64,000 bases of DNA from Chitinivibrionales bacterium (GTDB lineage Bacteria; Fibrobacterota; Chitinivibrionia; Chitinivibrionales; WJKA01): positions 32,001-96,000 of the forward strand of contig JBBRUX010000004.1 of NCBI GenBank assembly GCA_038247415.1, in the 5' to 3' direction. The notes beneath the pieces are model-generated. The model made no database searches and had not been told where the DNA came from. It saw only the letters and a program-made list of their open reading frames with translations. Made by a program: the position numbers and the translations under genes. Position 1 is the first letter of the stretch; every line of letters begins with the position of its first letter. Positions 1-64,000 of the stretch are shown here, piece after piece.

Positions 1-714
1 GCCAAGAGACCGGTAGCGCTTCCCTTTGCCCTCATCATAATAGAGCGACACCATAGGGATTTTTTCTTGTTCTATATATTCCCAAATAGCAAGCTCTGTC
101 CAATCGAGCAGCGGATGCACTCGAACGTGAGTTCCCGGTGCAAAATCTGTCTTGTAATAATTCCAGACTTCGGGAGGTTGATCCCCCACGTTCCATTCGT
201 TTTGACGATCTCGCGGGGAAAAATAACGCTCCTTAGAACGACTCCCTTCTTCATCGGCACGGGCTCCAACGATAACGCCCGTATACGGTTCTTTATTCGT
301 ATCAAGCACATATTTTTTGTGCGCATGATCCATACGATAGCGCGGCCAATCACCCGAAAGGGTATGCTTGAGAGCTTCACTTTTAAGAGCTTTACAGCAG
401 CTGAGCCGATCGATATTTTTATCGGGGAATGTCTGCTTATCGGCGATTGCTTTGGCATTTTCTCCATATACCATATTTAGGTTCCACTCCAGAGCCAGAT
501 CGTCTCGATAGGTAATCATTTTTGGAATTTTAAAATGAGTATCAATATGCACAAGAGGGAATGGCACATGCCCAAAAAAGGCTTTACGAGCCAACCAGAG
601 CAATACAGTGCTATCTTTTCCGATAGACCAGAGCATGCAGAGACTTTTAAACTCCCGATACGCTTCTCTTAAAATAAATACGCTTTTTGCTTCCAATACC
701 CCAAGTGATTCCAT
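1..714 (-). CDS. cysD: sulfate adenylyltransferase subunit 2 (3' end runs off the window; absent from the ORF track)
   Basis: My translation from ATG at 714: [19 protein letters not shown]...[11 protein letters not shown] (PP-loop)...HIDT...[19 protein letters not shown]...[11 protein letters not shown]...[12 protein letters not shown]...RYRSLG, all CysD motifs. Lies directly downstream of cysH. Confidence 0.95.
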
Positions 715-723
715 ACGATATCC

Positions 724-1464
724 TTACTGTATGCTATGAGTTTTGTTTGGTCTGTTATGCAAACCACATTCTTTATGTTCAGGCAATTCCCACCACCAAC
801 GCCCGAGCCTAACATCATCCATTGGCCCACTTGCACGAGTGCACGGTTGGCAACCGATACTACGAAAACCTTTTTCATACAACTTAGACATTGGTAACAC
901 ATGGTTTTTGGTATAGTCCATTGTTTGCGATTCTGTCCAATTACACAGAGGACTTATGCGATACACAGAATGAGCTTCATCCCATTCCACACAAGAAAGC
1001 CCGCTGCGTGTCTGCGACTGCTCTGCGCGTAGGCCTACAATCCAGGCATCGACGGTGCTTACTATTTTTTGTAAAGGTCGAGTTTTTCGAACAGCGCAGC
1101 AGGCCTTTCGAGCATCTATACTCCTATAAAAAGAATTGGGTCCTGGAGTCGACACAAGGTTTGCCACCTCTTTCGCATCAGGGACACACACTTCGTAAGC
1201 AATATTCCACAAATCAACCGATTGTTGCCATACGTCATAGGTTTCTTCAAAATGCCGACCGGTATCAAGCGTGAAAATGCGAGCCTTTGGATTTATGCCT
1301 ATAAGCATTTGCGTTAGAACCTGGTCTTCGGCGCTAAAGCTTGATGCAAGAGCGATCCTGCCTACTGTAAAGGTAGAAAGTGCCCACGCAACAACCGCTT
1401 CTGCAGTCAGGTTTACCGTCTGCCTCTGATACTCTTCCAAAAATGTTTGTGAGAATTCCGCCAC
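724..1464 (-). CDS. cysH: adenylyl-sulfate (APS) / phosphoadenylyl-sulfate reductase, [4Fe-4S] type
   Basis: ASSFSAED, LDTG, CC (KACCAVRK) plus CxxC (SIGCQPCT) Fe-S ligands, GRWWWE and C-terminal ECGLH; GTG start. Confidence 0.93.
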   Translation of the reverse strand: MAEFSQTFLEEYQRQTVNLTAEAVVAWALSTFTVGRIALASSFSAEDQVLTQMLIGINPKARIFTLDTGRHFEETYDVWQQSVDLWNIAYEVCVPDAKEVANLVSTPGPNSFYRSIDARKACCAVRKTRPLQKIVSTVDAWIVGLRAEQSQTRSGLSCVEWDEAHSVYRISPLCNWTESQTMDYTKNHVLPMSKLYEKGFRSIGCQPCTRASGPMDDVRLGRWWWELPEHKECGLHNRPNKTHSIQ

Positions 1465-1490
1465 AATTAAATCCTTTTTATAAACAACTC

Positions 1491-1721
1491 TTAAATTTCA
1501 AAATCTATTTTTGATGGCTTTATCCGTCCAAAAGGAATTTTATTCCATGCCCGTTCATGAAAATAGTACAACGCCACTTTCGTAAACACTTCTACAAACC
1601 CAATGGAAAGAGCCATTTTAATTTGGCGACTAATAATATACGACACAATAATAGTATCCATGGTGCCGGTGGCTCTCCATGAAATGGCCTTAACAATACT
1701 GCGATATGGTTTTTCAATCAT
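1491..1721 (-). CDS. DUF2061 family small membrane protein
   Basis: RSIVKAISWR...T..YYFHERAWNKIPFG signature typical of DUF2061; the family is often found next to cys genes. Confidence 0.85.
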   Translation of the reverse strand: MIEKPYRSIVKAISWRATGTMDTIIVSYIISRQIKMALSIGFVEVFTKVALYYFHERAWNKIPFGRIKPSKIDFEI

Positions 1722-1767
1722 AGATTCCTGCTTTGTAAAAAATTTGTCGGAAACTCACGAGCCCTTC

Positions 1768-2349
1768 TTAATGCTGCTCTTCGAGGCATTCAAAAGAATG
1801 AGCATACGTCAATTGCGCCACCGGTTCACCACACCGTTTTAATACCTCATGCCCCGCATCCCAGCCACCTAAGTTAGATTCACTATTGATATGCCCCACA
1901 TACCCAACATCCACAAGATCAAGCCCCCAGACAGTTGCCAAAAATTGGGAATATTCCGGCGATGCAAACGGATCATTGCGACTAAAAATTATCGTACCTG
2001 AAATATCGAGTGAATATCGCGGCAACGGTTGAAACGAGTCGAGACTTCTCAGCATTTCGCATGAGTCAAGATCTGCAGGCGCCACCAAAATAATTTCTTT
2101 GCAAAACGTTCTAATTTTATCAAGTGCTTTAGCAACGAGTATGCATCCAAGGCTATGAGCAATAATACGAACCTTGCCATTCCCACTCTGGGCCAAAATC
2201 TGGTTTACAAGAACTTCTTCCCAATCAGAATACAAAGGCTTTGCCCACTCTTTTTGATTGATACGAATATATCCATACTTCTGCTCCCACATCGTTTGCC
2301 AATGAAAAGCATCCGACCCATTAATTCCTGGAACTATAAATGTTTTCAT
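1768..2349 (-). CDS. RBBP9/YdeN family alpha/beta hydrolase
   Basis: IVPG..GS...HWQ, nucleophile AHSLG, SRNDP, GHIN..SNLGGW. Start moved to the ATG at 2349 (MKTFIV), which has a GAGG RBS. Confidence 0.88.
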   Translation of the reverse strand: MKTFIVPGINGSDAFHWQTMWEQKYGYIRINQKEWAKPLYSDWEEVLVNQILAQSGNGKVRIIAHSLGCILVAKALDKIRTFCKEIILVAPADLDSCEMLRSLDSFQPLPRYSLDISGTIIFSRNDPFASPEYSQFLATVWGLDLVDVGYVGHINSESNLGGWDAGHEVLKRCGEPVAQLTYAHSFECLEEQH

Positions 2350-2393
2350 ATCCTCTATCCTTTCCACAAAATTCTTACATTGCCGCTGTGAGA

Positions 2394-2660
2394 TCAAATT
2401 CCCGTGCCGTAATTAAAATGTTCATACAACGCACCCATCGCAACCAACTCATCCTTTCCTTCAACCAAAATATCAATCACTCGACCCGGTAGAGAAGAAA
2501 ACTCATAAAGATCAGAAACAGAATGCCCATCCGCATTAAAACTTTCCCCACGACTCATAACTATTTCAGATTTAAACTTTTTGCACGTATCTGCAAGCGA
2601 TTTTAGATTAAAAGCACTCTCAACCTGTTTCTTAGAGAGCTCAAAATGTGCAGAAATCAT
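2394..2660 (-). CDS. HPr-fold protein lacking catalytic His15
   Basis: 88 aa from ATG 2660. Aligns to HPr: KKFKSEI, ADGHSVSDL (Ser46 region), G.VIDILVEGKDE..AM.AL. Position 15 is Ser and position 17 is Phe. Confidence 0.7.
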   Translation of the reverse strand: MISAHFELSKKQVESAFNLKSLADTCKKFKSEIVMSRGESFNADGHSVSDLYEFSSLPGRVIDILVEGKDELVAMGALYEHFNYGTGI

Positions 2661-2716
2661 TGGGTTACCCTTACTATGCAGTAAAACTATGTTTATAAAC
2701 TTAATCAACAATTAAT

Positions 2717-2745
2717 AATATACAAAGATTTTTAGGAAGATGCAA
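2717..2745 (-). promoter_or_regulatory. sigma70-type promoter for the HPr-like/cys operon
   Basis: Minus strand TTGCAT-N17-TATATT, 56 bp upstream of the ATG at 2660. Confidence 0.55.
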
Positions 2746-2814
2746 GAAAAAAATTTAATTTCGAGGGATCTGGAAGACTACTCAATAGATCTCTTGGAAA
2801 TTCAGAATCTAAAC

Positions 2815-3018
2815 GCAGCGATGTACACCGTCGGCCCTCCTTACAGGCGCGGACATTTACCCTTGGCGTCACCTTCCAGTCCTGCTTTGCGCCACAAGGA
2901 TTTTTGTACCGGCTGGCGAAGCGGGAGTGTAGGAGGAGCCGCATCGGAACATATCCCAAGGGGACTTCCTTTGGGCGCCCGAAGGGGTGAGGCCCGACGG
3001 CGATGCCGGTACGCCCAG
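2815..3018 (+). ncRNA. unassigned structured RNA candidate (~200 nt, rod-like, 6S-like size)
   Basis: GC-rich island in AT-rich intergenic DNA. Nested helices 2828-2839/2989-3000, 2846-2850/2975-2979, 2860-2866/2956-2962, 2880-2894/2914-2926. G-U wobbles favour the + strand; a U-rich tract follows. Confidence 0.5.
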
Positions 3019-3262
3019 ATTTTTATGCTTTATTCTTATTTTGGAATTATTGACCCTTGGGGTGTAGACGGGAACAGAGAATTGGAACTCTGATTTGACA
3101 ATCATGGGAATCTTTAAATCCTGCAATCGTGTGCAGACAGTTGGGCGGGGGCTGTAGAATGTCCAGCAGGAACACGATGACTTTTAAATATACCTCGTAT
3201 TAAAAATGAAGATAGCGTAACGCGGCATCTAAAACGTCATGCCAATCTTTACAAAACAATTA

Positions 3263-3299
3263 GCCGCCATGCGGCCACAATGGCCAAAGTAATGGCGGC
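3263..3299 (-). terminator. hairpin after the beta-galactosidase gene
   Basis: GCCGCCAT...ATGGCGGC outer stem with inner GGCCA/TGGCC, 13 bp past the stop codon. Confidence 0.45.
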
Positions 3300-3312
3300 A
3301 TGAAATAAATCA

Positions 3313-5379
3313 TTAAGAAGAAAAACAAAAAACTCGCGCATCATATTCTTTTAAGGTAATTTCTTTAGAAACCGAAATCCCCGTTTCCACATCTATCAAG
3401 CATGCATCGCTAAGGTTTAAAATATGGGGTTTATGGGTAAAATTTAAGATAAATATAAATTCTTGAGAACCCGATGTACGCGTTTGGACCGTTACGCCCT
3501 GGGGAAGGTCGACCTGAAATGCTTTGCGAGGGCATGTTGACAAAACAACACCCTTTATAAAATCGTTATAAAAGCGTTCATCATTATGCGATGCGACATA
3601 ATAAGCACTTCCTTTACCAAAAGAATTTCTGGTAACAGCCGGTTTTCCTGCGTAAAATTGCCCGTCATAGTGCGCAAGCACTTCTGCACCTTCTGCATGA
3701 ATAAGATCGCACAAAAGCGTTGCCTGATAACTTCCCGATAGACCCGAGGCTCCATTTTGACATGCCGCAACCGGAACAGATTCATCGTCATACAATGCAT
3801 CGAGCTCTTCTGCCCAAATGCCAAGGACTTTGCGCAAGGGTCCAGGGAATCCACCCAAAAAGCAGCGATCATTGGGATCGGCTATTCCCGAAAGATAGGT
3901 ACAAATAAAAGTGCCCCCCTTAGCAACAAATGTTTCGATATGTTCTGCCACCCCTGGATGAATCATATACAAAAGGGGAGCAACTACAATCTTGTATTTA
4001 GACATGTCATCTGTGGGCCTAATACAATCTACAGGAACCCCTTGCGACCACAACGGAAGATAATATTCCAGAACCCTTTGGAGATACTCTTTTTTGTCAT
4101 TTCTTGCACCATGAATATCTTCGACAATCCAGCGATTTTCCCAATCGTAAACAATTGCAACCTCTGCCGGCGAAGTTGAGCCAATAATCGAATCCAATTT
4201 AGAAAGCATCTCCCCCACTTTGGCAACTTCCTTGAATACACGAGTATTTTCGTGCCCACAATGATCAACCACTGCACCATGAAATTTTTCTGCTCCCCCT
4301 TGACACTTTCTCCATTGGAAATACTGTACAGTATCTGCACCGTGCGCTACCGCTTGCAAGGCTTCGAGTTTAAGAATCCCAGGTCTCTTTAATTTACACA
4401 CTGTCCACCAGTTGGTTGCACTAGGAGAACTCTCCATCAACATAAAAGGCTTGCCGTGCTTAAATGATCGCATCAAATCGTGAGAAAATGAAGTTTCGGC
4501 TCCAGCTTTCCACATTTCAGCACGATCATTATATAAAGGATAACTATCCCATGAAACAACATCTACCTGCTCGGCCATTTTCCACATGTCAAAATTAAGC
4601 CCAATTCCAGCAAAATTAGTGGTAACGGGTACAGAAGGGGTGATTGCTTTGAGCGGAGCCCTCTCAGCTTTAAAAAAATCAATTGACTGGTGTGTCACAA
4701 ATCGCTTCCAATCGAGATTGAGGCCATGCCGTACCGTTTCGCCAATCGGGGACGGACTTTCGATCTGGCTCCATTCTGTAAATCTACTTCCCCAAAAATC
4801 GCATGACCAGGCCATATTAAGATGGTCTAAATTGTTTTCATACTTGGCCATAAGCCACTCTATAAACTTTTTCTGACATAAAAGGCAATGACATTCTCCG
4901 CTATATTCATTGGAAATATGCCATACTAATAAAGCTGGATGATCTTTATACCTCTGTGCAAGCATCGTATTAATAATCGCAACTTTAGCGCGATATACAG
5001 GCGAGGTGTAGCAATGATTGTGGCGAAGTCCGTGCAAAATTCTGCGCCGGTCGGCTCCTACCCTGAGCACCTCTGGATATGCAGCGCTCATCCACGGGGG
5101 GCGAGCCCCACTGGGGGTAGCCAAAACAACATAGGCCTTATTTTGTGCTATTTTGTCGAAAATTGTATCGAGCCAGTCAAAATCAAATTTTCCTTCGTGT
5201 GGCTCAAGTGCAGACCAACTAAAAATCCCAATGGAAAAGGAATTGCAATTCGCACTTTTTGAAAGGCGTATGTCTTCATCCCAGATTTCTGGTGTAGCCC
5301 GCCACTGATCGGGATTGTAATCTGCTCCATGCAAAAAATGTGGGAATCGTGGATTAATAGGTGGATACTTTTGTTGCAT
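3313..5379 (-). CDS. GH42 beta-galactosidase
   Basis: GADYNPDQW, FSWSALEP.EG, acid/base WHISNEY, Zn-binding CHCLLC, nucleophile LMESSP, YFQWR...EKFHG, trimerisation domain; no signal peptide. Confidence 0.95.
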   Translation of the reverse strand: MQQKYPPINPRFPHFLHGADYNPDQWRATPEIWDEDIRLSKSANCNSFSIGIFSWSALEPHEGKFDFDWLDTIFDKIAQNKAYVVLATPSGARPPWMSAAYPEVLRVGADRRRILHGLRHNHCYTSPVYRAKVAIINTMLAQRYKDHPALLVWHISNEYSGECHCLLCQKKFIEWLMAKYENNLDHLNMAWSCDFWGSRFTEWSQIESPSPIGETVRHGLNLDWKRFVTHQSIDFFKAERAPLKAITPSVPVTTNFAGIGLNFDMWKMAEQVDVVSWDSYPLYNDRAEMWKAGAETSFSHDLMRSFKHGKPFMLMESSPSATNWWTVCKLKRPGILKLEALQAVAHGADTVQYFQWRKCQGGAEKFHGAVVDHCGHENTRVFKEVAKVGEMLSKLDSIIGSTSPAEVAIVYDWENRWIVEDIHGARNDKKEYLQRVLEYYLPLWSQGVPVDCIRPTDDMSKYKIVVAPLLYMIHPGVAEHIETFVAKGGTFICTYLSGIADPNDRCFLGGFPGPLRKVLGIWAEELDALYDDESVPVAACQNGASGLSGSYQATLLCDLIHAEGAEVLAHYDGQFYAGKPAVTRNSFGKGSAYYVASHNDERFYNDFIKGVVLSTCPRKAFQVDLPQGVTVQTRTSGSQEFIFILNFTHKPHILNLSDACLIDVETGISVSKEITLKEYDARVFCFSS

Positions 5380-5459
5380 ACATTCCTCGCATTAGATTTT
5401 TTGATCGGAAAAATTTATAAATTATATTTCGTAAGAAGTCGCTTGATATAATATAATCA

Positions 5460-5514
5460 GGATATTTGCGCAAAACCATAGACAATCTAATGAATAATGT
5501 GGATAATCTTATCA
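5460..5514. promoter_or_regulatory. candidate AraC-family direct-repeat operator
   Basis: GACAATCTAATGA (5481) and GATAATCTTATCA (5502) lie 21 bp apart, with a weaker copy near 5460, between the divergent genes. Confidence 0.35.
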
Positions 5515-5560
5515 CACATGGGCTTCTACCAATCTTTAGAGTATAGGGGTAGCTAAATGT

Positions 5561-6442
5561 ATGAATCCTGGAACTGTAACAAATTTTTTTGGCCGCCTGG
5601 ATAAGAAATTTTTTTCCGATTTGGTAACCTGTTCTGCAGGGCTTTATTCTAAAGTTTTGGGACACACCGTTGTACGAAAGCTTGTTACAGAATATCAGGT
5701 TGCTTATTGCCGTGGCGGATCCGGATTTATCACCTGTGGTGCGATAACAAAAAAAGTAGGCCCTGGAGACATATTCATAAATATTCCTAATCATGCGCAT
5801 TCGTATTGGGCCGACAATGATAATCCATGGACGCTTTCGTGGGTTCACTTTACTGGAAGTTCCGCGCAGCGCTATTTTACACTCATGAATTGTAAACCGG
5901 AAGAGCCTGCATTTACGGTTGGTTTGCAGCCACAACTCAGAAGCTTATTTGATCAATTACTGTATGAAATAGCATTTACGGAACTTCATCACCAAATCAA
6001 AGCTCTCGCAACGCTGCATCAGATCTTGGCAGAGATTATTTCTTTGCGAACCGTTCAAAAAGAAATGGTGCGTAACCGTTTACAACCCGTGCCGATCATA
6101 AACATTCAGGCAATAGACACCTTTATCAACAAAAACTTTGAAACAGCATCCCTAAAAAACTTGGCAGCCCTCTGCAACAAATCCGTGCCCCATTTTATGC
6201 GGCTTTTTAAACAACGAACGGGATACTCCCCAAATCAATATATCACACTGCATAAAATCACTCACGCGAGTATCTTGCTCGCAAGTCAACCAGAAATGAG
6301 TATAAAGAATATTGCACACAGCATTGGATGCGAAGATCAGCAGTATTTCTCCCGAATGTTTACAAAAGCGACTGGCCAATCTCCGCGTGCGTACCGAAAA
6401 GTTACCACGTGGGAAACACGTCCAATCCCGTTTAAGGATTAG
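5561..6442 (+). CDS. AraC family transcriptional regulator
   Basis: N-terminal cupin (H.YWAD..NPW...WVHF.G) and C-terminal double HTH (HFMRLFKQRTGYSP...IAHSIGCEDQQYFSRMF.K.TG.SP..YR). Confidence 0.93.
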   Translation: MNPGTVTNFFGRLDKKFFSDLVTCSAGLYSKVLGHTVVRKLVTEYQVAYCRGGSGFITCGAITKKVGPGDIFINIPNHAHSYWADNDNPWTLSWVHFTGSSAQRYFTLMNCKPEEPAFTVGLQPQLRSLFDQLLYEIAFTELHHQIKALATLHQILAEIISLRTVQKEMVRNRLQPVPIINIQAIDTFINKNFETASLKNLAALCNKSVPHFMRLFKQRTGYSPNQYITLHKITHASILLASQPEMSIKNIAHSIGCEDQQYFSRMFTKATGQSPRAYRKVTTWETRPIPFKD

Positions 6443-7418
6443 ACAATGTTTTTCTTTGGAATCCTGGGAGGGTAAGTGAATGTTGCAATCCTCCTTGCAA
6501 AGCAATTTCCTGATATTGCCCTTCGGCTCCACCTGCACGATGTGCTACTTCAGCTGCAATAAAGATACCGTTTGCAAATGCCCACGTTGCCCCTAAGGAA
6601 GTTTTAAACTCATTATCCTTAAAAAAAGCGCTCGATCGTCCTTCGGTACGCGCTGCGAGGGTCAGATTATCGTTATGGAGATAGGCTGCGGCAATTGTGT
6701 ATCCAGATGGGTATTCTTGGTCATGACCGCCTGATGCAAGTTTTGCATGGGCTTCAACATCAACAGTGATCTTGCTCAATACAAGACTTGTCCCTAAATC
6801 GGCATCGACATTTGCTTCATTAATAAAAACAGACAATCGCGTGAACGAAACATCAGAATGTAAAAAATCACAAAATAAGACACCGCCGATATCATCAGAT
6901 TCCTCTATCCCAACCACAGAATCGGCATCTGCATGGACAATAGCCAAAGCAGCTCCACCTTTAATTTTTCTTTTGGTGGTGATAATGCACACCGACGGAA
7001 GAGTCTGACCTACGTCGTCGGCAATGAGTGGACTAGAAATCAAATGCGTTGACAAAACACCATGAGGAATACTTTGCAATCCAAAGATTAATTCCAAAGG
7101 CTTTGTATCCGACTTATAATCGGCAAGGGCTTGATCGATCCAGATATCATGCATATCATTTTCTGCAGCTAAAAGAACCGAGGCTACCAAATTTTTTGAT
7201 ACGCCAATCGAGGCGCCTAAATTTACCATACCAATCGACAATTGGGGGTGAGACATCCGATCGGATTGTCCATAGGCATCAAGGGTAAATGCCCCTCCAA
7301 TTTCAAGCTCTTTTTTTTCTTCGGAAACTGTGTATGCGGCTGGAGAATCTGCGGCCTGTGTAAACCCAACGTGAAGAGCTAGCGCACTCATAATAGTCAA
7401 CGAAAGAATCTGATTCAT
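6432..7418 (-). CDS. outer-membrane beta-barrel, LbtU-like porin
   Basis: Signal peptide (..TQAA), alternating beta-strands, and LIFGLQSIPHGVLSTHLISSPL resembling the G..YVPFG....ISDPL motif of LbtU-type porins. Confidence 0.55.
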   Translation of the reverse strand: MNQILSLTIMSALALHVGFTQAADSPAAYTVSEEKKELEIGGAFTLDAYGQSDRMSHPQLSIGMVNLGASIGVSKNLVASVLLAAENDMHDIWIDQALADYKSDTKPLELIFGLQSIPHGVLSTHLISSPLIADDVGQTLPSVCIITTKRKIKGGAALAIVHADADSVVGIEESDDIGGVLFCDFLHSDVSFTRLSVFINEANVDADLGTSLVLSKITVDVEAHAKLASGGHDQEYPSGYTIAAAYLHNDNLTLAARTEGRSSAFFKDNEFKTSLGATWAFANGIFIAAEVAHRAGGAEGQYQEIALQGGLQHSLTLPGFQRKTLSNP

Positions 7419-7489
7419 ACGAACTTCCCCTTTAAAAAGTATTGCACAATAAACCGTGCAACCACAATGAGTACTATCTTTGTTTTAAA

Positions 7490-7519
7490 ATGATACTATC
7501 GGCACCAGTATCATGACAA
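7490..7519 (-). promoter_or_regulatory. porin promoter overlapped by a palindromic operator
   Basis: Minus strand TTGTCA-N18-TATCAT; the perfect inverted repeat ATGATACT-N9-AGTATCAT (7490-7514) covers the spacer and -10. Confidence 0.5.
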
Positions 7520-7560
7520 GAGTATTTATAGAGGTGGGGGGGGGTTCTCGAGCGAGCCAC

Positions 7561-9768
7561 TTACGAGGGTATTAAAGGAGATGCGCTACTCCGAGAAGAA
7601 AGAGCGAGCGCAACCGCTTTGCCAAGCGACTGGGGAGTGAAAGGTTTTTGCAAGACCGGACCAACAAACTCGGGAGCATTATCGCGAGAATCAAGATTAC
7701 CTATTTTCCCCGCAAAGCCAGAAATAAAGAGAATTTTTTGAGCTGGATCACGTGCTTTTATCCGCAATGCACACTGATCACCTGTCATACCAGGCATGAT
7801 TACATCGAGAATGACCAGATCGAAAGGCATACAAGCTTGTTGTAAACGTTCTAAACATTCTGCCCCAGAAGCACAGGCGACTACGGTATAACCGCAATCC
7901 ATAAGCATCCACGATATTGCTTCTCGTAAAGAAGCTTCATCGTCTACAAGCAGTATATGCCCACTTCCCTGCTCAAACGGATCAACACCAAGAGAAGGCT
8001 CCGCAAGATTAATTTCCGAACACGGAAGATAGACATGAAAAGTCGTTCCGGTTCCTACAACAGAATCTACCTTTATATAGCCATCATGCATACGAGAAAT
8101 ACCGTATACACTCGCAAGCCCAAGACCGGTTCCCTTTCCTGGATCTTTGGTTGTAAAGAAAGGCTCAAAAATTCTTTCCTTTATTTCTTCACTCATGCCA
8201 GTTCCCGTATCGGCAATACTAACGACCAGATACTCTCCGGGCGGCGAAACTTCACCATCGGGATGAATAAACCCCTGCGAAGATTTTTCGATATGTGTTG
8301 CAAATGTTACTGTTCCACCCGCTGGCATTGCATCACGCGCATTAAGCGCAATATTCAGAAGCATATTTTCCAGCTGCGTTAAATCTCCTTTAACCGTTGG
8401 GGTAGCTGCTTCAAGTTTTGATTCAAAAACAATTCTTTTGTCAACCGTATGGTGTAAGAGAGACATTGTTTCGGTGATAAGATCGTGAAGATCAACAACA
8501 CTCATCTCTACAGGTGTTTTTCGAGCAAAAGTAAGGAGCTTTTTGGTGAGACCGCTTGCTCGCATAGCTAAATCGTATATACCTTTAGCAAACCCATACA
8601 ATTTCTGATCGCCTTCAGATAATTTACGCATAAGAAGCGAGGAGTACCCTCCAATGCCGGCCATAATATTGTTAAAATCGTGAGCGATTCCACCCGAGAG
8701 CTGCCCTAGCGACTCAAGACGGGAGGCATGAGATCGTCCTACCTGTTCTTCTAGAATTCGGCTCTTTTTTTCTTCATCGCGCAATTTCGTTACATCGTGG
8801 AGAATTATGAGCATCCCGATCGTACGACCATGATCGATTAGCTCCGATTGCGAAACCAGGCACACGCATATGCGATCACCGCTTATAAACGAAAATTCAC
8901 GAGAGCTCAGATTTTCTTTAGAGGAATACCCTTGAAACATTTCGAGAGGATTTTTTTTCCCCAGCATATCTTTAATATTAAAAAACTGTGCCGCTTGCTG
9001 ATTTATTTCTCGAACAAGCCCGTGCCCATCGAGTATGATAACACCTTCTTGCACTTGCGAGAAAATATCCAGAGCTGCAGCACGAATATTTACCGATAAA
9101 AAATCGTGCTTAACAATAGAGAAAAAGATAAAACCCGATAAAATTATTACAAATAAGGAACCAAAATACGGTATCGTATCAACATGCAGAATACCCGTTT
9201 TAACAACGCTCTCTATCATTACAAGTACATACATACTTAACAAGCCCACAAACAGATGCTTGAGCTGTATCCGCAATTCTGGATCGTTTGTTTTTTTGAT
9301 TGCGCGGAGTATGAGATAAAAACAATAAACAGCAGGAACCACATTACACAAAAACACTGCTGGATAATACCAAATGTCAAAAACATCAATGACACCCCAA
9401 AAGGTTTTATAATGGCTCTGCACAAACCCATTTGTTGCAAGACCCCACGTAACCCAGAATACCGAAATACCGACCATACTCCAAAATGCGCGCCCCCTTT
9501 TTCTCCCAAGAAGCGCATACAGAAAATTAAGGATATACAGAACGATAGGAAGCCAAAATATGACCTCTATATACAGAATAAAAGATACGACATTTTCATT
9601 CGTTTCATTCCATTCTATAAAATGACAAAAAGCCCACAATGATGCTACAATGGCAAAGAGAGAAAAAGACCTGTTAATTTTGCTATGAGGATTAAGTGTA
9701 AACACCACAGCAGCTAATATAACATTGACAAAAAACGAAGTAAGTGGAATAAACGAGTAATAATTCAT
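7561..9768 (-). CDS. hybrid sensor histidine kinase (7TM input, PAS, HisKA, HATPase, REC)
   Basis: About 7 TM helices; H-box [10 protein letters not shown]-box [30 protein letters not shown]; receiver LLVDDE...ILDVIMP...KPF. Start 9768 or 9789. Confidence 0.92.
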
Positions 9769-9845
9769 CGACTTTTTTCCTAGTTTCAATCGCTAAAAAA
9801 AATCTCCCCAACATACACCAGAAAAGCTATTACATGCAGCAAACG

Positions 9846-10412
9846 CTAAGCAAAAAGGGTATGCTCCAAAAGAATTTTGATTCCAATTCCAATGAGAACC
9901 AATCCCCCAAATATTTCTATCTTGCTTCCAAAAAAATTACCTACCTTCACGCCTATGTACACTCCTAAAAGAGAAATTACAAAGGTAATAAGTCCAATAA
10001 TTACAGCTGGTTGTACTATGTCAATATTGAGAAACGAGAGCGTTATACCAACAGCGGCAGCATCAATACTCGTAGCAAATGCTAAAGTAATGAGCATATA
10101 AATATTTTGTTCCTTTTTAGGCTTCGCCTCATTAACATCCCCCCATATCGCCTCATAAACCATTTTGCCACCCACACCAGTAAGCAACGCAAACGCAACC
10201 CAGTGGTCAAATCCTTGCATAAATCCTGCAGCCGCAAGCCCCAAGCTCCACCCAACAATAGGCATAACAGCCTGAAAAACGCCAAAAAAACCGGCCATTC
10301 GCAAAGCATGGCGAACCTGCATTTTCTTCATGGTGGTTCCGGTGCTCAGCGATACTGCAAATGCATCCATGGCCAACGCCACAGCAATAAGACAAACCGT
10401 TAACAGAGACAT
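9846..10412 (-). CDS. mntP: manganese efflux pump MntP
   Basis: ALAMDAFAVS, FQAVMP..GW, DHWVAF, ATSIDAAAVG, E..GG.VLIGIG.KILLEH. Confidence 0.93.
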   Translation of the reverse strand: MSLLTVCLIAVALAMDAFAVSLSTGTTMKKMQVRHALRMAGFFGVFQAVMPIVGWSLGLAAAGFMQGFDHWVAFALLTGVGGKMVYEAIWGDVNEAKPKKEQNIYMLITLAFATSIDAAAVGITLSFLNIDIVQPAVIIGLITFVISLLGVYIGVKVGNFFGSKIEIFGGLVLIGIGIKILLEHTLFA

Positions 10413-10563
10413 ATATCCTCGATTTCTATAGTTTCTTCACATACCCCCATCTTGAATTGCAATAAAATAGCTCCTGGAATGGGATAGGTTGGATTAGAAA
10501 AAATAGTTTTAAAACGCGAGAGTGGACACCCGTAGGCTACGAGAAAACGAGACAAACATGTGC

Positions 10564-12834
10564 CTACACAACTTTTATTTGAGCATTTACCATGCGTATA
10601 ATTTTTGGACCCACAATTTCTTCGCGCACTGGGAAAAAACGGTCACCGATTTTTAAAAGCGTTCCCGGCATTGCGCTATGCTCAATCCGAATAAAGGGCT
10701 GTTTTGCTCCATAGAGTTTTTTAGAGAGCTCCTTTTTATGTGCTTCGAGCTCCTTAATCTGATTTTCACATTGTGCAAAGGCAGTTTTTAATTTAGTATA
10801 CAAAAACTCCTCCTTAGGAGGAAGCGTTCGGCGAATGGCAATAATTTGATCCATTTTTTTGAGTGGCTCAAGAAATTTGGCCTTATTCATTTGAGTTTCT
10901 TCGATAGTTTTTTGAGCATCTGCAATTTCCTCGGCTATCGTAAAATCTAAACCTACCTCAAGGCTAGTCTTGATCTGTGAAGCATTTCCAACGCTAAAAA
11001 CCGTGATCGAATCCCTGGCCACCAAGAGTCCTCCGGCAACAGAAAGGGGTTTGCCATACACCGCAATAAATTGCCGTGCGTAAATTGTGGCATTAAGCGA
11101 TTCTTTGGCTATAACAACACCTTTGCGAGATTTCACGCTCTGATTTTTAAGGAATCCGATATTAACATCACCATTTGCTTCGATGATACCTTTTCCATTT
11201 CCCAAAAAACCTTGTTTACACAGTACGTTTCCTGTTACCTTTATCTGAGAATCCTCAACCGTTCCAAAAACTTCAAGATCCCCACCGCACGTTACATCAA
11301 ATCCCGACTTTATATCTTTGTCAACAATTACCGATTTTGCATAGTTAATATTACCGGTAGAAAAATCGACATCGCCATGTACGGCAAAACCCTCACAAAT
11401 CTCAACCAGAGAACCATTAAATACCACATTCCCAGCCGTCTCTGCAAGCAGAATAGACGCATTCTCAGGATCTAAAATAGTATTGACGCCCATCGGCAAA
11501 TTTGCGGCAATTCCATCTTTTCCGAGTAATGTTTTGCCCATCACAGAGGTTCAATTAATACCTTTTGTTGGCGGGATAAGCTGCGCAAGCTTTGAACCTT
11601 TTGTCATGGATCTTACGATGTCAACATTTTTAAAATCTACACTTCCATCAGAATTCTGCTTAGGTGCAAGCGAAGTGGTTGTATTAAAAAGGTACTCTAT
11701 TATTCCATCAATGCCCTGAGTAGCCGGTTCACCTGCTGCAATAAGAACGGGCTCGCCCGGACACTTTTTACTGTCTAGCAATTTAACAAGCCCGTCAACA
11801 GCCTCTTGCTTGACTCCAAAGGTAATACCACATTTAATGATTCGTTGCTTCACTTCATAGGCATCGGGTAGTTTTCCACCAGGACCAGGTTTATGAATCA
11901 CCACCGCAGCTTTCATCTTTTGGGGATCCATAATAATATCCATGGTTCCATCAAATGAAATCGGGAAAACACCAATTTTCCTATTGAAACTCCACACTAT
12001 CCCATCAACCAGGGCAACAATTTCATTCCCCGATTTAGACAGCGATACCGTTTTGTCAAACTCATATGCCACCGGGGTAAGCGTGGTAGAAACCAGAGGC
12101 CCCCCCTTGACAGTTGTTCCAGGGATTGATGCTACCGCTATGCCACGCTGGGCGATAACTTCACCTATTGTAGCACTCCCGAGTGTACCCCCATCTCCAT
12201 CAAGTTCCCAAAAATTTCGGCATTTGATAGCCCTATCATAATAATCACGATTGTCAACACACTGCTTAAGTACTTCCCATTCACCTTCTTGCCCGCTCGT
12301 CGGCTGCATTCCTACCGCTATTTCTGAAACGGCACATGATTTTTTTTCTTTATTCCACTGTTTAACAAATAATGCAACTTTAGATTCATTGATGCCAAAT
12401 ATTACTCCTGCTTCCACAAGTGCATCGAGTACTTCATCGGCCGTAAGAGATGCGGTGCCTTTTGATACATCACATCCGCACGACGCGATCATTGCATCAT
12501 CTGAGATTGTTATAATAAGCGGTGTTGGCACAGCCTTTGGAGAAAAAGAAACGGGCTGTTCTATTGGAGACGCATGCACAATATTCGGTGAAGCGGCTTT
12601 GTTAAAATCCTGATTGGTAGCTGATTTTAACGATTCGGATTGCAAGGGCATTGGATCCACAGCAATGTGATTGGGATCGAGCACCTGAAGAATGGTAATT
12701 GCTCGCTTCGCAATAATTTCAATGAGATGCTTATCCAATTCTTTGCTAGAATTTACCAAAACCATCCCGTTGTTCATGAGGATATCTTCAATAAGCACCA
12801 TTCCGGGTCTAGCATCTTCAATTTTAATCTGCAT
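10564..12834 (-). pseudogene. FapA/DUF342 family protein interrupted by one in-frame TGA at 11551-11553
   Basis: The two track ORFs (11551..12834 and 10564..11544) are one frame: ...IPPTKGIN-TGA-TSVMGK... DUF342 motifs on both sides (DGSVDFK; GDVDFSTGNI; GG.LVA...VG....KT.LEVG). Confidence 0.75.
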
Positions 12835-13075
12835 GAGCTACATCCTGAGTCACAAGCAATTTTGATTGAAATCATTCCCTTACAAATTGAGCATAAAACC
12901 TATTTTCCAGATCATTTCTTATCAAATAAACCTGGCAAACGAGCAAGCTCTTGGATTTTTTAATTCTACAGCCCGTGCATGACCATTGCAAGAGCATCGT
13001 TTTGGCCGCACCTAAACGTATATTATTGGGTACTTTTTGAATCGTTTTTATCATCACTAACCGACAACTATTTTC

Positions 13076-15271
13076 ATGACACCACTCGTTGCAAGTGTTG
13101 GTTTTCCAATTGCCATCTCAGGAATCTACGATTATTCGATCGGCACCGAATTTCGTAACGCTATTACTATTGGCACCCCTGTTATGGTTACAGTACGCTC
13201 GCAAACACTGTGGGGCATAGTTCTGGAACTCAAAGAATCTTCTATTCATCCGGTTCTCAAACCTATTCTTGACATTAAAGAAGAGCGATGGGCTGATGCG
13301 AGTAAATCCCTTATAGAACTTTACAAATGGATTGCATCATATTACGCATGCGACCTGGGGAAAGTGTTTAAGCCTTTCGTACGCAAAACACTCATAGCAG
13401 CAAAAGCTAAAACCGAACACCTGTATTCGCTGCAAGAGTCATCTACTGCCCTCACAAAAAAGCAACAAGAATCTCTTGATATACTTAAGACACTTGCCAT
13501 GTTACCTGCTACATCAAAAGCCATTTGTAGTGCTACTACTATCAGCACTTCTATGATCCAGAAATTGTGTCAAATTGGTGTCCTGTCAATGACTAGCTCG
13601 GAGGTTACCCGAGAACCCTCTGAATTAGCCCCAGATGCTCAAGATACTTTGGGGTATACCCTCAATGACGAACAACAATCTGCTGTTGATACTATGGCTG
13701 CGCATTTGGAAACCCCGTCTAAGCCATTTCTTGTGCACGGCATAACGGGTAGCGGAAAAACGCTCGTATATATCGAGCTCACTCGTCTGGCATTAGCCAT
13801 GGGCAAGGGTGTAATTATTCTTGTACCGGAAATTTCGCTCACACCACAAACAATTCAACGATTTAGAGGTGCCCTCGTTGACGACATTGCGGTTCTTCAT
13901 TCCCGCATGTCGGATGGCGAACGACGGGATGCACTCTCCGATTTGGCTTCTGGCAAAAAGAGACTACTTATTGGAGCCCGATCTGCAATTCTTGCGCCTG
14001 TGGTAAACCTAGGGCTTATTATTGTTGACGAAGAGCATGATGGATCCTACAAACAAGGAGAAACCGATCCTCATTATCATGCGCGGGATGTTGCTGTTAT
14101 GCGCGGTAAATACCAGCACGCGCTGGTTGTTCTTGGCAGCGCAACCCCATCGCTTGAAAGCTATACTAATGCAACAACCGGGAAATACACCTGTATCACG
14201 CTGTCGAAACGATTTGGTGCAGCCCGATTGCCTTCTGTTACCGTTATCGACATGACCGCCGAACATCGCGAAAACAACTGGACATTTTTATCCCGCATCC
14301 TGAAAAATCGTATTACCGCAGCCCTAGAAAACAAACGGCAGATTGTATTATTGCTTAATAGAAGAGGGTTTTCTATTTCTCTTGTTTGCAAAGAATGTGC
14401 ATTTACACAAGCGTGCCCTCACTGTTCGGTAAAACTTGTATACCACCGCGATGGCACATCGCTACGATGCCATCAATGCGGATACCAAGAAACAGCACCT
14501 CAACGATGCCCTAAATGCAAAGGCGAACAATTCCAGTATCGGGGAACCGGCATTCAAAAAGCAGAGGAAATGCTTGCCGAGACCTTTCCTACCGCCCGTA
14601 TCCTTCGCATGGATCAAGATACCACGCGTCGTAAAGGCGCGCATGTATCGCTTATCGATTCGTTTGCAGAAAGAAAATTTGATATACTTCTTGGAACCCA
14701 GATGGTTGCCAAAGGACTTAATTTTCCCGGGGTTGCACTGGTTGGCGTTTTATCGGCAGATATCGGTTTGCATTTGCCCGATTTTAGGGCTGCAGAAAAA
14801 ACATTTCAGCTTCTCTCACAAGTATCCGGCCGGGCAGGCCGCGCCGACGACCTAGGAGAAGTTATTATTCAGACCTATTGCCCAACAGACCCAGCGGTTT
14901 TGTGTGCTGCATCACATGACTTTTTCGGATTTTACAATCAGGAAATCGAACAGAGAAAAGCGCTTGACTATCCGCCATTCTCTCGGCTTGTCAGAATTAT
15001 TGTGAGTGGTACCGATCGAGACAAAACACAGGGGGCAATAATCGCCATGGCAAAGCTTCTGGTGCCTTTAACCCAAGATGCCTTCATGGTTCTGGGGCCT
15101 AGCGCAGCCCAGCTCGAAAAGCTCAACAATGAATTCCGATTTTCGATTCTTATCAAATCGATGCAACCATCGCTTCTGCGCGCAGCGCTTATTAAACTAC
15201 TCCCTTTTAGTGCATCGTTAAAACGGCCACTTAAGGCCGTTATCGATGTCGATCCCGTCTCGATGCTTTAA
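13076..15271 (+). CDS. priA: primosomal protein N' (replication restart helicase)
   Basis: HGITGSGKT, LVPEISLTPQ, DEEH, SATPSLES, two CxxC/CxxC zinc modules, GTQMVAKG, QVSGRAGR, YPPF, IDVDP. Confidence 0.97.
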   Translation: MTPLVASVGFPIAISGIYDYSIGTEFRNAITIGTPVMVTVRSQTLWGIVLELKESSIHPVLKPILDIKEERWADASKSLIELYKWIASYYACDLGKVFKPFVRKTLIAAKAKTEHLYSLQESSTALTKKQQESLDILKTLAMLPATSKAICSATTISTSMIQKLCQIGVLSMTSSEVTREPSELAPDAQDTLGYTLNDEQQSAVDTMAAHLETPSKPFLVHGITGSGKTLVYIELTRLALAMGKGVIILVPEISLTPQTIQRFRGALVDDIAVLHSRMSDGERRDALSDLASGKKRLLIGARSAILAPVVNLGLIIVDEEHDGSYKQGETDPHYHARDVAVMRGKYQHALVVLGSATPSLESYTNATTGKYTCITLSKRFGAARLPSVTVIDMTAEHRENNWTFLSRILKNRITAALENKRQIVLLLNRRGFSISLVCKECAFTQACPHCSVKLVYHRDGTSLRCHQCGYQETAPQRCPKCKGEQFQYRGTGIQKAEEMLAETFPTARILRMDQDTTRRKGAHVSLIDSFAERKFDILLGTQMVAKGLNFPGVALVGVLSADIGLHLPDFRAAEKTFQLLSQVSGRAGRADDLGEVIIQTYCPTDPAVLCAASHDFFGFYNQEIEQRKALDYPPFSRLVRIIVSGTDRDKTQGAIIAMAKLLVPLTQDAFMVLGPSAAQLEKLNNEFRFSILIKSMQPSLLRAALIKLLPFSASLKRPLKAVIDVDPVSML

Positions 15272-15274
15272 TTC

Positions 15275-16315
15275 CTATGTTCGTAAATAATGCACTTCCG
15301 AACAATCGCGCAATTTCAATGCACTTGCTTCGGGTGTAATATCTCGCTGGGGCTGCGCAAGCAATTCATACCCAACCATAAATTTTCTAACGGTTGCCGA
15401 ACGAAGCAGCGGAGGAAGAAAATGAACATGAAAATGCCAATGAGAGTTATCTTCAGTAGTTGTTGGTTTTTGATGAATTCCCATTGAATACGGGAAACTA
15501 GTTTTAAAGAGATTGTCAAACCGGATTGCCATGCGCCGCATTGCATCGGCAAGATCATCGCTTTGCTGTGGCGAAAGTGCTGCAATATCAGACAGGTGTA
15601 CTTTAGGGAGAATCATAGTTTCGTAGGGCCACACAGCCCAAAAGGGAACTAGTGCAACAAAGGTATCATTTTCAAAAACGATGCGTTCTTTTTTAGCAAT
15701 TTCTGCATGAACATAATCGCAGAGAAGACAGCATTGTTTTTTTGCTTTATAGTGTTTCTGACAGTTATCTTCGAGTGAAACTAAATGCGGAATGGTTTGC
15801 GTTGCCCAAATCTGGCCATGCGGATGCGGATTGCTGCACCCCATGATATCACCACGATTTTCGAATATCTGCACATAATTTACATAATCGATAGCACCAA
15901 CTTCTTTGTATTGCTCTACCCAAATATCAACAACCGATCGCACCTGAGCTTTATCCATGAGAGCAAGAGTTAAATCATGTCGTGGCGAAAAGCAGATGAC
16001 CTTGCACAGCCCTCGTTCGGCATGCGCAATAAAAAGATCCCCATCGATATCATCCCCAGCAGGTGTTTGTGGCAACAGCGCAGCAAAGTCATTTTCAAAG
16101 ACAAAGGTCGATTCGTAAGCAGGGTTATGCGCTCCTTCAGCTCGCTTGTTTCCCGGGCACAAGTAGCAGGCCGGATCGTAGGTTGGTCGTGTGTCGCGCG
16201 CGCTCTCCTCAACCTTGCCTTGCCACGGACGTTTGGTGCGATGTGGTGAAACTAAAATCCACTCACCCGTGAGAGGGTTAAACCTGCGATGGGGATCTTC
16301 GGAAAAGTTGATCAT
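15275..16315 (-). CDS. galT: galactose-1-phosphate uridylyltransferase
   Basis: [63 protein letters not shown]. Confidence 0.97.
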
Positions 16316-16418
16316 GATAAATCCTTTTTGAAGTGCTTGGAGTCGTAGAAAAAGAGAGCTTTAAAATACATTAAATTAAAAAAAATGAGAAAAGGATGCA
16401 GCTACTAACATTTCACAT

Positions 16419-16468
16419 AAATAAATGGGCTCAATGCATCATAAACTATGCAATGAACCCATTTATTT
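16419..16468 (-). terminator. intrinsic terminator-like hairpin
   Basis: AAATAAATGGGCTCAATGCAT...ATGCAATGAACCCATTTATTT imperfect inverted repeat 34 bp past the stop of the 16503..18380 gene. Confidence 0.6.
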
Positions 16469-16502
16469 TAATTTTCAAAGGTGATTAATTAAAATTTGTA
16501 GG

Positions 16503-18380
16503 TTAATTGCTCTTGCAGCAACGCCCCCCACTCGATGGCTTTGCACCACCGCCGGTGCCTGGTGATACAGTTTGACATTTAGAAAGGGGGCCACCCATGA
16601 GAGAAGATCCGAGCGGGGCATCTACCCATTCAAAAACATTTCCGGTCATATCGTAAGCGCCTAATTTACCAGCACATTTTACCCGATTCCCGGATACTTC
16701 GATGGCACGGGAATTTCCATTGCAGCTTTCTTGGGTAAATACCCTACCGTATGGATACTCGAGATTTTCGAGGCCTCCGCATGCGGCAAGCCACTCATCG
16801 GAAGTGCATAACCTTTTGCCAATCGATTCACAATTCTTTTTGGCATCGTCGTACGAAATACCAGCAAGCGGCGCAACACCCTTCTGATTTGGCCATTCGT
16901 AGGTATCGATACATACTTTAAAAAACGGTTTTCCTGGTTTTGAAAGAGGAACATCCACAAGCTTCATCCCGGGAGAACAAAAAAGAGGTTTTCCATAGCG
17001 CTCGATTTCAGAAAAACCTGCATTTTCATCGTGAACAATTCGGCGAACAATTTGACTATACGGGACAGCTTTGACTGAAGCATCCATGAGCTTAATCAAA
17101 ACCGATTTGCCATCATCTCCTGTTATATCGCCAATAATAAGAATATCTTCTAAGGGCTTGCCATACTCATCGGATCGTGGGTTTGACACTATGAGTGTAT
17201 CATAGGGTCCATGAAGTACCGGTTTTGGCGCAGCGTGCGCCTTTGGAGGCAATGCTTTTGCTAAAGCGGAAATTGCATCTTTACTTATTGGGATCTTCGA
17301 TCCATCAATAGAGAGTGTAAGTACCCCGTTGGATATACCTTCAAGCGTTCCGCGAAGAAAAATACCGCTTGTCATGGATACTTCGATACGTAATCCAAAT
17401 GGAACATTTTGCGCAAGATTATCGAAAGTCAAAATTTCTGTTTCGCTGACACCCTCGCCCGATGAAGGTATAGCTTTGAATTTTTCAGGAACATCCAAGA
17501 GCTGCTGTTGCGAAATAAGATTGCGGGCAAAGGTATATGGTTTTTTATCTTCTGTTTCGAAAATGATTCCATTATCGGCAACCGATTCTACCGTACCAGT
17601 AAACACATCACCCGTTTTGAGCACAAGCCGATATTTTCCCCCAACAAAAAGACTCGATAAATCGATAGAAATGCCATCTAACGCTGGCTTTACATCGCTC
17701 TTGAGTACAGAAGGCTCGGCCGCTGTGTATGCCGAACCATTCTCATTCCACCACCCTTGCCAGGCATCACGATTATCCCCAAGTGTCTGTCCTGTAATTT
17801 TTGTAAGCGCGCATGCACCGCCATTAACCGTAATAATAATGTAAATATCCGCAGTGGCTTCGAGAATTTTCCCGCTGGCATTCATTCTCTTTTCGGTAAG
17901 TTTAACTTCTTGGCTTGACGTAATAAAATCTTCACACTTTTGCATAGTTGTATACTCAAGTAAAACCGAAGTGAGTAACACCTTATTCGTTTCGTTAAGA
18001 ACATAGGTCTGAACCCAATCGTCGAAACCGCCCATTCCTGGCGCAAAATGTGCAGCACGGATTACCGAAACATGCACAATGCGTGGAAATTTTGCAACAA
18101 GCGAAGCAACAGCCCCAGAAGCCTCAGCTTCCATAGTTCCAAGGTCTATAGCTGCACGTAAACCACTCATTGCGGCATCCCGATCGGTTGAAAAGGACAT
18201 GCTCCCATTATTAGGTTTTGCTGCAAAATAGGAGGTCGCCTCTGGCGTTCCATACACCGATGGGGCAGCGTTAACAAGAGCGATAAGCTCTCCAATTGAG
18301 CGTGTTTGCGCATAAGACTCGGTTGCTCCAAGCACGAGTAACATTCCCATTAATAGTATTGTTGCACCTCGGTTATTCAT
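16503..18380 (-). CDS. exported multidomain protein with C-terminal FGE-sulfatase (SUMF1-like) domain
   Basis: Signal peptide (ESYA-Q); C-terminal CIDTYEWPN...CESIGKRLCT.DEW..AC.G....YPYG...YDMTGNVFEW...GGRCC. Confidence 0.75.
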   Translation of the reverse strand: MNNRGATILLMGMLLVLGATESYAQTRSIGELIALVNAAPSVYGTPEATSYFAAKPNNGSMSFSTDRDAAMSGLRAAIDLGTMEAEASGAVASLVAKFPRIVHVSVIRAAHFAPGMGGFDDWVQTYVLNETNKVLLTSVLLEYTTMQKCEDFITSSQEVKLTEKRMNASGKILEATADIYIIITVNGGACALTKITGQTLGDNRDAWQGWWNENGSAYTAAEPSVLKSDVKPALDGISIDLSSLFVGGKYRLVLKTGDVFTGTVESVADNGIIFETEDKKPYTFARNLISQQQLLDVPEKFKAIPSSGEGVSETEILTFDNLAQNVPFGLRIEVSMTSGIFLRGTLEGISNGVLTLSIDGSKIPISKDAISALAKALPPKAHAAPKPVLHGPYDTLIVSNPRSDEYGKPLEDILIIGDITGDDGKSVLIKLMDASVKAVPYSQIVRRIVHDENAGFSEIERYGKPLFCSPGMKLVDVPLSKPGKPFFKVCIDTYEWPNQKGVAPLAGISYDDAKKNCESIGKRLCTSDEWLAACGGLENLEYPYGRVFTQESCNGNSRAIEVSGNRVKCAGKLGAYDMTGNVFEWVDAPLGSSLMGGPLSKCQTVSPGTGGGAKPSSGGRCCKSN

Positions 18381-18583
18381 CGATTTCCCCCTGTTAAATT
18401 TTCACTAAAGAGTACACCTAAGCGTTCAGATTGTATCAGATTACAAAATATTATATCGGGAAGCGAATATGTACAAGATTCTTTCTTCAACCGCTCTATT
18501 CCAGATTTTGTTCAACATTCATTACATGCTACACACAAAAAGAAGCATCTTAATGGGTAAAAAGCTTTCATGAATCTATTTTA

Positions 18584-18612
18584 TTGCATCAATTGATATG
18601 GAAACGTAGGAT
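18584..18612 (+). promoter_or_regulatory. sigma70-type promoter for adk
   Basis: TTGCAT-N17-TAGGAT, with the same -35 hexamer as the cys promoter. Confidence 0.45.
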
Positions 18613-18646
18613 TATAAACATCTCACACCTCCGAAAGGAAAATAGA

Positions 18647-19219
18647 ATGTCTAACAAAAATGTAATTCTCTTTGGGCCTCCGGGTGCCGGAAAAGGCACT
18701 CAAGCGGTGAAATTGCGCGACCTTCTTTCTGTGCCCCATGTTTCTACAGGCGATATGTTTCGCTACAATATCAAAAACAATACAGACCTCGGTAAGCTCG
18801 CAAAAAGCTACTCCGATGCTGGGAAGCTTGTTCCCGATGAAGTAACAATCGCCATGGTAAAAGATCGCCTCAAGCAACCTGACATGCAAGGGGGGTTTTT
18901 GCTTGATGGATTTCCCCGCAGCGTTGGGCAGGCAGAGGCACTCGATGTAATCCTTACGGAACTTAAGCTTAAAATTGGTCATGTTGTAAATATCGCTGTT
19001 TCCGATGATTCGATTCGAGAGCGCCTTGCCAAGCGTGCAACCATCGAAGGCCGCGCCGACGATGCAGATCCTAAAGTAATCCAGAATCGTTTGGATACCT
19101 ACAAAAATCAAAGCGAACCCTGCCTCACGTACTATCGCCCACAAAATATTGTTAGAGATATCGATGGTATGGGTACGATCGATGAAGTTTTTGCAAAAAT
19201 CAGCACTCTTTTTGCCTAA
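18647..19219 (+). CDS. adk: adenylate kinase (short-LID type)
   Basis: GPPGAGKGTQA, STGDMFR, GKLVPD, LLDGFPR, GRADD; ATG 18647 with AAGGA RBS. Confidence 0.97.
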   Translation: MSNKNVILFGPPGAGKGTQAVKLRDLLSVPHVSTGDMFRYNIKNNTDLGKLAKSYSDAGKLVPDEVTIAMVKDRLKQPDMQGGFLLDGFPRSVGQAEALDVILTELKLKIGHVVNIAVSDDSIRERLAKRATIEGRADDADPKVIQNRLDTYKNQSEPCLTYYRPQNIVRDIDGMGTIDEVFAKISTLFA

Positions 19220-19228
19220 CAATCCTCT

Positions 19229-19264
19229 AACACTGCCAACAATCATAGCGTTGGCAGTGTTTTT
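19229..19264 (+). terminator. intrinsic terminator of adk
   Basis: AACACTGCCAAC/GTTGGCAGTGTT 12-bp stem followed by a T run. Confidence 0.8.
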
Positions 19265-19373
19265 CCTTGCTTTGCCCTCCACTAAGACGGTATTTTGCTT
19301 TTAGGAACATACGTTTCCGTTTTTTTGAATTCATCTATACTATAGTTATTAGTGACTGCCCTTTCCAAAGCGA

Positions 19374-19402
19374 TTGATGAATACTAGCCATTATGCTATG
19401 AT
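19374..19402 (+). promoter_or_regulatory. sigma70-type promoter (extended -10) for the fibro-slime gene
   Basis: TTGATG-N17-TATGAT with TG at -15/-14. Confidence 0.5.
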
Positions 19403-19483
19403 TATAGAGAAGCATTCTATTTTTAGCTCTATACATTTCATCATCTTGCGTCTTTGGAGTTTCGATTTAACCAGGAGCATTCT

Positions 19484-22400
19484 ATGAAAACATCAACACC
19501 CGTTCGACATCTGTGGTTGGCCGTTCTGCTTACCGCCTTTGCATTTCCCTTGCTTGCTCAAGGGTACCTGTTGCCAGAAACGCTCTGGGTTAAGGTGAAT
19601 TTTTACGACTATCATGCAAATGGATCCAACCCAAACTTCGAACGATGCAATAGCGCAGCCACCGGCATGATTCAGGATACTTTGGATAAAGACCGCAAAC
19701 CAGTCTTCTTGGCTAACAAGGCATGCAATAACTACATCGACAAATGGTACAGGCCCAGCAAATTTACAAGCAGCAACGAGTTTGCATTTGACATGGTATC
19801 GGAATCCTGGAAATGGACAAATCTTATAGCGAGTACTATTGACAACAGAGGACTTGTAACCACCGGTTGGCAAAATGCTCCGCAAGATTCTATGACCAAC
19901 ATCAACTTTTACGACTCACTCCCTTTTATACTTCCTCGCACGCATCAAGATTCTGCAACCGGTACTTATGTTTTTAATCGCACCTCATCAAATCCCAAAC
20001 CAGCAGAAAAACAATTTTTCTGGCTCGATGGCAAAGGATTTGGAACTGAACCTGCAGGTTCAGGTCATAATTTTGCTTATACCATGGAATTACATCATGA
20101 GTTTACCTACAAGGGTGGTGAGTTTTTCAACTTCTCAGGCGATGATGATGTATGGGTATTTATCAATGGTAAACTTGCAATCGACCTTGGTGGTGTGCAC
20201 GGATCACAAAGCGCCTCATTGAACCTTGACAACGAAGCCGCAAAGTTTGGCCTTGTAAAAAATCGCAAATACATGTTCGATTTCTTTTATGCAGAACGAC
20301 ACACATCCCAGGCCAATTGCCTCATAACAACCAACATTCTAACACCTACAAAGCCTAATAATATTATCATTACAAACGATTCTACTCCGCCAGATCCCAA
20401 AAATCCTCCGCCCCGTAATGTGGATACATGCATTACAGCAGGCCAGTGCTTGCCGCTTTACGCATGGGTTGTGGACGACACCCTTGGGTTGCGACGCGAT
20501 TGGGGAACACTCGTGCAGTGGGAACTTGTTGACACTATGGGCAACCGTGACACCATTCGTCCAATCGGAAACTTTAATACATTTTGCCCTACAAAAGCAA
20601 ACGGAATTACCAAAATATACCTGACTTTTTCAGATCCCAAATTTCCCGATATTACCCTAACAGATTCTGTTCTGGTATGTGTTACCCCCGATGTTGCAAG
20701 CCATATGGTTATAGAAGGTACCAAAGATGGTTCGTTACATAACGACAATCCGCTCGATAGTATTACCATACCATCAACAAGCGCAACGGCATTGGTATAT
20801 GCAGTTATTCGTGACCGCTTTGGTAACTTTATAAATCAATCCAAAGCCACAACATGGCAAGTAATTAATGGTACCGATACCGTGAGCGTTGCGAATGGCA
20901 ATCAGACACTGGGGCAAGGGATACTTACAAAAAAAGGCCCCACCGGTACAGCCAAAGTTTCAGGCACAGCCAGCGCCTACGTTGGAGCGCTCTTTACAGA
21001 TACCATAAAAGTGCGCGTCGCACAAACACAATACGATTCTCTGAGAATTTCTGTTGGTCTAGGGGCACAACGATCCCGCATCGATAGCCTCGTTATTAAA
21101 ATGACACGTGATACAATCCTGTACGTAGAAGGTAAACGTAAAGATGGCCTTGGATGGGAACTCATAAGCGCATCGTGGTCGCTTAATGCTCTTACCGCAA
21201 CAACAACACCACCCGCATCGGCTACAACCTGGAACTTTAAGCCTGCAGCAATGGGTTTAGGAGCCATAATTGTAACCTCTGGTAGTATTACCTATTCGCT
21301 TAAAACACGTGTTCTTGCTGGTGGTGCAAATTCCCTTGCATTATACCCTAAAACTGGCACGCCGGGTGCAGCAAACGGCAACACTCCTTATGCAGGAATT
21401 CCGGTTTCGTATACGTATCCTGCTGGCACTCAAATTCCTTTATACGCCAAAATTTTCGATTTATATGCAACATGGCTCCTTGAATATGAAACAGATGGGA
21501 CCAAAGCCCCTTTATTTAGTTGGCAAGCACTCGATTCTGCTACGCATACACCAATCGATGCAAGCATAGGTTCCTTTTCAGCGACTCTAGGTAGTTCTAC
21601 TCTTTTTACTCCTACAAAATCTCTTAAAACTGTCGACATTATCGCTACCATGACAGAAGGCAATATTATTACCCGCGATACTATTCGGATTCGGATTAGA
21701 GCTGGGGTGGGTAATCACATTGTTATAGAAGCATCTCCCGATAGTTTATCGAGCCCCAACCGCGATAACCGAATTACCTCGGTTGAACTCCTGGCAACCG
21801 ACACCACCCGAAAAGTGTATGGTGTTGTCCGCGACGCATACGGTAATTATGTTGGCCCTGCCGATTCTGCGCTCTGGTTCTCCCGCGATACGTTAGTTGC
21901 CACGGCCCAAGTTGGTCCTTTAAGCTCCAAGGGAGAAGGTGTCGTACGACGTAAAGCCGATGCTTCAGCAACAACCTGGCTTGTGGTGACCAGCCGAACA
22001 TTTACCGATTCGGTTCCTATAATAGTAAGTGATATATCCTATACCGGACTACGCCTTGTTGTCAACAAGAATGGCTTACAAGATGTTGACACCGTAATTG
22101 TCAGAACCGATTTAGACACAACACTTTTAGCCCTTGGAAGAAGGTCTGATAATGGCTCGTGGGTAAATGTTGCGGTCACATGGAGTTCGAGCGGTCTAAC
22201 CCTTATACCAACTGCACCGGCGTTAGCAGATAGATATCTCTTTAGGCCAACCACAACGGGGTCGGGAAAAATACGTATTACTAAAGGGAACACCTCAGAT
22301 TCTGTGGTTGTAATTGTTAAAGATGGTTTACCTGCACGTGTTGCGCTCTATCCACGAGCTGGATCGCCATCGGGCACGAACACATCGTATCCTCCTGTAA

Positions 22401-25400
22401 CATCTCCAATCACCTTAGCTGCAGGCGATTCCATAATCCTCTTTGCAAAAATTTTCGACAAAAATAGTGTGTGGCTTGCCGCATACGAGCGTTCCAATGT
22501 TCCTATAACCTGGTCACTTGCGCAAGTTTCCGGGACTGGTAGCGGAACACTTAAAAGTACCACGGGAAATACCACGGTCTTTAGACCAATTTCATCTTCT
22601 ACCATAGTAGACGTAATCGCAACGTTCTCAGAAAACGGCATCACTTTGACTGCTGCGGTTCGCATACAGGTTGTTGCTGGCATTGCGCATCATTTGGTTA
22701 TTGAATCCTCGCCCAATGGATCGGTGAGCCCCCATGCCGACAATCCACTTGCTTCGGTGACAATTGGAAGTTTGGACACTTCAGCTATCATTTATGCTGT
22801 ACTGCGCGACAAATTTCAAAATTTCGTCAGCGCATCTCCAGCAACTACCTTTTCATCAACTAATGCTACAGCAGCAATTGTCAATAATGGCGTAGCCTCC
22901 TTAGGTGAAGGCATTATAGTTCGCAGGGCCCTTACTGGTACGACAATGATCATTGCCTCAAATATCAATAACCCAGCCCTTCGTGATACCGTCACCGTAA
23001 ACCTGAGCCAGGTTCTCTACGATTCGCTTCGTATTGCGGTCAACCAGAATGGAATTCGCCCGATTGATTTATTGAAGATACGAACCGACCAAGACACCGT
23101 ACTTTACGCAATTGGAAAACGTACTGACAATGGTTTATGGGATGCGGTAGTGGTACGCTGGAGTGCGGCTGGAATTACCACAATTCCAGGAATACCAACC
23201 AACCAGGTTAGTTCTTTTGCCTTTGCTCCTGCAGCACGTGGAAACGGAACTATAACAATAACAGCGGCTGGACGAAGTGGAACTTTTATTTCCAGCACCA
23301 TTCCTGTTCAAATGCTCACTGGTTTGCCTAAAGCGCTAGTGCTCTATCCGTTACCAGGCGCACCGAATGTATCGGGAAATTTTCCGTACCCTGCCAGTAC
23401 CATAACCGACACCATGACAGCTGGATTAACACGTCTGTTTGCTGCAAAAATTTTTGATCATAACACTATCTGGATAGACACTCTCGAAAAGTCAACAGCT
23501 CCAATAAGTTTTCGCATTATCGAGGTTACTGGAAATCCTCCTACAGGAATTCTCGCCCCAACCAGCGGAAGCTCATCAATCTTTTCGCCAACGCGAGCAT
23601 TTAATACAGTTCTGGTTGTAGCAACCTATGCAAGTCAGGGCATTACCCTTTCCGATAGTGTTCGCATTACCATATTTGCAAGCACTCCTACACATATGGT
23701 ACTTGAAGGAAGCTCCGATCCAACAAGAAGTCCGAATGCAGATAATCCTCTCTACGATGTTACGCTCACAAGCCGCGATACCGCAGCACTTGTTTACGCC
23801 ATACTGCGTGACAAATTCGGCAACTTTGCGGGTTATACACCCTCAGTCATATGGAGTTCTGTTGATACTAATGTCGCCAGAGCGTATCCTGGAGTTTCAG
23901 ATATTGGCGAAGGACGCATTGTCCGCAAAGCGATTACGGGCGAAACCATGGTGATTGCTCAAAATCGCGATAATCCTCTTATGATTGATACAGTAATAGT
24001 GCGCTTAGCAAGCATCACCTATGGTGGATTACGCATTGTTACCAATCAGGGAACTCTCAAGGATCTCGACACTCTCGTTTTGCGCATCGACCAAGATACT
24101 ACCCTTCTGGCTCTGGGTTTACGCTCAGATAACAATCAGTGGGATAATATACGAGTCACCTGGAGTATTTCGGGTGTCACGGCTTCGCCACATCCACCCG
24201 TTGGCGATAACAAGTGGAAATTAACCCCTGTCACGCTTGGTACTGGCACTCTTACAGCCCAAGCATCTGGTACAAGCGGAATACTTTCAGATATTATTGT
24301 TGTCATTTTTCAAAACGGAAGACCTAAAACACTATCGCTCTATCCCCATACCGGTACTCCCGATGTTAACAACAATACGCCCTATCCACCAGTAACTAGT
24401 ATCGATACCATTCGTGCTGGCGACATAGATACCCTTAATGCAAAGGTATTTGACAAAAACGGAACTTGGCTTTCTGCGTATGAACGGTCAACCGCTCCCA
24501 TTTCGTGGAGAATAGAGGAAGTTGCTGGAAGCGGTTCCACAGGAACACTTTCCACAGCTTCGGGAAATGTTTCGATATTTATGCCGACTCGTGCTTACAA
24601 TACGGTTTACGCAATTGGCGAATATCGTGAATTTGGAACAGTTATTGCCGATACCGTGAAATTCTTTATTATGCCAACCACACCTACCCATGTCGTACTC
24701 GAAGCTTCGAGCAATGTGATGGTAAGTCCTAACGCAGATAACCCTGCGGGAAGTATCACGCTTGGCACCAAAGATACGGTAGGATCGGTATATGCTGTGT
24801 ACCGTGATCGCTTTAATAACTTTGTTGAATATGTAAACCAGGCAACGTGGCGCATGAGTGATAGCACGTTTGTTTCGGTGGCACCTGGTATTACCGCTGT
24901 TGGTGAAGGCCGAATTACCCGAAAAAGCGCCGGTGGCGGCAACACCAGTGTTATTGTGCAAAGCCTGCTGTATCCCAACATGCTCGATACAGTAACGGTA
25001 CTTCTGGCAACGATCACCTACGACTCATTGCGAATTCTCGATTCCAAGGGAACTCCCATTTCAGTTCTTGACATGAGAACAGATCGGGATACGACCCTCT
25101 ATGTACAGGGCAAACGTTCCGATAATGGTAAATGGGAGCCAATTCCGGCAAGCTGGGAAACATCTGGGGGCTTATTGGTAAAACCTGCAGCACCGCGTGG
25201 TGTTGACGCTTGGAACTTTACTCCGTCGGATACGGGAAGCGGATTTATTAGAGTGACCTTAGGTAACGAAAAGATTACTATTCCAAAATCGATTGCAGTT
25301 CACTTTATTCAAGGTGTATCGGCTGGCCTTGCGCTATATCCACAGCCTGGCAAACCCAGTGCAACCAATAATGCTTACCCACCGTCTAATACTACGCTAG

Positions 25401-28126
25401 AGCTAACAGCCGGAACACCGATTACTCTTGTTCCGAAAATTTTTGATAGCAAAGGTATGTGGCTTGGCGATTCCACTGCATTATTTACTATTGTGGAACT
25501 AACCGGTTCTACTGCAAGCGGAACACTTTCATCGGCATCGGGAGCATTGGTTACGTTTACACCTCTCAAGGCATACCAAACGCTTTACATCATCGCTCGT
25601 CGTACGAGCGGAAGCATCGTGCTCTCGGATACGGTGTATTGCACAATTAACGCCGGGGCACAACATCATTTAACTATCGAAGCCGACCCCAACTGGCAAT
25701 CGCACCCCAACACCGACAATCGTACTGGTACTATTATTATTACCAATATCGATACGCTCGCAAAAGTGTATGCAATAGTTCGTGACTCGCTTGGGAACTT
25801 TGTAAAGTACTCAGATCCTACAACATGGACAGTTCTCGATACCTCGGTCATTAAAACAACAAAGGGGGTAGAAGCAATTGGCGAAGGAGTCATTCAAAAA
25901 ACGCATCCATCTCTCGACTCGATGCAAACCATTATTATTGCAACCGATCGGACAAATCCGTTGCTCTTAGACACGCTTACCGTGATCGTACTCAATATTC
26001 ACTTTAAGGAATTGCGTATTGTTAACAATCAGGGCACCGTATTACAGTCCCTTACAATGTCAACCAATAATGATACCACTCTGCATGTTGAAGGTTTGCG
26101 TTCTGATAATGACAAGTGGGTATCGGTACGCTCGTATTGGAGAATATCAACTAATTTGCCTGTGGCCCCACTACCACCGCAATTCGATAGTAAATACACC
26201 TTCTCCCCCACCCGTCCAGATTCCCTTAATGGTTATATTGTTGTTACGCTTGAAAATGATTCCACTATTCCTGATACCTTACCGGTCAGATTTACCATAG
26301 GTGCGCCGATAACCTTTGAAATTGAAATTCTTACTCCCGTGGCTGAGCGACTTGCTGGTGTTCCACTACAAACAGTAATACGCCTTAAAAATAAAGACGG
26401 CCTAGTTCCTGGAAGCTATTGTGGAGCTGTAACGTACTCTGATATTCTTGGTTCTGGCGGGCTGGATAGCGTTGGAACCATAACAGTAGATGGGGTCGTT
26501 TCTAAACTTGGGACATCCCCAGTTAACCAGTGTCTCTTAAACGGTACCGATACCGTTAGTATTACCTTATATTACGCGCCGCTTATCAAAACTCCCGATA
26601 GCTTGCATGCAATTTCGGCTTCGATAGGATCGCTTGTCACCACAACCGAAAAATTCCCCTTGCTTGCAGCTGATTTATCGTCGATACATATTGTCAAGGA
26701 CAATAGATCATCCAACCTTGCCGACACAACGCTACGTGCTCCATCCGAGAACCTCTTTATCTTTTCGGTTGGATATGATCGCTTTGGCAACCGTTTGGGG
26801 GATGTCGATGGAAACTGGGCCATTATCGAAGGCAATGGCGGTAATCTGCATCCACTTCAATTGCCTGATAAAACCAACAGACTGTACTACACAACATCGG
26901 GCGTGCTGTATGATGAGCATGGTTGCATAGTAGTAACATCATCGGAAAATGGAGCAATCAAGGATACGATATGCCTCATCATTATTCCTCCGCCAGCGCG
27001 ATTTGCCCAAGCAGTAACTCGCGATGCAAACGGAAATGGATATCTCGACCAAATTGCGCTAACATTTACAAAAGAAGTTACGATTTCATCGTACGATCTT
27101 TCACAAATTAGTATTGTGTCGGGATCAACACTCTTTGAAGTCGATAGTATCGTTGCCGTTAACGGGCCTCGTACACAACATTATATTCTCTATCTCAAAG
27201 AAAATAAAACAGCTCTCATGCAAACAGCATGGACACCTACAATTCTCATGCGCGATGTTCCTGATGCAGACTCCTTGATTGAGGATACGACGACCGATGG
27301 CGCAGGCCCTGTAATTGTGAGTGTGGTGCGAGAAATTACCGATTTGTCTGACCTGACAAAAGACATTATTACCATTACGCTTTCCGAACCCATAACAGGC
27401 GGAAACGGCAATGAATTCAAGATTACAAATGCACCGCAAGCAGTATTCAATGTTTGGAAACTTGACTCAGCGGGTGTTTATGTACCCATGGACGATATTC
27501 TTGATTCGATTCCGGGATTCCTTATTATACGTCAAAAAGATGTACTGAGGTTTGTTGTCGAAAATGGAAAAAACATCAGCTCGCTGTACTATTTCTCGCT
27601 CAAAGTCGATTCGACTGTACTGGCTGATAACAGTTCTCTTGTTGATGCAAAACTCAATCATCCAGAATTTGTTAACCGTAAAGTGCAAGTATTTGTTCAA
27701 CCGATTCGTGCTAAGGAGATGAAAATAGGTCCAAATCCTGCTGTTCCTAACATCAACGGCCCCCTATTCAGCGTCAAGTATGAACCTAATGCTAAAACGT
27801 GGGCATCAACTGTAGGGGGAACTGTCCTTTCGTTTCAACTCTTTATGAAACCCGGGCAAAAGGTCGACAACGTCAATGGCAATCTTCAGATATACGATCT
27901 TGGCGGTAATCTTGTAGTCTTTGCCGAAAAGCGCAATATGTTTGCCGATTTGCCCGAAGACTTTCTCGACGGTGGCGTACATGAGTATAATATTTATTGG
28001 GATGGTCTTAATGCACGTCGCATGAAAGTTGCCCCAGGAGTATATCATGCTGTACTCACTCTCGACTACATTGGTTCCTCGGTACTAGACAAAAAGATTA
28101 TCGGGTCGGTAGGAATTTCCCGGTAA
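19484..28126 (+). CDS. giant fibro-slime (PA14-like) surface protein with Ig-like repeats and FlgD-Ig/T9SS-like C-terminal domain, 2880 aa
   Basis: AGGAG RBS and signal peptide; fibro-slime motif HNFAYTME...FTY.GGE.F.F.GDDDVWVFINGKLAIDLGGVH...FFYAERHT; C-terminal IGPNP...IYDLGGNLV...WDG.N....VAPGVY. Confidence 0.88.
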   Translation: MKTSTPVRHLWLAVLLTAFAFPLLAQGYLLPETLWVKVNFYDYHANGSNPNFERCNSAATGMIQDTLDKDRKPVFLANKACNNYIDKWYRPSKFTSSNEFAFDMVSESWKWTNLIASTIDNRGLVTTGWQNAPQDSMTNINFYDSLPFILPRTHQDSATGTYVFNRTSSNPKPAEKQFFWLDGKGFGTEPAGSGHNFAYTMELHHEFTYKGGEFFNFSGDDDVWVFINGKLAIDLGGVHGSQSASLNLDNEAAKFGLVKNRKYMFDFFYAERHTSQANCLITTNILTPTKPNNIIITNDSTPPDPKNPPPRNVDTCITAGQCLPLYAWVVDDTLGLRRDWGTLVQWELVDTMGNRDTIRPIGNFNTFCPTKANGITKIYLTFSDPKFPDITLTDSVLVCVTPDVASHMVIEGTKDGSLHNDNPLDSITIPSTSATALVYAVIRDRFGNFINQSKATTWQVINGTDTVSVANGNQTLGQGILTKKGPTGTAKVSGTASAYVGALFTDTIKVRVAQTQYDSLRISVGLGAQRSRIDSLVIKMTRDTILYVEGKRKDGLGWELISASWSLNALTATTTPPASATTWNFKPAAMGLGAIIVTSGSITYSLKTRVLAGGANSLALYPKTGTPGAANGNTPYAGIPVSYTYPAGTQIPLYAKIFDLYATWLLEYETDGTKAPLFSWQALDSATHTPIDASIGSFSATLGSSTLFTPTKSLKTVDIIATMTEGNIITRDTIRIRIRAGVGNHIVIEASPDSLSSPNRDNRITSVELLATDTTRKVYGVVRDAYGNYVGPADSALWFSRDTLVATAQVGPLSSKGEGVVRRKADASATTWLVVTSRTFTDSVPIIVSDISYTGLRLVVNKNGLQDVDTVIVRTDLDTTLLALGRRSDNGSWVNVAVTWSSSGLTLIPTAPALADRYLFRPTTTGSGKIRITKGNTSDSVVVIVKDGLPARVALYPRAGSPSGTNTSYPPVTSPITLAAGDSIILFAKIFDKNSVWLAAYERSNVPITWSLAQVSGTGSGTLKSTTGNTTVFRPISSSTIVDVIATFSENGITLTAAVRIQVVAGIAHHLVIESSPNGSVSPHADNPLASVTIGSLDTSAIIYAVLRDKFQNFVSASPATTFSSTNATAAIVNNGVASLGEGIIVRRALTGTTMIIASNINNPALRDTVTVNLSQVLYDSLRIAVNQNGIRPIDLLKIRTDQDTVLYAIGKRTDNGLWDAVVVRWSAAGITTIPGIPTNQVSSFAFAPAARGNGTITITAAGRSGTFISSTIPVQMLTGLPKALVLYPLPGAPNVSGNFPYPASTITDTMTAGLTRLFAAKIFDHNTIWIDTLEKSTAPISFRIIEVTGNPPTGILAPTSGSSSIFSPTRAFNTVLVVATYASQGITLSDSVRITIFASTPTHMVLEGSSDPTRSPNADNPLYDVTLTSRDTAALVYAILRDKFGNFAGYTPSVIWSSVDTNVARAYPGVSDIGEGRIVRKAITGETMVIAQNRDNPLMIDTVIVRLASITYGGLRIVTNQGTLKDLDTLVLRIDQDTTLLALGLRSDNNQWDNIRVTWSISGVTASPHPPVGDNKWKLTPVTLGTGTLTAQASGTSGILSDIIVVIFQNGRPKTLSLYPHTGTPDVNNNTPYPPVTSIDTIRAGDIDTLNAKVFDKNGTWLSAYERSTAPISWRIEEVAGSGSTGTLSTASGNVSIFMPTRAYNTVYAIGEYREFGTVIADTVKFFIMPTTPTHVVLEASSNVMVSPNADNPAGSITLGTKDTVGSVYAVYRDRFNNFVEYVNQATWRMSDSTFVSVAPGITAVGEGRITRKSAGGGNTSVIVQSLLYPNMLDTVTVLLATITYDSLRILDSKGTPISVLDMRTDRDTTLYVQGKRSDNGKWEPIPASWETSGGLLVKPAAPRGVDAWNFTPSDTGSGFIRVTLGNEKITIPKSIAVHFIQGVSAGLALYPQPGKPSATNNAYPPSNTTLELTAGTPITLVPKIFDSKGMWLGDSTALFTIVELTGSTASGTLSSASGALVTFTPLKAYQTLYIIARRTSGSIVLSDTVYCTINAGAQHHLTIEADPNWQSHPNTDNRTGTIIITNIDTLAKVYAIVRDSLGNFVKYSDPTTWTVLDTSVIKTTKGVEAIGEGVIQKTHPSLDSMQTIIIATDRTNPLLLDTLTVIVLNIHFKELRIVNNQGTVLQSLTMSTNNDTTLHVEGLRSDNDKWVSVRSYWRISTNLPVAPLPPQFDSKYTFSPTRPDSLNGYIVVTLENDSTIPDTLPVRFTIGAPITFEIEILTPVAERLAGVPLQTVIRLKNKDGLVPGSYCGAVTYSDILGSGGLDSVGTITVDGVVSKLGTSPVNQCLLNGTDTVSITLYYAPLIKTPDSLHAISASIGSLVTTTEKFPLLAADLSSIHIVKDNRSSNLADTTLRAPSENLFIFSVGYDRFGNRLGDVDGNWAIIEGNGGNLHPLQLPDKTNRLYYTTSGVLYDEHGCIVVTSSENGAIKDTICLIIIPPPARFAQAVTRDANGNGYLDQIALTFTKEVTISSYDLSQISIVSGSTLFEVDSIVAVNGPRTQHYILYLKENKTALMQTAWTPTILMRDVPDADSLIEDTTTDGAGPVIVSVVREITDLSDLTKDIITITLSEPITGGNGNEFKITNAPQAVFNVWKLDSAGVYVPMDDILDSIPGFLIIRQKDVLRFVVENGKNISSLYYFSLKVDSTVLADNSSLVDAKLNHPEFVNRKVQVFVQPIRAKEMKIGPNPAVPNINGPLFSVKYEPNAKTWASTVGGTVLSFQLFMKPGQKVDNVNGNLQIYDLGGNLVVFAEKRNMFADLPEDFLDGGVHEYNIYWDGLNARRMKVAPGVYHAVLTLDYIGSSVLDKKIIGSVGISR
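20702..26300 (+). repeat. tandem ~1-kb (325-338 aa) intragenic repeat, (ABC)x5 + AB
   Basis: Unit starts (H-x-V/T-I/L-E) at about 20702, 21716, 22691, 23693, 24689, 25667; recurring DN, YA..RD.FGNF, GEG.I, YDSLRI, G.RSDN..W, L.LYP..G.P, KIFD....W. Confidence 0.9.
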
Positions 28127-28148
28127 AAATGCTTCTTCTGCGTCTTGA

Positions 28149-28184
28149 AACACGAGCACCAGAGACCTCTCTGGTGCTCGTGTT
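28149..28184 (+). terminator. perfect 17-bp inverted repeat after the fibro-slime gene
   Basis: AACACGAGCACCAGAGA-CC-TCTCTGGTGCTCGTGTT followed by GTATTTT. Confidence 0.75.
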
Positions 28185-28254
28185 GTATTTTGTAGATAAT
28201 GAATTATAATTATGTAGAAACAAATACGCACCCAACCTTAGCATACGAGACGCA

Positions 28255-29016
28255 ATGAACTTCAAGGCTCCAGAAAACACCGTTTTCGGCTTAAATGCCG
28301 TCAAAGAACTACTGACCACGCGGCTCAAAGACATTGATAAACTTTATTTCGATGCAGATAGACAATCATCTGCCCTTTTTGAGCTCGTTAAAGAGTGTAG
28401 ATCGCTGCGATTATCGTATCAGATGGTGCCTACCCAAAAGCTTAACGACCTTACGAACCGATCCAATCACCAAGGGATTGTTGCCCTCGTCAACGAAAAG
28501 TCATTCGTCGAAATAGAAGATATTCATAAAATTATTGCAGAATCCGATCGATTACCGTTGCTTGTGATACCGGCATCGGTCGAGGATCCCCGTAATTTAG
28601 GGGCAATCATCCGCTCTTGTGTGGCTTTTGGAGTACACGCACTGCTGCTTGAACGCCGCAATACTGCACCGCTTGGGGGCGGCGTTGCCAAAACTTCTGC
28701 AGGGGCGGTTGAACATATTGCAATCGCCAAACCGCGCAATTTGGAGGGGATAGTTCGCGATTTTAAAACAGCGGGATATAGTATTGTTGGAGCCGATATA
28801 AAAGGCACCGCTACCCCGGCAACAACATCTTTTTGTCAACCAACTATTCTTATTTTGGGTGGCGAAGATGTAGGGATTCCACCTTATCTTAGTAAGCTCT
28901 GCGACAGCATAGTCTCAATACCCATGCTACCTGATGCTCAATCGTTGAATGTGTCGGTTGCGGCCGGCATACTTCTGTATGAGTGTATGAGACAACGAAC
29001 CATTCTGGCGCCCTAA
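28255..29016 (+). CDS. rlmB: 23S rRNA 2'-O-methyltransferase, TrmH/SPOUT family
   Basis: NHQGIVA, EDPRNLGAIIRS, KTSAGAVE, LILGGEDVGI, IPM....SLNVSVAAGILLYE. Confidence 0.9.
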   Translation: MNFKAPENTVFGLNAVKELLTTRLKDIDKLYFDADRQSSALFELVKECRSLRLSYQMVPTQKLNDLTNRSNHQGIVALVNEKSFVEIEDIHKIIAESDRLPLLVIPASVEDPRNLGAIIRSCVAFGVHALLLERRNTAPLGGGVAKTSAGAVEHIAIAKPRNLEGIVRDFKTAGYSIVGADIKGTATPATTSFCQPTILILGGEDVGIPPYLSKLCDSIVSIPMLPDAQSLNVSVAAGILLYECMRQRTILAP

Positions 29017-30356
29017 ACTTTGGACTCTTGATCGGGAGTGCCAAAGAGAGAATCGAGGGATCGAGCAATATCATCACCCGACATCATCCCATTATCATCT
29101 GCTTGGGACAATTCTGCCTCTTTCTGAGGCACCCTTATTTTTGCAACAAGGGGCAACTCTTGTCGCGGAGATTCGGCTACCTTAGAGATTTTTGGTAACG
29201 CCGTGGCAACTGCCAAGTGGTCGGGAACAACATATGGTTTTTGCGCAGACTGTAAATTTTTGCCCTCAATATCCGCCTCAATTGAAGGGCCATGCCCAAG
29301 CATCGACCGGCTAATAGATACTGTATTTGACTGGGAAATCAAGTTTTCGAGATCTACAAATGCTTGCTGACCATGCGATTTGAGAAGAATTTCTGCAGCA
29401 TCTGCCTGCTTAAAAAACGGAACCTCGAAAGTAACCTCATCCGTTTCATCCGCACTAGAAGCGCGCCCAGAGTGTTGCTCTAGATCCCTATTCTGCTGCT
29501 GCAAAGGTCCGACAGGAAGTGCTTCGGTTTCTTTTAAACGAGTATTCTCTAAAGGCGCCGCAGATTTCACAGGCTCCGTGTTCATGGATGAAACCATGGT
29601 CAGTGATATTGACGAAATGGATGATCGAGGGGGAGGTACTTTTAGAGGTTTAGGTTCATCGATGATTGGCTCACTACCCACTTCTGCCTTAATAGCCACG
29701 ACCTCTTGACGTGGCAGGGGCGCGACATCAAAAAAAGCTTCATCGTTTGCTGTTTCTGAATTAGATGCTTCGAGATCAAACTCATCAACCTCTAAAGAAA
29801 CGGATTCTTCTGGCTCGCTAGTCCCTGGCTCTGCTTGCGAGAGATTATCCAATGAGTCATTCTCTTTGTGCAAAATTTCTTCTTGTAAACAAGCTTTCTG
29901 TAAGACAGGTGGAATACTGCTCGTAGATAGCACGACAGTATTTTTAGAAGTCTTTACTGCGATTTCGGGTTGTTGTACAGAAAGAGAAGCAGGCGCGTCG
30001 TGCTCGAGCCGGGTATGGTCACAAACCAGTAAACAGTACGCGATTGCTTTTTCGAAATAGCGAATCTGATAAGGAGTTAGATTGTCGGCTAGTAAGCCAA
30101 GCTCAATCTGCATGCGCTCGCATAGTTTTGCAAGCTCGATAGCCGGCCCGTTTGATGCCATGGTAGAAGCATTGCATGTAGCAATAAGCCCAAGCGCTTG
30201 ACCATCCAGAGAAATAAGATTCTGGAGAAGTTCGCTTATGCGGTTTTTCTTACGTTTGTCGGTATAAGAATACCCAAAAAAGAAAGCAACCCATAAAAGA
30301 GTTACCAATCCACCGCCAGCAAACACGCCCGTAACAAGAAATAATAATGGATTCAT
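29013..30356 (-). CDS. hypothetical membrane-anchored protein with long acidic/low-complexity region
   Basis: 447-aa ORF with AAGGA RBS, N-terminal TM helix, helical segment, S/E/P-rich linker, and terminal helix SGDDIARSLDSLFG. Confidence 0.7.
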   Translation of the reverse strand: MNPLLFLVTGVFAGGGLVTLLWVAFFFGYSYTDKRKKNRISELLQNLISLDGQALGLIATCNASTMASNGPAIELAKLCERMQIELGLLADNLTPYQIRYFEKAIAYCLLVCDHTRLEHDAPASLSVQQPEIAVKTSKNTVVLSTSSIPPVLQKACLQEEILHKENDSLDNLSQAEPGTSEPEESVSLEVDEFDLEASNSETANDEAFFDVAPLPRQEVVAIKAEVGSEPIIDEPKPLKVPPPRSSISSISLTMVSSMNTEPVKSAAPLENTRLKETEALPVGPLQQQNRDLEQHSGRASSADETDEVTFEVPFFKQADAAEILLKSHGQQAFVDLENLISQSNTVSISRSMLGHGPSIEADIEGKNLQSAQKPYVVPDHLAVATALPKISKVAESPRQELPLVAKIRVPQKEAELSQADDNGMMSGDDIARSLDSLFGTPDQESKV

Positions 30357-30410
30357 AAAAAATTCCTTACGCTTAAATTGATTTACATAAACGATGCAAC
30401 CGCATGATGT

Positions 30411-32021
30411 TTATTTTTTCTGCAAAGCAGCAGAATATAGTTTACTATATGACTCTGCAGCATTTTCCCATGAATTCTGATATTCGGAATTAAGTGCCCC
30501 TTTAACCATACTCATATAATCGTTATTATGTGCGCGTACCTGGGCGCATGTCATCAGTGCACTTTGTGTGGCCTGCACAATCGAACTAAACAAGGGGCTT
30601 TGCATTCGCGCAGAGGGAGCAAGCGAAAGCATTTCTCGCCAGGCACCACCGCTTGCTTCGAGAGGAAACTCCTCCCGGTACACTATGCCATTTGCAGCGT
30701 CTACGCTCTTACCATTATGAGTTGCAGTTTCGGACCCTATCGCAATTATCTGATCTCGTAACCCTCCAGCCGCGCGCGCGCACACCGGAGTTCCCGCGTT
30801 AAATGCTTCGGAAACTGATCCGTAAGGTTCGAAAAACGAAGGCATGAGCATAAAATGAGAGCCGCTTAAAATGGTCATGTATTCTCGTCGGGTTATTCGA
30901 AATGGCCAGATAACACAATCCCCAGAAAGCTCTTTGGTGCATTCTATAAAAAAGGCGCAGCGCTTATCGATACTCGGATCAAATCCTGAAGAGGGACAGA
31001 AAAAGAGCTGGACTGTTCCCCGTGGAATTGCTTTGAGAGCATGAAAAATTGTATCAAAACCTTTTTGCATAAGATCAAAACGTCCTGCCATAAAGAGCAG
31101 GGGCGCATGCAGTGTGTGTTCCGATAGCGAGCCGATACTGCGAGGATCTTTTTTATCTGCAATAAGTTTACGCGCTGTAATGAGTGCCGACTCCTTCGCA
31201 ACAGTCAATAGATCCCTATCAGCTACGAGTTCCTTGAAAATCGAATGCTTACCCGAAGAAAACGAACCATGCGGTATACCTACTATATCCCGATTCTGCA
31301 AAGCCTTTTGCAAATGGGGAATAAACACCGTTTGCTGGAGCGGATCGTGAAGTAATTCGTGAGCAAACGTTTTGCTTACCGTAGAGAGTGGCCCTGTAAA
31401 AAAGGGGAGCGATGCAGCTAGAACGGTATCTTGCGTGGGTGGCGTATCGAAATAAAAGGTTCGTTCTGCCAAAGGCAATCCACTATCAAAGGAATTATGC
31501 AACGTTAATACGCTTCCACATCTATGAAGCCTGCCTCGCTGGGCAGCTTGTTGAGCAAAAATTGCGGCAGGAGCCGTTTCCCAATCATGGCAATGAAAAA
31601 CTACCGGGTCTTGCTCCTGCATATCGACAAGACACTGCACTGCAGCTGCAGAAAATACTAACGCATCACGCAAAAGCAATGCTGGGTTACGATACGCATA
31701 AGGATTTTCCTTTGCCGTAAAGCAGCCATCACAGGCTACGTAAATCCATGGAAATGGAGACTCTTTATCGATAAAACTTGTATATCTCCCACAAAACGAT
31801 CCACTCTTAAAAGTACGCCCAACCGTTTGAACCGAAAATCTTCCACCCCTGTGTGCGCTTACCAGGGCGCTATGCGCGTGGTGAAAAGGAGTGAGTGCAA
31901 TCACCCGCTCTCCAAATGCGACCATTGCTCCTGGAAGAAATTGCGTTACAGTCCCAAGCCCACCTGCTGAGACTATAGGATTTTCAAAATAGAGATGCGC
32001 TACAATGCGTGAATGTGCCAC
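30411..32021 (-). CDS. glycogen/starch synthase-like glycosyltransferase (GT5), divergent
   Basis: AGGLG, HCHDWET, LTLHN, TVS..FA.E, GRFD..QKGFD, MPS.FEPYG, GGLRD, SWE..A..Y..LY. Confidence 0.8.
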   Translation of the reverse strand: MAHSRIVAHLYFENPIVSAGGLGTVTQFLPGAMVAFGERVIALTPFHHAHSALVSAHRGGRFSVQTVGRTFKSGSFCGRYTSFIDKESPFPWIYVACDGCFTAKENPYAYRNPALLLRDALVFSAAAVQCLVDMQEQDPVVFHCHDWETAPAAIFAQQAAQRGRLHRCGSVLTLHNSFDSGLPLAERTFYFDTPPTQDTVLAASLPFFTGPLSTVSKTFAHELLHDPLQQTVFIPHLQKALQNRDIVGIPHGSFSSGKHSIFKELVADRDLLTVAKESALITARKLIADKKDPRSIGSLSEHTLHAPLLFMAGRFDLMQKGFDTIFHALKAIPRGTVQLFFCPSSGFDPSIDKRCAFFIECTKELSGDCVIWPFRITRREYMTILSGSHFMLMPSFFEPYGSVSEAFNAGTPVCARAAGGLRDQIIAIGSETATHNGKSVDAANGIVYREEFPLEASGGAWREMLSLAPSARMQSPLFSSIVQATQSALMTCAQVRAHNNDYMSMVKGALNSEYQNSWENAAESYSKLYSAALQKK

Positions 32022-32131
32022 AGAAGTACTATCCAGTTGTATTTGGTATAACTACAAAAACGAAACAATAATTAATATAGCTAAAATTTAGGCAGAAAGG
32101 CCCGGTATCTTGCATTGTTCACAGAGCCGGA

Positions 32132-33676
32132 TCATTCGGCGAGTAAATTAATGATTGCTTTTGGCAAAAAGGAAATGATATCCGATGCGACAAGCGAATA
32201 CTCGGATACTGCCTGTGCAGCTAAATCTCCGGCAGCCCCATGCAAATACACGCCAAGAACTGCTGCATCAGACGGCGTTGCACCTTGAGAGATGAGAGAT
32301 ACAATTATGCCTGATAACACATCGCCGCTACCTGCGGTCGCCATACCCGAATTTCCTACAGGAAGAATAAACCCTCTGCCAGACGGTTGTGCAACTATGG
32401 TTGGGGAACCTTTGAGAACAATGGTAATCGCCCGACAAGCCGCGTGCATGCGAACCCGCGAAATGAGGCTTAGAGGATCTATCGGGAGTGTGCCAAAAAG
32501 ACGCTCCCATTCTCCCTTATGCGGTGTAATTACAATGTCGGCATTCTGCTTACGCACTAATTCTGGTTTGCCAATAAACGCGTTGAGGCCATCGGCATCA
32601 AGCACCAAAGGGGCCGAAACATTTCGTACTATTTCCCGAATCACAAAAGAGGCCTCTTCGCTGTGTGTTAAGCCAGGTCCCACGCAAAGCGCCTTTTTTT
32701 TATGAAGTACATCAATAATTTCGATTTCTGACCGAAGCCCAAGCGCCCCCAAACGAGATTCCGAAAGACCCAAAGCTATAACTTCGGGCATAAGTTTTGG
32801 ATTGGCAACTCGAAGAGCACTATGAGGCATACCAAGCGTAACAACCCCACACCCACTTCGCAGCGCTGCACTACTGCAGAGAACCGCGCATCCTGTGTAG
32901 CGCCGGCTACCACATATCATCAGAACATTTCCATGATCAAATTTCGACCCATCTGGTTTACGAAGAGGCATGAGAGACTTTACATACTCATGCGTTGGGA
33001 AGTACATTCCTCCTTGAATGCGCGAAACGACTTCTGAGGGATATCCAAGGTCGGCAATCGACAAGTTTCCACAATGAGAACGCGCTGGATAAAAAAACAT
33101 CCCAATTTTAGGAAGGCCCAAAGTAACGGTACAAGAAGCTCGAATGGCAGATCCAAGAACAGTACCCGTATCCCCAGTAACACCTGTGGGCACATCTATT
33201 GCCACCACCGGAACATGGGCAGCATTAACCGCCGATATAATCTCTGCAAGGAGCCCCTCTGCAGTACCGCGAGATCCAGTACCCAAAATGGCATCAACAA
33301 TACAAGAATAATCCGATAAACCGCAAAGGTCTTCGATAGACGAAATATGCCTGCATTCTCCTGAACACGCTATAAATTCGTCATATGCTCGCAGAGACAA
33401 AGGAGTATGCTCAGCACGAGGCGCTATGGCAAAACAAACTACACGTTGGCCTTGCAGAGTAAGATATCGCGCTGCAACATAACCATCACCACCATTGTTG
33501 CCCTTACCGCAGATAAGAGCAACCGGGCCGCACACGACATCGCAGAGTAGTTCGATAACTTTATCAGCAACGGCTTTTCCTGCGCGATCCATAAAAACAT
33601 AGCCCGACATAGAGTCAGCGCCAATCGAACCCTCGTCTATCTGACGCATTTCGCCGATAGATACAATTGGTATCAT
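32132..33676 (-). CDS. nnr: bifunctional NAD(P)HX epimerase/dehydratase
   Basis: CGKGNNGGDG, DAILGTG, AIDVPTG (NnrE); VGPGL, LDADGL, ITPHKGE, VLKG, MATAGSGDVLSG, HG.AGD (NnrD). Confidence 0.95.
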   Translation of the reverse strand: MIPIVSIGEMRQIDEGSIGADSMSGYVFMDRAGKAVADKVIELLCDVVCGPVALICGKGNNGGDGYVAARYLTLQGQRVVCFAIAPRAEHTPLSLRAYDEFIACSGECRHISSIEDLCGLSDYSCIVDAILGTGSRGTAEGLLAEIISAVNAAHVPVVAIDVPTGVTGDTGTVLGSAIRASCTVTLGLPKIGMFFYPARSHCGNLSIADLGYPSEVVSRIQGGMYFPTHEYVKSLMPLRKPDGSKFDHGNVLMICGSRRYTGCAVLCSSAALRSGCGVVTLGMPHSALRVANPKLMPEVIALGLSESRLGALGLRSEIEIIDVLHKKKALCVGPGLTHSEEASFVIREIVRNVSAPLVLDADGLNAFIGKPELVRKQNADIVITPHKGEWERLFGTLPIDPLSLISRVRMHAACRAITIVLKGSPTIVAQPSGRGFILPVGNSGMATAGSGDVLSGIIVSLISQGATPSDAAVLGVYLHGAAGDLAAQAVSEYSLVASDIISFLPKAIINLLAE

Positions 33677-33805
33677 AGAGCCCCGTTTGTGAATACTATC
33701 ACTAAATTTCTACTCTATACCTAATGTACTCTATTGAAGTATCAAGGTGGCTATTTTTTTTTGAACCTCACAAGAGTATTGCTTTTTAAGAGAAACGAGG
33801 CACTG

Positions 33806-35671
33806 CTATTTCTTTTTCTCCATTGTCATGGATGGATTATACAAATTAACCTGATTGCGACCATGTTCTTTACTATAATAGAGAGCGGTATCGGCCATAT
33901 TTACAAGAAATTGCTTATCATCGATATGAGGGGGGCATGTAGCACACCCAAGACTTACTGTTACCGTAAGTACTGTATCACCATGCATAATGCGCCGTTC
34001 TTCAACCGTTTTTCGAATTCGCTCTGCAGTTGCCATAGCGCCTTCCACAGAACTTTCTGCTAAAATCACCACAAATTCCTCGCCACCATAGCGTGCCGGC
34101 AAATCGCTTGACCGAATAGCAGAGCGAATACACACGGCGATCTCTCGCAAAACAAGATCTCCTATTGTATGACCATAGGTATCATTAAATTTCTTGAAAT
34201 GATCGATATCCATAAGCAACAATGAAAAATGGCGTGAATACCGACGCGCGCGATCCATTTCATTTGTCAACTGGTCCTGAAAGTAGCGATGATTGGGTAG
34301 TCCCGTTAAACCATCGGTTGTTGCAAGTTTCTCCATTTTCTGATACAACAGCGCGCGCGCGATAGCAACAGACGCATTGCCCATAAGCGTTGAAAGTAAT
34401 GTTTCGATTTCTCCGCTAAACATCTCTTGCCGATCCCCCTCAATAGAAAGGAGACCAAGACACCGCATGTCATTATCCAGAATAGGTATAATAATAAGCG
34501 AAACCAGTGTCGTATCTTCTGCTTCACCGGAATCAAATCGGTAATATTGCTGAGTCCCTGCTCCATAGTTTCCAATGTTAACAATTTTTTTCTTCTGATA
34601 GGAAAATCCATAGAGACCACCGCCAAGCGTAAATTCGGCTCCCTGTTCAACGTCGGTTTTAGTCCCGCTAACTCTCACAATACGACCCATATTTGTTTGC
34701 GGATTAAGTGATATGGTCATAATGCGGTTATGCGAAACGAGCGATCCTATTGTCGCAAAGAGAATATTAAACACATCGTCGGTGGTAAGCGCTGTGGTGA
34801 GCTGTTGGGAGTTTTCGTAAAACACCTTAAATTGCCGTGCAGTCCGTTGCTGATATATTCTCATGCGCGCATTAATTATAAGCGCTGCAGCAAGACCTGA
34901 GAATCGCCGCATTATATCTTTATGGGTATCAGTAAAGGCGCGTTTATTGTTGGAATCTATAACCAGAGCCCCGAGAAGTTCCTTTTCATCTGATACGACT
35001 GGTACAGCCAAAACCGAATATACTACTTCACCTTCGCGATAATACATGACTTTTTCGCCATACATCTGGATATCACCCGAAAGAAAAGAACGCCGTTCCG
35101 TGGCAATACGCCCAACAATACCGTCTCCACCAGCAATTTCGATCCCCTCAATTACTTTGGTACTTTTAGTATGAACTGCATTAAGGATAAATGAATTAGT
35201 GGTAGGATTATAGATAAACCCGAGTGCCGAATAAGCATCAAAATTTTTGCGCATGAAAAAAACAATTGACGCGAGCAATTCTTCTACACCCTGCGGACGA
35301 CTGTTTAATTCATCGAGCAGCAATTGTACTGTTTGACCAGATACAGCTGCATGTTGAACCACGGAAACTTCTGTTTCGGGATTTTGTGCCTTGTTCTGCT
35401 TAGGTTGACTTGAGGCATTTTGAGTTGAAATATAAGCAACCTTAGAAACGGGCTTTTTTTCGAAAAAGCCTATCATATTCCGCATCAATGCGACTAAAAA
35501 AAAGAGCGCACAGGCTCCCGAAGCAATTAAAAGCCAAGGGTATTCCGAAGGTGAGTATTCTGGCGGAATGGGAAGTTTCCCTATAAAATGAAGAAGGACT
35601 GCACATCCAATAAGGACAAGTACCGTAATTTCTATTGCAACAAACGGATTTGTATTCTTTTTTTTCTGCAC
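33806..35671 (-). CDS. membrane-anchored diguanylate cyclase (2 TM, GAF, GAF, GGDEF)
   Basis: TDGLTGL.N.R, DIDHFK.FNDTYGH..GD, RSSD I-site five residues before an intact GGEEF. Confidence 0.92.
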   Translation of the reverse strand: MQKKKNTNPFVAIEITVLVLIGCAVLLHFIGKLPIPPEYSPSEYPWLLIASGACALFFLVALMRNMIGFFEKKPVSKVAYISTQNASSQPKQNKAQNPETEVSVVQHAAVSGQTVQLLLDELNSRPQGVEELLASIVFFMRKNFDAYSALGFIYNPTTNSFILNAVHTKSTKVIEGIEIAGGDGIVGRIATERRSFLSGDIQMYGEKVMYYREGEVVYSVLAVPVVSDEKELLGALVIDSNNKRAFTDTHKDIMRRFSGLAAALIINARMRIYQQRTARQFKVFYENSQQLTTALTTDDVFNILFATIGSLVSHNRIMTISLNPQTNMGRIVRVSGTKTDVEQGAEFTLGGGLYGFSYQKKKIVNIGNYGAGTQQYYRFDSGEAEDTTLVSLIIIPILDNDMRCLGLLSIEGDRQEMFSGEIETLLSTLMGNASVAIARALLYQKMEKLATTDGLTGLPNHRYFQDQLTNEMDRARRYSRHFSLLLMDIDHFKKFNDTYGHTIGDLVLREIAVCIRSAIRSSDLPARYGGEEFVVILAESSVEGAMATAERIRKTVEERRIMHGDTVLTVTVSLGCATCPPHIDDKQFLVNMADTALYYSKEHGRNQVNLYNPSMTMEKKK

Positions 35672-35821
35672 TCTCTTTACCTTTTCTCCAAATATTAAAA
35701 CGCCGCGTTCTGCGCTTAAAAAAACTACTAAAAACCTTTAGCATAACTATTTTATCTGTACATGCTGCATACCGATTGCAACCTACTATTTTCATAGACT
35801 CTACAATTTTACCACAAGCGT

Positions 35822-36943
35822 ATGAAAAAGACAAAAAAAACAATCTCATTGCGATACCGACTCTTTGGCATGCTTCCCCCCAAAGCCAAACAAGCCATCC
35901 TTCGCAGCATGGCTCTTCGGTCGCTATCGCCTGAGCCCATTTCCTTTCCGTATTCTTGGAATAGAGGCCGATCAGTTCTCATACTCATGCCGCCAGATCT
36001 ACTCCCGACGTTGCACAGTATTCCAATCATAACAAGCATTGCTAAAACAAGCGATGCTACTACTATAGATATCATGTGTTGCGAAGCGGCCAAACCTTTT
36101 TTGAGCCCTCTGGGAAATGTTCGCACCATATACGATTACGATCCCGCTGACTTTGCACTTGGATCCTTGAGCTATACAGCACTCCGTCGAAGCATTAAAG
36201 AAACATTTTATGATGTGTGCTTGATTCTTTCACAAGATGCAAACAATGAACATCCGCTCATCTGCGCTCAAAGCGGGGCAGCATTGCGGGTTGGTTTCTA
36301 CGGATCCAGCGCATATCCTTTTGTCAATTTTTCGGCAAAAGCACTCACAGCGCATGCCACGCCCACGCTTAAAAACACCTTTCTGCTCTCGATACTTGGC
36401 ATAAAACTCCATCATGAAACTCGCTTTATTGTTGATAAAAAATCACACGATGATATTGATCATGCCTGCATAGAGGCAGGAATTAATAAAAAAGAGCCGC
36501 TCTTAGGTATCGATTTCAATTATCTGGAAACGATTATAGGACATGATTCTGCAGTCAAGCTCGCAACATACCTTGCCTTGGGATGGAGCGGAACTACCTA
36601 CCTCTATCTGAACGATTCTGCTGATCACGAAAGGCATGCCACAACGCTTGGCGGGCACTCATTTAGTGTATTTGCATCATTGCCGGTTTCTCGGATGGCT
36701 TCCCTTATCGATAGAAGTGCTCTCATTGTTTCCGGAGCTACCCCGTTTTTTATTACTGCGAATCTCCTTGGGAAAAAGGCAATCGGCCTCTTTATCGACG
36801 CCTCAAATTCAAGCCACGAGGCTGACACACCCACGCAAGTATCCATTTTCCTCGATCAGGTCGGCGTTAGCAATCTGCCAGATGCAATCAGAAAAGCACT
36901 CAAGCAGATCGGGCTCTCGCCACTTCGTGAATCTGATAGTTGA
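35822..36943 (+). CDS. glycosyltransferase family 9 (heptosyltransferase-like), divergent
   Basis: GT9-like layout: VLIL...DLL..L.SIP.I, YDVCL.L, SGA.LRVGF, ASLIDRSALIVSG.T....A..LG...IGLF. Confidence 0.5.
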   Translation: MKKTKKTISLRYRLFGMLPPKAKQAILRSMALRSLSPEPISFPYSWNRGRSVLILMPPDLLPTLHSIPIITSIAKTSDATTIDIMCCEAAKPFLSPLGNVRTIYDYDPADFALGSLSYTALRRSIKETFYDVCLILSQDANNEHPLICAQSGAALRVGFYGSSAYPFVNFSAKALTAHATPTLKNTFLLSILGIKLHHETRFIVDKKSHDDIDHACIEAGINKKEPLLGIDFNYLETIIGHDSAVKLATYLALGWSGTTYLYLNDSADHERHATTLGGHSFSVFASLPVSRMASLIDRSALIVSGATPFFITANLLGKKAIGLFIDASNSSHEADTPTQVSIFLDQVGVSNLPDAIRKALKQIGLSPLRESDS

Positions 36944-36994
36944 CCATATGTCCTTAATAATTATATAATTTAAGACAGTATAAAGCATTGGTCT

Positions 36995-37034
36995 GTTATG
37001 AACGCATAACGCATTTTATACACAGTGCGTTATG
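36995..37034. promoter_or_regulatory. nested inverted repeats upstream of the L,D-transpeptidase operon
   Basis: GTTATG-N4-CATAAC (36995-37010) overlapping CATAACGCA-N12-TGCGTTATG (37005-37034). Confidence 0.35.
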
Positions 37035-37147
37035 TGGGTGGTTTGTTATTCCATATAGGGAAATTGCATCATTCAAACACCATCCTGATACACCGCAATA
37101 TTGATTTTGCCAAAAAGGATATTTTTGTGAGGAGCAGGTTTTTTCGC

Positions 37148-38425
37148 ATGTTCGATATACCAAATCATTTTTTTATGTCATACTTGAAATCTTTCGAATT
37201 TCAATTGAGGACTTGGAACAATCAACGTGCCATCCGCGCCGCGTACACTAAACATGGTATTGGCAAACTTCTGCTGAGATTTCCAAAAAAGATACTCTTC
37301 ATTATTGGCGTATGTTGCCTTGGAGCCCTGCTTATTGCCAGCGCCCCATTCCTTTTCAAAACAAGCTCAGCGCTCATTCATTTAGTATTCAAATCAATGC
37401 ATCAACAAATGCCTGCGCAAGGATTTTCGCTGAAAGCATTAGGTATAGGATCCCAAGCGTTTCATCGAGTGGAACCCACCATTGAAACAACGCCTCTTGA
37501 TAATCAAGCAGCAATGATCCCGCAAAAAATGCTACAACCAGCAGCCGACCAATTACAAGCCGGTACTGGAGAGCTTGACATTTGCCTCTATGCCAATAAA
37601 GCAACAAAAACACTTACAGTTTTTAAAGCAATCAATTCCAAATGGACTATTGCCCAAACTTTTTTTATTGGTACCGGGGCTAATGGTGGCCGGAAAATGA
37701 GTGCCGGTGATAAAAAAACGCCTCTAGGCCTTTACTATATTGTCGAGCGTAAAGATCAACAATCTCTGGCTAAAATCTATGGCCCACTTGCCTATGTTCT
37801 CAGCTATCCTAATGCAGATGATCGCGCAAACAAGAGAACCGGTGAAGGAATCTGGATTCATGGAACAACGGATGATACCGTTCCATTCCAAACAAAAGGC
37901 TGCATAGAACTACGCAATAGCAATTTAAAAAAACTTGCTGCCATTGTGGGAAATGGCAAAGGAATTCCTATTGTCATTGTAGACACCACCGATACGAGTA
38001 CCTATCTACTCCCGCCGTATACAACACTTTTAGCAGGCCACAATGCGATACTTGCTACCAAAGCTGCTTCGGGTACCGAATTTGATTCACTCATAACGCA
38101 ATGGGCTCAAAGCTGGATGTCAAGGGATATTACCGAGTATGAGAGGTGGTATAACCACGATTCATTTAATGGTGGAGGCCTGTCGTGGGCCCAATGGCGA
38201 GCAAAAAAAGAATCTACCTTTGCAGCGGCAAAATCGATAACAGTCTCGTGTTCTAAAGTAGTCATTTCTCCCGTATCCGACTCACTCGTTTCGGTACGTT
38301 TTATTCAGCATTATACGTCTACCACGCTGCAAAGCGATAATGGAAAACAGCTTTATTTTACCCGTACACCGCAAGGTTGGAAAATTTACCGCGAATCGGT
38401 ATTTCCCAAAGAGGAGTTGCTATGA
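37148..38425 (+). CDS. L,D-transpeptidase/carboxypeptidase (YkuD) with C-terminal NTF2-like domain (Csd6-like)
   Basis: TM anchor; K...GD.KTP.G.Y, YPN..D....TG.GIWIHG...TKGCI catalytic His/Cys; C-terminal W...W...D...Y...Y..V.F.Q.Y.S....D.G.K.L......GWKI..E. Start uncertain (37025-37175). Confidence 0.85.
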   Translation: MFDIPNHFFMSYLKSFEFQLRTWNNQRAIRAAYTKHGIGKLLLRFPKKILFIIGVCCLGALLIASAPFLFKTSSALIHLVFKSMHQQMPAQGFSLKALGIGSQAFHRVEPTIETTPLDNQAAMIPQKMLQPAADQLQAGTGELDICLYANKATKTLTVFKAINSKWTIAQTFFIGTGANGGRKMSAGDKKTPLGLYYIVERKDQQSLAKIYGPLAYVLSYPNADDRANKRTGEGIWIHGTTDDTVPFQTKGCIELRNSNLKKLAAIVGNGKGIPIVIVDTTDTSTYLLPPYTTLLAGHNAILATKAASGTEFDSLITQWAQSWMSRDITEYERWYNHDSFNGGGLSWAQWRAKKESTFAAAKSITVSCSKVVISPVSDSLVSVRFIQHYTSTTLQSDNGKQLYFTRTPQGWKIYRESVFPKEELL

Positions 38426-40971
38426 TGTTTTCATCGTCCAAGAAAAAAGACCCCCTGCTGCTCGCAGAAGAAATCGAAACTAACCTGAATCAGATTCAGG
38501 AGCTTCTTGCGCGCGTTGTACAGGAAAAAGAAGCCTTTGAGAAAACGATGCAGCACCATCAAGGCGAAGTCCAACAAATCGAAGCACTCAAGCAAGAAAT
38601 TGCCGATCTCAAAGCTCACAACATTCGACCATCACAACATGCTTTAGGTGCCAATGCCGACATCGATGCGAGAGTATCATCGCTGGAGGCATCTCTTAAT
38701 GCACTTGCAGCTAAAGATACGCACCTTACCACCATGATTAACAAAGTAGAGGACGTTCTTAATCGCCTCGAAAAAGATGGCGCCAAAGGGCTCATTGCCG
38801 ATGCTGTAAAATCGCTTGATCAGATCGAAACCCGTCACCATAAGGTGTTTACAACACTCGAACGGCTCGAAAAAAAGGAGGCCTCTATTGCATCCTCTGT
38901 GGCACAGCTTTCGAGCACCTTATCGGATACGCAAGGCAACTTTGATACGGTCTCCCAAAAGCTGGCAAGTTTCGACGACGAAATGAATCAATTCAGATTG
39001 CTCAAAGATAAAATCGATAATCTCAATACACTTTCCGAATATGTTAAGAGCAAAATCAAGGCACTCGAAAACCAACGGGTTGTTGTTGAAAAAGCCAACG
39101 AAGAAGCAGGAAAACTGAACACCTTGACATGGAAAATAGATGCCGACCTTCGACATCTGGAAGATAAGGTTGTAAAGCTTGAGAAAACCGAGCGTAATAT
39201 CGAGCGTATTGGCACCATGCTCGAACAAAGCCAGATATCAGTTAACGAAATACGACAATTCCAGAAAATCATGGAACAAGCAGGAACAAAAATCGAAGAA
39301 ATTCGCATTCATGACGAAGAACTTTCCAAAAAGCTCAGTGAGTTTACTGCACAAAATAAACATATTAACGAAGTCAATGAACGCGCCCACGAAGTTCTTA
39401 CCGTTTCTAAAAATGCAGAAGCATTGCTTAATACTATTACCAAACACAAACAGATGCTCGAGAATAACCATGCTCAGGTTTTGGAATATGAAAAAAATCT
39501 CGAAAAAACCCGCATCAAAATCGACGAGCTCAACCAGGAATGGGCGATTATCGATACCATCAATCAGCGCATTGGATCGATTTCACAACGGCTGGATCAA
39601 ACCGACTCCCGAATCGACACCGTTACCAAAAGTCAAAAAACGATCGAAGCATTTGAAAAGAAACTTGCCGACATTCGGGATCTCATGGACGATATTACAG
39701 CGCGCGAAAAGGTTGTGCTTGCGCAGCGAGATAATGTTTCGCTGGCAGAAACAAGCATGGCATCATTTGTTGAAAGCGTTGCGCATCTGGAACGTAAGAC
39801 TTCTGAATTATCACTTCACGAACAGCAGGTTCTTGCAGTTGCGCGCAAAATAGATGAACTCACCGTGCTTGCAGCAAAAACATCTGAGCAGATTGCGCAG
39901 ACCGAAGAAAAAGCGCGTATTATTGTGGCTGTCGAAAAACAAATCGGCAACCTTGGTTCCATGGTCGACCAAATAGACGAACGGATCGATGCTCAATTGC
40001 AGCGTAAAGCAATGATTGAAACTACCGAAAAACGACTGGATCAGCTCAACTATCTTCTTGGCGATATCAATATGAAAATCCAGAGCCTGCAACGCGATCA
40101 AAAAATTGTTGAAGATGTCAGCCAACAAATATCTTCCATTTCAGTGCAATCACTGGAAGCCAAAGAAATGATGAAGCGCTTGGCCGAAGAAAAGCAAGCT
40201 CTTTTACACGAAGAGAATCGTATTCTTGAAATGCGCAAAAACCTCGAATCACTGCAAACAGAGTCAACCAGTATCCTTAATGGTTTTAGTGCCACGATTT
40301 CCGAAAGCAAAGAAACATTCTCTATTCATACCGCCCAGTTTAAATCGGTACTAGATGAGAATAACCAACAGATTAAAACCATCGAAAAATATCGAGGGGA
40401 TATTGCCAAAGCGGCGGACCAACTTAAGGATGTCGAAAAGGCACTCGATGCATTGCGTGCCGAAATGGAACTCATTGGTAGACGGGCAAATAAAATAGAA
40501 GCTATCGATACCCGTATTGAAAATGTGAATACGATTGTAGCAGATATGGAAATTAGAATAGAATCTATCGATAAAGATCGGGAAATGGTTAATACCACCC
40601 AGAAGAAAATCGATACGCTTAATTCAGTTGCAGACTCGGTTGATCGCCAAATCGAAACTATTAACATCCGTGGCCAGGAGATCGAATCGGTAGGTCGACA
40701 GGTCGACACGCTCGCCACAGTTATGGATGATGTTGAATCCCGTATGCGTTCACTGGCGCGAGAAAAACAGGTCATCAAAGATGGCGAAAACCGAATCAAT
40801 ACACTCTCGTTGCTCATGGAAGATATTAAGGCACAAATTGGAAATCTTAGTTCCGAAAGCCAACGAATTCAGGATGCAATCGAAAAGACATCGGAACTTC
40901 GATTCCTTCTTGGTGAAGTTGAATCAAAACTCAACCTCTTTAGGCTCGAAAAAGAAAAGCTGAGTAAATGA
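38422..40971 (+). CDS. cytoplasmic long coiled-coil protein with 31-residue periodicity, 849 aa
   Basis: GAGGAG RBS; ATGA overlaps with both neighbours; E/K/Q/I/L-rich, essentially Pro-free after the N-terminal part; no TM segment, signal peptide or Walker motif. Confidence 0.85.
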   Translation: MMFSSSKKKDPLLLAEEIETNLNQIQELLARVVQEKEAFEKTMQHHQGEVQQIEALKQEIADLKAHNIRPSQHALGANADIDARVSSLEASLNALAAKDTHLTTMINKVEDVLNRLEKDGAKGLIADAVKSLDQIETRHHKVFTTLERLEKKEASIASSVAQLSSTLSDTQGNFDTVSQKLASFDDEMNQFRLLKDKIDNLNTLSEYVKSKIKALENQRVVVEKANEEAGKLNTLTWKIDADLRHLEDKVVKLEKTERNIERIGTMLEQSQISVNEIRQFQKIMEQAGTKIEEIRIHDEELSKKLSEFTAQNKHINEVNERAHEVLTVSKNAEALLNTITKHKQMLENNHAQVLEYEKNLEKTRIKIDELNQEWAIIDTINQRIGSISQRLDQTDSRIDTVTKSQKTIEAFEKKLADIRDLMDDITAREKVVLAQRDNVSLAETSMASFVESVAHLERKTSELSLHEQQVLAVARKIDELTVLAAKTSEQIAQTEEKARIIVAVEKQIGNLGSMVDQIDERIDAQLQRKAMIETTEKRLDQLNYLLGDINMKIQSLQRDQKIVEDVSQQISSISVQSLEAKEMMKRLAEEKQALLHEENRILEMRKNLESLQTESTSILNGFSATISESKETFSIHTAQFKSVLDENNQQIKTIEKYRGDIAKAADQLKDVEKALDALRAEMELIGRRANKIEAIDTRIENVNTIVADMEIRIESIDKDREMVNTTQKKIDTLNSVADSVDRQIETINIRGQEIESVGRQVDTLATVMDDVESRMRSLAREKQVIKDGENRINTLSLLMEDIKAQIGNLSSESQRIQDAIEKTSELRFLLGEVESKLNLFRLEKEKLSK
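38911..40968 (+). repeat. 31-aa (93-nt) degenerate tandem repeat, about 21 units in two blocks
   Basis: Examples: EKQIGNLGSMVDQIDERIDAQLQRKAMIETT / EKRLDQLNYLLGDINMKIQSLQRDQKIVEDV / QKKIDTLNSVADSVDRQIETINIRGQEIESV / GRQVDTLATVMDDVESRMRSLAREKQVIKDG. Hydrophobic residues at positions 4,7,11,14,18,21,28,31. Confidence 0.8.
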
Positions 40972-43124
40972 CCGACCTGCTGACAGATTGCTTTACAGAC
41001 CAGATTCGCGAGATTAACCCTCGTCTTAATCTTGATCTCATCGAAAAGGCGTATAAGCTTTCGCTGTCAGCTCACAAAGATCAAAAGAGAAAATCGGGCG
41101 AGCCGTATATCCGCCACCCTATGGCAGTTGCAATTATCCTTGCCGAACAAAAGCTCGATTCAGTTACCATTGCCGCAGCCCTGCTTCACGACGTTCTCGA
41201 AGATACGCCCATAACACTTGCACGCCTTATCGAGGATTTTGGCGAAGAAATTGCCCAGCTCGTTGACGGCGTGACTAAAATTCGTACATTCGAAATCAAA
41301 AACCGCGAAGAACGACAAGCCGAAACATACCGAAAAATGCTCCTGTCGATGGCCAAAGATATCCGGGTCATTATCATAAAATTTGCCGATCGCCTTCACA
41401 ATTTAAGAACCCTCGATGCGCTCTCGCCGGAACGTATTGCCGCAATAGCAAGCGAAACACTCGATATTTATGCCCCTCTCGCCCACCGTCTTGGTATGGC
41501 AAAAATCAAATGGGAACTCGAGGACCTTGCTTTTAAATACCTTTACCCCGAAGATTATAAAAATGTTGTTGCCAAAGTAGTAGGAAGTCGAAATGAGCGC
41601 GAAAAACTTATCGACTCCTTTACTATTCCGCTTCGCCAAAAAGTTGCATCAGAAAATATTACCGCAACAATTATTGGACGGCCAAAGCATTTTTACAGCA
41701 TTTATCGCAAAATGGCCAATGCAACAAAGAGCTTCGAAGAAATTTACGACTTGCTGGCCATTCGCGTTATTACAAGCGATCTGCGCGCGTGCTATGCGAT
41801 TCTTGGCCTTGTGCATTCACTCTGGAAACCAATTGCCGATCGATTTAAAGATTATATCAGTATGCCAAAATCAAATGGATACCAATCGTTACATACAACC
41901 GTTGTAGGCGATAGCGGTAACATTGTTGAAATACAAATAAGAACGTGGGAAATGAACCAAGTTGCCGAAGACGGCATCGCAGCGCATTGGCTTTACAAAG
42001 AAGGCGAAAACAGTGGTTTTTCTACCGACGACCACCAACTTGCATGGCTTAAAAACCTGATCGAATGGCAAAAAGACCTCACCGATTCTGCAGAATTTGT
42101 TGAATTTTTTAAAATCGACCTTTACCATGCGGAGATATTTGTTTTTACCCCTAAGGGCGACCTTATTTCGCTTCCCAAGGGTGCCACGGTGTTAGATTTT
42201 GCCTTCGCTGTGCATACCGACCTTGGAATTCATTGTGTTGGAGCAAAAGTAGATGGCAAGATCGAGCCACTCAACACCCTCCTGCGCAGCGGCTTTACCG
42301 TTGACATTTTGCATAGCAATTCAAAGACTCCTTCAATCGACTGGCTTACCGATGTTCACACACCAAAAGGCAGATCTGCTTTACGGCGATGGTTTAAAAA
42401 TACCGGAAAGCGTGAATCGATTGATCTTGGCAAGAAGATTTTGCGGTCTCATTTCAACAAGCTGCACTTAGCCTCTCCTTTTTCGGAATTTGTGCCAACG
42501 CTCCTCTCGTCTCTGGGGATAAATCATCTCGAACGGCTGTATGAGCTTATTGGCAATGGAGAATTACCCGTTGCGCGCGTAATGCGGTATCTCAACGAAC
42601 ATCGCAAGCATCAATCGATGCCATCGCGCGTGGTTTCTAAAATTGTCAATTCTATTCGACCTAAAAGCCCTGGAATTATTGTTGGAGATACCGATAATGT
42701 CATGGTTCGATTCGCGAATTGCTGCAATCCGATTCCTGGCGATCCCATAACCGGATTTGTTACACGCGGCCGTGGCATTGTGGTCCATCACGCCGATTGC
42801 CCTAATTTAGCCTATATCTCGCGTGATGAAGAACGGCTTATGAGCGTATCATGGGATGACCATCACGATCGTCAATATTTTGTTTCTTTGGAAATTCTGG
42901 CAACCGATAGGTCTGGACTTTTGCACGATGTTACGGGAGTATTTAGTAATTTTGGAGCAGATGTAATAGATGGGTCACTTACTACTGTGCGGGATCAGGT
43001 TCGCAATATTTTTAAGCTCAAAATACAAAATAAGAATCAACTTAAGCAGATTATAGATCGGCTACAAAAAATCAAAGGCATCGAAAAAGTTACCCGCACC
43101 CGTGACGCCGGATACGGGAAATAA
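40968..43124 (+). CDS. rel: bifunctional (p)ppGpp synthetase/hydrolase (long RSH)
   Basis: RKSGEPY..HP, LLHDVLED hydrolase, ADRLHN, GRPK..YSI, RFKDY, YQSLHT, EIQIRT; TGS (FVFTPKG), CC.P.PGD, ACT domain. Confidence 0.96.
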   Translation: MTDLLTDCFTDQIREINPRLNLDLIEKAYKLSLSAHKDQKRKSGEPYIRHPMAVAIILAEQKLDSVTIAAALLHDVLEDTPITLARLIEDFGEEIAQLVDGVTKIRTFEIKNREERQAETYRKMLLSMAKDIRVIIIKFADRLHNLRTLDALSPERIAAIASETLDIYAPLAHRLGMAKIKWELEDLAFKYLYPEDYKNVVAKVVGSRNEREKLIDSFTIPLRQKVASENITATIIGRPKHFYSIYRKMANATKSFEEIYDLLAIRVITSDLRACYAILGLVHSLWKPIADRFKDYISMPKSNGYQSLHTTVVGDSGNIVEIQIRTWEMNQVAEDGIAAHWLYKEGENSGFSTDDHQLAWLKNLIEWQKDLTDSAEFVEFFKIDLYHAEIFVFTPKGDLISLPKGATVLDFAFAVHTDLGIHCVGAKVDGKIEPLNTLLRSGFTVDILHSNSKTPSIDWLTDVHTPKGRSALRRWFKNTGKRESIDLGKKILRSHFNKLHLASPFSEFVPTLLSSLGINHLERLYELIGNGELPVARVMRYLNEHRKHQSMPSRVVSKIVNSIRPKSPGIIVGDTDNVMVRFANCCNPIPGDPITGFVTRGRGIVVHHADCPNLAYISRDEERLMSVSWDDHHDRQYFVSLEILATDRSGLLHDVTGVFSNFGADVIDGSLTTVRDQVRNIFKLKIQNKNQLKQIIDRLQKIKGIEKVTRTRDAGYGK

Positions 43125-43173
43125 ACACATCAGTTTTAGGCATAACCACAAAAAGCATGCGTGATTTCTAATG

Positions 43174-43725
43174 CTACTCCGTAAAGGGGGTTACAAAATC
43201 TTTAAAAAAGCTGAGCTTGCTATCTTTTTCAGATAGAATTGGTTGCACAACCGGCCAGACAATTCCTAAATCGGGATCATTCCATCGGAGCCCACTATCA
43301 CACTCTGCCGAATAGAGAGCATCTGTTTTATACACAACTTCTGTTCGCTCTGTGAGTGTACAAAAGCTATGAGCAAAACCAGCAGGAACAAATACCATTT
43401 TAAAATTTTCCGATGTTAATTCAAACCCTTCCCACATCCCATAGGTTGGAGAATTTCTTCGCAGATCCACAATAACATCGTATATTGCCCCTTGTATAAC
43501 CCGAATAAGCTTTGCTTGTGCGTGCGGCGGCTTTTGGAAATGAAGCCCTCGTACAACTCCAATCCCAAGCGAAAGAGAATGATTGTCCTGCACAAAACAC
43601 GCAGAAATTCCCTCTGCTGCAAACGCCCGGAGGGAATACGACTCAAGAAAAAATCCGCGATTATCACGAAAGACCCGCGGTTCTAGAATGCATGCATCTT
43701 TAAGCTTAGAATCTATTCGCTCCAT
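43174..43725 (-). CDS. rmlC: dTDP-4-dehydrorhamnose 3,5-epimerase
   Basis: F.D.RGFF.ES, VQDNHS.S..GVVRGLHFQ, DLR..SPTYG.W, P.GFAH, WNDP, LSEKD. Confidence 0.96.
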   Translation of the reverse strand: MERIDSKLKDACILEPRVFRDNRGFFLESYSLRAFAAEGISACFVQDNHSLSLGIGVVRGLHFQKPPHAQAKLIRVIQGAIYDVIVDLRRNSPTYGMWEGFELTSENFKMVFVPAGFAHSFCTLTERTEVVYKTDALYSAECDSGLRWNDPDLGIVWPVVQPILSEKDSKLSFFKDFVTPFTE

Positions 43726-43737
43726 AAAAAGTTCCTT

Positions 43738-44604
43738 TTATTCAGAAGCTAACCGTATAAGGTATTGTCCATAGGTATTTTTTTTCATTGGTTCTGCAAG
43801 TGCAAGAAGTTCTTCTTTTGATATATAGCCTAAACGAAAGGAAATTTCTTCTGGGCAGCTTACTTTAAGTCCTTGACGTTCCTGGATAGTCTCAACAAAT
43901 ACTGCAGCCTGCAACATCGATTCACATGTTCCGGTGTCGAGCCAGGCAATACCCCGCCCTAAAAGCGTCACGCTTAATTCGTTGTTACGCAAATAAATTG
44001 CGTTGAGATCGGTAATTTCTAGCTCTCCCCGTGGAGAGGGCGCCAAATTCGCAGCATACTCAACAACGCGATTATCATAAAAATAAAGGCCTGTTACAGC
44101 ATAGTTAGACTTTGGTTCTGCAGGCTTTTCTTCCAAGCGGATAGCCTTGCCACTTTTGTCAAGTTCCACAACGCCGTATCGTTGTGGATCATGTACCCAA
44201 TATCCAAACACTGTAGCGCCCGTTTTAATTTCGGCCGCGCGTACAAGGTCTTTAACCAGATCATGTCCCCAGAAAATATTATCGCCAAGAACAAGTGCTA
44301 CAGAATCTGCGCCAACAAACTCTTTACCAATAATAAATGCCTGAGCAAGCCCTTCGGGTTTTGGCTGTATTGCAAAGGTAAACGAAAGCCCCCATTGAGA
44401 GCCATCAGAAAGAAGGCGTTTAAATGCTGCAGAATCTTCTGGTGTTGTAATAATAAGCATTTCTCGAATACCCGCGAGCATCAAAATCGAGAGGGGATAA
44501 TAAATCATGGGCTTATCGTACACGGGAACCAATTGTTTGCTCACCGCTTTTGTCATTGGGTAGAGCCGGGTTCCGGAACCACCTGCCAAAATAATACCTT
44601 TCAT
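43738..44604 (-). CDS. rmlA: glucose-1-phosphate thymidylyltransferase
   Basis: [53 protein letters not shown]. Confidence 0.97.
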
Positions 44605-44753
44605 ACCGATAGATTCCTCTCTGAGTAGCGGATACTAAAAACATCTCCTAGAATGCAGTTATTAGTATAAAATAGTTTTGCGCCTACATTCTCATTACAT
44701 TCCTTCGCCCTTTTTAGAAATTCGGCTTAGGCGCAATGAACTATTTTTAATTC

Positions 44754-45689
44754 ATGGAACAGGACGCTCTGCACACCAATCCGTTTCCCGGTGAAATCGG
44801 CACAGCGATATACGGTTTTATCAACTACCTTCAAAAACAACGAATGTATTCTCCTCATACTATTGTTGCTTATACCCACGATCTAACTAACTTTTGCACG
44901 TTTGGTACAAAGAACACCTCCTCCACAGCCCTTGCCCCAATCATGACGCGAGGTATTCTGCGCGCCTTTACCTACTCCCTCAATGAAGAAGGCCTTAAAC
45001 CCAGAACAATCTCTCGATCCGTTGCAGCGCTCAAATCTTTTTCCAAATACTGTGTTCGCAACAAGCTCCTCGCGGCCGATGTCGGCAAAACCATAGTTTC
45101 TCCAAAACTTGACAAACCACTGCCAGTATTTCTCAGCGAGCAGCAAACAAATGGCCTTAACCACACGGCTTGCGCCGATCCTGAATCGCTGCGCAATAAC
45201 ACCATAGTAGAACTCTTTTATGGCACAGGCATGCGGCTTTCGGAACTGCATGCGCTTAATGCAAATACCATCGACTGCAACCGCAATCTGGTTCGAGTGC
45301 GTGGCAAAGGAAACAAAGAACGGATTATCCCGGTAACACAAACTGCCATCGACCTCCTTACGACATATCTTGCGCATTGCCGAGGAACTGGCGCTCCAGC
45401 AGATGCCCTGTTTATAAACAAACAGGGCCAAAGAATTTCAAAACGCCAGATAGAGCGAATTGTAGCGTCATCTCTTTCCAGTGTAAGCTCAAACAAAAAA
45501 CGCAGCCCGCACGTGTTACGACACACCTTTGCCACCCATTTGCTCGATCACGGCGCCGATATACGTGCCGTCAAAGAGCTTTTAGGGCACGCGTCGCTTG
45601 CAACAACACAAATTTATACTCATATTTCAAAAGAGCACCTTAAAAAAACCTACGAACGCGCTCATCCGCGTGCAGAATTATTGCCATAA
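44754..45689 (+). CDS. xerC: tyrosine recombinase XerC
   Basis: S.HT..AY..DL, K.LP.FL, ELFYGTGMRLSEL, GKGNKER, SPHVLRHTFATHLL..GADIRAVKELLGHASLATTQIYTH...Y..AHPRA. Confidence 0.88.
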   Translation: MEQDALHTNPFPGEIGTAIYGFINYLQKQRMYSPHTIVAYTHDLTNFCTFGTKNTSSTALAPIMTRGILRAFTYSLNEEGLKPRTISRSVAALKSFSKYCVRNKLLAADVGKTIVSPKLDKPLPVFLSEQQTNGLNHTACADPESLRNNTIVELFYGTGMRLSELHALNANTIDCNRNLVRVRGKGNKERIIPVTQTAIDLLTTYLAHCRGTGAPADALFINKQGQRISKRQIERIVASSLSSVSSNKKRSPHVLRHTFATHLLDHGADIRAVKELLGHASLATTQIYTHISKEHLKKTYERAHPRAELLP

Positions 45690-45836
45690 ACCGCATAAAC
45701 GAACACTACAATGAATTTTGTTCGTAGCGGGATCCAAGTGAAATCACAAGAATACACTTCCGGTTATTTTAGCTAGAGAAACCCCAGAGGATGTGGTACA
45801 TTATATACAGAAGCCATGATAGTGTAGTTGATTCTA

Positions 45837-45874
45837 GGGAGCGTTTCAAGGTCGAAGAAACGTTCCCCTTTTTT
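45837..45874 (+). terminator. intrinsic terminator between xerC and the TIGR02147 gene
   Basis: GGGAGCGTTTC/GAAACGTTCCC 11-bp stem (one G-U) followed by CTTTTTT. Confidence 0.7.
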
Positions 45875-45909
45875 AAAACAGGCTCTACCTAAAGAAACCA
45901 GATCTTATT

Positions 45910-46755
45910 ATGAATATTTCCATTTTCACCTATACCGATTATCGTATTTTCCTAGCGGCTGCGTTTGATGAGCACAAGCAGAAATCTCCCTTTTATTCGT
46001 ATCGTCTTTTTTCTCAAAAAGCTGGTTTTGCATCACCTAATTTTCTAAAACTGGTGATTGATGCAAAACGCAATCTAACGAAAGAGAGCGTTTTTAAATG
46101 TGCCAAGGCGTTGGGTCTTGGACGCAAAGAAGCAGACTACTTTGAAAACTTAGTATTTTATTGTCAGAGTAAAACAGACGAAGAAAAAAAATCGTACTGG
46201 TCAAGACTTGTACGGTTTAGAGAAAGTAAATCTGCCAAAAAAATAGAAGTAGCAGAATACAATTATTACTCTTTTTGGTACAACCCTGTAATACGTGAAC
46301 TGGTAACCATGTGCGATTTTGGTGACGATTACAAAAAGCTTGGCCATGCGGTTCTACCGGCAATTAGCGCCCTTGAGGCAGAACGCAGTGTAGCCCTTTT
46401 GTGTAAACTTGGATTCATCTCTAAAGGTGAAGATACCCGTTATCATCTCACAGATCCAACGCTTACCACAGGACCACAAGCTCCCTCACCTTCAATTGCG
46501 GCTTACCATCGCACGATGCTTGCAAAAGCTGCAGAATCTATCGATAGAACTCCTTCTCACTTGCGCGATATTACCAGTGTAACGGTGGGGATATCGCCCA
46601 ATTCCATGAAGGCCATGACCGAACGCGTACGACAATTCCGCGCAGAAATGCTTGAAATAGCAGAAAATGATGCCAATCCCACTCAAATGATTCAGTTCAA
46701 TTTCCAGCTTTTTCCCGTTTCAGAAACAATCGCTTTGACAGAGGATCGCACATGA
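45910..46755 (+). CDS. TIGR02147 family protein (HTH + DUF4423)
   Basis: IF.Y.DYR.FL...F...K...P.YSYR.FS.KAGF.SPNFLKLVI..KRNL...YF..LV; W.NPVIREL; RDIT..T; IQFNFQLFPVS. Confidence 0.9.
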   Translation: MNISIFTYTDYRIFLAAAFDEHKQKSPFYSYRLFSQKAGFASPNFLKLVIDAKRNLTKESVFKCAKALGLGRKEADYFENLVFYCQSKTDEEKKSYWSRLVRFRESKSAKKIEVAEYNYYSFWYNPVIRELVTMCDFGDDYKKLGHAVLPAISALEAERSVALLCKLGFISKGEDTRYHLTDPTLTTGPQAPSPSIAAYHRTMLAKAAESIDRTPSHLRDITSVTVGISPNSMKAMTERVRQFRAEMLEIAENDANPTQMIQFNFQLFPVSETIALTEDRT

Positions 46756-47930
46756 AGCGCATAACGCTCATCGCGCTGTGCGTGGGAAGCATCCTCGTTT
46801 ATCTAGGACTACTAAGCGGTTGCACACAAACGGTTGGTACCGAAACTGGCAATCCAATTGTTATAGCTACGGCTATGGCATCCCAAACTCAGCTCGCTCT
46901 TGACGTTGGTGAATATTGGCATCCAACATCGTTTGTCTCGCCGTTAAACGACCTCACGGGCATGAAAAAATCGTTAGCATCTTCACCCGACTCGGTACAC
47001 CTTGGTGATAGTATGCTTGTGATAATAGCACTTATTTCTAAAACAGACACCTCCTTTTCTCATATACCTCAATGGGTCTCTCGCGACACCATTATTTCAT
47101 TTAGTAAACTTGACACATTCTGCGAGGTGCGCAATGCTCAAAGAATATGTTCAATCGATTCGCTTTTCTCGCTCGATACGATCACCACAACATTCGATAC
47201 TGCACGCACCGACACCATTCTGAACTCTTACAGTATTAAAACTATTAGCATCTTAACAAAATGCAATAATCAATGGGGCAAAAACACTCAAATAGATTCA
47301 ACCATCTACGAGAATGGGCAGCGTATACAGAGCGGATATATCACCTATGACCCTTGCTCGAATGTCGTCGTCGCTAGGGCAGATGGGCAAAAAAATGTAG
47401 GGGCTCCCATTGTTGGGCAACTAAGTTTAAAGCCGTTCAACTACATCTATATTACTCCAGAGTTCACCAATTTCGGATCCCGCATAACAACCATTAATAA
47501 CATTGTTGTGGAAAAAATATCGTTTACTAAAACAGATTCTCTGTTGAATATATATCAAATTTTCCCATCTCCGCTGGACAGCATACAATCGCGTACTGTT
47601 GGATTTATTCTGGATGCTGGGCAAAACCTCTCTTCCCCATCGGATGACCAACTTTTTCGCATCAAACGCAGGGTCGATTTTCGTTCTGGCCCGCTTAAAA
47701 GCCTGGGATGCATGCTCAGCTTCGATGAAACCACGAGGGTGAAAGGTTTGGCAACACCTAAAAGAGCTATTGCCGAAGTTGAAGTAATCGACACAAGTGA
47801 CAATGTAGGATCATTCTACGGTGTAGTAGACGTTCTTGCCGGCCTTCATGGACAGCTTTTGTGGAATTTTAAGAAATATCAAATCGATGTCGATACTAAT
47901 GGGTTTGCTGACATCGTAGAAATTAAATGA
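46752..47930 (+). CDS. hypothetical lipoprotein
   Basis: Lipobox LSG-C followed by GTETGNP; ATGA overlap with the TIGR02147 gene; beta-rich. Confidence 0.8.
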   Translation: MKRITLIALCVGSILVYLGLLSGCTQTVGTETGNPIVIATAMASQTQLALDVGEYWHPTSFVSPLNDLTGMKKSLASSPDSVHLGDSMLVIIALISKTDTSFSHIPQWVSRDTIISFSKLDTFCEVRNAQRICSIDSLFSLDTITTTFDTARTDTILNSYSIKTISILTKCNNQWGKNTQIDSTIYENGQRIQSGYITYDPCSNVVVARADGQKNVGAPIVGQLSLKPFNYIYITPEFTNFGSRITTINNIVVEKISFTKTDSLLNIYQIFPSPLDSIQSRTVGFILDAGQNLSSPSDDQLFRIKRRVDFRSGPLKSLGCMLSFDETTRVKGLATPKRAIAEVEVIDTSDNVGSFYGVVDVLAGLHGQLLWNFKKYQIDVDTNGFADIVEIK

Positions 47931-47942
47931 TATACTTTCTAA

Positions 47943-48794
47943 ATGAACTCCTCTTTTAGAGTCTGCCTAATCATTCCTCCTGGTTATCAACACGCTGCGT
48001 GTTTTCTAGAAACAGCAATCCTTCTAAAACATGCGCTCGCTGATAATGGCTATGCATGCGATATAGTTCCCAATGAATTCTCCCGAGAACGCATCAATAT
48101 AGTCTTAGGCGTGCACCTCTTGCTATCGGGCGAGCATCTTAACAATGTGCGCTATATTGCCTACCAGCTCGAACAGCTCAGCGAATCCGAAGGCGTGCTC
48201 TCTGAAAATCTTCTAAACGTATTGCGAAATGCTACTGCGGTATGGGATTATTCTCAGGAAAATATCGATTTCTTAAAAAAACAGGGAATTGTTGCAACAT
48301 TGGTTCCCCCTGGGTATCATGCAGCGCTCGAACAAATAAACCAAGCGACACAGAGCGATTTCGACTTCCTTTTTTATGGAAGTATTGGACCACGCCGTGC
48401 CGCTATCCTCAATGCGATTTCCTTACAAAAACATATTCGGTTAAAAACGGCTTTTGGGATTTATGGCGCAGAGCGAGACAAACTTATTGGATCCTCAAAG
48501 ATAATTCTCAATATCCATCACTATTCTGCGCGAATTTTTGAAGCGGTAAGAATAAGTTACCTGCTTAACAACCGATGTTTTGTGATAGCCGAGGAATCCG
48601 CAGTTAATCCGTATCCCCACGTACCCATAGCGTGCGCTCCCTACGAAACGTTCGCAGCAACATGCATGCGCTATCTAGAGAACCCCAACCAAATCGATGA
48701 GCTTCGTTTGGAAGCATATGATTGCTTCAAGAAATTCTATCCGATGACCGAAATCATTGCAGCCGCACTAAAAGATTCGAAGATTTCACTCTAG
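47943..48794 (+). CDS. glycosyltransferase-like protein (GT-B related)
   Basis: YQLEQL, VWDYS.EN, DFLFYGS..PRR, YG.ERD.LI..SKIILNIH.Y...IFE.VRISYLL.N..FVI.E. Confidence 0.6.
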   Translation: MNSSFRVCLIIPPGYQHAACFLETAILLKHALADNGYACDIVPNEFSRERINIVLGVHLLLSGEHLNNVRYIAYQLEQLSESEGVLSENLLNVLRNATAVWDYSQENIDFLKKQGIVATLVPPGYHAALEQINQATQSDFDFLFYGSIGPRRAAILNAISLQKHIRLKTAFGIYGAERDKLIGSSKIILNIHHYSARIFEAVRISYLLNNRCFVIAEESAVNPYPHVPIACAPYETFAATCMRYLENPNQIDELRLEAYDCFKKFYPMTEIIAAALKDSKISL

Positions 48795-48858
48795 CACATT
48801 GAGTGGGATCAATAATGTATTTTTAAACAATTATTCACTTTTTGTTTTAGGCTCTTGT

Positions 48859-49245
48859 ATGCATTTAATTCCCTTCAAAAAAGTACTTGACTGCTGGATA
48901 CTCCTGCTCTTTGTTGCCGTACCAATAAATTGGTCTATGCCTTCAAAACAAAACTATATACAGTTTCTAGCCGGTTTTGAGATCATTAAAAACGACACAC
49001 ACCAATCTCATGCTCAAATTCGCCAACGTATGGACCAATTAACAACGCTGAGTGGGGTAACAGCGGCAGAAATGCAGGCTTTTATTGGTACATTTCGCAA
49101 TAAGCCAGCAGATTGGAAATTGATTCAGGAAAAAGTGCGGCTTTATTTATCCGAAACATCTTCCGATACCGCATCATTGCAAAAACAAAATTCGACACAA
49201 TCGCCTCTTAAAATGAAGATAGTAAGTCCAAAGAAAGGAACCTAA
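48859..49245 (+). CDS. small exported/membrane hypothetical protein (DUF4296-like helical pattern)
   Basis: Hydrophobic N-terminus; GVT...M..F...F...P..W..I...V; ends 1 bp before trxA. Start uncertain. Confidence 0.5.
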   Translation: MHLIPFKKVLDCWILLLFVAVPINWSMPSKQNYIQFLAGFEIIKNDTHQSHAQIRQRMDQLTTLSGVTAAEMQAFIGTFRNKPADWKLIQEKVRLYLSETSSDTASLQKQNSTQSPLKMKIVSPKKGT

Positions 49246-49246
49246 C

Positions 49247-49576
49247 ATGTCTGCAGCTCTTTTTCAATTTACCGATGCTAATTTCGATGCCGAAGCACTC
49301 AAGTCAACCGTTCCCGCAATTATCGACTTTTGGGCAGAATGGTGCGGCCCCTGTCGCATGCTCACTCCCATTATCGAAGAATTAGCAGCGGAATATGGGT
49401 CAAAAGTCAAAATCGGAAAACTCAATGTTGATGAAAATCCAGCAGTAGCTTCTCGCTATGCTGTTTCAAGCATACCAACTATTCTTTTTATTAAAGATGG
49501 GAAAATTATGGATCAGCAGGTTGGTCTTTTAGCAAAATCTGGTCTTAAAGCCAAAATCGATCAATTACTTAAGTAA
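49247..49576 (+). CDS. trxA: thioredoxin
   Basis: DFWAEWCGPC, KLNVDEN, SIPT, 109 aa. Confidence 0.97.
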   Translation: MSAALFQFTDANFDAEALKSTVPAIIDFWAEWCGPCRMLTPIIEELAAEYGSKVKIGKLNVDENPAVASRYAVSSIPTILFIKDGKIMDQQVGLLAKSGLKAKIDQLLK

Positions 49577-49582
49577 AAACAG

Positions 49583-49617
49583 TGGTGCATCGCATTCAGG
49601 GTGCACTAGTAATTTTT
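49583..49617 (+). terminator. probable trxA terminator
   Basis: TGGTGCATC/GGTGCACTA stem with G-U pairs, then GTAATTTTT. Confidence 0.45.
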
Positions 49618-49720
49618 CCAGAATCGCAAGTATCCTTCTGTGTAAATACAAACACCATTTTAGCGATTAAGCATTCTCTATAGGGAAACAATCCGTTACA
49701 ATTTAGGAATAATTGGCATC

Positions 49721-50866
49721 ATGGTATTATTTCTCGCAGCATTCTTCTGGATTTCTATTGGCCTTGTTGCTTATAGCTATCTCATATATCCTCCCCTCAT
49801 TTCGATCTGCGCCCATCTTTTTGGTTTGGCAATTACAAAAGATAAAGCTATACGCCCTTCGGTTGCGTTTCTTGTCCCAGTCTACAACGAAGAAAAAGTC
49901 CTTCGCAAAAAAATAGAAAACATTCTTTCTCTTAACTATCCTTCCGACAAGCTTTCCATATGGCTTGGATCAGATAGTTCAACAGATGGCACACATACTA
50001 TTGTAAAAGAATTCACCGACCCCCGCATTCATCTATGGATCGCTCCTACTCGCGGTGGTAAAACACAAGTGCTTAATCAAATGGCCCCTATTGTCCCTGC
50101 CGAGATTTTAGTGTTTACCGATGCAAATACCATGCATGCACAGGAAAGTCTTAAGTACCTTGTTGCCTCATTTGCAGACAATAAAGTTGGTTGCGTTGCT
50201 GGCCACATAAACCATCTCGATCCGGGATCAGAAGTGTCTGGCGAGGTAACGTATCGATCATTCGAATCCAACCAAAAACGTGCAGAAGGCAGACTAGCCT
50301 CTACTATTTCTGCTTATGGAGGTTTTTATGGCATACGTAGGGAATTATTCAAACCGATACCCTTCAATGCTTACTCAAACGATGATGTGCTCATCCCCAT
50401 GAATGTCCTTCGTCAAGGATTTAGAGTGGCTTTTGAATCCCGTGCTATTTCACAAGAAGATACAACCAACAACCGCTCTGTTGAATTCCGAAGGCGCATT
50501 CGCATAGGTGCCGGAAATTTCCAAGCGTTTTTCTGGTTGCTCGATTTTCTTAATCCCCTTAAAGGATGGGTGTGGTTATCATATTGCTCACACAAAGCAA
50601 TTCGCTGGTTTTCTCCGATTCTATTGCTGCTTGCTGCGTGCGCCTGCATAGCTCTTATCATTACTCGGAGTGGACTCATATATGATGTACTTGGACTCTG
50701 TGCCACACTCTTTGTATGCATCGGTATTTCACATACCATTATCCCCCTTCGACTGACAAAGGCAATTTTTTATTTTCTTTCCATGAATACCGCCCTTTGC
50801 CTTGGCCTTATTCGCTATTGCAAAGGCATTAAATCTGCTGCGTGGTCTACTACCCAACGTAGCTAA
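49721..50866 (+). CDS. glycosyltransferase family 2 (membrane-bound, PgaC/IcaA-like)
   Basis: VPVYNEE, SDSSTDGT, GK...LN, FTDAN, NDD, EFRRRIRI.AG..Q, SHK.IRW; N- and C-terminal TM helices. Confidence 0.9.
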   Translation: MVLFLAAFFWISIGLVAYSYLIYPPLISICAHLFGLAITKDKAIRPSVAFLVPVYNEEKVLRKKIENILSLNYPSDKLSIWLGSDSSTDGTHTIVKEFTDPRIHLWIAPTRGGKTQVLNQMAPIVPAEILVFTDANTMHAQESLKYLVASFADNKVGCVAGHINHLDPGSEVSGEVTYRSFESNQKRAEGRLASTISAYGGFYGIRRELFKPIPFNAYSNDDVLIPMNVLRQGFRVAFESRAISQEDTTNNRSVEFRRRIRIGAGNFQAFFWLLDFLNPLKGWVWLSYCSHKAIRWFSPILLLLAACACIALIITRSGLIYDVLGLCATLFVCIGISHTIIPLRLTKAIFYFLSMNTALCLGLIRYCKGIKSAAWSTTQRS

Positions 50867-50893
50867 TATCACCCATTCGATAAGAACCATTCT

Positions 50894-51904
50894 ATGCGCT
50901 ACCGGACTCTTGGCACAACAGGCATTTCTATTTCGGAGATAGGCTGCGGGACGTGGGCTCTTGGGGGTCTTTGTTGGGAGGATGGTCGCAGCAGCGGATG
51001 GTCGGGGCACATAGACGAACAAGAAATCAAAAAAGCTCTTTACCATGCTCTTGACATGGGAGTTAACCATTTTGACACTGCAGATGTTTATGGCAATGGA
51101 AAATCAGAACAAATGCTCGGACGCATCTTGTTAACCCGTCCCGAAAATCTTGTCATTGCTTCCAAAATAGGATATTTTAAAGGCACTGCTGCCCACGCAT
51201 ACGAACCACACCATATCATGCGTCAATGCGAACAATCGCTTCTCAATCTCAAGCGCGACCATCTGGATATTTACTATTTCCACCATGCAAACTTTGGACC
51301 AGCCGACTGCTATCTCGATGCTGCACTTGAAGCAATGCACACCTTACGCGATCAAGGAAAAATTAGAGCCATTGGAGTCTCGGCGTATGCAGCGCGAGAT
51401 TTTATAAGACTTGTTCCGCGTATCAAACCCGATGTCCTCCAAAGTTTTGCTCATTGTATCGACTATCATTTTATAGCACCCAACTCCCCTGTCATGAATC
51501 TCTGTAAACAGCACGGATGCAGCTTTATCGCTATGAGTCCACTTAGTCAAGGAATCCTTACGGGGAAATACCTCAACTCGCACAATCCCACATTCCCCAG
51601 CGGTGACCATCGAGAAAGATCAGAAAAGTTTAAAAATCACAATCTTACCAAAATCAATGCTGGAATCAAGGACATGCTCAATCGATTTGGGCCTGATCCA
51701 AAAGATCTTATTGCAGCCAGCCTTGGTTTTATCCTTGCTCACAAACATGTGGCAGGTGTTATTCCCGGGTTTAGAAATCTAACCCAACTAACAACCAATG
51801 TAGCGGCGGCTCAGTTTTCTTGCAATGGAGAAGATCTGGCATTTATTCGCAAAGCATTTTTAGACAACGACCAATCCGCGGCTATTCCTGAGTCGAGCAA
51901 ATAA
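50894..51904 (+). CDS. aldo/keto reductase
   Basis: LG.TG..ISEIG.GTW, FDTADVYG.G.SE, ASK, SL..L..D.LDIY..H, GKIRAIGVS, SPL..G.LTGK, IPG. Confidence 0.93.
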   Translation: MRYRTLGTTGISISEIGCGTWALGGLCWEDGRSSGWSGHIDEQEIKKALYHALDMGVNHFDTADVYGNGKSEQMLGRILLTRPENLVIASKIGYFKGTAAHAYEPHHIMRQCEQSLLNLKRDHLDIYYFHHANFGPADCYLDAALEAMHTLRDQGKIRAIGVSAYAARDFIRLVPRIKPDVLQSFAHCIDYHFIAPNSPVMNLCKQHGCSFIAMSPLSQGILTGKYLNSHNPTFPSGDHRERSEKFKNHNLTKINAGIKDMLNRFGPDPKDLIAASLGFILAHKHVAGVIPGFRNLTQLTTNVAAAQFSCNGEDLAFIRKAFLDNDQSAAIPESSK

Positions 51905-52018
51905 AACTCATTTAACGATGCTATAACATCCCGAATGTTTTCTAATTATTTTTGTAGAGAGAGAGCTTTTGGCACTAAGAGTAAAAAAACTTTTTAAATC
52001 CTTCGAAAGGATCACCTC

Positions 52019-52276
52019 ATGATCAATAAAGAACTTCTCGAAATCCTTTGCTGTCCCGAAACAAAACAAGATGTAACCATTGCAGACAACATCCTGATTG
52101 CTGCAATTAACAAGGCTATTTACGCGCAAGAATTATCAACGCGAGGCGGAACGCTTATTAAAGAAAAAATCGATGCAGGACTGCTGCGCGAAGATAAAAA
52201 ATATTTATACCCAATACGATCCGATATTCCTGTTATGCTTATCGACGAAGGAATTCCCTGTGAGAAATTTCTTTAA
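52019..52276 (+). CDS. Trm112 family protein
   Basis: LLEILCCPETK...YPIR.DIPVMLIDE. Confidence 0.85.
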   Translation: MINKELLEILCCPETKQDVTIADNILIAAINKAIYAQELSTRGGTLIKEKIDAGLLREDKKYLYPIRSDIPVMLIDEGIPCEKFL

Positions 52277-52329
52277 ACTTTATTGAGCATCAAGCAATGG
52301 CTTACGAGCTCTAAACTAGTTAAAACACC

Positions 52330-53568
52330 ATGCTTTTTTTCGCAGATTTGCACATTCATTCCCCCTATTCAAGAGCAACTTCAAAAGCGCTCCATCTGCA
52401 AAATCTTTATTGGTATGGGAAATTAAAGGGACTCTCAATTATTGGCACCGGCGATTGTACCCATCCAATCTGGCGAAGCATTATTGCAGAGCAGCTCACA
52501 GAAGATGGAGATGGTCTACTTTCTTTAAAAAAAGGCTGCCTACCCACAGAGGCTCTCTGGAATAAGCCAAACACGTCCAAAGATATGCGCTTCATGCTTA
52601 CCGGGGAAATTAGCACCATTTACAAATGGAACAATAAAACCCGCAAAGTGCATCATGTGGTATGTCTTCCGAGTTTACGTGCCAACGAACAATTTTCCAA
52701 AAAGCTTGCCACCATTGGAAATATCCACTCAGACGGCAGACCTATCCTGGGTATTGACTCACGCAATCTTCTCGAAATACTCCTCGAAGTATCGCCCGAT
52801 GCGGTGCTCATTCCAGCACATATCTGGACCCCTTGGTTTTCGGTACTCGGATCAAAATCTGGTTTCGACTCTATTGACGAATGCTATCGGGATCTTTCGA
52901 GTCATATTTTTTCTGTCGAAACCGGGCTTTCGTCTGATCCACCCATGAACAGGCGCGTTTCTCAACTCGATAGATTTACCCTTGTTTCCAATTCCGATGC
53001 CCATTCTCCGGGAAACCTCGGGCGCGAAGCAAATATCTTTTCGTGCGATCAAGGCTACAATCCAATAATGAAGGCATTGCGCACGGGAAGTGGCTTCGAC
53101 GGCACACTCGAATTTTTCCCCGAAGAAGGCAAATACCACCACGATGGCCACAGAGCGTGCAACATTTGCTTTTCACCACAAGAAAGCATTTCCCACAAAG
53201 GGATATGCCCTGTTTGCAGATCGCCTCTCACACTCGGAGTAGCCTATCGCGTCGAGCAGCTTGCCGATCGCGCAATGGGAACAAATTCCCCACGTGGTCA
53301 AACATTTCGTCATGTCTATGCTCTCGATTCTACAATCGCCCAAATAGTTGGTGTTGGTGTAGCGTCAAAAAAAGTGCAGAAAGAATATTTCAGACTGATT
53401 AACCTCTTAGGCTCAGAGCTGTACATTTTGCTTTCTGCACCCCTTGCCTCTATTGCAGCTGCTAGTACAGATACTCTGGCATTTGCTATCGATCGCATGC
53501 GTAAAGGGATTGTTTCCACAAGCCCTGGCTATGACGGTGAATACGGGAGCATCTCTCTCTTACCATGA
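52330..53568 (+). CDS. endonuclease Q family (PHP domain + Zn finger)
   Basis: ADLHIHS.YSRATS, GTGD..HP.W, PAHIWTPWFS, SNSDAHS, GKYH.DGHR.C..C...CPVC, PGYDGEYG. Confidence 0.9.
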   Translation: MLFFADLHIHSPYSRATSKALHLQNLYWYGKLKGLSIIGTGDCTHPIWRSIIAEQLTEDGDGLLSLKKGCLPTEALWNKPNTSKDMRFMLTGEISTIYKWNNKTRKVHHVVCLPSLRANEQFSKKLATIGNIHSDGRPILGIDSRNLLEILLEVSPDAVLIPAHIWTPWFSVLGSKSGFDSIDECYRDLSSHIFSVETGLSSDPPMNRRVSQLDRFTLVSNSDAHSPGNLGREANIFSCDQGYNPIMKALRTGSGFDGTLEFFPEEGKYHHDGHRACNICFSPQESISHKGICPVCRSPLTLGVAYRVEQLADRAMGTNSPRGQTFRHVYALDSTIAQIVGVGVASKKVQKEYFRLINLLGSELYILLSAPLASIAAASTDTLAFAIDRMRKGIVSTSPGYDGEYGSISLLP

Positions 53569-53709
53569 TTACAGCCATCGTTGTAGATCGCTTCAAAGCA
53601 TTTCTATTGCCTGCCAACAATAGGTTTTGGCGTTAGCTATTTTTTAGATGTATAATTGATTCAATTGCCAGGATAGTTTTAGACATTGAAATATCACGTT
53701 GGAGATACC

Positions 53710-54714
53710 ATGACCGCCTCGATGCAAAATCGTCTTATCGCCTATGGCACCCTTGTTATTTTGCTTGCGGTAATCATTGGAACCCATCTTTTATGGCTCT
53801 GTGTATTCTTGCTTTTTTTATATCTCTTTACCGATGTATTTATTTCAACGGTACGCAAAATCATACCACAAATCTCAGCACGTTTTGCATTATGGATTTT
53901 TTATATTTTGCTTGTATCATTCATGACATTTCTTGGAATTAGGGTAGTCCCTCTCTTTTTTTCAGATTTTCCTGAGTATTATGCGCTTGTCATCCGCGAT
54001 GGTGCTATCTTTCTCAATTCACTCTCCGAACGCTATGGACAAACAATCGATTTTACGGCGTTGTCAAATATCCTCTTTGCGCACAAGAATGCATCCATTA
54101 GTGTTGTTGTCATGATAATCAACAAAGTTTCCAAAGGATTCATTTATTTTCTCTTTGCTGTAATCCTTAATTTTCTTATCATTTCGGAACGTGATAGAAT
54201 CATGCAGGTTTTTGCCGAGCGCAAAGACTCTATTCTTGCCTATGTTTCTAACTTTCTAACGAGCCGTATTATCCATTTTTATCGCTATTTTAAATCTGTT
54301 ATGGGTGGGCAAGTTGTCATCTCGCTCATCAACACAGCAATCACCTTTGTAATTATCATGATACTCGGACTTCCGCATAAAATCAGCCTTGTAACAATTG
54401 TCTTTTTGTGCGGATTGCTCCCTGTGGTTGGAAATCTGATATCAAATACCATACTTGCTATTACTGCACTTGTTTCAACTGGTTTTGTTGCGCTTGTTAT
54501 TTGTTTAAGCTTGCTGATTGTCATTCACAAGCTCGAATATTTCCTCAACAGCCGCATAATAGGCTCGATTGTTCGCTTGCCCATGGCGCTAACGCTTATC
54601 GCCCTGCTCACCGGAGAAGCTCTCTTGGGCATTTACGGAATGATTATCGCTGTGCCAGTATTTTTGATAGTGCGGGATGAGCTTGCGTCATTGCGGATTA
54701 AGAAAGATATCTGA
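53710..54714 (+). CDS. AI-2E family transporter
   Basis: Multiple TM helices; GQV.ISLIN, LP.VGNLISN, HKLEYFLN.RIIG, G.IIAVP; GGAG RBS before ATG 53710. Confidence 0.88.
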   Translation: MTASMQNRLIAYGTLVILLAVIIGTHLLWLCVFLLFLYLFTDVFISTVRKIIPQISARFALWIFYILLVSFMTFLGIRVVPLFFSDFPEYYALVIRDGAIFLNSLSERYGQTIDFTALSNILFAHKNASISVVVMIINKVSKGFIYFLFAVILNFLIISERDRIMQVFAERKDSILAYVSNFLTSRIIHFYRYFKSVMGGQVVISLINTAITFVIIMILGLPHKISLVTIVFLCGLLPVVGNLISNTILAITALVSTGFVALVICLSLLIVIHKLEYFLNSRIIGSIVRLPMALTLIALLTGEALLGIYGMIIAVPVFLIVRDELASLRIKKDI

Positions 54715-54838
54715 AATTTCGTTGCACTCGCGGGCAAAATCCATGGGTCAAGCTTTGCCCATCACTCTCATGTGATATTCCCCACCAAGAAGAGAAAATT
54801 TGGGGAAAGCTCTGCGCTTCCCCCGCAAAGACATGATA

Positions 54839-55363
54839 CTACTTCTTTTTATCCAACACTTTATTCCACTCAGCAATTTCCTTCTTCATTTTTTCTAAAA
54901 GTGGCTTTGTGTCACCCTCTACTTCAACAACATCTATTCGGTCTTTATTAATAATGCTATTGACAACTGCCATATCTTTATCGCTTTCAACTTCACCAAA
55001 TACCGTATGCTTTCCGTCCAGCCAATCTGTCGGTACGTGGGTGATAAAAAATTGACTACCATTAGTACCTGGCCCCGCGTTTGCCATCGAGAGTATCCCA
55101 GGCTTATCATGACGTAATTCCTTAACGATTTCGTCTTTGAATTTATACCCAGGCCCACCGGTTCCATTACCCTTTGGACATCCTCCTTGAACCATGAATT
55201 CTTCTATAACTCTATGAAAAGAGAGATTATTGTAAAATCCTCGCTCAATGAGGTTAACAAAATTTGCAACGGTAAGAGGTGTTTGCTCTGAAAACAGCTT
55301 AAGCCGGATCGAGCCTTTTTCTGTTTTGATAATTGCCACAAGATCGTTTTCATTTTTAGTCAT
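54839..55363 (-). CDS. cyclophilin-type peptidyl-prolyl cis-trans isomerase
   Basis: [52 protein letters not shown]. Confidence 0.95.
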
Positions 55364-55443
55364 GATGATAAAGCTTTCTAAAATGAGGTGTTTTAATCGA
55401 GCAACAATACAACGCCGTTAAGCGAGCGTGTTGATTTTACCTA

Positions 55444-55833
55444 TCAAAAATAATTATGATTTGATGATATACCAAGGAATTTGTAGGTCAAAGCCTCACG
55501 GAGCTGCACATGTATTGGCCCATCAAACTTTTTTTCTGTAAATGAATCGCCGATGTCGTCTTTATACTCGATAATTTCTATCACGGCACCAGGAAAATAT
55601 TTCTGGGGTTTTTGGCAGAAAAATAAAAGTCCTGAATTAATTGGCCTGAGCATCTTCTCAGGGCCTCTAGCAATCTGCATTTGTCGGCAAAGGTCTTCCA
55701 TGGGCAGCGTATGAGCGGTCTGGTAAAGCGTGCTACCGGTTTGTTGCAAAAAGGAACGAATCAGCCCCATATCAATATCATCGAGCGATGCGTTTTGATT
55801 AATACGGTCATCAAAAGGGATTCTGGCTGCCAA
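55444..55833 (-). pseudogene. internal fragment of an AlbA_2 (Schlafen-like)/HATPase_c_4 family gene
   Basis: AARIPFDDRIN...LDD.D..LI..FL...GS.L...LCRQM.I..GP....P.N.GLLFF...P.KYFP.A.I......EK.F.GP...QLREAL matches the middle region of that family. Both terminal domains are absent. Confidence 0.65.
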
Positions 55834-56112
55834 GATACTATTCGCGGGGCATACACATCTTTTCCCCCGCCATTCACAATAGCTAGAAATGTGGTATCAA
55901 CATTACCCGGCTCCCCCACTCCAAGCGCACGCTCAAATGTTCCATTGATAATTATTATGTATAATGCGACCAATTAAATATCCCCGTGGTATATAAGAAT
56001 GATATACCATAAAACTTCTTTAATAAAATTCACACCCTCTCTTTGTATTTCTAAGTCGATTAATTATTGTAACTCTTTGTAAAATAAAGATTTAATTAAA
56101 TAGCTCGCTATT

Positions 56113-56128
56113 TGGCACACCTTTTGCA
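56113..56128 (+). promoter_or_regulatory. sigma54 (-24/-12) promoter
   Basis: TGGCAC-ACCTT-TTGCA, an exact consensus, 63 bp before ATG 56192. IHF-like TAACTCTTTGTAA at 56070-56082 and palindrome TGGTATAT-N7-ATATACCA at 55987-56009 lie upstream. Confidence 0.8.
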
Positions 56129-56191
56129 TTATCCATCACTAGTTTCTCAGAATTTACATGTTTAAACTATCACATATTTTCAGGAGGGGTT

Positions 56192-57148
56192 ATGAAGCTT
56201 ATTTATGGATTCTCATTTGCTGCTACGGTTATGTGTGCGTCACTGTGCGCAGCAGATGCATCAGTTTCAATTAATACAACAACCGACTCGGTAAACCAAC
56301 AGCAATCAACCGTGATTACGCTAGAAAAAAAGAATGATACTGCCAATAATCTCACAGAATCCCAAAAAGAAGATTTAGAGGATGCCGCACAAGAAGCTGC
56401 ACAAGTTTCTCGTGAGGCAGCACATCAATGTCGCATGGTTCAAAAGGATGAGTGCATTTCAGAGCGTTCTATGCATAAAAGAGGCCATGCGCTTGGATAT
56501 AGTGCCCCTTCGATTATCATGCTTAACATGAATGGTATTAAAAACCTCAAGGACATGGAATCAACGTTACAAAATAAAGTATTTCCCTTCGAAGAGAATC
56601 GGTTTTTTATGCTTGGATTTGGTGGGTACCACGAATCACCCGAAGGCATTCGCGTTGGTGGAATGTGGTCTGCTGGCTACCGCGCTTTTCAGAGCAAAAA
56701 ATATACTACCAACGATACTCTGGGGATTCATGACTCCGCAACCATTCTTCGCATCATTCCTGTGTATGGCGGACTCACCGTTGACAAGGCAATATATCTT
56801 GGACCAACCAGCATTTCTCTTGGGGGTCTCATAGGCGGCGGCGTATATATTGTCAATAAAAAGTCCTACGATGTTTCTGGTGGAGATATTTTTACTCACG
56901 TCAATGTGGACACATCCACAAGCGATTCATCAAACTCTCAAGAATCAATTGATTTTGCGTTTGCACCATTTTTAGCACTCGAAGCACATACTTCTGTGAC
57001 TATTGAGCTTGCACCGCTTTTTCAAACTGCTCTGGAAGGCTTTGTCCTGGCAACTTATTCTCCCGAAGGGTATGGCCCAGCAACAGGGGATTTTTGGAGT
57101 GTCAGCCCTGGCATAAGAATCCGTCTTATTTTTGGAAAAGCAAACTAA
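56192..57148 (+). CDS. exported Gly-rich beta-barrel-like protein, paralog 1
   Basis: Signal peptide; LGFGGY...GIRVGG, YGGLTVDK, GGLIGGG, F.ALE.H, C-terminal SPGIRIRLIFG. Confidence 0.7.
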   Translation: MKLIYGFSFAATVMCASLCAADASVSINTTTDSVNQQQSTVITLEKKNDTANNLTESQKEDLEDAAQEAAQVSREAAHQCRMVQKDECISERSMHKRGHALGYSAPSIIMLNMNGIKNLKDMESTLQNKVFPFEENRFFMLGFGGYHESPEGIRVGGMWSAGYRAFQSKKYTTNDTLGIHDSATILRIIPVYGGLTVDKAIYLGPTSISLGGLIGGGVYIVNKKSYDVSGGDIFTHVNVDTSTSDSSNSQESIDFAFAPFLALEAHTSVTIELAPLFQTALEGFVLATYSPEGYGPATGDFWSVSPGIRIRLIFGKAN

Positions 57149-57184
57149 ATTCTTAAAGCACGTAAAATTTACTAAGGAGCAATT

Positions 57185-58174
57185 ATGAACACCCTCTCTG
57201 TTTTATCATGTGCAGCTCTTTTGTGCACAACGCCTTATGCTTTTGCACAAACTCTGCAAAGCGTTTCAGATAGCGCACAACAATCGGTAACTACAGTGCA
57301 ATCGAGTGCACTACCAGCCGAAAAAACCGATACAAACGCGATTTTGTCCGATACTGTTATGAAAATTACCGCGACCCATCAAAATGGCGGGTGCATGCAT
57401 GAAAAGACAAGCTTTCGAGTCAACCGTGACGGTACTTGCATTATCAAAGAAACCAAGGACACCGTTTACACAATAAAGCAACCCGATCCAGAAACAGTAT
57501 CAAAATCTTTTCGTCAAAGGCTAAACGACCTACGCGTTCGCGGCTTTGGTGGTGGCGGCGGACCGGTCTGGGATGTTTACGCAATTAATATCGCGCCGGT
57601 GGTAACATTGCTTAAAGCTGACAAAGCTCTTTCATCCCGCGATTTTGGTTTTAACAACTTTAACGAAGAACCATTCATTATGAAGGGCGGTATGGGATTT
57701 GGCGGACTTGGGAATGGACTGCGGCTTGGTGGTATTGGCCTTTCGGGGGAACGAAAAATTGTGAGCGATCATTTTTCTGGAGACTCTGCCATTTTACTTA
57801 CGGTAAAAGTTAACACAGGCGGATTTCTCATAGAAAAAGCAATGGTTCACGATCGAATGAACTACGTTGCCGGTGGGTATATTGGAGGGGGCTCTATGCA
57901 AGCGAGCGTACAAACTATTTCGGGCAAAATTTCAAGCTTTACTCGAGACAGCGATACTCCATCAAAAGAAAACCCACAGCCAAGCACAGCGTCCTTTGCC
58001 TCCCTGGAATTACATGGCGCAGTTACATACACCCTCTATGCATTCATGCATGTTGGCCTCGGCTTAAGCATGCCAGTGTTCATCTCGACAAATGGCTTTG
58101 AAACGTATCCCTCACAATTTGTAACAGTAAACCCCGGGCTTCAGCTTAAAGTGATTTTTGGGAATCTTGGATAA
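57185..58174 (+). CDS. exported Gly-rich beta-barrel-like protein, paralog 2
   Basis: Signal peptide (AFA-Q); RGFGGGGG, GGMGFGGLGNGLRLGGIG, GGFLIEKA, GGYIGGG, ELH...TY, VNPGLQLKVIFG. Confidence 0.75.
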   Translation: MNTLSVLSCAALLCTTPYAFAQTLQSVSDSAQQSVTTVQSSALPAEKTDTNAILSDTVMKITATHQNGGCMHEKTSFRVNRDGTCIIKETKDTVYTIKQPDPETVSKSFRQRLNDLRVRGFGGGGGPVWDVYAINIAPVVTLLKADKALSSRDFGFNNFNEEPFIMKGGMGFGGLGNGLRLGGIGLSGERKIVSDHFSGDSAILLTVKVNTGGFLIEKAMVHDRMNYVAGGYIGGGSMQASVQTISGKISSFTRDSDTPSKENPQPSTASFASLELHGAVTYTLYAFMHVGLGLSMPVFISTNGFETYPSQFVTVNPGLQLKVIFGNLG

Positions 58175-58310
58175 TCTCACATGCAGGGTATACGAAGACC
58201 CTGCATCATTCTTTGACATGCAAAACGACCAACAATTCCACGAGGTTGATAACACAACGTATTTTTATTGTTACATTATTTTTTTTACTAACTCTTTTGA
58301 GGATTTCCGC

Positions 58311-59282
58311 ATGAATACGATTACCAGCCCGTTTACCTTAGGTATTGTTGGGTTCATGCTTGCAAGCGCAAACATCGCTTTTTGCCAAACAAGTATATCA
58401 AACGACATGAACGCTGCACAGACAACTAAAAGCGATAGCACTCAGAAAAACAGTGCAGATAGCATGCAAGTACTTCCAACAAGTCAAGATGCAATCCAAT
58501 CAGAAGAAACAGAACCGCCTCTTTTGACGCGCAGAACACTTTCAATCCAGACAAATAAAGATACCTTGCTCGTTTTAACCAATGCGTCATTTAAGGATAT
58601 TATTGATAAAGCAACCAATCGTGTTCGTGACTCCCGAACTCGCGGAATTGGCGGAGGTGCGGGATTTTCATCGGCTCTTGTGTGGCTGGATATGACCCCA
58701 GTCAACGAAATGCTCAAACAAACCGATCTCGACACAATGGGAATACTTTTTCCTAAAGGCTCTACACCCATTACTCTTTTTGGCGGAATGGGCTATGGGG
58801 GCCTGGGCAATGGCATTCGCGTTGGCGGAATAGGCTTTGGCGGTTCAAAATTATATACGACCCGTAAAAGCGATACCACCTATACCATTTCAACGGGAAT
58901 TGGATATGGCGGGCTTCTTATTGAGCGTGCCTTGGTAGTGCACCAATTCAATTTACTTTTAGGGGGGATCGTTGGTGCTGGGGGAATTGGAGTATCACTT
59001 AACAAGCAACAATCTCGTTATTCGTTTGGATCACAACCATCAGACATACAATACGGAATAGGTGCTGGTGGGGGTGCAGGCGCGGGCTTTTTCCTAGCCG
59101 AATTGCATTGTGGATTTACCTATTCTATTGTGTCATGGCTTCACATCGGCGGAGTAGGGGCGGCGCTTGGCATGTTTTCTTCCAATGGATTTATGAAAGC
59201 GGATGGCACAAGTTTTGGATCTGGATTTATTACTATTAACCCATCGGCCCAATTGCGCATAGTGCTTGGAAATATTAGTTAA
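58311..59282 (+). CDS. exported Gly-rich beta-barrel-like protein, paralog 3
   Basis: ATG 58311 with GAGGA RBS; RGIGGGAG, GGMGYGGLGNGIRVGGIG, YGGLLIERA, GGIVGAGG, ELH..FTY, INPSAQLRIVLG. Confidence 0.75.
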   Translation: MNTITSPFTLGIVGFMLASANIAFCQTSISNDMNAAQTTKSDSTQKNSADSMQVLPTSQDAIQSEETEPPLLTRRTLSIQTNKDTLLVLTNASFKDIIDKATNRVRDSRTRGIGGGAGFSSALVWLDMTPVNEMLKQTDLDTMGILFPKGSTPITLFGGMGYGGLGNGIRVGGIGFGGSKLYTTRKSDTTYTISTGIGYGGLLIERALVVHQFNLLLGGIVGAGGIGVSLNKQQSRYSFGSQPSDIQYGIGAGGGAGAGFFLAELHCGFTYSIVSWLHIGGVGAALGMFSSNGFMKADGTSFGSGFITINPSAQLRIVLGNIS

Positions 59283-59294
59283 TTTTATTTACCT

Positions 59295-59819
59295 ATGGTT
59301 AACCAGCTTAAAGATGGCGTTGTCGGTCTTGCGCTCTTCCTTTCTCAATGGCTTTCAGCCGGCGGACAGGTTCCGGCTATTACTTTGGCCCATATTCAAG
59401 CTTCAGAAAAAGGTATATATATTACTACGTCAATTTCAATTACCGTAAAAGAACAGCTCAATGATCTTCTCGATGCAGGCATTCCAATAAGGCTACGGAT
59501 GCAAGCATCCTCAGATGCCGGAGACACCCTAACGCTTCTGAGAACGCTCTCGTGCAATATTTCAGATTACACCTATACCATTATAGACTCCTCGGTCAAC
59601 ATGAAACCTGCATACCGGGCTGTCTCAAAACGATACACACAGGCACTGGTTGCATTCAAGGATTATGTCCGTTTCGAAGCAATGGTCTCCCCAACGTCGC
59701 GCACGATTCATTTCGAGGCAATGCTTCTTCCGAGTAAAGCTTCTCAACTCAACCGCAGCGTTGACATGTCATCGTTACTTGGCTTTCAGAAAATTAGCAA
59801 AACATTTACATTACGGTAA
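59295..59819 (+). CDS. DUF4390-like (NtrZ-like) extracytoplasmic protein
   Basis: Hydrophobic N-terminus; L.DLL.AGIPI.L...R.L.CN...Y.Y resembles DUF4390; sits directly before an NtrY/NtrX-like pair. Confidence 0.55.
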   Translation: MVNQLKDGVVGLALFLSQWLSAGGQVPAITLAHIQASEKGIYITTSISITVKEQLNDLLDAGIPIRLRMQASSDAGDTLTLLRTLSCNISDYTYTIIDSSVNMKPAYRAVSKRYTQALVAFKDYVRFEAMVSPTSRTIHFEAMLLPSKASQLNRSVDMSSLLGFQKISKTFTLR

Positions 59820-59822
59820 TAT

Positions 59823-61001
59823 ATGAAATTCTTACAACAACTCGAACTCGAACATAAAATCCTCTTTGTGGCGATTCTCTTATCTATTTCCTTTGTCTGG
59901 CCCGTACAAAACTTCTTTATCAATCGGATGTCTGCAACTCTTGGGCAAAGCATCGACCCCGGCCTTGAGCCACTTCTGAGAACCTCTCTGCTCACCTCTT
60001 CGCCCCACGATTCTATAGCCTATATTCATCGCATCGAGCGTGCGTTGCAATGGAAGGCCCTTATCCCCATTATTGTTAACGAATTAAGATCTGCTCTTAT
60101 TATTTTTTCTGTTCTTGCTTTTGTGATACTCTTTTTGGTTGCTTATTACGCCTTGCGCAGTCTTACAAGACCCATAAAAAATCTTGCTTCTGCAGTCACC
60201 CGCATTGGTAAAGGAGACTCTGCTCTTCTTACCAAAACATCAGGTGGATCGCTTGGGATTCTCGAAAGAACTGTTATTGACCTCGAATCTGAACTTATAC
60301 TGTTGCGAGAAAAAACGCGTATTGCGGGCATGGAAAGTGCCTGGCAAGATATTGCGTCTATCATGGCGCACGAAATTAAAAACCCCCTCACACCCATGCG
60401 CCTTACACTCGACAGACTCGAAGAAAAAGCACTGCACGGGGTTGGATTATCTGCCGATGAAGTTTCTAAATATGCTCAACGTATCAATACTCAAATCGAT
60501 GCTCTTGAGCGTTTAGTCAATCAATTTCGATCCTTTTCCAAAGAGCCAGAAGCACACTGTGTCTCATTTGATGCCAGTGCGCGCATTGCACATGCGCTAC
60601 AATCTCTCTCTGAAGCGTTGGTGATGACAACTACAGGAGCCGGGACAGCGTTTGCAGACCCTTATTTACTTGACCAGATAGTACTCAATATTGGCAAAAA
60701 TGCCTTAGAAGCAGGTGCCACACACCTGCATATTAAGTGCACGATGAATAATTCCCATATCACGATCACCTGCTCGGATAATGGTATAGGCATAGCGCAC
60801 TACGATCTCGATCGGGTTTGGCTTCCGTATGTATCCCTCAAAAAAGGTGGTACAGGCCTGGGATTGCCCGTTGTGCGCAAACTTGTTGAAACCATGAATG
60901 GAACTATTTCTCTTGTGTCAAGCATTAATAAAGAAGATCATGGTACGCAGGTACTCTTTACACTTCCAAGCACTTTAGCTTCCAAGGACCAACACCCATG
61001 A
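59823..61001 (+). CDS. NtrY-like sensor histidine kinase (2 TM, HAMP, HisKA, HATPase)
   Basis: LTRPI..L..A..RI..GD (HAMP); AW.DIA..MAHEIKNPLTPMRL; F..F; N..KNALEA; DNG.G; GTGLGL. Confidence 0.9.
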   Translation: MKFLQQLELEHKILFVAILLSISFVWPVQNFFINRMSATLGQSIDPGLEPLLRTSLLTSSPHDSIAYIHRIERALQWKALIPIIVNELRSALIIFSVLAFVILFLVAYYALRSLTRPIKNLASAVTRIGKGDSALLTKTSGGSLGILERTVIDLESELILLREKTRIAGMESAWQDIASIMAHEIKNPLTPMRLTLDRLEEKALHGVGLSADEVSKYAQRINTQIDALERLVNQFRSFSKEPEAHCVSFDASARIAHALQSLSEALVMTTTGAGTAFADPYLLDQIVLNIGKNALEAGATHLHIKCTMNNSHITITCSDNGIGIAHYDLDRVWLPYVSLKKGGTGLGLPVVRKLVETMNGTISLVSSINKEDHGTQVLFTLPSTLASKDQHP

Positions 61002-62365
61002 ATCCTTCACATATTCTCATCATTGATGATGAACCAGAAATACTTACGAGTCTTGCTGAAATTTTAGAAGATGAAGGCTACGAGGTACAAACCGCACCCT
61101 CGGCACAAAAAGGCCGCGAACTTATGTCCTCCGACATCACGCTGTGTATTCTTGATGTTAGACTTAAAGCAGACGATGGGTTACTACTCCTTGCCGATTT
61201 CAAAAGAGATTTTCCGTCAATTCCAGTTATAATGATCTCTGGCCATGGGACCGTTTCCCTTACTGCAGAAGCCTTTAGGCTAGGCGCTCACGATTTCATG
61301 GAAAAGCCCCTTCGACTCATTCCTGTCAAGGTAAGCGTACGCAATGCCCTCGAATCGGTAAGTCTTAAAAATCGCGTAGTTGCTCAAACTAAATCGAGCA
61401 ATCCTGTGCCCATCTATCAATCTGCTAGCATGAAAAAATTATATACTCAGGTGCATAGACTCGCACCGTTAAAAGACCCTGTGGTTATTTTAGGACCATC
61501 GGGAAGTGGCAAAGAACTTGTTGCTCGAGCACTTCACATAGAGTCTGCGCGATGCAGTGGCCCTTTTATAACCACCAATGCTGCTTCAATGCCCATATCG
61601 CTTGCCGAAGATGAATTGTTTGGACACGAAAAAGGCGCCTTTACAGGGGCTACAGGTCGACGCATCGGGTGCATCGAAAGTGCCGATGGCGGCACTCTAT
61701 TTTTTGACGAAATTGGTGATCTCGACCCACAGATTCAAGCCAAGCTCTTGCGTGTTCTTGAAAATGGAATTCTTACCAGAGTGGGAGGAACAACACCAAT
61801 CCGCGTTGCCACGCGTATTATTGCGGCAACCCACAAAAACCTCGAAGACCTTGCCCAAAAAGGAATTTTTCGCCACGATCTCTGGTTCAGACTTTCTGCC
61901 TTTGTTATTCGAGTTCCAGCTCTTTCTGAGCACGCAGAAGACATACCTCATCTTGCCAGTGCATTTTGTGCTGCATGTTGCGCAGACATGCATATAACGC
62001 GCACGCTCTCAGATGATGCAATCGAGGCACTTTGTTCTCTTACCTGGCCGGGAAACATCCGAGAACTCAAACATACAATTACCAGAGCAGTTGTGTATTC
62101 AGACGAAACCATAATCTCTGCCAAAACTATTGCGGAGACTCTGCACAAAGGAAGCACGATACCCCCGCGCGAGCCTTCCGAGCATACAAATCTTTTCGCC
62201 CTTGATTTCCGATCGGCACGGGACACTTTCGAACGCGACTACCTGCAAAACTCATTAGCAAAGCACAACAATAATATCACGGCTGCTGCTGCTGCCATTG
62301 GGATGGCGCAGAGTAATTTGAGCAGAAAGCTTAAGGAGCTTGGTTTACGCGATACGCCAGAATAA
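60998..62365 (+). CDS. sigma54-dependent response regulator (NtrX/NtrC family)
   Basis: REC (IIDDE, LDV, ISGHG, EKP); Walker [43 protein letters not shown]; Fis-type HTH; ATGA overlap with the kinase. Confidence 0.93.
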
Positions 62366-62373
62366 GAACGCGG

Positions 62374-63285
62374 CTATTTTTGAAATTCGATTTCTGTGAT
62401 TGCAGATTGTTCTAGCACTGCAGACTTAGGGCCTTTAACAACAAGCGGGCCATTCATCTTTTCGCCAAGAGCGCCTAAACGTGCAACTACGGCAGATACC
62501 GTTTGATCGGCAGTGGAAATGGTGGCAACAACCTTTACGCGAGGTGAAATGCTTCGAAAACCAGTAAATTCATTATTTGTATCTACTTTTTTGCGTTCGA
62601 CAAGTGCTGTATACCAGCGATAATCAACAACCGTATCATTAAGCTCAAACATACCACCTTTAACAGCTACCACTTTTTTTGAAATATGTCCAAGATACTC
62701 CTGGTCACTTCCCTGCCGTAAATATGGCCTGCTGATATTTATCGATACCAAAGTATTATCGGGTAAATTGGTACTTCCCGTTACCAAAATGCGATGCGGC
62801 GAAGGTTTTTTTGCAACAAGCGACACATCGTATTCAATTGCCTGTTGTTTTTGTAAAGTATCGATAGCTTTACTTGCCACCACCACAGGCGTGAGATCGA
62901 GATACCGTGTTCCTTTAAGAGAAAACTGCTGAAGTGAAAAATTTTGGATACCTGCAGGAGTAAATCGTGCAATTGCATAGGAAGAACCCTCTAAATTCAT
63001 ATCCTTCAGGAATATAAAAACAGTAAATTCGCCCCACATCACATTCTTATCACGCCAAATTGCTTCGCTTACTGCTCGAAGCGATTGCTCTGAAGGAATA
63101 GAATCGGTAGCCACAATAACCTGATTAAGCGCATTGAGGCCACCGGCAGTCGTCATTACCTCGCGATGAGCGATCTGATAGGCAAGCATAGTCTCTTGAG
63201 CACTGCTAGCGCTAGTGCTAATAATCATCACCCAAGCCCACAAAACAACTCTATTTCGAAGCATTTTAAAAAAATGCACAATCAC
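62374..63285 (-). CDS. hypothetical exported protein
   Basis: 303-aa ORF with signal-like N-terminus (ASSA-Q) and GAGGAGG RBS; VTGSTNLPD.T motif; no family recognised. Confidence 0.7.
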   Translation of the reverse strand: MIVHFFKMLRNRVVLWAWVMIISTSASSAQETMLAYQIAHREVMTTAGGLNALNQVIVATDSIPSEQSLRAVSEAIWRDKNVMWGEFTVFIFLKDMNLEGSSYAIARFTPAGIQNFSLQQFSLKGTRYLDLTPVVVASKAIDTLQKQQAIEYDVSLVAKKPSPHRILVTGSTNLPDNTLVSINISRPYLRQGSDQEYLGHISKKVVAVKGGMFELNDTVVDYRWYTALVERKKVDTNNEFTGFRSISPRVKVVATISTADQTVSAVVARLGALGEKMNGPLVVKGPKSAVLEQSAITEIEFQK

Positions 63286-63352
63286 GTAAGATCCTCCTCA
63301 AGATAGTCGATATCAAATAGTACTGTTTTTTCTGGAAAGTATCAATAAAGAA

Positions 63353-63386
63353 AAAGGGCGATACCTCATATGAGGTATCGCCCTTT
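63353..63386 (-). terminator. perfect 34-bp palindrome/terminator after the acyl-CoA dehydrogenase gene
   Basis: AAAGGGCGATACCTCAT|ATGAGGTATCGCCCTTT with A/T tails on both sides. Confidence 0.8.
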
Positions 63387-63412
63387 ATTTATAAACAAGG
63401 AGGTTTAAGCTA

Positions 63413-64000
63413 TCAGGTTGCAGCTTCTTTAATAAGCTGCAATGCAATTTCATTGCGTTGTATCTGATTGGTACCTTCATAGATCTGGGTAATTTTAGCA
63501 TCGCGCATGCGCTTTTCCATAGGATATTCGCGCATATAGCCATATCCGCCCATTACCTGAAGTGCATCTACGGTAACCTTCATCGCAACATCAGAGCAAA
63601 AGAGCTTGCTCATGGCTGATTCACGAGCAAACTTCTTTGCGCCAGCATCGATCATGCGCGCTGTAGCATACAAGAGTGCTCGAGCAGCTTCAATTTCGGT
63701 AGCCATATCAGCGAGCATGTGCTGAACAGCCTGGAATGACGAAATCGCTTCGCCAAATTGTACACGTTGACGCGAGTATGCAACCGCATCGTTAAGCGCT
63801 CCTGTAGCAATACCCAGCGCCTGTGAACCTACACCAGGGCGTGAATAGTTAAGTGTATTAATTGCTACAATCGAACCCATTCCCTCTTTTGACAAAAGGT
63901 TTTCCTTGGGGATTTTGCAGTCCTGAAAAACAAGTTCTGTGGTAGAAGAAGCTCTTATTCCCATTTTGTCCTCGTGTTTACCAAAAGAAAACCCAGGGGT
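63413..64000 (-). CDS. acyl-CoA dehydrogenase (5' part outside the window)
   Basis: Frame open to the window edge (TPGFSFGKHEDKMGIRAS); R.QFG..I..FQ.VQ.MLADM, Q..GGYGY..EYP.E...RDAKI.QIYEGTNQIQR. Confidence 0.95.
   Translation of the reverse strand, partial: TPGFSFGKHEDKMGIRASSTTELVFQDCKIPKENLLSKEGMGSIVAINTLNYSRPGVGSQALGIATGALNDAVAYSRQRVQFGEAISSFQAVQHMLADMATEIEAARALLYATARMIDAGAKKFARESAMSKLFCSDVAMKVTVDALQVMGGYGYMREYPMEKRMRDAKITQIYEGTNQIQRNEIALQLIKEAAT

Follow-up and report, generated by a model that had tools for sequence, protein, structure and literature searches.

The window studied here is a stretch of 64,000 nucleotides from a Chitinivibrionales bacterium, and near its left end it contains a GC-rich island whose nature is the question of this report. 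An earlier note, made from the letters alone, had read positions 2815-3018 as a structured RNA on the + strand, and had offered as candidates a stand-alone non-coding RNA of 6S-like size and shape, a pseudoknotted or switching RNA, or a small non-autonomous element. That observation was confirmed in part and its interpretation supported in part, with the last of the three candidates faring best. The island is probably not a unique RNA gene, but belongs to a degenerate, internally deleted copy (2784-3043) of a dispersed, non-coding, non-autonomous repeat of the MITE or REPIN kind.

The island and its surroundings

That the island is real was readily established: GC content is 62.7% in 2815-3018, versus 27.8% in the AT-rich spacer on its 2783 side (2712-2783) and 43.5%, about the genome average, on its 3044 side (3044-3312). 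It is flanked on the left by an HPr-like ORF (2394-2711) and on the right by a GH42 beta-galactosidase gene (3313-5379), both on the - strand and hence opposite to the claimed + strand feature. To the left of the HPr-like ORF are a serine hydrolase and then, at 1-714 and 724-1464 of the - strand, two adjoining PAPS-reductase-family ORFs that probably form a pair of the cysH/cysD type. The placement of the feature upstream of the cys promoter was not confirmed as it stood: the gene directly downstream on the - strand is the HPr-like ORF, and the cys genes start only beyond it and the serine hydrolase after it.

The pairings described for the island could also be reproduced from the letters. Helix 2828-2839/2989-3000 has 11 Watson-Crick pairs of 12, 2846-2850/2975-2979 has five of five, 2860-2866/2956-2962 seven of seven, 2873-2877/2932-2936 four plus one G-U, and 2880-2894/2914-2926 nine plus two G-U and two mismatches. 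The alternative helices exist as well (2906-2913/3005-3012, 8/8; 2941-2946/3001-3006, 6/6), and a T-rich tract does follow the island, at 3018-3043. A fold clearly better than chance was not borne out: the + strand folded at -86.4 kcal/mol with a z of -1.92, and 8 of 200 shuffles were as good or better, while the - strand was likewise near chance (z -1.52, 11 of 200 shuffles). The extent also required revision, since coverage in the BLAST of the window against its own genome exceeded 1 in one place only, 2784-3043; the nhmmer match for this copy, C4:34796-35049, corresponds to window 2796-3049.

None of the ORFs overlapping the copy has a Pfam match, and no tRNA or tmRNA was found within window 2500-3400. 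Rfam 15, searched at gathering thresholds with the whole 64-kb window, gave no match, in keeping with the earlier statement that no family could be assigned, and a search at E up to 10 of 2650-3350 and 18 copy loci returned only chance-level matches (bablM, HOTAIR, mir-36 and similar). The bablM sRNA match, at window 3242-3315 on the - strand, was sub-threshold (26.8 bits against a gathering score of 38) and is most likely only the terminator hairpin of the beta-galactosidase gene just past its stop codon. A terminator-like hairpin at 3261-3277 belongs to that gene and precedes the element, which the gene thus does not require. Nor does the element qualify as an intrinsic terminator: a consensus scan found none on the + strand within it and a weak 5-bp terminator-like site on the - strand (2830-2816), the scan total being the number expected from shuffles.

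A dispersed family with inverted ends

The tests that the earlier note had proposed were well chosen, and the decisive one among them was that of copy number. The window's own genome (G000; 3.84 Mb, 43.7% GC, 99 contigs) yielded 55 BLAST places with a 251-nt query around the element, 78 matches with an nhmmer profile built from 19 copies, and 76 matches at E up to 0.01 with covariance model R1 (157 positions, 36 pairs), and these copies are spread over about 45 contigs. BLAST coverage of the window copy is modular, 3-8 copies covering 2784-2873 and 13-28 copies covering 2884-3040, with 2937-2988 optional. The feature thus has dozens of relatives within the same genome.

These counts weigh heavily on the idea of a stand-alone, 6S-like non-coding RNA gene at 2815-3018 on the + strand. 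Its appeal is easily appreciated, the feature being about 200 nt long, GC-rich, predicted to fold as a mostly double-stranded rod like that of 6S RNA (RF00013), and followed by a T-rich tract. A 6S RNA has, however, one dedicated gene (or two) in a genome, and here there were some 57-78 copies in place of one, no match to the 6S or any other Rfam model even at E up to 10, a fold z of only -1.9, a rod built from inverted-repeat arms that lack a + strand preference for G:U, and a copy that is truncated relative to the family unit. We consider a single 6S-like gene very improbable, copy number refuting it in essence.

The repeat family is a main cause of assembly breaks in these metagenome-derived genomes. 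About 24 contig ends lie inside it, with identical overlaps of 141 nt, and 8 of 57 units have a partner of at least 99% identity, some of which are possibly one assembly node counted twice. In two other metagenome runs from the same study (X2 and X3), summed contig depth of the element relative to its flanks was about 17x and about 28x, respectively, values that are not a copy number. The multiplicity of copies, the near-identity of some and the contig breaks were together counted in favour of recent activity. Another dispersed repeat was also noticed (G000 C54:16560-16750 and C70:5400-5560), in which a conserved AT-rich tail comes after a GC-rich hairpin; it occurs at the ends of C56, C74, C14 and C89, where it breaks contigs as well, and is often tandem and often just upstream of main-family units.

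The family is small, non-coding, dispersed and multi-copy, and its anatomy is that of an element with inverted ends. These are conserved over about 35-40 bp, and each, read on its outward strand, runs from a GC-rich hairpin through GCCCA to a T-rich tail. Elements range from about 40 to 530 bp, the cargo between the ends varying from nothing to about 500 bp. In full elements of 470-530 bp (on C16, C24, C2, C9, C86 and C3), an AT-rich centre separates two arms, the left of which is inversely complementary to the right, so that these elements would fold as giant hairpins. At the other extreme, the mini-element at C86:313-367 is about 40 bp, with little beyond the terminal hairpin between 20-bp perfect inverted repeats; others with the same ends, about 85-110 bp, occur on C8, C24 and C34. 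The genome has about 12 pairs arranged as inverted dimers, and 11 distinct outward-facing end pairs are spaced 92-442 bp, while the unit also occurs singly. The earlier suggestion of a small non-autonomous element is well matched by these multiple copies, inverted ends and several size classes. The tails of several copies contain tandem repeats of a TCTTAT-like unit. Some tails (G000 C3:78385-78460, the end of C71, and C9 near 94250-94300) have expanded to tandem arrays of 6-15-nt T-rich units in up to about 8 copies, and a similar tandem tail, of TTTGA-type units, follows units in another genus (L092).

From its sequence, the window copy is a reversed short unit fused to a long unit that is missing its 5' half. 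The left arm (2784-2883, - strand) is a reversed short-form unit homologous to the left arms of the C3, C86 and C25 elements, and is matched by the covariance model at C4:34800-34892 on the - strand (23.6 bits). The right arm (2884-3017, + strand), delimited by alignment A1 and by its covariance-model match, is a 5'-truncated long-form unit: it retains the 3' strand of helix P3, hairpin H3, the optional insert, hairpin H4 and the conserved GCCCA end, and is without the 5' strand of P1, H1 and the 5' half of H2. H3 (2913-2925, + strand) has a GAA loop within a GCGAAGC word, and its stem, which covaries across copies, carries one mismatch here. The optional module of about 50 nt (2937-2988, + strand), which corresponds to the hairpins previously read at 2955-2975 and 2976-2989, is the inverted counterpart of left-arm 2841-2870; it is present in 13 of the 41 rows of A1 (the window row counted) and missing in short-form copies. 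The terminal hairpin H4 (2998-3008, + strand; CGGC, GAT loop, GCCG) also has a stem that covaries across copies, and beyond it lies the T-rich tail common to the family, a TCTTAT-type unit that here reads GATTTTTATGCTTTATTCTTATTTTGG (3018-3043, + strand). The rod fold of the window copy follows from the complementary arms of this inverted-dimer build.

The copy is decayed. Its covariance-model match (C4:34818-35027) scored only 36.2 bits, whereas most of the 59 matches above it scored about 97-172 bits; the outer end of its left arm is degenerate, with TAAACG at 2810-2815 where other copies have TGGGCG; and its nearest sibling is 85.8% identical across 141 nt. It is probably inert, and its role would at most be that of a passive structural spacer separating the HPr-like gene from the beta-galactosidase gene.

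A conserved fold, as DNA or as RNA

The search for homologues and covariation, also proposed earlier, found copies whose unit helices covary. The core unit is about 157 nt and has six helices with strong covariation: its structure comprises a 5-bp closing helix P1, hairpins H1-H4 and a long helix P3 with a tandem G.A/A.G motif, and the loops, that of H1 among them, are conserved on stems that vary. The structure, built by hand, was tested on alignment A2, consisting of 30 own-genome units and three homologues from other Fibrobacterota genomes. In A2, 85.1% of cells were paired, versus 34-44% when partners were slid by 1-3 columns, and changes on both sides were seen in 21 of 36 pairs (174 cells), a result reached by none of 500 shuffles. 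Among 54 distinct metagenome copies, 88.2% of cells were paired and 25 of 36 pairs had double changes, although the fitting of this alignment to the model works in favour of the structure. The H3 stem (helix 5 of A2) was 96.3% paired with two pairs showing double changes. H4, whose stem occurs as CGGC/GCCG, CGGG/CCCG, CAGC/GCTG and CGGT/ACCG, was 92.4% paired in A2 (helix 6) and 100% paired in the metagenome set (helix 7), where all four of its pairs had double changes. The fold is maintained by covariation across several families of one Fibrobacterota order.

Covariation also bears on whether the island might be a switching, pseudoknotted cis-regulatory RNA, i.e., a riboswitch-like leader for the adjacent gene cluster. 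The perfect alternative helices of the window copy invite such a reading, but the 8-bp helix 2906-2913/3005-3012 has no covariation behind it: across copies the 5' strand hardly varies, and where the 3' strand changes, the compensating change is found within H4. Furthermore, the element is directed away from both flanking genes, no Rfam model matches it, and family members adjoin unrelated genes. That diversity of flanking genes contradicts a leader function, and of all the readings considered this is the one to which we attach the least credence.

A far more serious contender, if still an unlikely one, is that the family consists of multi-copy functional structured RNAs (a 3'-UTR or intergenic stabiliser, a terminator, a processing element or a small RNA), with the fold maintained by selection at the RNA level and the window copy a weakened member. 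Strong covariation of six helices across genera is what such RNAs would be expected to show, as are conserved loops on variable stems and the tandem G.A/A.G motif, the G.A pairs of which were counted for RNA. The UNCG-type loops CTTCGG and CTACGG in an optional insert are RNA-like too. The local helices in G000 have 39 G:U versus 11 A:C, again counted for RNA, much of this excess coming from one fixed position. The independent metagenome set, however, has no G:U excess, its local helices containing 27 G:U versus 41 A:C, in 9 versus 10 columns, and this was counted for DNA. The same absence of an RNA-type asymmetry applies to pairing between the arms. Alignment of the left arm with the complementary sequence of the right showed 5 G:U-type versus 10 A:C-type mismatches in the window copy, and 71 versus 76 over eight full elements, which was counted for DNA and does not uphold the + strand G-U preference that had been proposed.

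A further feature of the unit is the word GCGNAGC. On the sense strand it occurs 36 times in 41 own-genome units and 42 times in 54 metagenome units, while the complementary word occurs 0 and 4 times, respectively. Words of this type are described as exceptionally stable DNA mini-hairpins (PMC13037366, PMC3201870), and their repeated use on the sense strand was counted for DNA. Of the six public runs in which the stretch is present, none is listed as RNA. On balance, single-stranded DNA is slightly favoured over RNA as the folded form.

Genomic context supplies arguments of both kinds. The copies are intergenic, only 6 of 59 unit midpoints falling within crude ORFs, and their ends tend to lie close to where convergent genes stop: in G000, 13 termini out of 38 are within 8-59 nt of such a stop codon, and all seven convergent cases in other genomes are at most 42 nt from it. 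By this placement many copies would be co-transcribed, which was counted for functional RNA, but it is also expected for insertions in short spacers at the 3' ends of genes. Against functional RNA are the unbiased orientation of units with respect to the genes beside them (the four upstream/downstream orientation classes count 17/9/8/8 in G000, and 3/3/3/3 in 18 loci of other genomes), inverted ends and size classes of a kind usual in mobile DNA, the near-identical copies that break assembly, and, at the window locus, the terminator-like hairpin that the beta-galactosidase gene already possesses. No protein family was shared by the neighbourhoods of more than four unit-carrying loci (272 ORFs from about 100 loci); one cluster of five loci proved to be without the unit, the pattern having matched coding DNA.

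Patchy occurrence across the phylum argues against functional RNA as well. BLAST with the full unit against 40 relatives gave only one weak genome match, and as BLAST is nearly blind outside the own genome, a covariance model was required to see relatives. Each of the eight other genomes that were searched singly with it contained between 7 and 86 copies (G043, 40; G041, 7; G012, 7; G148, 55; G138, 41; G034, 86; G008, 53; G016, 38). When 150 other genomes, taken evenly from the phylum, were searched, 21 had a match at E up to 1e-4: 5/8 in family f3, 8/39 in f5, 2/4 in f4, 2/8 in f9, 1/4 in f2, 1/1 in f6 and 2/55 in f10, both of the latter weak. The window's own family, f1, had none in six genomes. 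A pattern scan of one genome per species added three more Fibrobacterota assemblies and two chance matches in coding DNA, and viral contigs gave no core-pattern matches. One unit in G043 is absent from the matching locus of G148, a member of the same genus, where the spacer is too diverged for boundaries to be read; this difference and the patchy presence make for a distribution that fits mobility. Another GC-rich, hairpin-dense repeat was seen beside units in genus g22 (L096:1917-2106 in G043, with about 30 matches in G148), where it may belong to a larger composite element.

Mobilisation, known relatives and meaning

Given the preference for a mobile repeat, how might it move? The family would spread, or would recently have spread, by transposition, the mobilising enzyme presumably acting in trans and recognising a folded single-stranded end. 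Neither full nor mini elements had a visible direct repeat of the target-site-duplication kind at their ends, the exact boundaries of which an empty site would fix. Nor was a clean empty site found: among the contigs of four runs over 2000-3800, none bridged the element and no joint skipped the whole of it, the joints seen being short-form junctions from other copies. With neither of these hallmarks in hand, transposition is something we infer.

Candidates for the enzyme were sought in the own genome, which had no matches for TnpB (PF07282) or for IS4/IS5-type DDE transposases (PF01609), and for IS110 (PF01548) only a sub-threshold match inside a 1121-aa frame. There were four rve-type genes (PF00665; on C93, C52, C92 and C58), none of them beside a unit. 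The sole reverse transcriptase match (PF00078) was a 182-aa fragment away from the units; this ORF (G000 C5:47225-47773, L082:1726-2274) has only the C-terminal half of the domain and is probably a gene fragment. A single Y1 transposase gene (PF01797) was found at C19:51888-52208, with flanks unrelated to the units. It lies in a GC-rich island (G000 C19:51700-52900) with an ORF of about 330 aa carrying the Y1 domain (45.8 bits); the island is bounded by inverted repeats of its own, is no relative of the repeat family and appears to be an insertion in its own right. Across 151 genomes the presence of Y1 was independent of that of the element: Y1 is missing from G034 and G037, with their 17-86 copies, and in family f1 all six genomes have Y1 and none has the element.

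The elements themselves were equally uninformative as to a partner. None of the end pairs encloses a transposase-sized ORF, contig C86, with its several units, carries ordinary genes only, and no parent insertion sequence with matching ends was found in any genome examined. The own genome is 96% complete and fragmented, and the partner could therefore be unassembled. In G138, two outward-facing units (L125:2970-4179, contig C287) have between them about 850 bp of AT-rich DNA, in which a 147-aa ORF without a Pfam match is found; either a composite element with a passenger gene or two independent insertions could account for the arrangement.

Comparison with known systems begins naturally with REP sequences and REPINs. 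A REP unit is a hairpin of about 20-40 nt with a GTAG motif. The unit described here, at about 150-230 nt and with six helices, is far longer. The two otherwise resemble each other, both being GC-rich palindromic intergenic repeats that occur as inverted dimers around a spacer, are non-autonomous, number tens of copies per genome and persist in a lineage, with no target duplication seen, at least as REPINs are portrayed in PMC3116915 and PMC3337134. The same papers describe REP and REPIN elements as mobilised by RAYT (Y1) transposases (PMC3116915, PMC3337134), whereas here no RAYT-type gene is flanked by units and the Y1 domain, as noted, goes its own way.

Elements derived from IS200/IS605 were a second possibility. 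Such palindrome-associated elements have subterminal hairpins and no target duplication, and folded single strands are their likely substrate. The present family shares the subterminal hairpins at its ends and the lack of a visible target duplication, and folded single strands would likewise be its probable substrate, but its ends are symmetric inverted repeats and not distinct left and right ends on one strand, and it has no association with TnpA or TnpB. The local GC skew of G000 is very strong (+/-0.05 to 0.10 in 40-kb windows) and thus replication strands could be assigned for most contigs. The sense strand coincided with the G-rich strand in 11 of 31 units (p = 0.15), i.e., without significant replication-strand bias, and this speaks against a mechanism of the IS200/IS605 kind, in which the lagging strand is the target.

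RtT RNA (RF00391), which is linked to a tRNA gene with a repeated 3' end, also has repeated non-coding units with hairpins of the C-GAA-G type, and CCCGAAGGG and GCGAAGC words occur in the rttR of E. coli as well. The RtT covariance model had no match at E up to 10 in the window or the 18 copy loci, only one of which has a tRNA, and the exact words in common with the E. coli tyrT-rttR region reached 10 nt in the window element and at most 12 nt in the 41 units. The resemblance to tRNA-linked repeats thus comes down to C-GAA-G hairpin words of 10-12 nt. E. coli genomes gave no BLAST match at E up to 10, in a search that is blind to an 18-nt word. REPIN-RAYT systems, IS200/IS605 derivatives, RtT or tRNA-linked repeats and 6S RNA were each considered, and by the tests of membership the element belongs to none of them.

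The family also resembles the bacterial MITEs with modular cargo, among them Correia, ERIC, BOX and RUP. These are non-coding, have terminal inverted repeats and size classes that arise from internal deletions or insertions, are intergenic and often near gene ends, and are predicted to form long hairpins when transcribed. The present element is alike in all of these traits. It is unlike MITEs in that no target-site duplication was seen at its ends, in that none of the genomes examined yielded a parent insertion sequence with matching ends, and in that its internal fold has been kept by compensatory changes across several bacterial families, which to our knowledge is not a defining trait of Correia, ERIC, BOX or RUP elements. 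Ordinary MITEs do not usually show such structure-preserving covariation, which a functional RNA would explain as well. As no Rfam 15 model matched and full-text literature searches on Fibrobacterota or Fibrobacteres repeats turned up nothing relevant, the family seems to be a variant, so far undescribed, of the structured repeats of bacteria.

The feature in the window is in itself nothing out of the ordinary, being a repeat copy that has decayed, and recognising it as such removes a false lead: similar GC-rich islands in G000 will mostly be members of the same family, for which covariance model R1 provides a practical mask. It is the family that unites traits that are rarely joined, i.e., the anatomy of a mobile element, a covarying multi-helix core and the absence of any recognisable transposase, and finding the enzyme that copies it, from a DNA or an RNA substrate, could reveal a new route of mobilisation. 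We tentatively raise the further prospect, to which we give perhaps one chance in a few, that the unit of about 157 nt represents an undescribed class of structure-dependent replicator in the Fibrobacterota, a self-closing multi-helix module of single-stranded DNA or RNA copied in trans by an enzyme other than Y1, RAYT, TnpB, IS110 or IS4/5. The GCGNAGC words on the sense strand and the short tandem repeats in the tail would fit such a replicator. If that is what it is, it would persist in its lineage for long periods, as REPINs do, possibly with a role at the level of the host.

Follow-up and report, generated by a model that had tools for sequence, protein, structure and literature searches.

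In Fibrobacterota, the gene for a long coiled-coil protein (P0001) forms one cassette with the gene for a Csd6/Pgp2/Bd1075-type L,D-carboxypeptidase/transpeptidase (P0004), the two being present or absent together. Taking this pairing with the 31-residue periodicity of the coiled coil and the identity of the enzyme, we give about an even chance to P0001 being a cytoplasmic scaffold that would position periplasmic wall trimming for a curved or helical cell shape. The features of the locus are listed in Table 1 for the window, a stretch of 64,000 nucleotides from a Chitinivibrionales bacterium (GCA_038247415.1, JBBRUX010000004.1:32001-96000).

Table 1. Features around the P0001 gene, with positions counted from the first nucleotide of the window; residue numbers are those of P0001.
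Feature	Position	Strand	Basis
373-aa protein, no Pfam family, weak heptosyltransferase-like match	35822..36943	+	Domain searches, neighbourhoods
Sigma-70-like promoter match, 11/12 (TTGACC-18-TATAAT), upstream of the enzyme gene; hint only	36940..36969	+	Motif scan: 14 sites vs 14.6 expected in shuffles
P0004, Csd6/Pgp2/Bd1075-type L,D-carboxypeptidase/transpeptidase, upstream partner	37025..38425	+	Pfam; solved relatives
P0004, predicted 48-residue cytoplasmic N-terminal tail with conserved heptad helix (LK.LEF...TWK..REI..AY)	37148..37291	+	Comparison of relatives
P0004, predicted single TM helix (ILFIIGVCCLGALLIASAPFLF region)	37292..37360	+	Topology signals
P0004, YkuD catalytic domain (His in WIHG, Cys in KGCIEL)	37592..37972	+	PF03734, 53 bits vs cut-off 23.4
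P0004, Csd6-type C-terminal NTF2-like domain	38087..38395	+	PF24125 Cds6_C, 59.4 bits vs cut-off 27
P0001, coiled-coil gene, 849 aa	38422..40971	+	ATG start (38422) to stop codon (40971)
14 consecutive 31-residue units in a single phase (four heptads + stammer), residues 164-597	38911..40212	+	Rows of 31; family-level map
Best cross-phyla conserved block, residues 195-250 (LNxLxE-V..K.K.LE.Q...VE.A..E...LN...W..D)	39004..39171	+	Alignments
Residues 536-556 (EKRLDQLNYLLGDINMKIQSL), near-invariant in Fibrobacterota	40027..40089	+	Alignment and AF2 model
Irregular stretch, 31-residue phase shift of 2, residues 598-659	40213..40398	+	Rows of 31
About six more 31-residue units, residues 660-846	40399..40959	+	Rows of 31; family-level map
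RelA/SpoT-family (p)ppGpp synthetase/hydrolase	40968..43124	+	Domain search

The start of P0001 matched those of its relatives, whose alignments open at residue 1. Autocorrelation of the binary-hydrophobic sequence had its best lags at 31 (0.416), 62 (0.343) and 93 (0.340), and the Fourier maximum was at 3.45 residues with a power of 10.19, or 4.7 times the 99th percentile of shuffled sequences (n = 200; mean maximum 1.39, 99th percentile 2.17). Peaks at 31 and ~3.44 had been predicted by a first-pass annotation of the sequence, and both were found, far above the shuffles. Each unit comprised four heptads and then a polar junction that skips one core position, i.e., a stammer, with a core spacing of 3,4,3,4,3,4,3,3,4 that gives 31/9, or 3.44 residues per turn, as had been proposed. 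Core positions were 4, 7, 10/11, 14, 18, 21, (25), 28 and 31, in agreement with those first read (4, 7, 11, 14, 18, 21, 28, 31) apart from the added 10/11 alternative and (25). The run of about 14 units placed from ~38911 was recovered, starting at that nucleotide. It had been described as followed by a short break and about seven further units; the break was there, but the units after it numbered about six and were shifted in phase, each with eight a/d core positions and then a six-residue polar junction. The period called strict was so in these two runs but not over the whole protein, since residues 598–659 were irregular and residues 1–163 less regular, lag 31 nonetheless being the best over residues 1–300 (0.29). 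The protein has two prolines and no cysteine, and its AF2 model was almost wholly helical by DSSP. As first noted, there was no TM segment (maximum Kyte-Doolittle 19-residue mean 0.79), and a Pfam search gave no ATPase, hinge or other domain above threshold. P0001 is predicted to be a soluble, cytoplasmic, almost entirely alpha-helical coiled coil of ~27–28 units of 31 residues.

Sequence searches place P0001 as a member of a widespread unnamed family, not an orphan. The family counts ~1,500 library clusters, from Fibrobacterota, Acidobacteriota, Ignavibacteria, Zixiibacteriota and some Burkholderiales MAGs; it has no Pfam model, and its automatic labels are misleading. A literature search found no paper describing the coiled-coil protein and no characterised family matched it, in keeping with its original description as undescribed. 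Lag 31 ranked first in 54 of the 55 ORFs from retrieved loci of relatives (second in the other one) and in 99 of 124 library matches of at least 300 aa, while Fourier peaks of relatives were at 3.445–3.485, mostly 3.455–3.46. Full-length members were ~865–926 aa, with 866–874 aa in the order to which P0001 belongs and 896–917 aa in Acidobacteriota, and aligned collinearly; length was conserved and did not vary in steps of 31 aa, a point that the first-pass annotation had put forward as a check. Comparison of the Fibrobacterota and other-phyla alignments with hhalign (probability 100, E 3e-50, 856 collinear columns) showed that the two subfamilies align end to end, at a profile identity of 17%. 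Parts of the block at residues 195–250 were 34–47% identical to three Acidobacteriota loci. Residues 536–556, directly following the AF2 helix break at 531–539, were invariant except 546 and 555 in 38 Fibrobacterota sequences and poorly conserved in the Acidobacteriota subfamily.

The longest ORF of P0004 starts at GTG 37025, and comparison with relatives indicated ATG 37148 as the likely true start. Its best solved relatives were Bd1075 (7O21, E 5.5e-28), Csd6 (4XZZ, 1e-20) and Pgp2 (6XJ6, 6.5e-20), with the catalytic His and Cys aligned to Bd1075 and Csd6 and the alignment to Bd1075 reaching residue 461. The order of a YkuD domain with His/Cys and then an NTF2-like domain is shared with Csd6 (H. 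pylori), Pgp2 (C. jejuni) and Bd1075 (B. bacteriovorus), which are described as determinants of curvature or helicity, setting helical or vibrioid shape (PMC8938487, PMC4599014, PMC8038945). The host lineage of P0004 likewise includes curved and spiral species, the cultured members of the class being described as a spirillum and a vibrio, and Fibrobacter as non-motile rods (PMC4814513). The host of P0001 is an uncultured sediment organism. Csd6, Pgp2 and Bd1075 are described as soluble periplasmic proteins, Bd1075 with a Sec signal peptide and the other two with an N-terminal dimerisation domain (PMC8938487), whereas P0004 has a cytoplasmic helix as well as a TM anchor, and its translation is coupled to that of a cytoplasmic coiled coil. 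The predicted topology gives the enzyme one TM helix as its inner-membrane anchor, with the conserved helix exposed to the cytoplasm. Helix and TM segment were both kept in the enzyme relatives examined, and the helix spans ~four heptads, about one 31-residue unit. The residue at Cys+2, a pocket position at which Csd6/Pgp2 are described as having Ala, Bd1075 Val and most transpeptidases Arg (PMC8938487), is Glu in P0004, which may therefore act either as a carboxypeptidase or as a transpeptidase.

The conserved pairing with this shape-type L,D-carboxypeptidase is the most informative evidence. The enzyme gene was directly upstream of the coiled-coil gene in 44 of 45 Fibrobacterota loci, the exception beginning at a contig edge, and also in all six distant Fibrobacterota loci whose coiled coil had 24–31% identity. 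In the window, the P0001 ATG overlaps the P0004 TGA (ATGA) and the P0001 TGA overlaps the ATG of the RelA/SpoT gene. Among the 35 loci checked for the enzyme/coiled-coil junction, the overlap was 4 nt (ATGA) in 30 and 7 nt in three, with a 16-nt gap in one and none found in one. A strong enzyme match (E 1e-53 or better) occurred in all five coiled-coil-positive genomes, always on the contig of the coiled coil, and in none of ten coiled-coil-negative genomes (91–100% complete), two of which gave only 20-bit YkuD matches. In two cassette-negative congeners of positive genomes, the locus read GGDEF / 373-aa gene / RelA, with exactly both genes missing. The genomes compared are kin, and co-loss is weaker evidence than it appears, because adjacent genes may vanish in a single deletion. 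The 373-aa gene is a conserved upstream neighbour but falls outside the module, since it was kept in cassette-lacking genomes.

The preferred reading is that the coiled coil would self-associate under the membrane, and that the cytoplasmic helix of the enzyme would dock onto it. The rod would then set the places along the cell at which peptidoglycan stem peptides are cut back by the periplasmic domain, and such localised trimming may produce or maintain a curved or helical shape. Crescentin (Caulobacter) and Ccrp (H. pylori) are described as cytoplasmic coiled coils implicated in curved or helical shape (PMC10873595, PMC2776988). No sequence relationship between them and P0001 was detected, and P0001 differs in its regular stammer every 31 residues; nor does it have an intermediate-filament-like layout, as the 31-residue pattern fills nearly the whole protein, with no distinct head or tail domains. 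To our knowledge, neither crescentin nor Ccrp proteins are paired with an L,D-carboxypeptidase gene.

A general cytoskeletal or envelope scaffold, stiffening the sub-membrane layer or organising the division site or a pole independently of the enzyme, with the pairing a mere operon convenience, is unlikely. Outside Fibrobacterota, members of the family have unrelated neighbours, the Acidobacteriota loci lacking this enzyme and lying beside SLT-LysM lytic transglycosylases, TPR-SLH/PgsA or transposases, and those of Ignavibacteria and Zixiibacteriota lacking it and having YggS-DivIVA nearby; several paralogues were present per Vicinamibacterales genome. The core function would therefore be wider than partnering this enzyme, and the conservation of residues 195–250 across phyla suggests a common role in which the Fibrobacterota enzyme can have no part. 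Operon convenience accounts poorly, however, for ATGA coupling and adjacency that persist at the lowest identities, for the joint gain or loss of the two genes, and for the conserved heptad helix on the cytoplasmic side, for which a periplasmic enzyme would have no other evident need. Also doubtful is a folded-back bundle of long antiparallel helices (~30 nm), which would serve as an adaptor or regulator of the enzyme and might be tied to the stringent response via RelA/SpoT. In two AF2 monomer models of low confidence, for P0001 and a relative of the other subfamily (pLDDT 69 and 60; pTM 0.22 and 0.27), the helix was broken into 5 to 11 segments, and a folded-back form is therefore an alternative to the extended rod of up to ~125 nm first proposed. 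The breaks in P0001 (66–75, 118–124, 310–318 and 531–539, with a weak point at 724–737) left segments of 187, 214 and 186 residues, and two of them lay within ~10 residues of breaks in the relative when mapped via the profile alignment. The remaining breaks differed between the models, however, and folding a coiled-coil chain back on itself is routine for such monomer models. Acidic residues gather at e and basic ones at g, a segregation that disfavours two-stranded antiparallel pairing but only weakly favours parallel strands. Charge pairs of the g-to-e' type were not enriched over control pairs (ratios of 1.6 and 1.1 vs 1.8–2.5 in controls), which counts against the preferred reading. As to the stringent response, RelA/SpoT was the next gene downstream in 27 of 45 close and five of six distant loci, but it stays where the cassette is absent.

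Resemblance to known coiled coils suggested two further roles. It is very unlikely that P0001 is a flagellum-associated rod related to spirochaete SpiroCoCo (NF047514/NF047515; LA_3659 family NF047516), placing or organising flagella for example. Both rods are rich in 7n+3 spacings (lags 17, 24, 31, 38) and match each other's profiles there, P0001 scoring 136.5 bits with SpiroCoCo_C (NF047515; cut-off 125) and the P0001 family profile matching a genuine SpiroCoCo protein, P0137, at E 2e-21. The score, however, is the sum of separate rod stretches of 20–36 bits, the profile also had matches in nine of 14 control genomes and scored other-phyla relatives likewise at 90–153 bits, and with SpiroCoCo_N (NF047514) P0001 reached 63.5 bits against a cut-off of 75, in the rod part only. 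Its matches covered SpiroCoCo_C positions 2–252, without the C-terminal end domain (~250–313), whereas P0137 spanned positions 5–313 at 444 bits; P0137 also has an N-terminal TM anchor and a far longer rod (2690 aa), all three being absent from the P0001 family, in which the 31-residue spacing is much more regular. The SpiroCoCo_C match was read as rod-only cross-matching. Flagellin was present in all nine cassette-positive Fibrobacterota genomes tested, and the coiled-coil family was not found in one large non-flagellated Fibrobacterota family (0 of 55 genomes), observations that also count in favour of the preferred reading. Two of seven cassette-negative genomes were flagellated, however, and no flagellin was found in three family-carrying Acidobacteriota genomes (single chromosome records of unstated completeness, 3.4–5.4 Mb). 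An SMC/Rad50/SbcC-like chromosome protein is extremely improbable: five JGI/IMG relatives are auto-named 'chromosome segregation ATPase' and there were weak NCBIfam matches to SMC and Rad50 coiled-coil regions, but scores of this type were 33–59 bits against cut-offs of 567–1087 (SMC, 58.6 vs 567; Rad50, 54.5 vs 700), and with no Walker motifs, head, hinge or Pfam SMC_N the assignment is refuted at the level of domain content. EzrA gave no match at E 0.01 or better in Pfam and was rejected, P0001 lacking a TM segment. A match to such a characterised family, which the first-pass annotation had named as a refutation, was not obtained.

The long coiled coils of FilP and Scy (Streptomyces) follow a characteristic non-heptad period of 51 residues that lifts the residues per turn above 3.5 (stutter or hendecad type), whereas the period of P0001 lowers the value to 3.44–3.46 (stammer type). 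In tropomyosin, a sequence repeat is matched to the supercoil, equivalent sites recurring along one face; the likeness to P0001 is one of analogy, without homology, as its match of repeat and supercoil is calculated. For nine core positions in each 31-residue unit and a helix period of 3.63 residues, the supercoil would advance ~5.3 degrees per residue and ~166 degrees per unit (130–182 degrees for helix periods of 3.60–3.65), with a pitch of ~10 nm instead of 14.5 nm, and each repeat would therefore be near one half-turn in a two-stranded rod. It is a long shot that the regular stammer is a tuning device, keeping each unit near that half-turn and giving ~28 equivalent membrane-facing docking sites and a one-sided trimming track. 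Were this true, one side of the rod would present the same face at intervals of 4.6 nm, and the cytoplasmic helix of the enzyme, ~one unit long, would dock on those sites. The straight cytoplasmic track would be copied across the membrane as a one-sided line of peptidoglycan trimming, giving a means of directing a shape enzyme to one side of the cell.

Natural coiled coils off the heptad are described as almost always having more than 3.5 residues per turn, values below being the rare direction (Hartmann et al., 2016; PMC4786415). A large ancient family keeping to 3.44–3.46 over ~850 residues would provide a natural system in which to test sustained over-winding. Cell bending is known for three Csd6-type enzymes, and the Bd1075 paper puts as an open question how such enzymes are confined to one side of the cell (PMC8938487). 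A membrane-anchored enzyme with a conserved cytoplasmic helix and an obligatory coiled-coil partner would offer a direct way to test how a structure in the cytoplasm could localise the editing of the wall.

The 849-residue reading frame of the coiled-coil protein was open throughout, and its ATG overlapped the stop codon of the upstream enzyme gene (ctATGAtg). Autocorrelation of hydrophobic residues had its highest value at lag 31 (0.416), followed by lags 62 and 93. The Fourier spectrum showed one dominant peak at 3.45 residues with a power of 10.19, compared with 2.17 for the 99th percentile of maximum power in 200 shuffles, so that both signals expected by the first-pass annotation, at 31 and about 3.44 residues, were recovered. 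Laid in rows of 31, residues 164–597 fell into 14 units that shared one phase, the core positions being 4, 7, 10/11, 14, 18, 21, (25), 28, and 31. In this spacing, four heptads are followed by the skipping of one core position, confirming the proposed stammer in each unit. An irregular stretch (residues 598–659) was followed by a C-terminal run reaching residue 846, with its phase shifted by two; the 14 units and the subsequent break had been described correctly, and the C-terminal count of about seven units was revised to about six. Cysteine was absent, and the only two prolines both lay within the first 70 residues. The protein had no transmembrane segment (maximum hydropathy 0.79), as had been claimed.

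Coordinates of the coiled-coil gene and the genes around it in the window.
Feature	Coordinates	Strand	Remarks
GAF-GAF-GGDEF diguanylate cyclase	33806–35671	-	Divergent from cluster
373-aa conserved protein	35822–36943	+	No Pfam family; weak heptosyltransferase II resemblance, E 1.3e-3
Csd6/Pgp2/Bd1075-type enzyme	37025–38425		YkuD L,D-transpeptidase-fold domain and Csd6-type NTF2-like domain
Coiled-coil protein	38422–40971	+	849 aa
Bifunctional RelA/SpoT homolog, full length	40968–43124	+	ATG overlaps coiled-coil stop
dTDP-rhamnose genes rmlC, rmlA (-), then XerC/D-type tyrosine recombinase	43174–45689		Ordinary, after cluster

The same periodicity characterized the relatives. Lag 31 ranked first in 54 of 55 related ORFs (loci L001–L057, which include some genomes fetched twice) and second, behind 62, in the other. 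An early word-index protein search, in which coiled-coil words swamped the candidates, returned only two distant matches and was superseded by a search with a profile of 38 Fibrobacterota sequences against 1.84 billion cluster representatives. This search yielded 1521 proteins at E ≤1e-3, 309 at ≤1e-10 and 79 at ≤1e-30. Among the listed matches of at least 300 aa, the top lag was 31 in 99 of 124, with Fourier peaks between 3.445 and 3.485, mostly 3.455–3.46. Based on record titles, the relatives came from Chitinivibrionales and Chitinispirillales, from Vicinamibacterales and other Acidobacteriota (several copies per genome), from Rubrivivax, Ideonella and Burkholderiaceae MAGs, and from Ignavibacteria and Zixiibacteriota. 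A few loci labeled Bifidobacteriaceae, Acidimicrobiia and Dehalococcoidia seem to be mis-binned contigs and were left out of the range of the family. Profile–profile comparison of the Fibrobacterota sequences with 20 sequences from the other groups gave an end-to-end alignment of 856 columns (probability 100, E 3e-50). A search of sequencing runs listed no RNA run, and the DNA runs were from sediment, terrestrial and other metagenomes.

Full-length members measured 866–874 aa in the window's own order (41 of 55 ORF rows) and 896–917 aa in the Acidobacteriota group; shorter forms lacked roughly 57, 80–117 or 180–195 N-terminal residues, with the first ~57 missing from termite-gut-type relatives. 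Length is therefore conserved, and the steps of 31 aa envisaged among homologs did not occur. Relative to the majority, the window protein lacked 3 + 7 + 13 residues within residues 1–90 (window 38422–38700), and these three short deletions, following residues 8, 53, and 72, left it 21–23 residues shorter than most relatives. An in-frame TAG was present inside one relative's copy (G028:C68:2346-4910) and may reflect either a pseudogene or a fault in the assembly.

AlphaFold2, supplied with the 38-sequence alignment, predicted a helix along almost the whole chain of the window protein (mean pLDDT 69.1, pTM 0.22), with breaks at residues 66–75, 118–124, 310–318, and 531–539 and a low-confidence patch at 724–737. 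The model of P0036, an Acidobacteriota relative whose subfamily profile aligned to that of the window protein at 17% identity, contained more breaks (pLDDT 60, pTM 0.27), only two of which mapped near those of the window protein with hhalign (582–606 versus the expected 573–581, and 754–791 versus the expected 762–775). Neither predicted model decides between a rod and a folded bundle. At the family level, heptad position e was 36–38% acidic and position g 24–40% basic, a composition that would favor parallel over two-stranded antiparallel pairing; in a test of parallel in-register pairing, g-to-e′ charge pairs were not above control pairs. Position a preferred I > L > V and position d L > I > V, preferences from which the strand number does not follow. 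Standard coiled-coil geometry is given as 3.63 residues per turn, and most non-heptad coiled coils are described as having periods above 3.5, the stammer being a strained extreme (Hartmann et al., PMC4786415). From the 31/9 period we calculated a left-handed supercoil of ~5.3° per residue with a pitch of ~10 nm, or ~166° per 31-residue unit, nearly half a turn.

Pfam returned no family at threshold for the window protein, the best being BLOC1_2 (27.4 bits versus 33.4). Searching PDB sequences with the profile of the family gave only weak coiled-coil look-alikes, the best of them the MCP 2CH7 (E 3e-5), and Foldseek found nothing in the PDB for the AlphaFold2 model of the window protein at E ≤0.001. 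Look-alike clusters from the ESM Atlas carried BLOC1_2 labels below threshold and belonged to Gemmatimonadota, Nitrospinota, Acidobacteriota, and Eiseniibacteriota; they serve as a lead only. In the literature search, neither the family nor a stammer period of 31 residues was found described, in agreement with the claim that the protein was undescribed.

The solved structures nearest to the enzyme were Bd1075, Csd6, and Pgp2, described as L,D-carboxypeptidases that give vibrioid or helical cell shape (PMC8938487, PMC4599014, PMC8038945). Unlike these three, the enzyme had one predicted transmembrane helix. The segment before this helix was conserved (M..........LK.LEF...TWK..REI..AY), and its hydrophobic residues were spaced as heptads for about four repeats. 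Complex prediction with the full coiled coil and this 48-residue N-terminal tail, both as alignments, gave an ipSAE of 0.00 in two runs made without controls, a value that counts neither way.

In 44 of 45 loci the gene immediately upstream of the coiled-coil gene was that of the enzyme, and the two overlapped by ATGA in 30 of the 35 examined. In Fibrobacterota families farther removed, whose coiled coil was only 24–31% identical, all six loci kept the pairing. Across the phylum, the coiled coil was found in 65 of 151 genomes and in none of 55 from one family; it was single-copy, save for one genome with two identical matches on separate contigs. In 5/5 positive genomes the contig of the coiled-coil gene also gave a match to the enzyme at E ≤1e-53, and the enzyme was not found in 10/10 negative genomes (91–100% complete), two of which gave 20-bit YkuD matches only. 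The 373-aa upstream gene, which occurred with or without the cassette, was retained in all four negative genomes tested, and the GGDEF gene kept its position in most related loci, and in cassette-negative genomes too. In two negative genomes, from a genus that also has positives, the GGDEF, 373-aa, and RelA genes formed a locus from which just the two cassette genes were missing. Since the 373-aa gene and RelA stay while only two genes vanish, the inherited unit is the enzyme plus the coiled coil.

Public records name the family only ‘hypothetical protein’ or ‘chromosome segregation ATPase.’ One rival reading is an SMC-like role; scores against SMC, Rad50, and SbcC were 33–59 bits versus cut-offs of 567–1087, and identity with these proteins was rejected, the SMC/SbcC match that the first-pass annotation had named as contrary to its reading being absent. 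Another rival is a flagellar role like that of SpiroCoCo. The window protein scored 136.5 bits against the NCBIfam SpiroCoCo_C cut-off of 125. This score is a sum of separate 20–36-bit matches to profile positions 2–252, and the profile also matched in 9 of 14 control genomes. A genuine SpiroCoCo (P0137, 2690 aa), in contrast, reached 444 bits over positions 5–313 and had a hydrophobic anchor at its N-terminus as well as a distinct C-terminal end, neither of which the window protein has. The P0137 rod showed 7n+3 lags (17, 24, 31, 38), with lag 31 weak at 0.19–0.27. The two therefore have a stammer-rich rod style in common and not an architecture, and possibly a common ancestry. Elsewhere in the window's genome, a 280-aa ORF (G000:C3:27346-27564) matched SpiroCoCo_C end-domain positions 248–313 at 23.8 bits and may represent an end domain of the FipA/SwrB-like kind carried by a different protein. 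Among cultured members, Chitinispirillum is described as a motile spirillum, Chitinivibrio as a motile vibrio and Fibrobacter as non-motile rods (PMC4814513); one of the loci (L043) came from a Chitinispirillum MAG, and the window's genome had seven flagellin matches and one bactofilin. Flagellin was present in 9/9 cassette-positive versus 2/7 cassette-negative Fibrobacterota genomes tested, the latter including two, both without flagellin, from the family in which none of 55 genomes had the coiled coil; this correlation is suggestive only, the genomes being few and mutually related. No flagellin was found in three Acidobacteriota genomes carrying the family (single chromosome records of 3.4–5.4 Mb and of unreported completeness), and therefore membership in the flagellum is improbable for the family taken as a whole.

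Possibly, the protein is instead a folded-back adaptor that may have a link to the stringent response. The RelA/SpoT gene came next in 27 of 45 close loci (4.4 kb away in one) and in 5 of 6 distant ones; both RelA and the 373-aa gene were dropped as module members, being retained where the cassette is absent. The remaining rival is a scaffold that works independently of the partner enzyme, and neither the enzyme nor RelA neighbored the Acidobacteriota copies. SLT-LysM lytic transglycosylases occurred near these copies at three loci, which independently associates the family with a peptidoglycan enzyme for a second time; in this one clade (L099, L101, L103) the gene, encoding ~585 aa, lay after the family gene on the opposite strand. 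A TPR-SLH protein with a CDP-alcohol phosphatidyltransferase was found at two loci, and transposases were also among the neighbors. In an Ignavibacteria MAG (L150) and a Zixiibacteriota MAG (L151), the family gene adjoined a divergent YggS-DivIVA pair, the tail of a division/cell-wall cluster. The recurring cell-wall theme outside the phylum is anecdotal. Acidobacteriota genomes held up to four paralogs, and transposase or integrase genes flanked several copies, which suggests mobility or recent duplication; the loci concerned were L108, L117, L121, and L124, from one Vicinamibacterales MAG, together with L119, L121, L122, and L082.

We give even odds to the reading that the window protein is a sub-membrane coiled-coil scaffold, coupled in Fibrobacterota to a membrane-tethered Csd6-type enzyme and thereby placing wall trimming. 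The pairing, the co-loss, the identity of the enzyme, and the topology signals are shown by the data. In such an arrangement the coiled coil would self-assemble, the enzyme would dock on it, and cell shape would be affected. Coiled-coil proteins that act in shape or as scaffolds together with peptidoglycan hydrolases are a kind already known; two features of this one are unusual, namely a stammer period sustained along the protein and a transmembrane link to the enzyme.
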